A stretch of 64,000 nucleotides of DNA from Eledone cirrhosa (Eukaryota), in contig OZ024740.1 in the NCBI GenBank assembly GCA_964016885.1, positions 116,870,001 to 116,934,000 on the forward strand, in the 5' to 3' direction. Below are positions 1 through 64,000 of the stretch, piece by piece (position 1 is the stretch's first letter; the number at the start of each line of letters is the position of its first letter). The translations under genes were made by a program, and so were the position numbers. A model generated the notes under the pieces. It had not been told where the DNA came from. It saw only the letters and a program-made list of their open reading frames with translations, and ran no database searches.

Positions 1-577
1 GCTGTGGCTACACAATCTGTTGTTTAGACATGTTTCTAGGACTACATTATATATACTATCGGGTGCAGACCTGGATGAATGATAAGAAGTTCGTTCCGCA
101 ATCACGATGTTCCGGGTTCGATCACGTTCTGCTTCGCTGAGTTGACCAGGATTAACAAGAACAAAAATAATCTTTTTTTCTTTATTTTTATCCTCCCCAT
201 CTTCCTTTTCCGGAGGAAATAATAATTTCTTACTCAAAGAGATTTTAAACGATGAGAATATGTGACGTTCATGCCTTTTCTAAGTACATTGACGCTGTAA
301 TGTGAAATGAAATATCTGCAACCGTGAATCGAAAATGATGTGATGGAACCGGTAAAACAGCGACATCTAATTTACATTTCAAATTCAAATGCTACTAAGG
401 CTGACTTCGTTTTTTATTTTCCCCACAGAATTAATAAAATACTAGACCACCCGTGACCCGTTGGGTCATTTCACTTAAACATATTTAAAAAAAAAATCAT
501 GTTCACTTAAAAATAATTTTTAAATAATTAAAATATACACAGACATGTATATAATGTAAAATGCAATTGGAATGTCC

Positions 578-665
<88 letters not shown>

Positions 666-754
666 GTATGTATATATATATGGTGGTGGGGGGCTCAATC
701 ACCAAACTTTAGTTAGATACAGTAATGCTGTATTCGGTTCTTTGAATAAAGAGC

Positions 755-1260
755 GTCAGAGAATTTGTTGTTTTAGTGAGAGAGAGGGTATTGTGAGAGA
801 GAATGAGGTATGTATTGGAATATAGAGAGCGGGAGAGAATTTGTTGGTTTAGTGAGATAGAGGAAATTAAGAAAGTGAAAGAAAGTGAGGTATGTAGTGG
901 AATATAGAGAGGGGGAGAGAATGTGTTGCTTTAGTGAGAGAGAGGGAATTGTGAGAGAGAGTGAGGTATGTAGCGTGATATATAGAGTGGTAGTGAAATT
1001 GGTAGACTAGTGAGACAGGGGTGGGGGGGGCGTTAAGAGAGTGAGAGAGAGTGAGTTATTTAAGAGAGGGGGAGAGTGAGAGGGAGAGTGAGGTATGTAG
1101 TGGGATATAGAGAGCGGAAGAGAATTTGTTGGTTTAGTGAGAGAGGGTGAATTAAGAAAGTGAAAGAGAGTGAGATATGTAGTGGAATATAGAGAGGGAG
1201 AGAGTGTGTTGGTTGAATGAGAGAGGGTAAATTAAGAGAGTGAGAGAGAGTGAGGTATTT
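755..1260. repeat. GA-rich minisatellite, ~75-bp unit, about 6 degenerate copies
   Basis: Recurring agaatttgttggtttagtgagagagagg...gtgaggtatgtagtggaatatagagag. Confidence 0.85.
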
Positions 1261-1775
1261 CACGAGTTGGTTGTTCCGTTGATAAGTATCAACTGGAACA
1301 CTCGTCGCCGTAACCGACGGAGTGACTTGTGATTTTTGGTTATCGCGTTGAGCTCTACTGAGGAACGACTCCAACCGTGACTATTCCCACTGAAAAGTTT
1401 CGTGAAATAGTCTTTTTAAGACTATATAGAGCATTTGTAGTTTTTCCAAATTGAACTTTATGTTATTCTGAGTTAAGACTCTATTGGTTTTTTCCCTGGA
1501 TTTCACAAAATCTGTGGATAAAATCTCTGTCTTGATTTTTTTTTTAATTGAGTTTGAATTATTTTCCCATATCTTACGTTAATTATTTTCCATTTTGACG
1601 TTATAGTCACTTATATATTATGAAATGCTGTTGGCTTCTAGCTCACATTAATTTCTCTATTTTCATTTATATATATATATATATATATGTGTGTGTATGT
1701 GTGTGTGTTTATATATATGTGTATGGCTGTGTGTGTTCATATATGTGTGTGTCTGTATCTCTCTCTATATATATA

Positions 1776-1848
1776 CAGGGTGTCGAAAGAAATGTATACA
1801 CAGATTAGAATTCTGTTGAAGCGTGTATACATTTTTGGAGACACCCTG
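1776..1848. mobile_element. Tc1/mariner-type MITE
   Basis: Termini CAGGGTGTC...GACACCCTG flanked by TA; sibling copies at 32033-32120 and 60843-60941. Confidence 0.8.
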
Positions 1849-1880
1849 TATATATATATATGTGAGTGTGTATGTATATA

Positions 1881-1965
1881 AGGTTTTATCTGTATCGATC
1901 TAGCCCGACTCTGGATATATATATATATATCCAGAGTCGGGCTAGATCGATACAGATCGAACCTT
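1881..1965. repeat. Perfect palindrome centred on (TA)n
   Basis: atctgtatcgatctagcccgactctgga(ta)n tccagagtcgggctagatcgatacagat. Confidence 0.9.
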
Positions 1966-2375
1966 GAGCTGATCAATAGCAAATCGCACGTCACTATTCA
2001 ATAAACGTAATGCTGACATAACAACTCGAAAGAAGCTAGTCGCAACTGCAACTTCAAGTTGGATAAAAAACAAAAGCCAACTCGAGTGTAATTAGAAATC
2101 GTAGAAACGGATGACAACATTTCTGCAAGGTCTCTCTCGAACTCTAGTGTTTATACCAAATCTAACTAAATCTATTATTAATTTCTAACACAAGCACAAA
2201 TTCGCCTATTTTGTGGACGAGCGGAGACGATTAAATTGTCTCCATTGCTTAACTATTGAATCTATATACTACTAAAACTCTGTGATTGTGTGCTTGTCTG
2301 TAATTCAATACAGCCAAAAGAGAGGGGAGTTATGAGAACCAAATTTTACCGAAGAAATCATGTAGTTACTTGAAT

Positions 2376-2439
2376 CTTCTCAGCCATGTTACTAGTACAA
2401 TATTTTTTAAAATATTGTACTAGTAACATGGCTGAGAAG
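2376..2439. repeat. Perfect palindrome, possibly the end of a Helitron-like element starting at 2261
   Basis: cttctcagccatgttactagtacaatattt..aaatattgtactagtaacatggctgagaag; upstream A|TCTATATACTACTAAAACTCTGTG resembles the start at 33285. Confidence 0.7.
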
Positions 2440-2612
2440 TATTCTATCCATGATCATGTCTATCTTATATCTATGACTACATTAATTTGCTTTACGTGTT
2501 TATGCTTTTTCTTCATAAATAGGGTGTGATTTGAGGTGAACATATATACAAACACACACGGACAATTTTCTCTCTCCCTCTCCCTCTTTCTTTCTTTCTC
2601 TTTTTCTCTCTC

Positions 2613-2785
<173 letters not shown>

Positions 2786-4126
2786 GTGTGCGTGTGTGTG
2801 CGTGTGCGCGCGTGTGTGTGTGTGTGTGTACTGAAAATCTATCTTGCTTCTCAACATGCCAGATATAGGAATTATACACAAGGCTGAGAATATGAGAGTA
2901 GAAAAAGTTCGACAAATCTCACAAGTACAACAAATCACTGCGTTCTTTTCTTAAATTCCTAGCTATTCTCCCTACCCCACCACTTTCTTGATTCCTTTCT
3001 GTTTTTATTCAGTTCTTATATCACTTATTTTTCTTTCTTCTCGTCCATCTTGGAAGTGAAGTCAGGAGAGTGATGCCATATGGACCTTGGCGATAAGGCC
3101 GAGGAAGAGATTCTAGACAAAGAGCGATCAGCAGTGGAGCAAGTGAAGATGACAGCTTGATGTGAAAATGATATTGAGGGACAGAGGAAGTTTAGTGCAG
3201 AGAAGCGTTTCGAAAAAAACTTTTCTGCATTGATGTTGCAGCGTCCTACTGTGTGTACAAAGGAATGCATATTTATTTCTAAAAGGACATCGCCAAATAC
3301 TGACATTTAAAAAAAAAGATTAATATTTTGTCCTACATCTAAGATCCTCCAAAATGTTTTTCACATCAACTTCAAAGTAAATATATATATATATAAATAA
3401 ATGATGCCAATTTCTGGTTAGGGTTTATATATTTGCTGTGGGATCTATGATGAAATGAAATATACAATCTGTAAGGTGTTTTTATGAATTTTTTTGTTTG
3501 AATGAATATACAATATCTGTCGTCTTTTCCTTATTAATTTTCTTTTAATGATTTTTCTCTCATTTTATCTTTACTATTTTATCACTTTCTTTGTTGAAAG
3601 TGAATAGATTCCTCAATTCTAGACCGAAGAAAGTTTCAAGAGAAATATGTAAAGCAGCGTCAGTTTAAGTGTTGTACATTACAAATTAAATCAACTAGCA
3701 GGAATATGATCCGTTACTAATTCTGAAATATTAGAGTTTAAATTTTAAGTAAATCATATTTCTTTATTTAAATTATTTATTTTTCAAATATACACAGAAA
3801 AACAGACCTCAAACCCTCAGTTGAACAACATATCTCAGTTACGCCCCAGGGATAAGATAGCAAGATACGGTGTCAACCAAGTACTTGGGTTAAGCTAATT
3901 TATCATACACTCCTAATTTACTATACATTCCTAAAAAATGTGTAGCTTTTGACTATATTAAAAAAAAAAAAATTATTAGTTTCTGAAATTGATAACAAAA
4001 GAAACACAGTTTAGTTGTGATGGGAATTCTTGTGGATACAAATAATGGTGCTGAGATTGTCAGGAAACAATAATTTTGTATATACATTATTACAGTTGTA
4101 ATAACGGTCTATGTAAAGACATTATT

Positions 4127-4272
4127 ACAGTTAGAGTTACGGCCCTTGCCATTCTGAGTTCAAATCCCGCCGAGGTTAACTTTGCCTTTCATCCTTACGG
4201 GGCCGATAAAATAAAGTACCAGTAATACACTGCACAATTGCTGGCTTTGTGCCAAAAGTAGAAACAATTATT
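4127..4272 (+). mobile_element. tRNA-derived SINE family A, 5'-truncated
   Basis: B-box gagttcaaatccc, body gcctttcatccttacggg.ccgataaaataaagtaccag; TSD attattacagtt. Confidence 0.85.
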
Positions 4273-5059
4273 ACAGTTGTATTAACGGTCTATATTTTCT
4301 GAGAGAAATATTAATAAAATGATGGAATAAAGTGCTGAAATTCCAGTGCTAAAATTACATCATTTGTTTCAGCTCTTTTTGCTCAGAGGTTAATTTTGAA
4401 TTGCATCCTTCCGACGTCAATGAAATAAAGTAACCAGTTAAGTACTGGGTTCAATATAATTGAATTTCTCCGTCCTCTCAATTGTTGGACTTGTGTTAAT
4501 GTTAGAAAGAATTATTAATAGCATTTCCCCAACAATGCTATTACTATAACCAACACATACATCACTACCTGCCCCAGCGGCGGCATCATCCCCACCTCCG
4601 TCATTACCACCATCATCATTATCACTAGCAGCAGCACAGACTGCCACCACCACTTCTGTCATCACCTTTATTTATAATGTGTTTAGAAATAGATTCATAA
4701 AGTCTACGGAAAACAATTTATACCTTCAAACTTAGCCGAATTCGTAGAAAGTGCAAGAACCTTTTCCAAAAAAGATGAAGAATGAAGAGGAAAAATAGAA
4801 AGAAAAGTAGAACTGCCGCAAAAGCAACAACAACATCATCTATTGTCAGTAGACCTTGAAATTAAGTTAGTATACTTTAAAATAGTCATTTTTCTTGTTT
4901 TTCTTTTTATTTCAGACATCATGACCCCGTTTTTTGCTTCATATAATTTTCTCTTAGCCTTAATTTCTTCGGTTTTGTTATAAGATACGAGGAGGGTATG
5001 GAAATGCCCTTAGAATTCACGTGCTTAAACGAAAATATAAATAAATATTACGTATACAG

Positions 5060-5215
5060 ACGCTGACATAGCTGTGTGGCTAAGTAGTTCATTTTGCAAT
5101 CACCTGGTCCCTGGTTCTATTACAGAACTTGAAATGTACCTTGCTGTATAGCTTTGGTGTGATCTACATCTTGTGAGTGGAATTTGTTAGCCCAAAACTA
5201 GAAAAATCTGTCTTG
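5060..5215 (+). mobile_element. tRNA-derived SINE family C, degenerate (also 60-150 +, 13595-13735 -, 63780-63915 -)
   Basis: gctgtgtggctaagtagttc...cttgtgagtggaatttg body shared among the copies. Confidence 0.6.
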
Positions 5216-6134
5216 TGTGTGAGTACCCCTGTTCCTGCCCGATCTGTGTTTGTATTTATATACCAGTTAAAAATCCGTTGTTTATGTTAGGTCTCTTTAT
5301 GTACCGAAACTTAGCTGCTCCACAAATATAGATTAATAAAACAAGTATCAGATTTAAGTAAGTACTAGAAAATTCCACGTTTTATACATTTTTTTATTCT
5401 TATTTGATGCAAACATTTTTAGATATTCATAACATCATTTCATTGTCTTCGATTTATTTCCAAAGTATTTAAAAAAAATATTATTTAGATAGGGAAAGAA
5501 GGGCAGCGCCCATAACCCTTTTAATGGCCTCCATGACTTTCAAGATGTAAGGATGGTTGAAGGTAACCGAAAATCTGGCTAGAACGCTTGCAAGAATGTG
5601 GATTCCGTAATAGAGATCCACGGACCCGGTGGTGGTATTAAACTGGATGTCGAATTAGTCTACCACCCATGGCTAGGTAAACGGTTTAAAATGTAACGCT
5701 CGAAAGCATATATGAAGGCAGGTGAAAAGAGGCAGAACGATATTATACTTACTTCTGTGACATGTTTAACACCCTAAGACTGTCTCGTCTTTTGTTAATT
5801 ACAACTGTAGATTAAATTCAAATTCCATGTTTTAATTAGAAATTGAATTACTATCATGTCATTGTTTTCTTTTTTGGTAAACAACATTATCGGCATCAGC
5901 ACAACTAATTCACCGAGATCATCTTTACAAACAACTACATGGCAAATTTAAATTAATTTGACGCATTTTAAAAGAAAGCTTTAAAAGCATATGCACTAGA
6001 CATTTGAAAGAGAACTAATTTTAAAAATGAATATAGATACGATTTGTACAAGGAATATATCTGCATGTATGATATCTAACTTGCATTGTACTGACTTTCG
6101 AAACATCAATTCTAATAATAAAAGTAAACTAATG

Positions 6135-6575
6135 ATTTCTGATTTAGGTACAAGCCCGGAAATTTGTGGGGCAGGGAAATTCGATTATTTCACCTTTGCT
6201 GGTATTTTATTGACCTCAGAGGGATCAAAGGCAAAGTTGATTTCGCGAAAATTTGAACTCAAACTGAACTGACTCGGAGGCAATGATACAATGCCACAGG
6301 GCATTTTGTCAGATCGAACGATTCTGTCTGTCCACCGCTCTCTACTAAAAGTAAAATAATGGTTCCATATCTAGACAAAAGGCCAACAATTTTGGGGGAG
6401 GGGAAATCGATTAATCAACCCCAGTGCGTCACAGGTACTTTAGTGTATAGAGCCCGTAAGGATGAAAGGCAAAACTAGCTTCGGCGGGATTTGAAATCAG
6501 AATGTAAAGGGCCGTAACTATATGGTGTAAAAGCATGTTGTCCGACGCTCTACCTATTCTGCCAATCAACCGCCC
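6135..6575 (-). mobile_element. Two tandem SINE family A copies
   Basis: Reverse-complement family A bodies separated and flanked by repeated taaaagtaaa(a/c)taat. Confidence 0.8.
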
Positions 6576-6680
6576 TAACTAAAAGTAAAATAATGGTTTC
6601 TGATTTTAACGATCAGATTAGCAATGCCGGGTATAAAAGTAAACTAATAAAAGAAAGACAACATATTTTCAGTGACCTAC

Positions 6681-6856
6681 CTGGCGTTCTGTAAGGTCAA
6701 GAGCAACAGCAATCTCGTAGCGCCGAAGTCTGGTGAGGTAATTGTGGATTGCGAATTCCTTCTCCAATTCCCGTATTTGATGTTTTGTAAATGCAGTCCT
6801 TTCTTTCCTCGGCTTCGTTGATAAATCAAGCTTATACGATGAAGAGTTATGTGAAT
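6681..6856 (-). CDS. Mox: Internal exon of Mox/Meox homeobox gene (homeodomain residues 1-44)
   Basis: Translates as ..[68 protein letters not shown] and [14 protein letters not shown] are Meox-diagnostic. Acceptor ttttgttttgcag ends at 6857 (phase 1); donor gtaggt at 6680-6675 (phase 0), at the common Q44/V45 homeobox intron position. Confidence 0.95.
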
Positions 6857-7017
6857 CTGCAAAACAAAAATACAATATTTGTGTTTCACGTAATTTGAGC
6901 TGGTGTAAATTTAATATTGTTTGTTATATATCAAAACAGAAATGTTAAGCAAGCAGAGCCAGTAATATATAGAATTTACTATCTATCTATCTGTCTGTTT
7001 CTATGTATGTCTATTTG

Positions 7018-7153
<136 letters not shown>

Positions 7154-7159
7154 TATATA

Positions 7160-8106
7160 TATTAATTTTATACATAATTGTGTATGGTTGACGATATATT
7201 TAATCGATTTCCACGTGCTATTGAAATGCTGGGTAAATATTATATAGCTGTTGATCGCGAATAGATGGCTGTCGTTTATTTATCTATTGTTTCTTCATAG
7301 GTGCCTTTTAATCTTATAGCCTGGTTTAATTGTTTTTTTGTGTGGTTGATTATGCCTATTGGGGGAGGAGATGGTGTATATATCTTATCAAATGATTCTA
7401 TGTACATACTTTATTGTATATTGATCTGATTATTTAATTAATTAATTCGTCATTGAGACACATCGTGAATGGTTGCCAAAAACATATATATATATATATC
7501 TATGACTTTGTCTAGTTTATGTATATGTAAATCTTTATATTTGATAATCTCCCATAAGGTTGAGATGCAATTTAGGCAATATTAGGCTGCGCTTTCTAGC
7601 AACCAGCCCACTCACCGTAAGGCACCAATCACATTCTTTCTGAGTTGACCACTGCCACATCACAGTTCTTAGCCATTTTGAATTCGTTTCTGGCGGGGAT
7701 CATTTAAGAAAAATCTTCGTCCAAGTGAGTTTGTTTCCTGATGATTTCGAAGCTCGTGAATTTATCCTTGATCGGATATTTCCAAAAGCGAAAGAAACCT
7801 CATGGGGTAGAAACGTAATCTTGGTATGTTTATATACATTTTTTCTTCTAACTTTAATTTTATACCTAATTGTGTCTGGTTGACAATATATTTAATCGAT
7901 TTCCACGTGCTATTGAAATGGTGGGTTAATATTCTATAGCTGTTGATCGCGAATAGATGGCTGTCGTTTATTTATCTATTGTTTCTTCATAGGTGCCTTT
8001 TAATCTTATAGCCTTGTTTAATTGTTTTTTTGTGTGGTTGATTATGCTGATTGGGAGAGGAGATGGTGTATATACATCTTATCAAATGATTCTATGGACA
8101 TACTTT

Positions 8107-8112
<6 letters not shown>
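7160..8112 (+). mobile_element. HHR-containing ~692-nt unit, ~1.4 head-to-tail copies in (TA)n (retrozyme / non-autonomous PLE-like)
   Basis: 7166-7420 repeats at 7858-8110 (ccacgtg at 7211 and 7903, period 692); homologous to 61204-61935. Confidence 0.85.
7733..7814 (+). ncRNA. Type I hammerhead ribozyme
   Basis: Stem I gtttc/gaaac, core CTGATGA (7738-7744), stem II tttcg/cgaaa with a long insert, GAAA, near-palindromic stem III ACCTCATGGGGT, GUA cleavage after 7809. Confidence 0.85.
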
Positions 8113-8185
<73 letters not shown>

Positions 8186-8884
8186 TTATATATATCTGTC
8201 TATTTATGATTATATGTCAATAGAAAAATACTGAAAACATACTTCTAAGGTAAATTAAAATGAATATAGTATTGCGTATGTCAAGTCAATTGTTTTTATC
8301 TATGAAATATATATACCATTTGTTTATAAGTATGTATATATGTATGTATTGACACATACACACACAAAGTTGACCTACGGGATTTGAACTCAGAAAGCAG
8401 ATAGCCTTAACGAATGCCATAAGCATTCTATCCGACGTTCTAACGCCACATCTTTATCGCATATATCTTTGTTAAAAGACTACGAAAACATAACAAAAAG
8501 AAAACAAAAACACACACACACGTAAATTTACCATCTTCTAGTTTGTACTTATTTGCCCAATAATAAGTTCAATACAAAGCCTTTCAAAATGTTTTATATA
8601 TCGTTTTGAAAGAAATATCCTATAGTAGGTTTTATATACAAAAACACCTTATTTGTAGACTTTGCTCTTTGGGAATACTTATATTTTTCTTAATACATTG
8701 TTACATGCATCTATGTAACAGTAACAGTAACAGTAACAGTAATTTTCGTCAATTCATATTCAGTGTAACTTGAACAAACCCAACAAAACTTCGAATATAT
8801 CATCAGTCATCCGAAAGGAGTCGATAACTAGAAAACCCACACATTGAGCTGCTATTCCACTACATCTAACAGTAATATATATAT

Positions 8885-9116
8885 ATATTGTTATACTTTG
8901 GGAGGGTCATGTTGCCAATAAGAAATACACGCACCAGTTGCTTTCCCTCAAATTTATTATAAATTAAATTTATAAATTTAATTTATAATAAATTGGAGTG
9001 AAAGCAACTGGTGCGTGTGTTTCTTATTGGCAACATGACCCTCCCAAAGTATAACAATATCGGTTTCAACACACGTTTTCAGATAAAGAATCTTGCTAAA
9101 CAAATTCAGAAACGAA
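8885..9116 (+). mobile_element. Fold-back insertion in (TA)n (~85-bp arms plus unique 3' extension)
   Basis: 8885-8965 is the inverse of 8975-9060. Same family as 45526-45900, which carries an HHR; related to 24234-24568 and 43720-43790. Confidence 0.85.
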
Positions 9117-9159
9117 ATATATATATATATATATGTACACACACACACACACACACATG

Positions 9160-9456
<297 letters not shown>

Positions 9457-9919
9457 TGTGTGTGTGTATAGTTATGCACACTGAATATTTTATTATTTAA
9501 AAAATAATTCCGCTTTTCATATTTGTATTCTAATTGCGTTTATTTAAGTTTCAGTTTGCGTGTTGCTTAAAATGTTGCTGAAGTTTTAAAAATTACAGGA
9601 CAAGAATTTCTCACAGGAAGAATTCAGAAATGGACAAAACTGTCAAATAAACCATAAATCATTTTAATGTAACTCAGTCATTAGATCAGAGTGCAGCAGT
9701 AATATTCTGGACGAAAATGTTCATGAGGCCTTCCCACATAGTAAAGTGAACAAGAGAATGTTATAATTTTTACAAAATTTTCTCGCTTTTCTTTTACCCT
9801 GGGAATCATTGAAGGAGAAAACATTATTATTCATCTGCTAAGTCGGTGAACACAAACACAAATATATTTGAAAATAACTCATTAAAAATGCTATAATAAA
9901 GTAGAAGTCAGACATACCA

Positions 9920-10305
9920 ACCTCTAAAAACCCAAACGGAGATTACTATGAACAAAAATTACTCCCAAACGGGGAGAAATGAGGCAAAAGAGATATATTT
10001 TACATAATTGTTTCTACTTTTGGCACAAGGCCAGCAATTAACCAGTGCATTACTGGTACTTTATTTTATCGACCCTGTAAGGATGAAAAGTAAAGTCAAC
10101 CTCGGCGGGATTTGAACTCAGATCATAAAGGAACGTAACTCTATGTTTCAAAGCATGGTGTCCGACTCTCTACCGATACTGCCAATCCACCGCCCTAAAT
10201 ATATTTTACATAATGAAAGCTATACCCATTTTCACAAGAGAAGACATCTCTCACCCACCCCAAAGTGGGTGGGAGAATTCCTGTCGGACGGGAAGAGTTG
10301 ACAGG
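9920..10305. repeat. Dispersed repeat interrupted by a family A SINE (10006-10195, minus); uninterrupted inverse copy at 40160-40335
   Basis: cctctaaaaacccaaacgg and ttttcacaagagaagacatctctcacccaccccaaagtgg match the reverse complement at 40160-40335; SINE TSD atattttacataat. Confidence 0.8.
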
Positions 10306-11277
10306 TTGGAGAAGTATATCGAAGCTTGCAAATCTCATATTAAACACAACTATAGCTTAACACAAGCAGAATATTTGCACAACGATAGGACATGTTTGAA
10401 TATATAAATTTGCATTTATATATAAAAAAAAAAAGTTTATTTTGTGATGAACGCAATACAACATACATAAAAGTCAAAAGAGCTGAATTTGCTCTGAACT
10501 TCAATTTTTGATTGTAGATATTTCTTTCCAGCCACGTCTTTAGAAAGTTTTAGAACACCTTTACCCAACTCTAATTTCCCTTTTTATATACTTGTTTGCT
10601 TATATTTCTAATTATTTGTTTTACTTAACTTAGTCAGACAGGGAAGGATATCATCCATAACGATATCCGCGACCTCTAGGTTTGCTGGGAAGTAGTGTAG
10701 AAGTTATCCTCAGATCGGAGACTTAGTCGTAATGCTTGTAATAGAGTGTACCGTACCTCGTTTGAGAAATCGAAGAGTCAGGGTCTGGTATTAAACTGGC
10801 TGACGGTTTAAGTCAACCTATAACAAAATATATTCTTCTTCCTATTCTCTAACCATCCATTCTCTTTCGTCCACATCATACATTCTCTCATTTCTTTCTT
10901 ATATTTTGTGTACTACTCTTGAACTAATAATGATTTAGTTTGACTAAATACAAGATCAATTGGACATACTTCAATATATGGTTGGCATTTATCATATAGA
11001 CCGATGTTGTTATTGATTAGATCCAGGTCAGCCTTGGTTGAGTAGTACTATGATCAAATGTATTCCAACCACGGATATCCCGTCACATTTTTAGACACAG
11101 TTACCTCAGGAACAGATTATTAAATGTGTTCTTTTTTAAACTGCTAGAATGTAATACGAGAAAGAGATGATTGTTATTTCTTGCGACCAAAAAATATGTG
11201 CCATAAAATAAATGTAAAACAAGTAATGTATGGAAAAAGACCGCAGCATATCTAAACCTATACCATCTACGTCATGA

Positions 11278-11572
11278 AGGCTTATGGCTTAGTGGTTAGG
11301 TTATTCAGTTCATGATCATTAGGACGTAAGTTCGACGCCGGACCGGGCAATGTGTTGTGACCTTAAGTAAGACATTTTATTTCACGTTACTCCGGTCCAC
11401 ACAACTGGCAAAATTTAGTTGTATCTGTAATTCATTCGGCCAGTATTGTCACGCATTTTGTTACGCCATATCGAACTATAATTTGAGTGCACGTGTCTGT
11501 TCAATGCTCAGCCACTTATATGTTAATTTCAGGCAGTTCCGTTGATTGAATTAACTAGGAAATGACGGAAGT
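11278..11572 (+). mobile_element. tRNA-derived SINE family B (also 14125-14330 -, 15350-15655 -, 37700-37930 -, 53815-54040 +, 58583-58860 +, 59690-59960 +)
   Basis: A-box tggcttagtgg, B-box gttcga, central ttgtg..cttgagcaa.acac...tttcacgtt.ctcc block shared among copies. Confidence 0.75.
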
Positions 11573-12180
11573 CAAACAATATCATCTGCGTCAACTGTTA
11601 GAGTCTTTACCCCTTCTTAACTAACAATAAATTTTCGTTTAAAAAGAGTTGTTTTTTTTTTTTAATGCAAAGGAAAGCAAGTTTCAAAAGTTTTCTGACT
11701 GTCTCAATCGCTGTTTGTCTTTCTATGAGTTGATTTAGTGAAGTTATAATTGTGGAAAACGTTGCCAGAGTAAATAAATGAAACATTAAGAAAGCTAAAT
11801 AAATATATAGTTATAAGTTTAAAAACCCTCACACGAACAAACAGTTAACAAACAACAACAAACATTGGCAGACAAAACAAAGTAAATTTAGAGGTGGAGA
11901 ATTGATTCACCATTTGTATTTTCATTTTATTTCATCGACAGATGATGTAGATTAAGACAAAATAAACTTATATTTCTCTCCCTATATCTTTATTTAACTA
12001 TTGCATAAGATTTAAACACCTGCGTTTGTATAAGGCTGCCAATTTTTTTAATGGCGTTTATTTAACGCATCTCGCATGTGGTCTTGGCATGTCAGATTTT
12101 GGAGACCACCGAAGTATACACAGTCTGACCGGAGCGAATATCTAGAGAGGGAGGGCGAAATGTATATGAGTACATATGGA

Positions 12181-12247
<67 letters not shown>

Positions 12248-12311
12248 CATACATAGATAGATAAATATATATATATATATATACATATGTATGTATATAT
12301 ATATATATATA

Positions 12312-12415
<104 letters not shown>

Positions 12416-12436
12416 CATATGTATATATATATATAT

Positions 12437-12487
<51 letters not shown>

Positions 12488-12656
12488 CATACATATATAT
12501 ATATATATTTATACGTATAAGTATCATTATCATCATCTGTAACCGCCAACACTTGGCACTTCTGAGGTCTATGGAGAACTTTAATTCTGACATCGCAGAT
12601 ATTGTGATTACTCCCCTACGACCCTTTAACGATTTTGCCAGTTCTTGTTTCTCATG

Positions 12657-12724
<68 letters not shown>

Positions 12725-13798
12725 ATATGTTTGTATATATATAGATATATATAAAGAAAGAGAAAGATATATATATATGTAGATGTGAAAACGTAAGGCT
12801 TGTGGGATGAGGTTGTGGACTAGAATATGCTGGAGAGGAGGAGAAAGAAGGATTGATTAAATATTTGTTTGGTTGCTGATTACTTGCAGAGCTTATCCAA
12901 ATGTTTGTTGACATCATGAAGCGAAATTCACTGACTGTTTATGAATGTTAGCTAATGCAATCTGTATGTGTTTGTATTTAATGTATGAGGATATAAGCAT
13001 AGCTTTGGATTGATACAAAGCCCATCTGTGGAATATTAGTTGTAGTTCTGTAAATGTTTTCGCTCCTGTAGATTTACATCCATAGACAGGGAATTGCGAA
13101 ATTCACTTGAACGTCAGATAGAATGCTTTGTAGCACTCGTTCCATCTCTCTGTACTCTGAGTTCCAATCTTGTCTAGGACAAATTTACTTTTTATCCTTA
13201 CCAAATTTACCTTTCATCGATGGCTATAGTATTAGTCCAGTACTTGGGTCAATTGTTTCTCTATTTCTCTTTTATACTTTCGCTCGCGTTCTCTCTATAA
13301 GATCAGGAGAAGAGTGTTCTATGCCATACTTAATGCACAAGACACGAAGTATATCGCAACGGCGTATCTATGATTGGATAGGTGGATGATACATTCGAAT
13401 ATGAAAACTGGAAGAACTGAAGGTGCATGTGTATACACATACCATAGTATATCATCCGTCGGTTTCGACGACAAGAATTCTGCACGCGAGTTAACGTGTA
13501 AGTAGATGAATATTTCATAGACACGTGTACGCTTAACGTAAGTTCCAAGCCGAATAGACGTGACACAGTATGTTAATTACATATACAATCAACTAGTTTC
13601 CGTCTACCCAGTTCCACTCACCAGAGTTCAGTCGACTCGAGGCTATGGTAAAGAAACTTACCCAAAATGATATTCAGTGGGATCAAACTCAGAATCTTAT
13701 GATTACGTAGCGTACATCTTAACCACTCAGCAATGCCTGTGTTCACAGATGTTAAAATGTTTATGGTTGTATATGTTTTCAGTTAGTCTAAGAGTGTT

Positions 13799-13905
<107 letters not shown>

Positions 13906-14503
13906 TATGATGTAGTTATTGAATAAGACTATAAACAAAAATAGTAGGTTTCTAAAATTACAATAACAGTTATGCATCAATTTTAACCTGGGGAGACAAC
14001 TCCAATAGTCAAGAGCTTATTAAAAATCTATAGAGCTCACACATAGATCTTTAAAAAAAAAATGTATGGCACCCAATTATGTAATAAATAACAAAAATGA
14101 CTCCCAATTTTGAAAAATACGCGGTATATCACTGTCGGTTTCGACGGCAAGTGTTCCAGTTGTTCGAACAAAAGAACAGACTACTCGAGAAATTAACGTA
14201 GAAGGGGCTGAGAATTTTAAATGAAATTCAGTAGGACAGTGTGACAAGTTCGGTCCTTTGAATTACACGTACATCTCATATTGCCCAGTTGAGTGGACAG
14301 CAACAAGGCCAAATTAAGTGTTTTGCTGAAGGAGATCTTTCACATTTGAAGGAAAATACCACAAAAGTCACAAAATGGAGTCAATATAGGCCGACATATT
14401 GGAGTATTGGTATCAGTGAAAAATCTGAAAAATCTGAAAGCTAGCGAAACGATTGTACCTAAATGACACCATAGTTAGTGAATAATATGAGAAATTATAC
14501 TTA

Positions 14504-14626
<123 letters not shown>

Positions 14627-15964
14627 ATTATATATATATAAAAACTACAATTACTCATATTATTCACCATACCATTACGTAAAGGAATTAATTTCCCATA
14701 ATTCATATTGAGTTATAAATCATTGTCTGCAGAAAATTAATGGTATTCATTGGATAATTATTTCTTTCTGAACCGCAAAATTTCAGCTCAGAGAATTCAG
14801 AGTTGCATCTAAGAATACTTTATTCCAGCAATCATTTCACAATCCGTTTAAGATACACTTTGACATTAAAATTGATATTTGTAAATAATTCAAATGTGTA
14901 TTGTTTTGGCACCGAAACTAAACGCCACACATAAAGCACATTTTTTACTCATACCCACTAATAACTTGAAGTGATTTAAGCTATATTTCAAATAACAAAG
15001 ACTTATTTCTTTTTAGAAAAAGAATTGAAATATAAGAAAACAGAAAAAAATATGTGTAAAATTATCTTCATCTTGATAATGTTGTTTTAACATTATTGAG
15101 TTTCTCTAAAACAATCTTAGGATTTAAGATAATATCGCAAGCTGAATGTACAAGAAAACTTATAGTTCCTCAACAAAAACAACTATAAGATTAAAATCAG
15201 TTCATGAGGATGCTGCATAGATAAAGTTGATGATGAGCCGGAGTCAGATGATGATGTTGATAAAGGGAGGATGAGGAAGACGATTATAATGTTGATGTTG
15301 ATGATTTAAAGAACTGTTTCTTATAACGGTATCGACAACACGGAAAGCGTTCCTGCGGTCATGACTGTGTTTGCCTCTCAATGCGTAAATCAGGGTACGG
15401 TACTTTTGTGGAAGGCCAGCAGTCTTCCATTGAAGCTAATCTCCCCTTTCCCTGACACCGATGTTGTCCAAAATAAAGGCAATTGACGATTCAGCTGGAC
15501 ACTAGTGACGTCGCAACTCATTTTTACCCAGGTGGGGGGATTGGAACAACATGAAATAAAGCTCTAAGACACAACATACAGTCCTATTTTTGGAAATCGA
15601 ACTCATGACCTTTCGATTGGGAGCCGAATAACGTAACCATTAAGCCAAGCGCCTCCATAATAACAAATAAAAATTAATGGAAGTGATAGATTTTCTTTCA
15701 CGCGTTCCCTCATAGGCATTATACATTCGATTTAAATGGTGAAAATAAGTAGCGATATTCATAATTTAGAGACGTAAGTGAACAGTAGACCCCAGGCTAT
15801 GACGTAAACTCTGCTTGCTAAAGAATTACTGTTACAGCAGTACACAGCATATTATGATCAACAGTAGTAACAATACCAGTATTAATTTTAGATTTCTCTC
15901 TCTCTCATATATACATATATATATATGATAGATATACATATATGTATATATATATGCATGTATG

Positions 15965-16012
<48 letters not shown>

Positions 16013-16548
16013 TATAAATGTAAATATATATGTATACAAACTCCCATAAATATGAAAACGTGTGTGTGTGTGTGTGCGTGTGCGTGTGTATGCGTGTGTG
16101 TATATATACTTATATATAAATATGTATCTAAACGTGTATCCATACCTGTATGTATGTATGTATATATATATATATATATATACATACATACATACATACA
16201 TACACACATACATACATACATACATACATACATACATACATACATACATACATACATACATACATACATACATACATACATACATACATACATACAAATA
16301 CTAAATCTCATAATGTACTTCATGTTCAGGTTGATATTCTGTAATTAATAGCAGCATGAAATGATTGTTTGATAATTTTTAAGATTGCCATGAAATTAGA
16401 AAATTCCTTATTAGTGAAGCCTAGACGTTGTGATTGCGCGGCTAAGTGGAGCGTTTAGTTTTGAGCTTTCACGAAGGGAACCAGCAGATAATGGCGGAGA
16501 TGTCAAAATAGTCAGCCATGTTTTTATTTTCAATTCTTTTGTTTATAT

Positions 16549-16625
<77 letters not shown>

Positions 16626-16772
16626 CATATATATATATATGCATATATGTTTATGAATCTGTAAATATACATATGTATATATAAAATATGATATATATAT
16701 AATACATATATATGAATATGTATCTATATGCATTTCTGTGTGTGTATGGAGAGATATATATGTATAGATATA

Positions 16773-16847
<75 letters not shown>

Positions 16848-17796
16848 ATGGAGATATGTGCATGTGTATCTTGTGTTTGTTGGTGTATGTAAGTATATGT
16901 ATATGAGTGTATACGAAAGCGTTTCTCGGTGAATGTACTTTTGAAGATGTTTGTAATATCAGGTAATATTACACAGGTACATAGATTATCATTTCACTTT
17001 TTCCTTTTCATTGTGTAGTAATCTAGAGAAATGTCTGTATGCTCTTTATATATATTTTAACACATGAGATATGTATGGTTGATTCATTAAAAAATATTTT
17101 AAAAAGTGAAAAAAGGTTAAAGTCTGCCCAAAATCTAGATGCTTATCAGGCTGTAAGTTATCCCTGTTCCATTGGCTTTGATTGATTGAGAGTGCAAGAC
17201 TTTCTCCTGGACTTCTTTTAAGTGGTAATCCTCAGCCACTGGTAATATTTATGCCGGCTGCTGTTTCGTTCACTCCTACTTTTTCGATACTTGTAACCAG
17301 GCTCGGCGTTAACATTAAAGGCATAGTTAGGGCGAATATCTCAAAGGGGCAGATTACCGAATCTTATAGGATCACAGTTTAATACACATCTGTATAATAT
17401 AATTAAATATTTGATAATTTCTTCCGATTAATCAGTAAATAGCTAAATATCTTTGCCGTGTGACAGTGTCATGTAAATATCCAACGCGGTTAAGTGGGTC
17501 ATATGGAGTTATGACCTGTCACATAACTTGGCGTGGATAGTTGTGGACTGTACAGTGGAAAATGTAGGCTTAGTAATTTTTTAGTGTGGGCAGAAAAGAA
17601 AGTGTCAAAAACTCTATTTGCCAACTGAAATTTTTCTATTTGGAAGAATAGGGCGCACAACTGAAAGAAATTAGCCGGTGCACCTTGTAGTGTTAACCTA
17701 ATGTGCTAATATCCAGGTACCGACTCGGCTAGTGACACCATATTGTTAAGATTCTTTCACTCGCATATTTTCTGTAGGTCCTTTGCCATTGTGTAA

Positions 17797-17986
17797 TAAT
17801 TGTTTCTACTTTTGGCACAAGGCCAGCAATTATCCCAGTGCATTACTGGTCCTTTATTTTATCGACCCTGTAAGGATGAAAGGTAAAGATAACCTCGGCG
17901 GGATTTGAACTCAGACCGTAAAGGGCATAATTCTATGCTGCAAAGCATGGCGTCCGACCCTCTACGGATACTGCCAATCCACCGCC
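17797..17986 (-). mobile_element. SINE family A, full-length
   Basis: Complete body; TSD gccattgtgt. Confidence 0.9.
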
Positions 17987-18454
17987 ATTGTGTTATAATG
18001 TACGTACTTTGCCTTTGACAGTGTAATAAAATATTCACCATGCCACTTTATTTTATTTATGCCATTGTTGTTACTCACTCATGTTAGTCTTTTGACTGTT
18101 TAACACCTATTTAGAATTTATAGTTGTAATGATTCAGTAACACAGTGGTACAGAAGAAGAAAAATGAATTTTCAGCCCCCACCCTTCAAAGGTATAACAT
18201 ATATAATTATAAAGAGCTCTCATGTTGTTATAAACGATGTTAGCTTTATTATTTATTTATATTCATTTTTTTCAGCGTTTGTAATTATATTATAGAAATA
18301 TATTTAATCTCTATCAATACCTTAACCGCCTAAACACACATCTCCGGTTTATTTTCATAGGCACGGGTTGAATAAGTAAATCCTCAGTGCTAACGAAATG
18401 TACGTACCTGGTATGGCGTCGTTGTACTAGCTGGCTTTCATAATTATATGTATG

Positions 18455-19062
18455 TATGCTACTGGTAACATGTAACCCAGTATAACCTGTCGCATGGCCA
18501 GGTCGTCGGTGATTAAACCGGCAACCCCACCAAGTTTACTTGGTGAGGAGGGTTATTTTGGACACCCTTCAGGACAAAAATCAAAACCTGACAAAGGGCG
18601 GAAGAACTCACAAGATTCAACGGCCATCCAAAAGTGTGTAAATATGTATATACACATGTACATATATATGTATATGTATATATATGTATGTGCGTAGGTT
18701 CATGTGTATGTATATGCGCAGGGACATAGAAATAGTCAGGCTGGATACTCAATCGCGCGGTTAAACTACTGGAAGAGAAGGACCCCTAGCCTTTGTCAGG
18801 GCATTCTTTTAGGAGAGGGCAACTCAGGAAACTGGGATAACATAAAACCTGCGGCTCAGTAGTTACCGTTGATGTTGATCTTTTCTTCTTTTAGGGATAT
18901 AGCTACTGTCGCTCAGAGAGTGGGATTGGCTCAGTACACAGTCTTTCCTCACTTTAAAAAAAATCTTCACGCACAGGCATTGCACGATAGCATTGATTCA
19001 TAATTATTAATAATGTTATATCGTACAATGACCATACTCGATAACGAGGGGGCAGACATTAC
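18455..19062 (+). mobile_element. RTE-derived non-autonomous retroposon with (GTAT)n flanks
   Basis: Shares gagagtggga...cctcact..aaa..cgcacagg with the 5' UTRs of both RTEs in this window, and has an RTE-like 3' hairpin; copies at 30391-30645, 47313-47560 and 55965-57730. Confidence 0.75.
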
Positions 19063-19074
19063 CATTTATGTATG

Positions 19075-19167
<93 letters not shown>

Positions 19168-19325
19168 CTATTACAGATGCACCCATGCACGCATAAAGAC
19201 GATTTCTTTGTATTTGAAAATTTGAGGTTTTCATTTTAACATTTCATCCACTGTACTATGTTCAATATAATTCCTGGCTAGACGGGGCACACACTCACGC
19301 ATTCACACACACACACACACGCACA

Positions 19326-19364
<39 letters not shown>

Positions 19365-19444
19365 ACACGCACGCACGCACACACACACACACACGCACAC
19401 ACACGCGCACGCACACACACACGCACACACACACGCACGCACGC

Positions 19445-19491
<47 letters not shown>

Positions 19492-20530
19492 ATAGTGATC
19501 CACACCCTTTATTCTCTGGCGGGTTGTATGTCTTGTACTGTTCGCAAGACTAAACATGTTTAATAATCAGATTGACGCTTGTGCATTACATTATGTTGTC
19601 TCGGATAGGTTATTGTTGACACTAGTTGACAGTAACCGTCGCCTTCGTGTTTTCAAACACTAACAACAGCTCCAAACCTAATCGGTTGTATTGAGTTTAT
19701 GGACAAGAAAAGGAGAATAATATATTGAATAAGAACAACTCAAGTGTGTAAGGAAATAATTAAGTGTTAAACTACGACGATTAGGTGTTGATTTTTTCGC
19801 CTGTTGATGAAAGCTTCAATCAAGCTCAAAAACCTTTCGAAATGCCAACACTGGTTTGTTAGTTTTTATTTCAAATATTTTTTGAAGAGTATCACTTTTA
19901 CCAATACCATGTAATTTCATTCATCTTCTGTTTAGATTTTAGAAACTTCCTTGAATTCAGTTAAGTGTGTAGCATACGCCAGTGCCACTCCAGTAATGAG
20001 GTTGATTCTCCCCCACGTATTCATTCTTTCTTTCATTCTCTCTTTCTTTCTCTCTCCCTCACTCTCCCTATTCCGACTTATATTGATTAAAGTTAGAACT
20101 TCAAACACAGATTATATTTCTTCTACTGTCGGAATCAACACTAGAGTCATTCAAATGATCCTTTGGGGATGAAAGACCAAGACTAGTTGAATAAAAGTAT
20201 ATTACATTATTAACTAACTGCATCTACAAATACACTGAAAATATATTGTTGGTCCTTTTTTTGCTTTCTTTATAGGAAACACATGCTTATAATAATAGAA
20301 CTATCAGAAAGCCTGAAGTTAGTTGTGTGAATAGAAAACTCCATGAGGTATTTAGACCACCTTGTAGCATCAAGATTCTGTATGTTGATGTTCATATATA
20401 CATATACGATATATATTCGGGCATATGAGTGTCTATTTGATCATAAGAACATTATTTATTTAAATATATTATTGTTTTGACATGCACACACCCACATTGA
20501 AAGTTAAATCCAAATATAAAAAAGATAATG

Positions 20531-20588
<58 letters not shown>

Positions 20589-20754
20589 TGTGCAATATAT
20601 ATTTGTGTATGTGAGTGTATATTTATAAATATATCCTTTTTTCATATGCATTCATCCCATCCACATTCAGTTACATTAAGATATTTCCCACATCATCGAG
20701 TGTATAAGGACTACCTCAAATAATTCGACTTGTGTTACTTATGTGCAAATAAAG

Positions 20755-20943
20755 TTCCAATGTATATCAAACATCACGGGCGCTCTATCTCAAAATTATT
20801 TTTGAAAAGCATTAGAAATGCGCAACCGGTAAAACATAAAACCAAAACTGAATACTAACCAATACTATTACTAATTCTCACTTATTCCTAATTAAACTAT
20901 TTTTCACTGTGAACAATTTGTCAGCATTTTCTTTTCCGTTTAC

Positions 20944-20947
<4 letters not shown>
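20755..20947 (+). mobile_element. (TA)n-inserted family with variant HHR-like motif at 20799-20834 (also 45139-45440 -, 61993-62215 -)
   Basis: ttt-TTGAAAA-gcat tagaa atgc-GCAA-ccgg-TA-aaa. The 45139-45440 copy has an inverted terminal arm. Confidence 0.7.
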
Positions 20948-20977
<30 letters not shown>

Positions 20978-21096
20978 GCATAGGAAAAAGTATGACCCCG
21001 ACGGCAGAGCTCAAGCCGTTTCGACGGCTATTCCTGGACGCGTTATGGGATCTGGTGCGTTATGGTCCATCTGGTTCCTTACCACAATTCCTTCGT

Positions 21097-21192
<96 letters not shown>

Positions 21193-21199
21193 TGTGTAT

Positions 21200-22065
21200 A
21201 AATAATTACAACAGTGACATAAACAGGTACTTAAGTTTCGTTGGTTCTGGACCTCAACTCATTCAACCTGTCATAAGGAAAATAAAAATAAAGATGGTCG
21301 CCTGGAGTTGATTGTGCTTTCCTTTTAGAAATATATCATAAGAGTTTAAACAAAGGCAGGTAATTTAAAAATTAGAAAATATTTTTTTTTAATTAGAAGG
21401 TAAGATCAGGGGAGGTAACTCTTGAGAGATGACAGTCAAGTTTGAATAAAAATAGAAGAAAAATATTTTTTTCTAGCTGACTTAAATAATCCAATTTTCT
21501 TGATATACAAAATAGTCAGTAAATCAAAGTATACTTCCAGATCTGTTAATCAGGTCTAAGCATTTACTCAAAATATACTTCTTGTCATGAAGACAACTGC
21601 CAAAACAATCAAGCCGTGTGTTGAGGTAGTATTTATCTGAAGCTAGTTGTGAGAGCATATACCATTTACCAGAATCACAAAAGCGATAAAGTTCGGCCAA
21701 TTCACATAGGCGGTAGATCTTTCTAATATCCTCCATTTGAGGAAAAAAAGTGTGCCGTTATTCTTAAGGCTCCATATGGGATTTGCGAGCTAGGTGACAT
21801 GTTTTTTGTCGGGGTATCTGAAGGTTGTTTCATGATTACGGTACCGGTTTTTAAACCCGCCCTCAGACATACCGACACAAGTCTAGGCTTCCGTTTGGTG
21901 GAGGTAACCTTTGCTTGATATATCACCACCGGAGTGGGCATGTTTCTGGTCTTTTACATGAGCAGCCGTACAGTGGGGGGCTATTGCGTTTGCCGGTGAT
22001 GTAGGATTCAACTCGTCCTAAGGACTGACTGCTCTTACCCTTGGATATTTCTACCAAAATTTTAC
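21200..22065 (-). mobile_element. 5'-truncated Penelope-like element (Neptune-type GIY-YIG endonuclease remnant plus 3' region with HHR)
   Basis: Frameshifted minus translation CSCKRPETCPL..VVIYQAKVTST..CVGMSEGGFKNRYRNHETTFRY..LANPIWSLKNNG..LKWRILERS..RFCDSGKW..YLNTRLDCFGSCLHDKKYIL; flanked by microsatellites. Confidence 0.85.
21223..21271 (-). ncRNA. HHR-like motif in PLE 3' region (degenerate core)
   Basis: acagg-TTGAATGA-gttg..caac-GAAA-cttaag-TA-cctgt; palindromic stem III ACTTAAGT. Confidence 0.7.
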
Positions 22066-22136
<71 letters not shown>

Positions 22137-22141
<5 letters not shown>

Positions 22142-22564
22142 GAGTTAAACAAGATTCAATGATTACATCAAAGAATGAGTTTTACAGTAGATTAGAAGCA
22201 CTCTACAAAAAAATATTTTCCAGAGTTATTAATATTAAAATTCAAATATTAATAAAATAGATGTTCTTGTGATCAATTAAATTTTATTATACATATTTCA
22301 GAGGTACTTGAATCAGGTTCAACAGTATGTCCTCATCAGATAAAATAAAATAAAATGATACATGACATACCCTGAGATGTTAGATGGTTAAGATTTAATC
22401 AAGGTAGTTGATTAAATCTTAACCATCTAACATCTCAGGGTATGTCATGTATCATTTTATTTTATCTGATGAGGACGTACTGTTGAACCTGATTCAAGTA
22501 CCTCTGAAATATGTATAAACAAATTTAATTGATCACAAGAACATCTATTTTATTGATATTTGAA

Positions 22565-22572
<8 letters not shown>
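22137..22572 (-). mobile_element. Fold-back insertion with ~170-bp arms, HHR in each arm
   Basis: 22232-22402 is the inverse of 22408-22572; a related degenerate copy at 44645-44815 has core CTGACAA at 44691-44752 (-). Confidence 0.9.
22281..22346 (-). ncRNA. Type I hammerhead ribozyme (mirror copy 22459-22524 +)
   Basis: attttat-CTGATGA-ggacatactgttgaacctgattcaagtacctct-GAAA-tatgta-TA-ataaaat; 7-bp stem I. Confidence 0.85.
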
Positions 22573-22604
<32 letters not shown>

Positions 22605-22710
22605 AACAAGTAGGACCCCGATGGCTGAGCTCAAGCAGCGTTATGGTCCATCTGGTTCCTTACCACATTTCCTTCGTTATATATATATATATATATATAC
22701 ATATATATAC

Positions 22711-22775
<65 letters not shown>

Positions 22776-22778
<3 letters not shown>

Positions 22779-23169
22779 TAGAAAGTGGGTTTTTTTTTAC
22801 AAAATGAAAAATAACCGAGGTGTCCTACACGAGTGAAAGTATAAGGAAAAAGAGATGAAATCGAAAATGCAACTGGAGTCTTATTTTAAAAAAAATATAT
22901 ATATATTTATTTGGTTCCTTTACCGGTTTCGCAGTTCTTCTGCTTTTCAAAAGGTGAGTTGAAATGGAGGGTCTGTGGTTTTTCTCACATCTGTGGTTTT
23001 TCTCACCCAGATGTGAGAAAAACCACAGACCCTCCATCTGAACTCACCTTTTGAAAAGCAGAAGAACTGCGAAACCGGTAAAGGAACCAAATAAATATAT
23101 ATATATAAAAAAAAAAAATAAAAAAAAATGAGACTCCAGTTGCATTTTCGATTTCATCTCTTTTTCTTT
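22776..23169 (-). mobile_element. Fold-back insertion with U3-A8 variant HHR (other copies 43416-43622 -, 63320-63525 +)
   Basis: Arms ~22850-22995 and ~23010-23169; duplicated ctgtggtttttctcac at the turn. Confidence 0.9.
23047..23084 (+). ncRNA. Minimal HHR, UUGAAAA core (mirror copy 22917-22954 -)
   Basis: cctt-TTGAAAA-gcag aagaa ctgc-GAAA-ccgg-TA-aagg; palindromic stem III ACCGGT. Confidence 0.75.
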
Positions 23170-23235
23170 ATATATATGTATATATATATGTATATATGTA
23201 TGTATGTATATATATATATATATATATATATGTAC

Positions 23236-23286
<51 letters not shown>

Positions 23287-23289
23287 TAT

Positions 23290-23488
23290 AACGAAGGAAA
23301 TGTGGTAAGGAACCAGGTGGACCATAACGCACCAAAGTACTCAATACTTAGGGTAGTAGAGTGGGTAATAGGAACGAGTAGGACCCCGACGACTGAGCTC
23401 AAGCCGTTTCGACGGCTAATTCTGGACTGAATTGTCCAGAATTAGCCGTCGAAACGGCTTGAGCTCAGCCGTCGGGGTCCTACTCGTT

Positions 23489-23492
<4 letters not shown>
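23290..23492 (-). mobile_element. GGAACGAGTAGG fold-back family (also 20981-21098, 22601-22678, 24678-24703, 44448-44593, 44880-45070, 58200-58393, 63537-63730)
   Basis: Shared end ...ccacatttccttcgtTATA; palindrome turns in gacggctaattct..agaattagccgtc followed by GAAAcggcttgagctcagccGTC (3' half of an HHR). Confidence 0.9.
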
Positions 23493-23532
<40 letters not shown>

Positions 23533-23690
23533 CAATATCAGAGAAAGCTTTTTAGCGATACTCCGGCCAAATTCCAACTCACTCAACAAACATTAAGAAA
23601 TAAGTGACTATATACCTAATTATGCGTTCGGGGTGGTAACTAAAAGTATTGCGTGGAAAATTGGGTGTATTATTTCATATGAGACATATC

Positions 23691-23761
<71 letters not shown>

Positions 23762-23765
<4 letters not shown>

Positions 23766-24154
23766 GGAGGTGAGTTTTATTGTAGTACAATAAAGCAATG
23801 CAGATATCGGATAAGAAGCACTCTACAGTTTGTGGGACTGGAGTATGCATAATATAAGATCAAAAGATGGTTAAAGGAGTTCCATATATTTTATTATGCG
23901 CATTTCAAAAACAAACATCATCATGCAATAATATTTGTGTTTTCATCAGATAAAATAGGAGAACATGATATGAAGGCTAAAAAACACTTGTGGATAGTGC
24001 AGTTTTAAATCAACATATTTTTAAATCAACATATTTTTAAATCAACATATTTTTATCTGATGAAAACACAAATATTATTGCATGATGATGTTTGTTTTTG
24101 AAATGCGCATAATAAAATATATGGAACTCCTTTAACCATCTTTTGATCTTATAT

Positions 24155-24158
<4 letters not shown>
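23762..24158 (-). mobile_element. Fold-back insertion with HHR in each arm
   Basis: 23848-23955 is the inverse of 24051-24158; 16-bp triplication near the turn; shares agaagcactctaca with the 22137-22572 family. Confidence 0.9.
23887..23957 (-). ncRNA. Type I hammerhead ribozyme (mirror copy 24051-24117 +)
   Basis: tattttat-CTGATGA-aaacacaaatattattgcatgatgatgtttgttttt-GAAA-tgcgca-TA-ataaaata; perfect palindromic stem III ATGCGCAT. Confidence 0.85.
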
Positions 24159-24209
<51 letters not shown>

Positions 24210-24233
24210 ATATATATATATATATATATATAT

Positions 24234-24680
<447 letters not shown>

Positions 24681-24705
24681 CGAAGGAAATGTGGTAAGGA
24701 ACCTA

Positions 24706-24815
<110 letters not shown>

Positions 24816-24859
24816 TTTTTGCATATATACTACTTGAATTATTACCCTACTATAAGATC

Positions 24860-25822
24860 AACAAAAGCGATGGCCTACTACCAACGCCTTCCAACCAGCG
24901 TCTTCCTATACATAAACGTAGCAGAAAGAAGACGAGTGCATCCGAGCATAAAGCGATAGGGACACGTAACGGGCTACAGCACAATAACATGCATAAGAAC
25001 GGTCACCCTGATAGCACAACCCTTACCAAACGTAGAAAGACACGGAATCGCCACCGTAACGCCCTATGGTTCCATCCTCCCTACTCTCGGAGTGTGGCCT
25101 CCGACATACCCCGGATATTCTTCGAAGCCTTAGAGAAGAACTTCCCACCCAACCATAAGTATAGGAAAATCCTTAATAGGAACAATATAAAAATATCCTT
25201 CTCTACTACTCCTAACCTAGCAGACATCATAGGAACAACTAATCACAGTAAGATCACCAAGACACAGCACCTTAGCACCGATACACCTACACCTGACAAC
25301 AACTATATCAGCCTTAACGACTCCCTAGCAGCACCCAATAGTGCTGGCAACAGCCACTACAGACGCAACCAACATAACCGCGACACGACTGGGGAATATG
25401 CAGGTGACCCGCACGGGTCACCGGACGGCAACGGAAGACGCTGTGGCGTGCGGAATGATAATGATACTACCCTGCACGCAGTGGGTTATAATGGTACCAA
25501 TGACAGGTGTAGGGCGTAGGTAACAACATAGATAGCAATAATAATAGCCTTACCTTGGGAACTAGAAGGGACCGCGACCGAAATTGCAACTGCCGTGACA
25601 GGGGACGCTGCCCCTTTAGGGGTAACTGCCTGACTGATAGGGTTATTTATAGGTGCACCGTAACTAGCCATAATAGCGTTAAACATTATATAGGGGCTAC
25701 CTCTGGCCCGTTCAAATATAGATTTTGAACACATCTCCACTCTTTCGCAAACAAGAAACTAAGACACTCCACTTCGCTCGCGAACTACATCACATCATTA
25801 AAAGACTCAAACATCACATATA
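24860..25822 (+). pseudogene. Penelope-like element fragment (RT C-terminal region plus Cys-rich linker and GIY-YIG endonuclease)
   Basis: RNALWFHPPYSRSVASDIPRIFFEALEKNFPPNHKYRKILNRNNIKISFS (ORF 24989-25519). After a frameshift, from 25585: CNCRDRGRCPFRGNCLTDRVIYRCTVTSHNSVKHYIGATSGPFKYRF*THLHSF..HSTSLANYITSLK. Ends in (TA)n. Confidence 0.9.
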
Positions 25823-26365
25823 TATACATAATATATATATGCATAAGCCTCGTTATGTATGTATGCATATATACGGGTAGCTAGTTGAGTTCTTTGTTTG
25901 GCGCGAATTCCTTTGTTTGAATTCAGCCACGAAACCACGTGTTTTAGTCTACGATGGGAATCTTCCTCTTTTTCATTAGCGGCCGGGTGTGAGAACAGCA
26001 AAAACTGCTGGATACAGTAGTGATGGCTATCACACATTGCATAGACCTATCTTATAACTTACGCTTCCCGCTGAAGACGTATAATAGCCCGGTTACGTAA
26101 ATATCTGCTGATATTACGTGGCATTCTGAACATTACGGATATAATATCTACATTTGTGAAGTCATGTTGCACAGAAACGATATCATCCAAGAGTTGAGAT
26201 TTTTACTTTTATCTCTACCAAAACTCAGCTACCGTACCTGCTATTAACTAAATGTGTCCTCTCTGAATAGCTGATTGCAACTGCATTGTTGCAATTCAGC
26301 AATAGACGTTGACCGGAGAACATTGGCTTAATACCAGCGATCTTCGTTACTTTTATATTATATAT

Positions 26366-29300
26366 CTTGGTTGTCCATCGTAAACGATGATGACATCTTC
26401 TTTACTTTAGTTCCCGTCTGCCATGGGCACGAAGGTGGCTATGGAGGCCGATCCTTGACTTGCAAGTCCGGGGACAGTGGGGGGCAGGGGAAGAGACCGG
26501 AGTCGCTTGGGGCAGCTGTTGATGCCTTTCTCCTCCTTTCACGGGCCTCAGTGACCTCTTCCCGTCTCTTCTCTTCAAAAGAGTCTTTGGCGCGTCTGGT
26601 AAGGGTTCGCCACTCAGTCCTGCCCTGAGCATGAGACTCGAGTTGTTTTGGCGCGATTCCAGTGTTGTTGATACTGGACTCCACGCAGTCTTTGAACCTT
26701 TTGAGAGACCTGCCCCGCTTTCGTTTCCCCGAACAGAGTTTCCCATACACCAGTTGCTTCGGAAGCCTGTGATCGTCCATCCGGATGACATGTCCCACCC
26801 ATCGAAGTTGGCTCTTCAGTATCATAGCTTTGACACTGGTTATCTCAGCCATGTCAAGAACTTCGATGCTGGAGACCTTGTCCTGCCACTTGATATTCAT
26901 AATTGACCGCAGGCTGCGCACGTGGAACCGTTCCAGCTGCTTCAGATGCCTTCTGTACAGGGTCCATGTCTCACATCCGTAGAGGAGGCTGGTGAGAACA
27001 ACGGCCCTGTACACCTTGAGTTTGGTGGACTGCCTGGTGTTGTGCTGGTTCAGGACGCATGTCCTCAGGCGGCCGAGGGCTTGACTGGCCTTGCAGATTC
27101 TGGCATTTATCTCCTTTTTAAGGCTTCCATCGCTGCTGATGACACTGCCGAGGTACTTGAAGTCGTCCACTGTCTTTAGCTGGGTGCCTCCGATGGAGAT
27201 GGAAGGAGAGTGGGCGACGGAGACAGGTGCAGGCTGGAACAGAATCTCAGTCTTGCCAAGGCTAATTGTGAGACCGAAGAGGCAGGAGGCCTCCGCGAAC
27301 TTGTTGACGATGACTTGGAGGTCAGACTCCATGTGGGCGATGAGGGCACAGACGTCAGCAAAAAGTGCCTCCAGGACGGTCCTCTGCACGGTCCTTGTCT
27401 TGGCCGTCAGGCGCCGCAGGTCAAACAGGGAGCCGTCCAGTCTGTATCGCAGATACACTCCGTGCTCGAGGTCCCTGGCGGCATGATTGAGCACGCAGGT
27501 GAAGAACAAGTTGAAGAGGACGGGAGCCAGCACTCATCCTTGCTTGACGCCGTTGGTGATTCCGAACGGCTTCGATGCCTCTCCGCCGAGCGCACCTGCC
27601 CGGTCATGTCGTCATGGAATTTCCGTATCAGTTTCACAAACTTTGTCGGGCATCCAAACTTCGACAGATCGACCATAGGGCCTCCCTGTTGAGAGTGTCG
27701 AATGCCTTCGTCAAGTCTATGAAGACGGCAAAGAGGTCCATGTTCTGCTCGACACACTTCTCCTGCACCTGGTATACAGAGAAGATCATGCCGACCGTGC
27801 TGCGGTTTGGGCGGAACCCACACTGGGCCTCAGGCAGGTTGTCCTCCGAGATGTTGGCAATGAGGCGGTTGAGCATGACCCGAGCCAGGGTTTCCAAGCG
27901 ATGGACAGGAGAGAAATGCCTCGATAGTTGCCACAGTCAGTTTTGCTGCCTTTATTCTTAAAAAGCGAGACAACTGTGGCATCCCTGAAGTCTTTGGGCA
28001 CCTCTTCTTCCTCCCATATGCTCACGAGGAGGGTGTGGAAGGCCCCAGGGCACTGGACCGGCCGACTTGAAGATCTTGGCAGGAATCCCCTCCTTCCCAG
28101 GGGGCTTTCCTGAGCTGGTCTGGTTGATTGCCTTTGTGACTTCATCCAACGTGTGTGTGTGTGTGTGGGGGGGGGGGGGGGGTCGAGGCTGCCGACTACG
28201 GGCTTCTGTGGGACCTGGTCGAGGGCGGCAGGGTCGACAGTGGAGGGTCTGTTGAGCAGGTTGCTGAAGTGCTCTCTCCACCTCGAGTTTATGCTGCTCT
28301 TCTCCTTCAGCAGGATCGAGCCGTCAGAAGACAGCAGCGGTGTGGTGACAGGCTTGGGGGTCCGTAGACGTCCCCGATGGCGCTGAAGAATATCTTGGAG
28401 TTCTTTGTGTCAGCGTATCTCTCGACTTCTTCGGCCTTCTTTTCCCACCACTTTTCCTGCATTCTGCGTAGCGCTGCTTGGGTCTGCCTCTGGAGGTGCT
28501 TGAAGCGGTCGCGCTTCGAGGTGGAGGAGCCGACATTCTGCCACTCAATGAAAGCCCTCCTCTCTCGTCCAGGAGTTGTCTGATGCGCTCATCGTTTTCA
28601 TCAAACCAGTCCTAGTGGACTCTCTTCCTCGGCCCGATGGTTGCCTTGGCTGACTCTGTCACTAGCGACCTGAACTGGTCCCACTGATGAGTTGGGGGTC
28701 CGGTCAGTGGTCCATGGGCAGTCAGCCGGCCGTCCAGGTCTTCTGCGAACGCATCACGATGCTCTGGCTGCTTGAGTCTTGCGACGTCGAAAGCTGGCCT
28801 ACAGACTTGCGATACGTCGGGGTGATGTGCAGTGACAGGATGGTCCTGACAAGGCGATGGTCGGTCCAACACTCTGCACCACCCATGGCTCTGGTGATTC
28901 TGACGTCACGGATGTCCCTCCTGCTGCATATGGCAAAGTCAATCATATGCCACTGTTTGGATCTGGGGTGCATCCATGTCGTCTTGAACTTGTCTGCCTG
29001 GCGGAACAGTGTGCTGGTGATGGTGAGGTCGCAGAAACTCAACAGTAAGAGGCCGTTGGAGTTCAGCTTCCCTGTGCCGTGAGGTCCCAGCACGCCTCTC
29101 CAGTTGCTGCTGTCAGACCCGACTCTTGCGTTGAAGTCACCCCCCCCCCCAGTAGAATAAGTTTATCGCTTGGGGCGACGCCCTTCACGAGTGCGTTGAG
29201 TTCCCCGTAGAAAGCGTCCTTAGCTTCATCGCTGCTGGTGAGAGTGGGGGCGTACGCGCTGATGACTGTGACATGCAGAGATGGGTCGAGGGGGAAGCGG

Positions 29301-30390
29301 AGCTTCATCAGCCGCGCACTCACATGTGTTGGGAGGTATGGTAGCTGCTTGCAGAGCGAAGTCCTGATGGCCAGGCCTAGCCCGTGGATTCTGTCCTCGT
29401 CCTTTGCATTGCCATTCCAGAAGAAGGTGTAGCCTCCTTTCGGTTCTGCTACTGATCCTTCTTCGGCAAGTCTAGTCTCGCTGAGGGCGGCTATGTCAAT
29501 CCGGTAGCGAGCTAATTCCCTAGCTATGAGGGCAGTTCTTCTCTCTGGCCTCAAGAAGGTTTCCCTATCCATGAGGGTGCGCACATTCCATGCGCCAAGA
29601 ATCAAGTTCTTCTTTCTATTATGTTGGTTTCGACCGCTAGCAAGGATAAAACCGCCAGCCTCGGTAGACTGGCCGGCTTTGTGTGGGACGAGCATTTGGT
29701 TAGGGCTCCTTTTATCGCCCCTCCCCTCGTGCGAGGGTGAGCAGTGCTCCCCTGAAAAGGGCTGCTCAGTCGCCTGGTGTGGCCGCCCCCGTGTGGGTTT
29801 GAGACTGGCAACTCCCAGAGGTTACCCCCACCTGTTACCTCCGCCTCTCGCCCATCGCCGCAGGGCTTTGGGTGTGCACACTAAAGAAGAAACCTGTGCG
29901 GGAAAGGTTTATAGTGGGAGGGCCAGTGTACAGTGACGGTCCCACTCACTCGGCCGCAGAAGCCAGAATCCGGTGGTACGGAGGACCGTCACGACCAGGG
30001 ACTTCCTTGGCTGCAGTGGATGGCCACGACGTCTGTAGTCCCTTTCCGTGCGTTAGCGCTCCATACCGCTTGCTGTCGCCGGCTTCGTGACTGTTGGGAC
30101 GATGTTGTCCTCCTCCACTCACTCCGCCGGGTCCAGTCTTCGCATGCAGGGGCAGGCATACACTATCTAACTCACCGAGGGGTTGCAGGCCCGTCCGGCT
30201 ACCCTCAACCTGGTTCGGCCCGCCAGCCAAGGCAGTTTATCAGGGTGTGGCCGCTGTCGCATGCTACAGCTTCTTGGGGCCACCGGTGAGAGCTGAGTGT
30301 CAGGTGGGACCCAATGCAGGACGAGCTGTCCTGAAAAGGGCATGGCTTAGCCCCCCCTACATAGGTACATGCCCCTCCCTGACACCCCAG
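26366..30390 (-). mobile_element. Near full-length RTE-clade LINE, GC-rich
   Basis: ~700-nt 5' UTR, single EN-RT ORF, short 3' hairpin gtcatcatcgtttacgatggac. Confidence 0.95.
26402..29695 (-). pseudogene. RTE ORF (APE endonuclease, reverse transcriptase, C-terminal C2H2), multiple frameshifts
   Basis: GAWNVRTL..AALSETRL..SAYAPT; TDHRLV; NYRGISLLS; QCGFRPNRST; FIDLTKAFD; LFADV (YADD motif decayed); FKYLGS; QLRWVGHV; CPRTCKSRIGLHSHLRAH. Confidence 0.95.
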
Positions 30391-31071
30391 GCATATACAC
30401 AAGTATATACATACACATACATATGTACATGTGTATATATATATTTACACATTTTTGAAAGGCCGTTGACTCTTATCAGTTCTTCCGCCCTTTGTCAGGT
30501 TTTGTTTTTTGTCCTGTAGGGTGTCCAAAATCACCCTCCTCACCAAGTAAACTTGGTGGGGTTGCCAGTTTAGTCACCGACGACCCGACCATGAGACAGG
30601 TTGTACTGGTTTACATGTTACCTGTAGCACTCAAGAGTGACCTGATGTGCATGGCAATAATATATTATATATATATAACACATTATTGCCATGCAGACGA
30701 GCTAAGTTGTACAATTGGTGTAGGTCAGGAGAAAAATTAAAAAAACAGTCACAGCTCAGTTTGACATCACCAACGATCAGAAAAAGCCTTAGATGTGTCA
30801 CCGTGAAAGCTAACGATGATTTTTATACCATTGTGGTATGACCTGATTATTCTAAGCAGCTTTGTAGGACTGCCTACTCTCTAGTAGTTTGATGAGTACA
30901 CTGCAACGGATGGGATTAAAGCCTTTTGTTAACTATTTAAAAAAGAAAGCAATACACGGTGGCTGGTGATGCGCTGTACACATTTCTTGTTTTACAGTTG
31001 TTTCAGTTTGAGGTATATGCGACTATATTACCTATAGGTTTGTGCGAACAACCCAAAACACATAACTAACA

Positions 31072-31215
31072 ATGTTACAATTAATACAGTTCTCGTTCCA
31101 CACGCATAATGTCCTTCGATTCATCATGGAGCAATTCTATAATGCATACAGAGAATGTGCTCTAAGCCTCAGCATAAAAAATATTAAGGTTATAGCTTAT
31201 GATACTCCACACCAT
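31072..31215 (+). pseudogene. Old LINE RT fragment
   Basis: HTHNVLRFIMEQFYNAYRECALSLSIKNIKVI resembles the post-YADD segment of the adjacent RTE (HMESDLQVIVNKFAEASCLFGLTISLGKTEIL). Confidence 0.45.
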
Positions 31216-31247
31216 TATTTCCTTTTTGCTAACAGTTTCCCACATAG

Positions 31248-31312
31248 AGTGGTAGATATCTGGCCTCCTTTGTGGTAGATATCTGGCCTCCTTTGTGGTA
31301 GATATCTGGCCC
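31248..31312. repeat. 23-bp tandem repeat, about 3 copies
   Basis: gtggtagatatctggcctccttt repeated. Confidence 0.9.
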
Positions 31313-31985
31313 CATTCATTAAAAAATGAGTTTAACGTCGAATCGGTAACACAGCTACTGTGGTGAGTAAAATCATCAACAGAATATGGTAGCTAAATAT
31401 GGACGATATATGTCAGGCAAGAAAGTTTAATGCCTGACGAACGAGAGGTCTTCATAACATTTTGAGCAATTACACGGAAAGACAAAGTGATATGTGGAGG
31501 GATTTGGTTATCTTTGTTATATTTCCGTTTAGAATAGCTTCAAACCAGTTAGTATCTTCCATACGATAAGAGTGATGCCTTCTTAGTTTCAGAACATAAT
31601 TTATCCATAATATGTTTGCTGATCACTTCGAAGATTGTTTTCAATAAACTGATTAATTTAATGTTAGGTTTGTGTTCCAAATTGGCCTTCTGTTTGAACG
31701 TGAAAGAAAGATATGTGAGCAAAACTACGCCAGTGAGGCAGACGATATTTAGGTTTGAAGTTATTTTTTTACTGTGGATATGACATAATCAAACACGTTC
31801 GGTTTTCATGTAATTATTATTATTCAAATTACGAATGAATCCGTGGCATGTATTACATTTTAGTATTTATATATTCTTAATTTTATCTAATAAAAATAAT
31901 ATGTATGTTTGTATGTATGTGTGTATGTATGTGTGTATGCATGTATGTATGTATGTGTGTATATGTGTATGTGTCTATGCAAGTA

Positions 31986-32032
<47 letters not shown>

Positions 32033-32035
<3 letters not shown>

Positions 32036-32120
32036 GGTGTCTAATAAAGCACCAGCTTTCTAATAAATATTCCCCGTACAGGTAATCAACGTGTGTATAT
32101 ATATTTTTTGGGACACCCTG
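32033..32120. mobile_element. Tc1/mariner-type MITE
   Basis: TA|CAGGGTGTC...GACACCCTG|TA. Confidence 0.8.
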
Positions 32121-32159
32121 TATATATATATATATGTATATATACACACAGAGATAGAT

Positions 32160-32254
<95 letters not shown>

Positions 32255-32501
32255 ATGATAATGTATATGTTTGATTTCTGAGCTAATTTCACTTCTGCCA
32301 TACTTTTATAGGTTGGAAACAGTAAACAGTTAGCTAGATTGTTTACAGCTAAGTGGGAGGACTTCGTGTCAATAAATGAAACACAATTACAGTTAAGTGC
32401 AATAACATTGAATGAACCTCATGCGTTGATTACATATATACGTCTGTATGTATATTTATATATATATATTTATATATATATATTTAAATAGAATGTAATA
32501 T

Positions 32502-32682
32502 AATTGTTTCTACTTTTGGCGCAAGGCCAGCAATTATTCCAGTGAATTACTGGTACTTTATTTTATCGACCCCGTAAGGATGAAAGGCAAAGTTAACCTC
32601 GGCGGGATTTGAACTCAGACCGTAAATCGACGTAACTGTACTGCAAAGCATGGCGTCCGACCCTCTACCGATACTGCCAATC
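32502..32682 (-). mobile_element. SINE family A
   Basis: Family A body; 5' end abuts the Helitron-like element. Confidence 0.85.
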
Positions 32683-32837
32683 TCCTTATAATATATAACC
32701 AGCAATTTCTCTGTTTGTCTGTCTGTCCGACAGTGGAAACACGTGCGCGCGTGCGAATGTTTTTTTGCGCACGCGTAGAGAGAGAGTGGGAGTGAAAGAA
32801 AGAGACAGACTACGAGAGGGGGATAGCGGGAGGGAGA

Positions 32838-32878
<41 letters not shown>

Positions 32879-33164
32879 TAGACGCTAAAACACGTGCGCG
32901 CGTGCGAATGTTTTTTGCGCACGCGTAGAGAGAGAGAGTGAGAGTGAAAGAAAGAGACAGACTACAAGAGGGGGATAGCGGGAGGGAGAGAGGGTGGAAT
33001 TGAGGAGAGCTACAGAAACATATATACATTTCTGTGTGTGTGTAATATATATATATATACACACACAGAAATATATATATATACACACAGAAATATATAT
33101 ACATTTCTGTGTGTGTAATATATATATATATACACACAGAAATATATATACATTTCTGTGTGTG

Positions 33165-33209
<45 letters not shown>

Positions 33210-33283
33210 GAAATATATATACATTTCTGTGTGTGTAATATATATACTAGCAGAAAACCAGCCGATAGGCAGTTTTCTACTAG
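32683..33283 (+). mobile_element. Non-autonomous Helitron-like element with internal duplications
   Basis: Starts TCCTTATAATATATAA..gtctgtctgtcc; ends with hairpin gcagaaaacc..ggcagttttctaCTAG|T; internal ~150-bp duplication and acagaaat..atttctgt hairpin repeats. Confidence 0.55.
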
Positions 33284-33284
33284 T

Positions 33285-33794
33285 CTATATATATAAAACT
33301 GAGGATGTCTATCTGTGTGTGAGTTTGAATCCCTAAAACTAGAGAAGCATCCAACCCACTGTTTTCAAACTTTACACATGTAATACTTATGTTTCAGGGA
33401 GTGTTGTGAGCAAAAGAAATTTCAAATTTTCTATGCCCTAGGGACCGCATTAGGCGATTTAGCCATCTCTCTCTATAATTCTTAGTCTTTCTCTTTTTAG
33501 ATAGATACATACGTATAACGTCGCACCCTAATAATATCTGTCTGTATGTCTGGCTGTCTGCTACATCCGGTTATTCTGCCACCTTTGCTCAAGACAAATC
33601 TCACACTCAGTCCCCAAACAGTTGGTAAGTGCACACAACTTTTTCCTCACGTTTTATGCCACAGTGTTGCTTACTTACGTACCACCATACCCTTACTTCT
33701 TTGCCAGCCGTGGTTGTGGCAATACTAAGCTTAGCTAAGGCGGTTATATATTTCACAATACTTTATCTCGTGCAACGCCGGGTACCACTGCTAG
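33285..33794 (+). mobile_element. Non-autonomous Helitron-like element
   Basis: Starts TCTATATATATAAAACT..gtctatctgtgtg; ends cgtgcaacgccgggtaccactgCTAG|T. Confidence 0.7.
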
Positions 33795-33877
33795 TATAAT
33801 ATATAATATAATATAATATAATATAATATATATATATATATATATAATTAGCAAGTAAACAACACAATATATAACTA

Positions 33878-33950
33878 CGCCATTACCAAAGGTTTCATCA
33901 GGACCCTAGACAATATTAACATACGTCTAGTTCGCTCATCAGATAGAGCG
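33878..33950 (-). ncRNA. Hammerhead ribozyme candidate
   Basis: ctat-CTGATGA-gcgaactagac..gtctagggtcctgat-GAAA-cctttgg-TA-atgg; stem II base imperfect; adjacent to (TA)n. Confidence 0.6.
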
Positions 33951-34163
33951 GTTCCACACTAATTAAATAGTTCTTTGCTTTTTCTTCAGAAATACTTAAC
34001 ACACACACACATATATATACATAAGATGAGAGTTTCCTGATGGTTTCTTACGGAAGAAACAGTTCTAGTTCTGTAGAATACATTTCTATAATAAAATGAA
34101 TATACCTATATTCTACTAATTTATTATTTTGACAGTAGTCGTCTCCCGATTTACATTGTGATC

Positions 34164-34279
<116 letters not shown>

Positions 34280-34503
34280 CTTCTTGACCATGCATCCAAG
34301 CCTGCTCACATTCCTTATCATAAATTCCCATTGTTTATGTCTGCATTTATACCCAAATATACGTAGGTAAATATTTAGCTCTGTATAATATTCTCCTTGC
34401 TCTCTAATGCCCTCCTTATATATAAATATATATATACTGTATATATATATATTGAAATATACACATACATACATATATATATACATACATACACACACAT
34501 ATA

Positions 34504-34543
<40 letters not shown>

Positions 34544-34569
34544 CATACACACACACATATATTTATAAA

Positions 34570-34644
<75 letters not shown>

Positions 34645-34647
34645 TGT

Positions 34648-34694
<47 letters not shown>

Positions 34695-35389
34695 ATGTGT
34701 GTTTATCTGTTTTTAAGTATGTTTGCATGTCGTAATTGCGTTTCATTTTAAATTTAGGAAATTTTAAGTGTTAACATACGGCAGCTGTAAAGAAACATAT
34801 TCTTATCTGGTTTATTGTATTTGAATAATAGTTGCTTAAGACATATTGAGAATATGCACGTAAATAAATATATGAAGCTCTAAATTTAGTCTAAAAATAA
34901 GAGAAATATTTAGTTTTATTTATAAGAATTGTTAACCACTTTTTTAAAAGATCGGTTTTCGCTGTGTCCTGAAATTAACACCAGATTTTCATTAATGGTC
35001 ACGCTGAGTGAGACATTTGACAGAACAAATTATTGAACTTTTTGTCATTCGATTAATTATATCGATTATTATATTATATATCAGTCATGCTGTTTAGCGT
35101 TATCATTTAGCTCTTGGGTGCTTTTTGTAGAATGCAGTCTGTTGTAAATACACAGGTGAAGGTCAGGTAGTTCGGCGATCTGTTGAGAACTTCCTCCTTT
35201 CTGCCACCAGTCTCAAACCTCTTCCAAAGTTGTCATGGCTATGCCGTCTATCTTTCTTCCCGTGACTCAGTTATATATAACATTATCGATATATAATAAT
35301 ATTATCGATTAACGTATTAGATTGTATTATGAATTTTTTGTATATACTATATTTATCTAGCACTGCGTTATACAGATATAAACATTTTC

Positions 35390-35578
35390 AACCTTGTGTT
35401 AGGATATCATCTACGAATGCGTACCATCTTTAACAATCCATGGAGATACAGCTTATAAACTCACTGGCTGTCAAGAATTAATTATATACGCCTGTTAAAA
35501 ATAGTGGGGTTATAAGCAGTGTCTCCGTGAATAGTTAAAGACGGTCCACAGTCTCGGATGAAATTCCAACTCAAGATT
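35390..35578. mobile_element. Degenerate fold-back/MITE
   Basis: ccatctttaacaatccatggagatacagcttataaactcact versus agtggggttataagcagtgtctccgtgaatagttaaagacgg (imperfect inverted arms of ~70 bp). Confidence 0.65.
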
Positions 35579-36572
35579 TAAACTAACCCAGCTTATCCCT
35601 GCTTTGCGCTGATGAATATATTATTAATAAAGACAAAGTGTTTACATCTGATTATTATGTAAATTATTGGCTAGGATATATAGACATACTTTATAGTGCA
35701 GTATGACATTGTAAGAAATGCAACAACAACAAAAACACTGGAAAGCAGCAGTAATTTCTTGTGTTATTTTTCAATTACTCATGATGGGCAATAACAACCA
35801 TTTTTTAAAATCAGTTCTTTATTTCAAGAAAACTGAAAATCCGTCTCAATATTTTGAGGAATTTAGGATGCCGAATTGCAATGATAATTAAGTGCCTCAT
35901 CCCTTTATCTTCTCTAAAATATAAGCTCAATATCCGATTGCTGGAAAAAATGTTTTTCAAAACTATCAAGGTGAGACATTTGCTAGTATAGTGACGCTAT
36001 CTTTCTCCACGCCAGAGTAGACGATATCTCTCAGAGAAAGGGAGAAAGGAGAGAACGTGAGAATTTGAACACGTGTCGCAGATAGCCGGAGCGCCTACTG
36101 GAGAGCATTCTATCCCTCGTTCTAACGACTCTGCCAATCCGCCTTACAATATATTTTAAATAACATCATTAAAAATATCCTTTCAATCCAAAAGTACAAC
36201 TCAATTTCAGTGTCTCTTTAAAACTTACTATATCCGAAAGAAACGAAATACCTTTAATGAACAAAGATAATAGCGATAATTATCTTTAAATTATACATTT
36301 TGTTATACGGAGAAGAAATTTACTTTGATAAACGTCTGCAGCTTGGAATGCAAATAAATAAACAGATGTTTAAAATGAGTGTAAGTTATAAGCTAACGCT
36401 CATATTGAATCGAGTTAAATAGACTAGATACTTTATGCAGGTATGAGTTATATAAACTATATATCTGTTGATAGTAGATGTACTTTTGTACTGTCAGAGG
36501 AACTATGCTATTATACAAACATGCACAAAACGACTATATATTCTAGGTGTATGTGGCTCTCTCTCATTCACG

Positions 36573-36641
<69 letters not shown>

Positions 36642-37229
36642 TCTCTTTCTATGTGCGTGTCTTGCTCGTAATTAAGAATTTGACGAATCTCAACGACAAA
36701 TATTCTGAAACAATGTTCAGAGGACAGTTGTTTTATGTATATTACACCTTGCGGGATACTCCTAAAACCTACCGCATCTCATTCAACTAGTACTGCCGCA
36801 GAGAAGATTATAGCCGGTTAAATCGAGATTAGTACTTGACTGAAACATTATTCTATCGATTTTGGAATTATAAAAAGAAAAGGTAACTTTGGTGAGATTT
36901 TGAACTAGAACATAAGTGATCAGCACTAAATACTGGGACGTTTTATGTCAAGCTTTTGTCTGATTTCGTACAATTAATTTGTATTTTAATATTAATAAGG
37001 ATTTGTAATATAGAGACAAGGCCCCACAATTTCTGGGAGACTATAATTGATACAGATCCAATTCAATACTTGTGTGGTACCTAAAATAGACCACCACCCC
37101 ACTAGTATTTTAGCAAGGTCATTAAATCGGATACTCCACAGCTTCTAATGATTTCTACCGATTCTAATGGTTTCTAACCTAGGTACATAACAATAATTTT
37201 GAGGTACAGGCAGAGTTTAATAATGATTT

Positions 37230-37652
37230 GTACTATAAGTAATTTGGGGAGCGGGGAAAATCTATTACAGTCCATTACTGGTGCTTTATTTTATCGACCC
37301 CTTAAGAATGAAAGGCAAAGTTAACCTCGGCGGGAATTGAACTCAGAACGTAAAGGGCCGTAACTCTACGCTGCAAAGCATGGTGCCTGATGCTCTACCG
37401 ATACTGCCGATCCACCGTCCTGGCACAGTTTAATAATGATTTCTAATATAGGCACAAGGCCAGTAATTTGGGGGGAGGGGAAAGTCGATTAAATCGATCC
37501 CAGTACATTACTGGTGCTTTATTTTATCGACCCATAAGGATGAAAGGCAAAGTTAACCTCGTCGAGAATCGAAGTCTGAACGTAAAGGGCCATAACTTTA
37601 TGCTGCAAAGCGTGGTGTCTGACGCTCTACCGATATTGCCGATCCACCGCCC
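37230..37652 (-). mobile_element. Two tandem SINE family A copies
   Basis: Separated and flanked by repeated gtttaataat(g). Confidence 0.85.
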
Positions 37653-38274
37653 TGGCAGTGTTTAATAATAAAAACTTTCAGGACCTACACAAATGTTAAA
37701 GCTTTGAGGCCTATTAGCCCAGAACTTATTCGGGTTGCATTAGCGTTAGGCGACAAAGAATACAGAAATTCGTCTTGAGATTCAGCTAGTCCTTCACAGC
37801 TGCTGGTACTGAATTTTTAACTACGTGAATTGGAGCAACACGAAAGGAAGTGTCTTGTGCAAGGACACAATGTACGACTTGGTCTGGAAATGGAACCCAC
37901 AACCACATGATCGTGAGTGCAACACCTAGACTGCGTACATTTACCTAATACTTAAATTTCATTTTTATCAACATTAAAAGGCAAAGTTGCCGTTAGCTGG
38001 ATTTGAACTCGATTGTAAAGTAATGTTACTGAATAATTGTTTCTAGTTTTGGCTCATGGCCAGCAATTTGAAGGCGATGTGCCAAAAGGAGAAACAATTA
38101 TACAAACCACCTACATTATATGGATTCTGCAATCTCCATCAAAGTCCTCTTTTAAAGTGCAATATTTCTCCGCTTTCAAAACTATTCAACCTCTTTATAA
38201 ATACGTGTATATATATATAGTATTAGTATATAGTATATAGTATATAGTATATATATATATATAGAGAGAGAGAG

Positions 38275-38417
<143 letters not shown>

Positions 38418-38971
38418 GATAGATAGATAGATAGATAGAGAGATAGATAGATAGACAATTTCATAGGGATTTATCCCCAAAACAAAAACAAAACGAAACC
38501 GTCCAACATCATCAACTGTCAATTATTTCTATGGAGACTAAAATTTTGACTCAAAGAAAAGTGTTTTCTCCATTCTTTGCTCCTTAGTGTGGTTTCTTTT
38601 TTTTCTGGATATTTGCCATCTTTATCTAGGGCCCCAAACAACCGATGAACGAAAACACAAGATACAGCTGTTTCCTCCGCTCACATATAAACTACACTCG
38701 TCATAAAAACAGCTGACAGCATATCAGGCTGAAAGTGTTTACCTTTCTTTGAATTGTTTAGCTAGGAACAATATTAAAAGGAAAAAGAAGCTTCATTTAT
38801 ATATATATATATATATTTATATATATGTATGTATGTGTGTATGTGTGTATATATATTATATGTGTGTGTATGTGTGTATGTATTTATACAAATATGTGTG
38901 TGCGTGTTTAAATATATGTGTATACAATACTGTGTGCATACACACACACACACATATATATATCCATATAT

Positions 38972-39046
<75 letters not shown>

Positions 39047-39113
39047 TACATATATACATACATACGTATGCATAGATATATACATATAGACATACATATA
39101 TACGTATGCATAT

Positions 39114-39156
<43 letters not shown>

Positions 39157-39157
39157 C

Positions 39158-39215
<58 letters not shown>

Positions 39216-39249
39216 ATATATATATACATACATACATATATATATATAT

Positions 39250-39303
<54 letters not shown>

Positions 39304-39782
39304 GTATATATGTATATATATCATATGTATGTCTATGTATACAAATAAAACCAATATTTGTTCAAAGTATATAAACTTCAGTTTATATACTTTGTGTGAA
39401 TTCTTCTGTTTTTCTACCCTTCTTAATATCTTTTTTGCAACAATTATTCAATTATTCTCAGAGATTCTTTTGTCTCGGTATTTTTATTCTCAGGAGTTCA
39501 TAGAGAGAGGAAGTAGGTTGTGTGTTGAAGTCAAAACAACAAATAATAACTATTATATATCCTACTTATATTCTTTTCTTTGCATTTTATTTTAATAAAT
39601 CTTTCTATTTGAAGGTTCTTATTTGTATATATTTCTTTCAGTAATTCAGCCATACATATATATGAATAAGTGTCTGTGTATATATGTGCAAGATTTTCTT
39701 TTTCGTGTGTGCGCTTCACTGTGTTCTTATGCGTGTATCTGCATGCTAACCTGTTTGTGTGTCGGTTTGTATGTATATGACG

Positions 39783-39817
<35 letters not shown>

Positions 39818-39886
39818 ATGTGTGTGTGTGTGTGCGTGTATGTGTATGTGTGCGCGTGTGCATATTTGTGTGTGTTTGCGTGTATG

Positions 39887-39943
<57 letters not shown>

Positions 39944-42331
39944 CGCGCGCATGCGTGAGTGTGTGTGTGTGTGCGGTTGCTAGTATTTAAGAGTTGCACA
40001 TATCTCGGCAACAAATATTCTGAAACAGTTTCTAATGTTTGCATTAAAACAATTTTACTTCCCGTTATTGCTGTTGTTGTTATTGTTGTTTACTTCCAGG
40101 ATATAGTCCAATGAACAGACCTATGGTTAATGGCGTTCTAGCTATGACAATCCCTTAGCAGACTTGTCAACTCTTTCCGTCCGACGGAGAGATCTCTCAT
40201 CCACTTTGGGGTGGGTGAGAGATGTCTTCTCTTGTGAAAATGGGTTTAGGTTTCATTGTGTAAAATCTCCCCCATTTCTCCTCGCTTTGGGGCACGTTTA
40301 TTCATGGTACTCCCCGTTTGGGTTTTTAGAGGTTATCATGCTTGCCTTAGTTTTGTCAGGTAGTCTGTCCTGATTTAATGTTAGTAACATTTGATTTGGC
40401 GGAGATGTGCTAGTCCTTCTAACAGGCTGAGAGATAACGTAGATTCTCCGTTGTATTAGTATGTATGTGATTTGGTTGTAAGCTCAGCTTCCTCTCTAAC
40501 AATAATACTTTATGGAGCACTTTGAAATGGATGGAAACAGGACTGGAGAGAACTCAAGCAAGAGAAGAAGTCAATGTTTAATTTATATTAATATTAGATT
40601 AATCTTGTTGGACAATAATAGATTCTGGTTTGAATAGATCATTGAAATACACCCAACATTTCAAAGATGAAATACACTTTTTTAATGAACACTAAATCTT
40701 GAGCCACCTTTGTGTTAACCAGCCTCGCTGATCACCAACATCTTGAACCTCATCATTTATCACCAATATATTGATGTCCCTTTGAGTTTACCTGCAGGCT
40801 GAGCTTCCCCTATGTTCACAAACATATTGAGCCTCATCAATTATCCCTATGTTGGCTCCCTACCAATAACCTATCAATAACTTCATATAACCATCATATT
40901 GAAGCCTCCTCAATAATAACCAACCCCTCAGTGATTACCAATATCTTAAGCTTACTCAATGATCTTTCGTATAACTTTCACATGACTAAATATACAAGGC
41001 AATACGTGGTTACGTCAATGTGACAATAATATTATTGCTCATTTTAATTGTTATTCTTGTTACTACTGATACTGCTCATGTAAAGTAATATTCTATGAAG
41101 GCTAAACGTAAATGCTTAAAAAACGGAAGCATTTTTTTGATTTAGGCGCAGCGAAGTAAGACTGTTATTGGATAAGCTAAAACAAATTAACTTCAAATGC
41201 GTGTGATTCTCTTCTGTTTTTTTCTTCCCTTCTCTCCTAAACTCTCTTTCTCATGTTCACTCTTTCTTACTCTTTAACTTTCTCCCTCATTCCCTCGCTC
41301 TATTTTTTTCACACATAACAATTTTTATGAAAAAATAGTCACTATATCGCGTGTAGCTACCACCTTCTATGCTGAGGAATCACCACAATAAAGACAACAA
41401 CAATGTTAGTTAAATTTTGCCGAACACCTTAAGTAACGCTGGATAATTATCATTTGAAGGAGTAAAACTTCTCTGGAGAAAAACATGGTATTGAATAAAA
41501 AAACTTTGATAACGATATTTAGACATTCAATCCTCTGTCAAATGAAACACGTTTAATATAGCAGAAAATGCTGAGGAATTTGAATGCCAGTATGGATATG
41601 TAAAGTATATTCTTCACTACATCACTATTTTGATAACAAATCCCTCTGAAGTAGCTTTTGCTTGTCAGTTTTTTGGAGTCAATAAAATCTGAACCAGTTA
41701 CCAGTCACATACTACCCTCAATCCATCCAGCAATACTCGTAAACGAATCATCTGCCTTTGAACTTCCTAACCATGCTGCTTCCACTTGTTTTCAACAGGG
41801 ATATGTAGTAATCACAATAGTGTAGATCAGTATAAAATATGTCAAAGGAACAGCTGGCGAGTATGTATAGTCCTTCCGCTCTTTCCAACGGTTTCTGATA
41901 GTATCCATCTACAGGTACCAGGTGGACTGAATCAGTGTAAATTAATGTCACATTAACCACACTCACAAACACACACGCACACATATATATACACAAACAC
42001 ACACAAACACACACATATATATATCGAGAGAAAGATTTAATTTAAAAACCTTGGTTCTCTTCACTTTAAATATATATAAACCTCCCAGAGAATGACATGT
42101 GTCTGTGGAATGCTAAGCCACTTTCATATCAATTTCACACATAGGCTATTGCGTCATTCCCACAACTAGAACGCTTATCGTCGGAACTGACGGAACCCCC
42201 CCCCCACACACACATATATATATATATAATAAAATCATGCCTGAATAAATACAGGGATTGTAACCGGGACTGCACTTCTCAATATATATATATATGTATG
42301 TGGGTGTGTGTGTGTGTGTGTTTGTGTGTGT

Positions 42332-42418
<87 letters not shown>

Positions 42419-43080
42419 TATGCTTGTGCGTGTGTGTTTGTGTGAGTGTGGGGGCTGGGGGGTTGGAGGTGTATGTTCAATTTCCTGTTTCACTAAACCT
42501 TACATCTGTACCTAATTAAACTATTAAACTTACTCCCGTTAAAAAAAAGTATAACATTGAAAATGAAGTTTTATATATAACGATCTTCAGTTAAAGTTAA
42601 GTTACATGTTTGGAAATAAATATACTGTAACGAATTAATAATTTATTAGGAGGTTATTCTGACATTATATGGCTGGTTGTGTCAGGGCTAAATTCAAGGA
42701 ATTTAAATGATCAACATCACCTTTTTTTATTATTTTTCTCTGCATTTTTCTTCGTAAGTAATAAGATTTAAAACCTTTAACGATAAATTTCTTGTTCAAT
42801 GTAGAGCGACTTTGCATATTTATGTATGCATGCATTTATGTATGCATACGTATATATATATATATATATATACATATACGTATATATATATATATATACG
42901 TATATATATATATCTATATACATATATATACACACGCATATATATATATATATATATATATACACGTACATACACATGCATACATACATATATATATATT
43001 TACTCTCATTCTGAGGCAGTTTTGTATGGCGCCAGTTTGTAATTTTAACTCGGGAATTTTATATTCTCCGAGAGAGAAAA

Positions 43081-43161
43081 GCCTTCTGACGATGATCTCT
43101 TTCTCGTTGGAAATCCGCTTGGATTATCTATTTGCTTGGGATCTGAAACCGCGGTAAGGGC
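43081..43161 (+). ncRNA. Type I hammerhead ribozyme within (TA)n-flanked insertion 43000-43357
   Basis: gcctt-CTGACGA-tgatctc..gggatct-GAAA-ccgcgg-TA-agggc; palindromic stem III ACCGCGGT; stem II insert resembles that of the 693-nt family. Confidence 0.85.
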
Positions 43162-43357
43162 ACATATAGTAGGTACAGTGAATTTTTTGGAATTTAATTA
43201 TTTATTATTTTTAAAGATATTTTCTGTGTTTACACTCCCTTGATTTAATATGTTCTGGCTTGTTAATTTATTAAGTTGCCAATGAACCACACTGGCATAC
43301 GGTCAGACTATACTTGTGTCCCTGTGTGTATTAATTACATGTAGGAACACATACTTT

Positions 43358-43423
<66 letters not shown>

Positions 43424-43659
43424 GTGAGGTTTTTTTTACAAAATGAAAAATAACCGAGGTGTCTTAAACGAGTGAAAGTAAAAAGAAAAAAAGATGAAAT
43501 CGAAAATGCAACTGGAGTCTTATTTAAAAAAATATATATATATTTATTTGGTTCCTTTACCGGTTTCGCAGTTCTTCTGCTTTTCAAAAGTAGAGTTGAG
43601 ATGGAGGGTCTGTGGTTTTTCTATATATATATATGCATGTGTATGTATACATACATACA

Positions 43660-43695
<36 letters not shown>

Positions 43696-44245
43696 TATAT
43701 GTGTATGTGTGTGTGTGTGTGTTGGGAGAGTCATTATGCCAATAAAATACACACACCTGTCGAATTTTACTTGATGTATTATTATTACACATACATATGG
43801 GCAACATTGGTGTGGCGTGAAGAGATGAGACTGATATGCATGGGCGGCTGCTGGTCCTCCATATAAACCTTGCTCGGTTTTGTGCATTCTGACTTGCATA
43901 TACATTACCCAACTTGGAATGTATCTCCCTGCAATCCCATAAACCTATCGAAGATTTTTTTTATCGATTTTTATCGATTCATGAACTCTTGTGATGGGCC
44001 AGGTTAGTGTTCAACCTGTTTGTATATATCGAAGTTGTTGAATTATTGGGGCAACATGCTTTTGTTCGCCTTATTTTTGGTGTCACACTTCATTAACGTT
44101 TTGTGATCACTCTGGTTAAAAATGCATTAATTCTCACATCATTGAGTGTTTCATGACTGCCTCTTATAATTCGATGAGCATCTGCTACAGTGCGGCTTCA
44201 ACTTCGGTTATACTCATTATCATCATTATTATTATATATATACAT

Positions 44246-44433
44246 GGCGGTGGATTGGCAGTATCGGTAGAGGGTCGGACCCATGATTTGACGCATAGAG
44301 TTACGGCCCTTGCCATTCTGAGTTCAAATCCCGCCGAGGTTAACTTTGCCTTTCATCCTTACGGGGTCGATAAAATAAAGTACCAGTAATACACTGGATA
44401 ATTGCTGGCCTTGTGCCAAAAGTAGAAACAATT
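44246..44433 (+). mobile_element. SINE family A, full-length
   Basis: ggcggtggattggcagtatcggtag...gttcaaatccc...gtagaaacaatta. Confidence 0.9.
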
Positions 44434-44812
44434 ATCATATATATATATAACAAAGAGGGTGTGGTAAGATACCAGGGGGACCATAACGCACCAGAGTACT
44501 CGATACTTGGGGTAGTAGAGTGGGTAATATGAAATGATTCAGGATCTAGCTGTCGAAACGGAGCTCAGTCATCGGGGTCCTGAATCATTTCATATACATA
44601 TGTATATTTCATATGTGTATGTATATATATATATATATATATATTATTCAGAATATTAATAAATGAAGACATTCACATAATCAAAATATGTTTTATTATA
44701 TAAATTTCGAAGGTACTGTGCTGTATTTTCAGTACGTTCTTGTCAGATAAAATACATGAATTGATATATGACATACCTCAACTATCTTGATGGTTCAATT
44801 CCAGTATTGGCA

Positions 44813-44872
<60 letters not shown>

Positions 44873-45068
44873 TATATATAGGAACAAGTAAGACCCGACG
44901 GCTGAGTTCAAGCCGTTTCGACGGCTAATTCTGTACAGAATTAGCCGTCGAAACGGCTTGAGCTCAGCCGTCGGGGTCTTACTTGTTCCTATTACCCACT
45001 CTACTACCCTAAGTATTGAGTACTTTGGTGCGTTATGGTCCACCTGGTTCCTTACCACATTTCCTTCG

Positions 45069-45144
<76 letters not shown>

Positions 45145-45435
45145 ATAGAGGTGTAACACACGAGTTGTGATATATTAGTAAAAGGAAAAGAAAATGCTGA
45201 CAAATTGTTCCCAGTGAAAAATAGTTCAATTAGGAATAAGTATTGGTTAGTATTCAGTTTTAGTTTTAAGTTTTTACCGGTTGCGCATTTCTAATGCTTT
45301 TCAAAAATAATTTTGAGATAGAGCGCCCGTGATGTTTGCTCTAATCTGATCAGTTTTGGAAATTCTACCTATTTTCATTTCTAATTAAACTATTTTTCAC
45401 TGGGAACAATTTGCCACCATTTTCTTTTCCTTTTA

Positions 45436-45532
<97 letters not shown>

Positions 45533-45678
45533 ATACTTTGGGAGGGTCATGTTGCCAATAAGAAACACACGCACCAGTTGCTTTCACTTCAATTTATTAT
45601 AATAAATTTATAAATTTAGGAATTTATAAATTTCTGGTTGGTTGGTTGGTTCCACAACCAGATAGTTGTTTATATATT

Positions 45679-45721
45679 GTCAAAGTTCTTTCGTTACACA
45701 TTCTGTGACCTCTTCAGTGAC
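45679..45721 (-). ncRNA. Hammerhead ribozyme candidate in insertion 45526-45900
   Basis: gtca-CTGAAGA-ggtcacagaatgtgtaac-GAAA-gaac-TT-tgac. Confidence 0.65.
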
Positions 45722-45928
45722 TGGGGATTCTTTTCTTTGTTTTTGTGCCTCTCCTTTGTTCTGTCCTACGCCATTTTGTTTCTGTGTGTGTGTTGTGTGC
45801 TCAGTCTGCGCATGCGCCATATCCGGGTGTTTGTGTGTGTTTATATTCGTTTATTTATTTCTTTATTTACATGTTACCGGCTGGTTGTTTGTTCTATGAA
45901 ACGAAATATATATATATATATATATATA

Positions 45929-46199
45929 CAAAACTAAATTAAGGGAGTCATGTCTGAGAGACATGCACCATATCCACTGTAGAATATGCTCAAAGATTCT
46001 AATGAATAGATCCGAGCATTTTATATCAACTAGAAATTGATTGACATATATATATCTAAAATAAACATATGAAACAATCACAGGGGATAATTTGTAAAGT
46101 GTGTAAGCACACACAACTAGGTGTTTACAAATTATCCCCTGTGATTGTTTCATGTTTATTTTATATATATATATATATATGTCAATCAATTTCTAGTTG

Positions 46200-46204
<5 letters not shown>
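45929..46204 (-). mobile_element. Fold-back insertion in (TA)n
   Basis: 46022-46100 is the inverse of 46124-46204, with a unique left extension. Confidence 0.8.
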
Positions 46205-46252
<48 letters not shown>

Positions 46253-46367
46253 TGTAAAATACTGACAAGTGGTTTCGGCTGAAACCACTTGGCGCGGCGG
46301 TCGGGATTTTACAGAGAGAGAGAAGGAGAGAGAGAGAGAGAGAGAAAGGGGGCGGGGTAAATCACGC

Positions 46368-46635
46368 TTGGCGCTGCGGTCAAGGTTTTATGTATCTCCT
46401 CTTGCATCGAGTACTCACACGATTAGTGGTCTCCTCTGTCTCAGCAGCGTAGACTCTCTGTCTGTCCCTGTCTCTCTCTCTCTCTATATATATATACTGT
46501 ATATATATATTTATATTATATATATATAGTCTGTGATGCTGAGACAGAGGAGACCGCTAATCATGGCAGTATTCGATGCAGGGTTAGATGGAGAGTGAAT
46601 ATAGAGATATGTAAAATCACGACCGCCACGCCAAT
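46368..46635. mobile_element. Fold-back/MITE with microsatellite core
   Basis: Arms ttggcgctgcggtc..gattagtggtctcctctgtctcagca and tgctgagacagaggagaccgctaatc..gaccgccacgccaa; an extra terminus-like copy at 46288-46312. Confidence 0.65.
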
Positions 46636-46749
46636 CTCCAATAAACGTTTATCAGAGAATATGTATAGCTGTTGGATATGATGATTGTCTATGTTTGTTG
46701 AGTAGCTTATTTCTGTAAATACATACACACACACACACACACACAAACA

Positions 46750-46812
<63 letters not shown>

Positions 46813-46844
46813 ATATATGTGTGTACATGTGTGTGTGTGCATGC

Positions 46845-46898
<54 letters not shown>

Positions 46899-47582
46899 GT
46901 GTGTAAAGCGTTTATCAGTATTGGTGAGGCTGGCAGGCAAATATATACCTTTGAATTACAACCCCATTTGGATAGTTTTTATTTAATCGACTCACAGAAG
47001 GATGAAAGGGAATGATAAACAAGGATTATCAGTTTCTTAATTTCTCTTATTTTATTGATATATTCATTAAAGCAAAGTCCACGCCCACACCTAGGGGAAA
47101 AGATCTAGAACAAAGAAAATGGTGACGTTTGCAGAATGTTTTAACACTTGTATTCTGAAGATAAAGCATTCAAATACATCAATTCATACATACATAGATA
47201 CATACATACGCGCGTACAGACATACATACACACGTACACACATACATACATACACACGTACACACATATATAGATACATACATACATACCCATTTACACA
47301 CATAAACACATACATGATGGCTGCCCCCTCGTTATCAAGTATGGCCATTGCACATTATACCATTATTAATAATTATTAATTAATTCTATCGTGCAATGTT
47401 TGTGCGTGAAGATATTTTTTAAAGTGATGAAAGACTGTGCACTGAGCCAATCCCACTCTCTGAGCGACAGTAGCTATAAACCAGAAAGAAGAAAAGATCA
47501 ACATCATCGGTAACTACTGAACCGCAGGTTTTATATCGGAGTTATCCCAGTTTCCTGAGTATATAGATACATACATATAAAT

Positions 47583-48350
47583 GCACCAAGAAAGGTGCAA
47601 CCACCGGACTGTTCTGTGAAGTGGCCTTCTTCAGAGAGTTTTGTTTCAGACACGGCCATTACGTCCATGTTGTATCACTGTAGCTCTTTAGCTACCAGTA
47701 CTGATCTTCCTTCAGGACGTATTGGAGCAGACTGAGAATCTTGTAAGTTACCAACATTCCAACACCCAATATTTAAAGGCTTAAACTTGAAATTTCTCGC
47801 AGTAGCAGGATGACGACCCGTCCCAGGGTGCAGTGCCCAGGGACTCCTCCCGGGTTAGACCCTTCTATTATTCGTTCCAGAGCCCTTATTGCCACTGGTT
47901 TGAAATGTATTAGATCTCATCATTATGTCGTATTGCCTTTTTCAGCTACGGCCAGCCATGCCATGCAACGCAAAATGTGAAGCGATGCCTGTGCTTGAAG
48001 CATTTTTAAGTGAGGAAAGGCTTAGCACGGGGCCAATCACAATCTCTGAACATTGTATGCATCTGCTCAAAAAGAACTGGTCTACATTATTGGATGTAAA
48101 CGGGCGGTGGATTGGCAGTATCGGTAGAGGGTCGTACGCCATGCTTTCCAGCATAGTTACGTCCCTTTACGATCTGAGTTCAAATCCCGCCGAGGTTGAT
48201 TTTGCCTTTCATCCTTACGGGGTCTATAAAATAAAGTACCAGTAATGTACTGGGTAATTGCTGGCCTTGTGCCTAAAGTAGAAACAATTATTGGATGTAA
48301 ACGAAGTGACAGGTTTTACATCAAAGTGACCTCCTAGAGAAATGTCTTAA
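47583..48350 (-). mobile_element. Second RTE family: 5' UTR plus start of APE domain, interrupted by a SINE
   Basis: 47586-47815 minus: LNIGCWNVGNLQDS..RPEGRSVLVAKELQ*YNMDVMAVSETKLSEEGHFTEQSGGCTF. Right boundary approximate. Confidence 0.8.
48103..48290 (+). mobile_element. SINE family A with 17-bp TSD
   Basis: attattggatgtaaacg at 48086-48102 and 48287-48303. Confidence 0.95.
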
Positions 48351-49107
48351 TGATGACTAGGGGTCTCTCACTCCACTGCCTCTCTAAAAAACGTTAAGAG
48401 GTTAAAAAGTTAAAAAGTTATAAATGAAGTATATACTATAGTATGTACTACACTATACTAAACTTGATAGTTTGTACTATATTATACTATACTATACTTA
48501 TTAGTATCTACTATACTATACTTTCTCTAAGGATTTTAGTTACTTATGCAATCGCAAGCAATGAAAGAAACATTAACATCCCTCTAGGATGTGACAGCTG
48601 GAAGGAAAGAGTGCTGCAACGGTACATGGCTGCTAATTTCTGTTCTGTATTGACCTCGAATGAATATAAGGCAAAGGGGAATTCGACGGGATTTGAACTC
48701 ATAACGCAGAGATTCCAGAGTAATCTCCAATACGCTAACGATTCAAATACATACATCTTTCGAATACACTCTCACCAACGGACACACTCTTACACGCATA
48801 CACACGCTCACTCTCTCTCACACACACATATATAAATAAAGAGATTAGGGATGTGGTTACATATCAGTCCTCACATTATTCATCCAAATAGTGAGTGTTT
48901 ATGGTGGTGTTCATGTTGAGTGTTGTGACTGTTTATATTGTTCAGCTATAGAGTTTCTCAGATTAAGCAGAACTATTATCAAAGGTATTCCGTCTTTAGA
49001 ATAGCAGCATTTTATCTAACATGTAGTTTCCTCATTTTTGGGGTGGGTGGGTATGGTGGAAATTTGGGTTCTATTTCTAGCAGGTCGAGCAACAGCTTAA
49101 ATGCTCC

Positions 49108-49336
49108 TTGTAGTAGTAGTAGTTGTAGCAACAGCAGTAGCAGCAGTAGTAGTAGTAACAGTAGTAGTAGCAGCAGCTGAGGTGGTAGTAGTAGCAGTAG
49201 TAGTAGTAGTAGTAGCAGTAGCAGCAGTAGTAGTAGTAGTAATAGTAGTAGTAGTAACAGTAGTAGTAGCAGCATTTGAGGTAGTTGTAGTAGTAGTAGT
49301 AGTAGTAGTAGTAGTAACAGTAGAACCAGTAGTAGT

Positions 49337-49377
<41 letters not shown>

Positions 49378-49485
49378 AAGTAGTAGTAATAGTAGTAGTA
49401 ACAGTAGTAACAGTTGTAGTAGCAGCAGCAGCAGTAGTAGTAGTAGCATCATCATCATCATCATCATCAGTAGTAGTAGTAACAG
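49108..49485. repeat. Compound trinucleotide repeat (GTA/GCA/ATC)
   Basis: Visible directly; explains the poly-L/T/V ORFs. Confidence 0.95.
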
Positions 49486-50377
49486 CGATTTGTGGCATTC
49501 CGCTAAGCATTCTTTGCCATCCAGCCGATCATGATGAAATCTCTGAGAATGTCTGGAATTCGTTGTCCACTTAATAAAACGATAGAAGCCAGTGAACGGC
49601 GGCAACAAGAAGAACAACAAGAAAAAGATGCACAACAAAAATTCAGTATTATTGTATTTTTTTTACTCGTTATTTACTTATCTTATTAACCCTATATCAC
49701 CCAACTAATTGCCAATAAGATTGTCAGACCCCCAACTATCTCCATTCACCCAAATCGACACCAGTTAACATCAACAGGTGCAATCTTCATGGAACATATA
49801 TCTTCATAACATTTTTTCCTCTTCAAACTTATTTTCACATCTTTATTTTTTACTAATTTTTCCATTGGTTTTACCTTTTTCTTTCTTTATTTCTTTCTTT
49901 CTCTCTTTTTTTCTTTTATTTCGAATTGGGTTTTATTTGCTATCACGCATTTGTTTTTCTGCCTTATTCTACTTTTGATTTAATGGTCATTCTTTATTTT
50001 CATAGTAGTTGTTTGCGTTTTTATATATTATATATTCTTATTTGCTACCAGAGGTTGTTGATGCAGATAAGTCGTAAGTCAGCCCTGATTAGGCAGGCAT
50101 GTACTAATTGACAGAGTTTCCAGCTCTGATTACCACGTCATTAAACACAAAAAACAAAAGAAAACAAAAAAAAATAAAATAAAAAGATATTGTATATCTT
50201 GAAGCACAGTATTTTAATGTAAGGTGTGATTTGAAGGAGGATTAGTTTGGATACAACTTCCAACATGGCGAGTAAGTATATAGTGACTCCCTCATTGTCC
50301 AATGTATTTTAATAAAGTACCGATGACACAAGGTGTTCTAAATGTCATCTTGAATTAGGACATGTCTTTTTTTTTTA

Positions 50378-51105
50378 TTTACGGTCTGAGTTCAAATCCC
50401 GCCGAGGTTAACTTTGCCTTTCATCCTTACAGGGTCGATAAAATAAAGTACTGGGAAAATTGCGGGCCTTGTGTCAAAAGTAGAAACAATTATTATAGTT
50501 CAGTATTAGGGCGGTAGATTGGCAGTATTGGTAGAGAGTCGGACACCATGCTTTGCAGCACAGAGTTACGGTCCTTTACGGTGTGAGTTCAAATCCCGCC
50601 GAGGTTAACTTTGCCTTTCATCCTTACGGGGTCGATAAAATAAAGTACCAGTAACGCACTGGGGTCTGGTCGATTTAATCGACTTTCCTCTACCACCAAA
50701 TTACTGGCCTATACTAGAAATCATTATTACAGTTCAGTGGATTGGTAGTATCGGTGGAGGGTCGGACGCCATGCTTTCCAGCATAGTTACGTCCCTTTAC
50801 GATCTGAGTTCAAATCCTGCCGAGGTTAACTTTGCCTTTCATCCTTACGGGGTCGATAAAATAAAGTACCAGTAATGTACTGGGTAATAGCTGTCCTTGT
50901 GCCAATAGTAGAAACAATTATTATAGTTCAATATCGGTAATGGGTCGGACGCCATGCTTTGATGCATTGAGTTACGGCACTTGCCATTCTGAGTTCAAAT
51001 CCCGCCGAGGTTAACTTTGCCGGGGTCGATAAAATAAAGTACCAGTAATGCACTGGGTAATTGCTGGCCTTGTGCCAAAAGTAGAAACAATTATTATAGT
51101 TCAGT
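50378..51105 (+). mobile_element. Array of four head-to-tail SINE family A copies
   Basis: Each copy is followed by attatta(t/c)agttca. Confidence 0.9.
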
Positions 51106-54100
51106 ATGGGTGTATATGTCGAGGGAATACTCAGACAGTTGCACGTTAATTTCACAGCTGTTCGTTGATCGAAGAACTGAAACACTCATCATTCAAACTG
51201 ACGGAGGCCATTCCATTTCTACCCAACAGCAGTTGATACTATAAAAGCTAACAACACGCTTTTACTTGAGCATCATACCACAGATTCATTGGCAAAGAAA
51301 ACTGAGATGTTAGTTCTTCAATCGCTATTCGTGAAATCAACTTACTGAAAGTCTATCATCTCCTTGAGGTAACTACCGTAAAGTATTTAGACTATTTTCA
51401 ACGCGTTCAGTTGACAGAAATAATTGGGCACATGAGCAAATGATGTACAGATTTTAGTTGTCTCCCTTTATATTCCACCGGTGTAAACTTTGCTTTTCAT
51501 CATTCCAGGATCGATAAAAATAAGTATTAGTCATGAGTATATGTATCGATGGAGTCGCAGAAGCGCTGGTGGCGCCAGAGTGACATACAGCGTGCGTGTC
51601 TTTGGCATTCATTATAAAACCTGGTGGAGCCAATTCCCTCTCTTCGTTTGAAAACAGCCAATTTCTTTCAGAGAAGGATAGAGGGTATAATAGAAAAGCA
51701 GCAAAAAAGAGACATAGAAGAAGAATCGACCTCAGTACTAGATTGGTACTTTTATCTGCTTCAAAAGGATGAGAGGTTAAGTTGGTGGGATTTGAACTGA
51801 GAGAGCAGAGAACCGAAACGAATACTGCGAAGTATTCTATTCGACATTCTAACGGCTCTGCCAAATCACCACTTAATAGTCATACTGGTGTTATTTCATT
51901 CAATTATATCCATCCGCTGCAAATGTGTGGACATTGTAAGCAGCACGTGTTTACGGCCTCAAGTAAGGAAAGGTCCCGTAGAGTTCATTTCCAGTATAGT
52001 ACATGGAAGGTGCTTTTTAAAGATATTACAATATATGAGTGTATCATATACAGTGTTTTGGGTTTCTCCATGTCTTAAACCGGCTCTGTTTATAAGAAGT
52101 AAATATCTATACTATTTAGTGTATACTTTTGGGCTATTCACAAGGGCCATATAGTTCAGGGTTAGTAGAAGTAGTATATGCTGGCGCCGGTTTCATTATC
52201 TTTGAGAAGTGGTTCATAAATTGGGTTCCGATGAAAACCGGAGTTCCGCAGGATAAGGTGTTGTGTTTTTTAAAGAAGATTTAATAAAAACGTGTTAATA
52301 TATTTTTCATATAAATAAGCTCCCTCTCACAAATGAAATGAGACAACCTCAGTCAAGATATGAAACCGGTTGCAAGTTTCGTCGTGCACATAAATTACCA
52401 CACACTCTATGACGTTCGATTGGCACTATTTCGATCATTTTAATTGCTGTTAGCCGCATTTTGGGAATTAATTTTGTGCTGAATTAATTACTAAAACTGT
52501 TTAGTAATCCATGCACCAATGCGGATAGAGTAAATAGCTTAACATTTCGGCGATCAGAGGTATCCATCCACGGGATACCAGCCCTATTGATTTAAGTGGG
52601 TTATATCGATTCCACGTACTCGAATACTCCAGATGAAATGTAAAGTTGATTTGGATGGGATTTGATCGCAGAAAGTAGAGGATCGTAACTAAATACTCTT
52701 TAACGATTCTATCAATCTACCACGCACGTGCTCGAACACAGTTGAAGTTATCAACTCTATCTTTACGAGAAGAGATATACATATTTTCTCTGTTATGATA
52801 TGTATGCATTTTTGTGCAGTGTAGAACACTAGTCTATTATTTCATTGATAACAATTTTGTGTTAGTTTTTGACATAATAATTTTAGTTTGGTCTAGGTCA
52901 CCAGACATCATACATTTGTTTAATCTAATGATGGTATCTTTTTTGTTTACTTGACTAATATTTTCTCTTATTCTCTCATTATTTTTTCTATCTATCTACC
53001 TATCTATCAATCTAGCTATGTTCTATCTATTTTTCTATCTATCTATCTCTTTCTGTCTCTCTTTCCTACCTATCTATCTATCCGGTTGTCTGCCTCTATG
53101 AATGTATACACGTAGTGTGCTAGATGTATGTGTATGTAAATTCATCATCATGTGTGCATATGTGGGTTTGTTCGTGTGTGTGTTCGTGTGTATATGTATT
53201 TCAAAATGTGTCGCCACAATGGACATGACTATAAATAATAGTACCCTGGAGGCAGAAAGAAGTGAATAGAGACCTAACCGGGAAATCGAACCACGCTTCT
53301 GTTGTGAGTCATGTGAGAGTCTTTAACCATTACTCCAACGGGGCATTATACACCCACATATACACATACGCACATATGAAAACTTAAAGATAGGAGGATC
53401 ACGATTGATTACAAAGTTCCCTTTACGAAATTGAAAAGGTCGGTACCAGTAATATACAATGTTCAGGTTGCTTACTAAAACAATAAAATGGAAATATATA
53501 TAACTGAGTAAAAAAATGTTTAACTGATAAAATAACCCGAAGTTCCATGCACACCCACTTGCAGATGCAGATATATGCATACAAACATATAAACACATAT
53601 ATCAGTGTATATTTGTCATATTATCTTTTGTTTTATCTTAAACACATTTCCAGTATTTACTTTATTGTATTAACTTCCTTCTTTTAAATATACAAAAAAA
53701 AAAAAGAACAAAAATATGATAAAAGAAGTGTAAGAACTCTTCCTGTGTAAATCAATTTCACATTAAATATCTTCAATTAAATCTGTTTTGTAACATTTCT
53801 CTGTTGTAACATTTAATGTCATGGGTTCAATTCCTGGACTGGGTTGTGCGTTGTATTTTTGAGCAAAACACTTCATTTCTCGTTACTACAGTATACTCAG
53901 CTGAAAATAAATACTAGCAATAGCTGAGGGTTTAACCTTTCGATGATAGGCGTCCTGTCTAAAGAGTTGTCTTGTACTCTCAGTCACTTGACGCCATGAA
54001 ACCGGAATAAACACCGGGCTCGTGACAGACGTTAGACTTTATAACTCTCCATTTTCATTTACAACTTTGTAAACCACACTTTAGTTTAAAACCAATGGGA

Positions 54101-54270
54101 ATTCACTTTAGATAGACATAGAAATATATCTTGCGTAATGAAAATACTCAGAATACACAAAACTATATTCTCGTTCTGGTGACGCCTTTCTTATTTCACA
54201 ACAATAAGATTCCTTATACCCAGTTTATTACTTTCATATACGAACAAGGAAGACAAACAGCCTACTAACA

Positions 54271-54341
<71 letters not shown>

Positions 54342-54606
54342 GTAAAAAAGTAAACAGAAATAACAACACAAAAGGACGCAATACAATAAATACATAAAAG
54401 CACACACACACACACACACTCTCAATCATACCACAACCGTCCAAAAGAGTGTGAAATAATAAATGAAATGTTTTACAGAATAATTAATATTTAGATAAAT
54501 ATTAAAAATGATGTTTCAAAAGATACTGATGAAAATAATACAAAGTTGAAATGAAGATACATATATGACAATGTATGTATGTATGTATGTATGTATGTAT
54601 GTATGT

Positions 54607-55882
54607 GCTTCTGGTTTTATAATTTCACAAAGTTTTACCAATAGAGAGAGAGTCGGTTTCTAACATAGACACAAGACTCTCTCATTGGAATTTACACAAC
54701 ATCAACTAGGTAGATATGTATGTCTGCATATCTGCATGTGTAGATATGGATGTTATTGTATGTGTGGATGTGGATGTTTTGAGTTGTATGTGTGCATGTG
54801 TATATGCTTTGTATCTGTACATGTGTATATGCAGTTATTAGATGCAACATTTTTTGAATGTTTTACATATTTTTACTGTTCCATTAATGGATTGTACTTG
54901 TAATTTCCTAACTAGTTGTGTTCTTTCTGTTCCTGTGAAGCCTAGCTTCTCAAGATTTGTATTGAGGCAGTTACTAACATATCCCAGTGCCCCAATAATC
55001 ACAGGCATAAATCTGAAGGTGTAATCAGGGTGGAGTATCTGCAGATTTCTCATCAGCTCTGCATAAATATTCTCCTTTTCATTAATCTTTGATATTATAT
55101 TGGCATCTGCTGGGCAGCTAATTTCCACTACTGTGCATGTTTTCTTCTCCCTGTCCCATATCATAATATCTGGTCTGTTATGCCTGCATTTTATTGGGGT
55201 TTTTACTGGAACATTCAACGAGTACTCTTTCATATTAGCTTTTAATGTGTTTATTATCGGGGCTATCTTTTTTACGAACTGCATTGTACAGTGTTTTGGC
55301 CACTACATCATGCCTCATAGGTAGATAGTACCGCGATGACATCTTTGGACAGCTGCTGATGACATGGGTGATATCCTCGATGTTAGTTCTGCAGAGTCTG
55401 CACTTGTTATCACATCTAGGTGTTTTGCCGGCATCCCTATCTCTTTTGTGAATCAGGTATTTCGTGCTAATCTCCTGTTCCTGGATTGCAAAAGCGTATC
55501 CTTCAAAGTGGGAGCCAATATAGCGGTTGTTGGTCCAAGATAGACTACTTTCCTTATCTATATTACTCTCACTCTGGAGCTTCCTGGCAACATATCCATG
55601 CATGATTTTTTGCTGATAGGCATGCAGTTTTTCATCCATGGATTCAATGCGATACTGCTGAGCGACATACCTGGGTGTGAGTTTTTGATTATCACACAGG
55701 GAATATCTCTCAAGGAGTTCCTTCCCAACTCTCATGATCTTATCTGTTTCATGCAGATAGACTTGCTCGAGAAACGGGCTCCTACGCTTCGAGGTTCGTA
55801 GATGTTGTCGGAGAGATATGGTGCGACATTCAAATGTTGTCTGGACTGATGTTAGGCCTCTGCCTCCCTGCTTACGTTTCAA
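54607..55882 (-). mobile_element. 5'-truncated R4/Dong-type non-LTR element (CCHC knuckle plus RLE endonuclease) in (TACA)n
   Basis: GGRGL; QEQEISTK; CRLCRTNIEDITHVISSC; RHD; frameshift near 55270; RPDIMIWD..VEISCP..EKENIY..PVIIGALG; stop at 54838; (GTAT)n on both sides. Confidence 0.9.
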
Positions 55883-55964
55883 GTATGTATGTATGTATGT
55901 ATGTATGTATGTATGTATGTATGTATGTATGTATGTATGTATGTATGTATGTACGTATGGTGAT

Positions 55965-57730
55965 ATGTCAGGTCACCAGTTGGTGCTACTGGTAACATGT
56001 ATCCCAGTACAACCTGTCTCATGGTCGGGTCGTTGGCGACTAAACTGGCAGCCCCAACAAGGTTTCTTGGTGAGGAGGGTGACTTTGGACATCCTGCAGG
56101 ACTAAAAACAAAACCTGTCAAAGGGCAAAGGACCTCTTAAAAGTCAATGGCCATCCAAAATCACCGGGAGAGATGACCCCTTAGCCTTTGTCAAGGCAGA
56201 ATTCTAGCAGAAGGTAAACTCTGATATAACACCTGCAACCCTGATGGTATCCAATGATGTTGACTTGTTCTTCTTTTTGGTAAATATCATCTTGGTCAAG
56301 AGAGTGGGACTGGCTTTGTGCAGTGCATTTGCTCACTATAAAAGCTTCACGGCACAGGCATTGCTTTATATCTGGGGATCTTTCTGCACTTGTCGTCGCA
56401 TGGTACCATGGGCCCAGCACTATATGACAATTATTGTCACAAGTGTAGTGTTTGTACCAGAGTTTTCAAGTCGCTGGCTTGACTAAAAAGTCACACTCGT
56501 TCAGCGCATCGGTAGGAGTTCTCCTACATGGATATAAAGTAGTGGCCGTACTCGAAAACGAGTTGGCAGCCACCATGTACGTATGTATCTATGTCGCATG
56601 GTCGAGTCGTCGGTGACTAATCCGGCAACCTCACCAGGTTTACTTGGTGAGGAAGGTGAGTTTGGACACCCTACAGGACAAAAAACAAAACTTGACAAAG
56701 GGCGGAAGAATTCATAAGGGTCAACGGCCATCCAAAAGTGTGTAAATATGTATATACACATGTACGTATATATGTATATATATGTATGTGCGTAGGTGCA
56801 TGTGTATGTATATGCGCAGGGACATATACATAGTCGGGCTGGACACCAATCGCGCGGTTAAACCACTGGGAGTGAAGGACCCCTAGCCTTTCTCAGAGCA
56901 TTCTTCTAGGAGAGGGCAACTCAGTAAACTGGGATAACTCCGATATAAAAGCTGCGGCTCAGTAGTTACTGATGATGTTGATCTTTTCTTCTTTTCGGAT
57001 TATAGCTACTGTCGCTCAGAGAGTGAGATTGGCTCAGTACACAGTCTTTCCTTACTTTAAAAAATATCTTCACGCACAGGCATTGCACGATAGAATTAAT
57101 TAATAATTATTGATAATGGTATATCATGCAATGGCCATACTTGATAACGAGGGGCAGCTATCATGTATGTATGTATCTATGTATGTATGTCGGGTCACTC
57201 TTGAGTGCTACTGGTAACATGTAACCCAGTACAACCTGTCGCATGGTCGGGTCGTTCGCGACTAAACCAGCAACACCACCAAGTTTACCTGGTGAGGAGG
57301 GGGATTTTGGACATCCTGCAGAACGAAAAACAAAACATGACAAACGGCGGAAGAACTCATAAGAGTCAACGGCCATCCGAAAGTGTGTAAATATGTATAT
57401 ACACATGTAACGCGCAGTTAAACCACTGGGAATGAAGGACCCCTAACCTTAGTCAGGGCATTCTTCTAGGAGAAGGCAACTTAGGAAACTGGGATAACTC
57501 CGATATAAAACCTGCGGCTCAGTAGTTACCGATGATGTTGATCTTTTCTTCTTTTCGGGTTATAGCTACTGTCGCTCAGAGAGTGGGATTGGCTCAGTGC
57601 ACAGTCTTTCCTCACTTAAAAAAAGAATTTTCACGCACAGGCATTGTACGGTAGCATTAATTATTTATAATTATCAATAATGTTATATCGTGCAATGGCT
57701 ATACTTGATAACGAGAGGGCAGCTATCATG
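55965..57730 (+). mobile_element. Three RTE-derived non-autonomous copies (55965-56425 diverged, 56592-57163, 57188-57730)
   Basis: Same blocks as 18455-19062 with differing internal junctions; GTAT repeats precede each copy. Confidence 0.8.
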
Positions 57731-58070
57731 TATGTATGTATAAATCAGGATACAACCAGTTTAAAACTAGTTAGATCATTACTCAACCTTACTTCCTGTG
57801 GTTAATCCCAATTAAGCCTGGGACTCATATATATATATATATAGATATATATCAGGATAGAATCAGTTTAAAACTAGTTAGACCATTACTCCATTATTCA
57901 ACTGATTATTCGATACTTGGGGTAGTAGGGTATAGCTATATTATAAAGAGTCGGAACTCGACGGCTGACCTCCTGTTGTTTCAACAGTTAAATCCAGAAG
58001 GAGCTGTTAAAGCGGCAAGAGCTCAGCTGACGAGCTCAGCCGTCGGGTTCCACCTATTTATAATATATAT

Positions 58071-58202
<132 letters not shown>

Positions 58203-58391
58203 AACGAGTAGGACCCCGACGGCTGAGCTGAAGCCGTTTCGACGGCTAATTCTGGGTCCAGAATTAGCCTTCGAAACGGCTTGAGCTCAGCCGTCGGGGT
58301 CCTACTCGTTCCTATTACCCACTCTACTAACCTAAGTATTGAGTACTTTGGTGCGTTATGGTCCACCTGGTTCCTTACCACATTTCCTCCG

Positions 58392-58433
<42 letters not shown>

Positions 58434-60280
58434 ACACACATAGTTCTAGTGGGTATTGAAGGTAAAATGTATTCGCGATAAACAACAAACAGTACTGTTA
58501 ACACATTAATTTTCCCTTTTGTTTGTAGACTGGTACCTATAGAACCATTGGCGGTGAATGAGCAGAGTCTAGAAGAAATTGGAGGCGCGTGGCCTTGTGG
58601 TAAGGGTGTTGAATTTACGAACATAATGTCATGGGTTCGATTCCTGGGCTGGTTTGCGTGTTGTGTTCTTGAGCAAAACGCTTCATGTCACGTTTCTCCA
58701 GTATATTCAGCGGAAAATGAGTACCAGCAATAGCTGGGTGTTTAACCCTGTGATGGACTGACGTCCTGTCCAGGGGGTGGGGGTGGGGGTTCTTGTGATT
58801 ACAGTCGCTTCACGCCATGAAACCGTGATAAGCACCGGCCTAACGAGCCATCTGGCCTAAGACAGACATTGGTTTCTCTATAAGAAATTGGCTGTTTAGG
58901 TAAGGAAATAAAAAGGTTTGGCTAGATATAAATGCCACGACAGAGCCCCTACAATTGACATGATGAATCTATAGATTCCTCTAAATGCAACTATGTAGGT
59001 TCTTCTTGCACCAATAAATTAAAAATTTGAATTAGTAAAGGAACGAAGACTATTCGAGTGATGTGTTTCAAGCTGTTTGAATATTTCTGTTCGAATTCTA
59101 GAAGTAGGTGTCCTACCTCAGTAATTTCAGAGATATGTTAACGTCTTGCACAGGTGAAAAACGTGTATTTTGTTCATTAAAATATATGTATGCTAACAGA
59201 AGGATCGGTTTTATCAGCGAGTGTTACTCAGAAATGAAAACCACATGGGCAATAAAAGTAAAGACGTCTATCATGATTCTATTTACATATACAAACAGCT
59301 AGATTTTGTTTATATCATTTTGCGATATACTTCCTCTCTCGACATATGAGTAATCAATCATTACTTTTATCGAGCTTACATTGGGTATCAACTTGTGATT
59401 AGGGAGACCGGAGGCCAGATTAAGTGACCCAGTAAGATGATACTTTAATCATAGCTCACTAACAAACACAAAACAAATGTGTACAAATGATATCCCAGAT
59501 GCTAAATGGGATTGGAAGTTATGTTAAGATAAGCTACACTGAGATATCAAAGCGAAATACTAGAGGCAGAGAAAACTTGTGATAGTTTATGGTGACAAAA
59601 TTCAGTTCAATAACATTTACGAAATGGAATATGTTTGTGTGAAATGAAAAATATATTCTAAAGTTTCGAAATTAGCAACTTCTACTCCTTAGCGTGGCCT
59701 AATGGTTCGAATACTTGACGTAGGATCGTAATGTCGTCGGTTCGATTCGTGGACAGGCTGCAGCGTTGTGTTCTTGAGCAAAACACTTTTTTTCATGTTG
59801 CTCCGATACACTCAGCTGACAGTGAGCACCAGCAGTAGCTGACGAGTTAATCCTGCGATAGACCGGTGTAATGTCCAGGGAGTGTCTTGTACTCTCAGTC
59901 GCTTAATGCCAAGGAAATAGGGGATAAGCTCCGGTCCGATGAGCCTTCAGCTTAGAACAAACTTTAATTGAACTTAACTAATTAGCAATTCCTACAACAC
60001 AACAAATTTGTACCTAGATTAATGTGCCTAGATTTTCTAACAGGAAAATGTCTCACATTTGGGGAAGGTACATAATTGATTATATTGACTCCGGTGCTTC
60101 ATTAGTACCTATGTGATTGAAAGAAAGAGTCGACCATGGAGTGATTCGAAATTAGAATGTAATGGAAAGAAACTAAATACTGTATGACATTTGTCCGGTG
60201 CCCTACCAATCCTGTCAATCTATCCCAATTTTTACTCGTTTTAATAAGCGCGAGAGAAACTTTGCTTCATTATATTACCA

Positions 60281-60465
60281 GTGGATTGGCAGTATCGGTA
60301 GAGGGTCGGACATCATGCTTTCCAGCATAGTTACGTCCCTTTACAGTCTGAGTTCAAATCCTGCCGAGGTTAACTTTGCCTTTCATCCTTACTGGGTGGA
60401 TAAAATAAAGTACCAGTAATGTACTGGGTAATTGCTGGCCTTGTGCCAAAAGTAGAAACAATTAT
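60281..60465 (+). mobile_element. SINE family A
   Basis: Family A body; TSD tattaccagt. Confidence 0.9.
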
Positions 60466-60842
60466 ATTACCAGTAGATATGATTAATTAAACTCTGAGGA
60501 GTGAAAATCCAAGGTTACTTCGGTATTATTTCAACTTAGGTGGTTTACGTTTATAAACAGAAATAGAGAGAGATTGACATTCATGGAAAGAGAGGAATGA
60601 TAATGGTTCCTGATTTAGGCACAAGGCCAACAATTTGGGGGAGGGAAAGTCAATTAAATCGAACCCAGGGCGTGACTGGTACTGTATTTTATCGACCCAT
60701 TAAAGATGAAAGACAAAGCTAATCTCGGGAGATGTTTTACATTCTTCTAGTGGTTTTGGGATTAGACTGCGACCATGCTGGGGAACCGCCTTAATTTCAA
60801 GAATGTAAGACGCAGATATCGATCTCATTACTATTATACATA

Positions 60843-60941
60843 CAGGATGTCCCTAAAAAATGTATACATACTTCAACATCATTCTAATAAATATTGTCTG
60901 TACAGGTAATCAAAGTATGTATACATTTTGTGGATACCCTG
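60843..60941. mobile_element. Tc1/mariner-type MITE
   Basis: TA|CAGGATGTCC...GGATACCCTG|TA; interior shared with 32033-32120. Confidence 0.75.
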
Positions 60942-60960
60942 TATACACACACACACACAC

Positions 60961-61011
<51 letters not shown>

Positions 61012-61018
<7 letters not shown>

Positions 61019-61926
61019 GTAAGTCCAAAGAATCATTAGGTAAAATATATACAGTATTTCCTCTCCCAATCAGTATAAATCAACCACATAAAAAAATCAT
61101 TTAAACGAGGCTATAAGTTTAAAATGTACTTATGAAGAAATAATAGACAAATGATACAGATTATTTTCCGCGATGTACAGCTATATGACACTTATCTGGG
61201 ACTATGTCTAATTATATGTATATACCCTTTGAATTTAATATATACTCCCGTAAGGTTGAATTTAGGCAGTATTCGGCTGCGCTTTCTAGCAATCAGCCTA
61301 CTCGCCGACAGGCACCAATCACAAACTTTCTGCCTTGACCACTGGCCACGTGATGGTTCTTAGCCATTTTAAATTCATTTCTGGCGGGGATCATGGTAGG
61401 AGAAACTGAGCCCAGTCTGGGGTATCTCCTGATGAGTTCCAAATCTCGTGGATTTATCCAGGACTGGGTATATCCAAAAAGCGGAACGAAATCAACGGTG
61501 GTAGAGACTATGAGAATTCTAGTAAAATTTATGTACATTTTTTCTTCAAACTTATATTTTGTACCTAATTCCGAGTAGTTAACTATTTGTCTAGTCAATT
61601 TCTACAGGCTAGAAGAAATAATTAGATAAATGTCATATAGCTGTACATCGCGAAAAATAATCTGTATCTTTTGTCTATTATTTCTTCATAAGTACATTTT
61701 AAACTTATAGCCTCGTTTAAATGATTTTTTTATGTGCTTGATTTATACTGATTGGGAGAGGAAATACTGTATATATTTTATCTAATGATTCTTTCGACTT
61801 ACATTTTTATATATAGCTCTGATTAATAATTATTTAATTAATTCTTCATTGAGCCACACCGTGAATGGTTGCCACACTCATATATGTATCTGTGCTTATG
61901 TCTAATTATATGTATATACCCTTTGA

Positions 61927-61935
<9 letters not shown>
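61012..61935 (+). mobile_element. HHR-containing ~694-nt unit with terminal redundancy and an inverted 5' arm
   Basis: atgtctaattatatgtatataccctttgaattta at 61204 and 61898 (period 694); 61012-61198 is the inverse of ~61624-61810. Confidence 0.85.
61425..61507 (+). ncRNA. Type I hammerhead ribozyme
   Basis: tctc-CTGATGA-gttcc..ggaac-GAAA-tcaacggtgg-TA-gaga; covaries with the 7733-7814 copy. Confidence 0.85.
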
Positions 61936-61997
<62 letters not shown>

Positions 61998-62214
61998 TAA
62001 ACGGAATAGAAAATGCTGACAAATTGTTCACAGTCGAAAAATGGTTTAATTAGGAATAAAAGAGTATTAGTGATTGTATGGGTTAGTATTCAGTTGTGGT
62101 TTTAAGTTTTTAAGTTTTTACCGGTTGCGCATTTCTAAATGCTTTTCAAAAATAATTTTGAGATAGAGTGTCCGTGTTGTTTGCTCTGATCTGATTAGTT
62201 TTGGGAATTCTACC

Positions 62215-62460
62215 TGTTTTTATGTTAAAAAAGTGGCTCCAGCGTTACTTTGGTGTAGCAAAAATTCTTGTGGTCAAAACAATTTTGATTGGTCGGTAGA
62301 GGTCATGTGAATGTAAAAAATTGATTTTGCGCCAAGACTGTTTTTATGTTAAAAAAGTGGCTCCAGCGCTACTTGGTGTTTGCAAAAATTCTTGTGGTCA
62401 AAACAATTTTGATTGGTCGGTAGAGGTCATGTGAATAAAAGATTGGTTTTGCGCCAAGAT
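62215..62460. repeat. 124-bp tandem duplication
   Basis: tatgttaaaaaagtggctccagcg at 62221 and 62345. Confidence 0.9.
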
Positions 62461-62484
62461 TGAGAAATGACTCTTTCACAACAA

Positions 62485-62522
<38 letters not shown>

Positions 62523-62590
62523 TAGTAGTAAGGTGTTCGATGTTGTGATAATGGTTAGCAGGGATGTGTGTCAAATGGCTATTAAGATAA

Positions 62591-62621
<31 letters not shown>

Positions 62622-62804
62622 GCAGAGTAATTCGTGGTAGCAGGGATGGTCAGTAAGAATGTGTCTGAAAGCAATGGGGGGTATTTTAGCATGTCAAAAG
62701 ATATTTTTCAGCTTTTGTCTTATACGGAGAAGTGCGTGTGTGTGTGTGTGTGTGTGTGTATAAGTCTCTTTGTATGTTAATGTACGCGTGTGTATGTGTG
62801 TGTG

Positions 62805-62845
<41 letters not shown>

Positions 62846-63012
62846 ACCAGTATTTTTTTTCCCTGGTAAAATGGTGTACATTATTCGATTTTTTCAGTAA
62901 AATCGGTTCTCTTAATAGAACATCAAAAATCTTAACAATAAAAGGTGTGAAATGATATTCACTATATATATATACACATACATATATTCACTATATATAT
63001 ATGTATATAAAT

Positions 63013-63055
<43 letters not shown>

Positions 63056-63231
63056 TTTTTTTGTGTTGCACTATAGAGCATGTGTGTTTACGTATGTCAT
63101 TGTGTTTATATGTGGGTAGAGATGTGTGCTGATGTAGGTATGTATGTTGACGTGTGTATGTTGTGGGTTCGTCTTAGGGAGAAGTGTTTAGACATATATA
63201 AATATATATATATATAAATATATATATATAC

Positions 63232-63288
<57 letters not shown>

Positions 63289-63726
63289 TATATATATAAA
63301 TATATATGTATAAATATATGGAGAAAAACCACAGACCCTCCATCTCAACTCTACTTTGGAAAAGCAAAAGAACTGCGAAACCGGTAAAGGCACCAAATAA
63401 ATATATATATATTTTTTTAATAAGACTCCAGTTGCATTTTCGATTTCATCTTTTTTCTTTATACTTTCACTCGTGTAGGACACCTCGGTTATTTTTCATT
63501 TTGTAAAAATAACTTCACTTTCTAATATATATATATAACGAAGGAAATGTGGTAAGGAACCAGGTGGCCCATAACGCACCAAAATACTCAATACTTAGGA
63601 TAGTAGAGTGGGTAATAGGAACGAGTAGGACCCCGACGGCTGAGCTCAAGCCGTTTCGACGGCTAATTCTAGTCCAGAATTAGCCGTCGAAACGGCTTGA
63701 GCTCAGCCGTCGGGGTCCTACTCGTT

Positions 63727-63781
<55 letters not shown>

Positions 63782-64000
63782 CACAAGCTTCTGCAGTTTC
63801 CGTTTACCAGAATTAATTCCCATGTCATTGGACAACCCAAGTGTATACTACAAGACATTTGCCCTGAAACCACTTGGCTGCAAAGCGAATTCCTCAACCA
63901 CACAGCCATGCCTTGCGCATATAACGCAACACATTGAAAATTCACATAATGACAGAAAGAATCTAAATTATTTCTACAAACAAAATCTGTAATCGGAATT

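Follow-up and report, generated by a model that had tools for sequence, protein, structure and literature searches.

Insertions of Penelope-like elements (PLEs) are recognized by 5′ truncation, partial tandem copies, inverted 5′ copies, and a tail at one end only, a one-sidedness that has already been described qualitatively (PMC8557442). Reverse transcription by a PLE enzyme begins at two internal sites of the RNA, the spacing of which corresponds to the tail (Frangieh et al. 2024; PMC11167929), and the protein of the anole PLE is predicted to be a dimer (PMC11167929). The role of the hammerhead ribozymes found in PLEs has been called "still unclear," perhaps parasitic (PMC8557442), with an "absence of in vivo evidence" (PMC4209133), and ribozyme cleavage was dispensable for the anole element in vitro (PMC11167929). 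A palindromic helix III is a mark of hammerheads that act as dimers, and a ligated circle has been proposed for the RNA of hammerhead-bearing PLEs and retrozymes (PMC4209133, PMC7229834). Li et al. 2026 (bioRxiv 10.64898/2026.07.22.740005) already argue that retrozymes are non-autonomous PLEs. In the cited texts, the PLE mechanism of retrozymes is deduced from co-occurrence and phylogeny, whereas here we read it from the insertion ends themselves.

We analyzed a repeat of 693 nt that occurs twice in a 64,000-nt stretch of contig 1 of Eledone cirrhosa (the window), whose genome is 3.0 Gb and microsatellite-rich. Like the animal non-LTR retrozymes (PMC7229834; Li et al. 2026), it is non-coding and GC-poor (33-35%), repeats head to tail, and has one type I hammerhead per unit, a short palindromic helix III, and no LTR layout; some copies hold at least two hammerheads. 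It also co-occurs with coding PLEs, as these retrozymes do, and one subfamily has a U.U at the base of helix II, like axolotl HHR_Amex2 (PMC7229834). The unit is longer than the 170- to 400-nt invertebrate and axolotl circles of Cervera and de la Peña 2020 (PMC7229834), but 693 nt lies inside the 51- to 972-bp range of Li et al. 2026, so it is not the unusually large retrozyme that had been supposed. It differs from known animal non-LTR retrozymes in that its copies are mostly shorter than two units, no long arrays were seen, and helix II is extended by ~40 nt; here it is read from genomic DNA. Plant LTR retrozymes are likewise non-autonomous, hammerhead-processed RNAs of 600 to 1000 nt, but their type III hammerheads, LTRs, PBS/PPT, and 4-bp target duplications were not seen in the repeat, which has a type I fold and ragged 5′ ends. 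With EN+ PLEs, including non-autonomous Chlamys elements such as MRC1 (PMC8557442, PMC11167929, PMC4209133), it shares 5′ truncation, partial tandems, an inverted 5′ copy, and a one-sided tail; two internal 3′ termini downstream of the hammerhead, a short helix I, and a palindromic helix III are further features that it has in common with them, and (TA)n targets are shared with the Hydra and Naiad clades (PMC8557442). Unlike EN+ PLEs, it has no open reading frame (ORF), and its tail is 110 to 120 nt, compared to the published 30 to 40 bp. We consider it probable that the 693-nt repeat is a non-autonomous PLE (an animal non-LTR retrozyme) whose transcripts, partly cut by its ribozyme, are copied in trans by the reverse transcriptase/GIY-YIG endonuclease of a PLE.

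The repeat and its hammerhead

Copy 1 (subfamily A; locus L001) occupies 7162-8115 (+) as a single arm of 1.38 units. Its first 260 to 290 bases recur after 692 to 694 nt, and 7132-7421 matches 7825-8115 at 91.8% identity, which bears out the original prediction of ~1.4 head-to-tail units with a period of 692. The 5′ end is a truncation ~45 nt past a cut position, and the 3′ end is the fixed End1 described below. Target (TA)n lies on the 5′ side at 7078-7161 and on the 3′ side at 8116-8195. Copy ends had been described as UA-rich patches running into (TA)n, and copy 1 does sit between (TA)n at 7078-7162 and 8111-8195. The direct arm of copy 2 (subfamily B; locus L061) extends over 61193-61938 (+), or ~1.07 units, and ends at End2 (+435), with an internal End1 at 61815. 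It had rightly been seen as a diverged homolog of ~1.05 units with a period of 694: 61193-61815 is 74.5% identical to 7497-8116 of copy 1, and there is a 52-nt redundancy at that period. What had been overlooked is an inverted 5′ arm at 61006-61197 (-), which is the reverse complement of 61624-61815 (96.4% identity) and has its outer end at End1 (+312). Each of the window copies holds one hammerhead.

The repeat is dispersed in roughly a thousand or more copies. The 19-base word directly after the cut had 467 exact matches in the genome, and its reversed control had none; since 25 of 68 independently fetched sites carried the exact word, we estimate ~1,270 to 1,300 subfamily A arms. For detailed mapping we used 97 of the first 100 matches, one of which was dropped as a duplicate; the resulting 96 A arms come from contig 1 and the start of contig 2 and are not a random draw. 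The three matches left out run through the cut. Arms with several hammerheads exist (L017, L325, L011, L020, and others), and neither the 40 best matches nor the first 100 pattern matches included a long genomic array. Besides subfamilies A and B, a third subfamily (L201:9098-9757 and L224:2977-3270) is ~68% identical to A and shows compensatory changes in stems I and II. The prediction that the unit is non-coding also held: its longest stop-free frame is 102 codons, and tblastn of the unit against a PLE ORF gave no match. The unit has no ORF for a reverse transcriptase with GIY-YIG and is thus non-autonomous. Contigs of two sequencing runs, of unspecified kind, contained the 693-nt family and its End1.

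Two further features of the unit are recorded here. Words at 7622-7700, which precede the hammerhead, are conserved in A and B and altered in the third subfamily; we take them to be CCAAT-like and GC-box-like, possibly an internal promoter. Unit position +113 (7229 and 7921 in the window) is hypervariable (C 52, T 30, G 23, A 8), and its base changes from one pass to the other in 13 of 37 arms versus ~5% elsewhere, which could reflect a reverse transcription error hotspot or a modified RNA base.

A motif scan placed one hammerhead in each window copy, with predicted cuts after 7809 and 61503, exactly where they had been proposed. The type I hammerhead of copy 1 spans 7733-7814 (+) and consists of stem I (7733-7737/7810-7814), the core (7738-7744), stem II (7745-7749/7789-7793) with a 39-nt extended hairpin, the GAAA at 7794-7797, and a near-palindromic stem III (7798-7807). 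The hammerhead of copy 2 spans 61425-61507 (+), with its core at 61429-61435. A local Rfam scan returned no hammerhead for copy 1 and a sub-threshold Hammerhead_1 match for copy 2 (13.5 bits, E 3.1); both hammerheads score poorly because helix II carries an extra ~40 nt (39 to 42). In the Rfam scan of the whole window, the 150 listed of 242 weak matches were all microsatellite or hairpin noise. Unguided RNAalifold on 13 natural copies from the three subfamilies recovered the type I three-way junction, with both sides changed in 7 of 21 pairs and a core that is invariant except at N7; this result is supporting rather than statistical, because the sequences are related and were picked for an intact core. 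Among 112 subfamily A sites, the core was intact in 81, and the base pair at the foot of stem II was U.U in 40 and G-C in 25. The claim that the stems differ in sequence yet still pair is therefore upheld by the covarying pairs, except that the U-A at this position in copy 1 is atypical, being a rare variant found in 2 of the 112. Helix III is palindromic in each group, with different letters. Compensatory stem changes around an invariant core support, at the level of sequence comparison, the predicted selection on the ribozyme fold across the three subfamilies. Stem II of subfamily A contains a word resembling a pol III B box, which neither B nor the third subfamily conserves.

These observations bear on whether the repeat might instead be satellite-like, spread and duplicated as DNA, its hammerhead-like motif having lost the ability to cut. 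Minimum free energy folds of single sequences did not form the full hammerhead, the Rfam score is below threshold, and 8 of 9 frog retrozymes showed no cleavage in vitro according to the cited text of Li et al. 2026 (bioRxiv 10.64898/2026.07.22.740005), all of which would suit such a repeat. The invariant core and the compensatory stems argue against it, as do the polar structure of the insertions (fixed 3′ ends, ragged 5′ ends), their inverted arms, and the one-base-precise 5′ ends at the scissile bond described below. We regard a satellite origin as scarcely credible.

Two fixed 3′ ends and their pairing

To map copies on a common scale, we numbered the unit from the predicted cut. The 3′ ends of the 96 A arms fell at End1, +305 (±3), in 75 cases and at End2, +424 (±9), in 12, with 9 elsewhere and none at the cut; 81 of the 87 defined ends run into TA. 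Subfamily B ends at the homologous +312 and +435. In copy 1, End1 lies at 7421 (and again at 8115) and End2 at 7540, which delimit a "tail" of 119 nt at 7422-7540 (+). Copies had been thought to start and end at circularly permuted points of the unit. They do end at different points, as copy 1 (End1) and copy 2 (End2) illustrate, but free circular permutation is contradicted by the concentration of 87 of 96 arms at two fixed 3′ sites. By analogy with the PLE enzyme of Frangieh et al. (PMC11167929), End1 and End2 are likely two internal start sites of reverse transcription. Simple microhomology with the target was rejected as the cause of the 3′ ends, because arms do not mainly end at a longer TA patch that lies between End1 and End2. 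Both UA-rich start sites could pair with the target here, whereas the anole element primes without homology (PMC11167929).

The two ends were used together. We examined 117 A loci and 55 B loci and tallied two-armed loci in which both outer ends are defined; the remaining two-armed loci have one end elsewhere. One End1 was paired with one End2 in 12 of 12 such A loci and 12 of 13 such B loci, or 24 of 25 together. In the single B exception (L261), End2 sequence lies right behind the called end, beyond a deletion. A locus with multiple arms (L308) has two adjacent End2 arms, and its outermost ends are End2 and End1. Fixed 3′ ends with an optional, one-sided tail, 5′ truncation, an inverted truncated 5′ copy, and (TA)n targeting are all traits of PLE insertions, in agreement with the PLE-like machinery that had been predicted.

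As a separate observation, a GGGAG word before End1 (7360-7370) and a CTCCC word after End2 (7549-7556) are kept in A, B, and the third subfamily. In the predicted fold these words pair and enclose both start sites, making this modeled structure a candidate for enzyme binding. The unrelated family C, described below, has a similar word after its own End2.

5′ ends at the cut and the form of the template

Exactly at +1, the first base after the predicted scissile bond, we found the starts of 9 of 96 A arms, where 0.34 were expected from a background of 0.0036 per nt (P ~1e-10, or 7e-8 over 693 sites). None of these starts is preceded by the A that the template has there. In 8 of the 9 arms the neighboring sequence lacks the upstream half of the ribozyme, and the ninth has this half only within its own arm. 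We considered that a later insertion at the TA of the cut site had broken longer copies; this is rejected because the upstream half is absent and no A precedes the junction. With a control word in mid-unit, 0 of 30 arms started at its first base. The excess is weak in subfamily B, where it was seen at 1 locus (L270/L271) of 30 pattern loci (3 of which are chance matches) and at none of 9 more. Exact stops at the cut also occur after a second unit, in L159, L028, and L310 of subfamily A and L270/L271 of subfamily B, and L017 stops within one base of the cut on its third pass. By hand count, ~3 of 24 second arrivals at the cut stop there in A, similar to the rate for first arrivals. The +1 ends are likely a record, preserved in the genomic sequence, of hammerhead cutting of real templates in living cells. 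This 5′-end excess is clear, whereas Frangieh et al. report no RNA-seq ends at the cut for the anole PLE in the cited text (PMC11167929).

A second cluster of 5′ ends lies at -16 to -25 from the cut (7785-7794, the 3′ strand of stem II), where 9 of the 96 arms of A and 3 arms of B begin; it is perhaps a structural pause.

Most arms pass the cut. Eighty-six of the 96 run through it seamlessly, 32 exceed one unit, and the longest is 2198 nt. At subfamily-diagnostic sites, repeated passes within an arm match at 565 of 633, compared to 64% between arms; when two noisy sites are left out, the figures are 526 of 564 versus 66%, the difference between passes then being close to the background of 5%. 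At 138 of 153 such sites, direct and inverted arms carry the same base, and private variants are common to both passes of an arm (7 in L017). This agreement indicates a single sequence variant as the source of both passes and of both arms. Among fixed differences between passes 1 and 2, which would be the mark of a single linear dimeric master, only a poly-T site (in both directions) and +113 recur, in a set of loci mostly picked for their likeness to the window copy.

Reverse transcription on a circular or multimeric RNA had been proposed, partly from the permuted ends. Arms of up to 2198 nt support a template of more than one unit. Permutation does not by itself show a circle, however, since the 3′ ends correspond to two fixed PLE start sites, and the 5′ ends result from truncation. 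The classical retrozyme cycle, in which the enzyme rolls around a covalently closed 693-nt circular RNA as the main template, would explain the seamless passage of the cut in arms of up to 3.2 units, the private variants shared by both passes, and the lack of long arrays among the matches examined. In addition, animal retrozymes form circles (PMC7229834), and the predicted circular fold (62 to 64% paired) is somewhat stabler than 25 shuffles (z of -2.4 and -3.4). Against this cycle stand the arms that stop at the cut on their second or third pass (L159, L028, L310, L270/L271, and L017), which are better fit by partly cut linear oligomers than by a closed circle; on a circle already traversed once, the cut region would presumably sit in an RNA:DNA hybrid, unable to fold. 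A circular junction is also indistinguishable from tandem DNA. We therefore judge rolling on a circle to be an improbable main mode of synthesis and prefer partly cut oligomers.

Linear inheritance from such oligomers shortens copies and lets passes diverge, yet the lineage has persisted through 25 to 30% divergence with concordant passes. A length-resetting step thus likely exists, either a ligated cut-to-cut monomer circle or a seamless strand transfer, and a circle is plausible in this role.

Coding PLEs and other families with the same layout

Coding PLEs are abundant in this genome (31,712 candidates in a first-look search). One of them (L198) has an open 927-aa Hydra-type ORF, a 582-bp pLTR, and a U3-A8-type hammerhead, read by eye; the hammerhead is followed by End1, End2, and then the ORF, the same two-end layout as in the 693-nt unit. 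Pfam and PDB sequence searches with this ORF gave no match; its identity rests on Atlas look-alikes (HTH_animal, GIY-YIG, RVT_1) and on RWK, DKT, and CxCX5C motifs, which are assigned to the Hydra clade (PMC8557442); Neptune was rejected as its clade. Another coding PLE family has a U3-A8 hammerhead with a U.U at the base of helix II and a palindromic helix III. In the window itself, 24815-25830 (+) holds a broken, 5′-truncated coding PLE fragment of the Hydra clade beside a TA run, with relatives in the genome that have open ORFs of >900 aa.

Such elements raise the question of whether the unit is only the pLTR or UTR of a longer coding PLE, with its copies being 5′-truncated remnants. The order of hammerhead, End1, and End2 shared with L198 fits this reading, as does the resemblance of frog retrozymes to pLTRs (Li et al. 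2026, bioRxiv 10.64898/2026.07.22.740005), and the copies examined are a fraction of the total. The unit, however, closes seamlessly on itself for up to 3.2 turns, contains no coding remnant, and is not followed into a common non-unit sequence or ORF by any arm in ~125 A and 55 B loci. By blastn it had no similarity to the pLTRs or 3′ regions at 47 loci (17 long PLE and 30 GIY-YIG) out of tens of thousands of candidates, a sample that yielded no mobilizing partner for it; unit matches in L201 and L224 are separate insertions of the third subfamily. The caveat attached to the original prediction, that the unit might be such a pLTR, was thus not realized in any locus examined, and we hold this explanation to be very unlikely. 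It is possible that the 693-nt unit arose by an ancient ORF deletion.

The insertion near 43000 had been taken for a distant relative of the repeat. This is incorrect: 43001-43360 (+) has no blastn similarity to the 693-nt unit and belongs to a separate 496-nt hammerhead family (family C; period from L112) with the same layout as A and B. The window copy is 5′ truncated, with a hammerhead at 43081-43161, a predicted cut after 43156, and fixed ends at +94 and +206. A first-look search of the genome gave 3,322 family C candidates, and two-armed insertions of this family follow the same End1/End2 pairing rule.

The window contains several other insertions. At 1350-1432 (+), a motif resembling a type I hammerhead lies in an unrelated AT-rich insertion that ends in TA; to judge from its stems I and III, of 6 and 7 bp, the motif is possibly an efficient monomeric ribozyme. 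Head-to-head pairs of hammerhead-like motifs with a 6- to 8-bp stem I and a short palindromic stem III, ending in (TA)n, occur at 23849-24157 and 22240-22570, and their motifs identify them as putative further small PLE-type families; similar motifs are present in L199 and L206. Several further short repeat families inserted in TA, which contain internal or head-to-head inverted repeats, lie at 22709-23330, 43349-43700, 44816-45119, 58136-58442, and 63244-63777. A GC-rich, frameshifted endonuclease-reverse transcriptase LINE remnant at 26400-29900 (-) is presumably RTE-like, from its motifs, and another LINE-like remnant is found at 54838-55972 (-).

We propose the following model for the 693-nt repeat. 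Head-to-tail RNA would be made from the repeat, and its weak hammerhead, which is probably dimeric given the palindromic helix III, would cut ~1 in 10 of the sites met by the enzyme. A PLE protein, probably a dimer, would nick both strands of (TA)n and begin cDNA synthesis at internal positions of the RNA, with End1 serving one target strand and End2 the other. Synthesis would then run 5′-wards through uncut or re-joined ribozyme sites until the enzyme falls off or reaches a ribozyme-made 5′ end; end-to-end hops are an alternative to linear, partly cut templates on later passes. Ligation of a cut-to-cut monomer into a circle, or seamless strand transfer, would reset the length. A fuller version, to which we give about an even chance, holds that the insertions are an in vivo record, across the genome, of the PLE reaction on a ribozyme RNA: the hammerhead cuts about one site in ten and sets the 5′ ends of templates, the enzyme pair uses End1 and End2, one per strand, on one RNA variant, a ligated cut-to-cut circle resets unit number over tens of percent divergence, and unrelated families (693 nt and 496 nt) follow the same rules.

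The element class is not new. What the repeat adds is its insertion record, namely, likely in vivo cleavage and the pairing of End1 with End2; a literature search of main texts, with subscription papers outside its reach, found no published report of the 693-nt family or of PLE or retrozyme insertions that start at a hammerhead cut. Genomic 5′ ends that are precise to one base argue for a ribozyme that cuts real templates, which has been an open question for the hammerheads of PLEs. Through its two fixed internal ends, a retrozyme is linked directly to PLE enzymology, beyond co-occurrence. Finally, because a short ORF-less RNA and open PLE ORFs are present in one genome, the choice between circle and oligomer and the End1/End2 strand rule are both testable in vitro.
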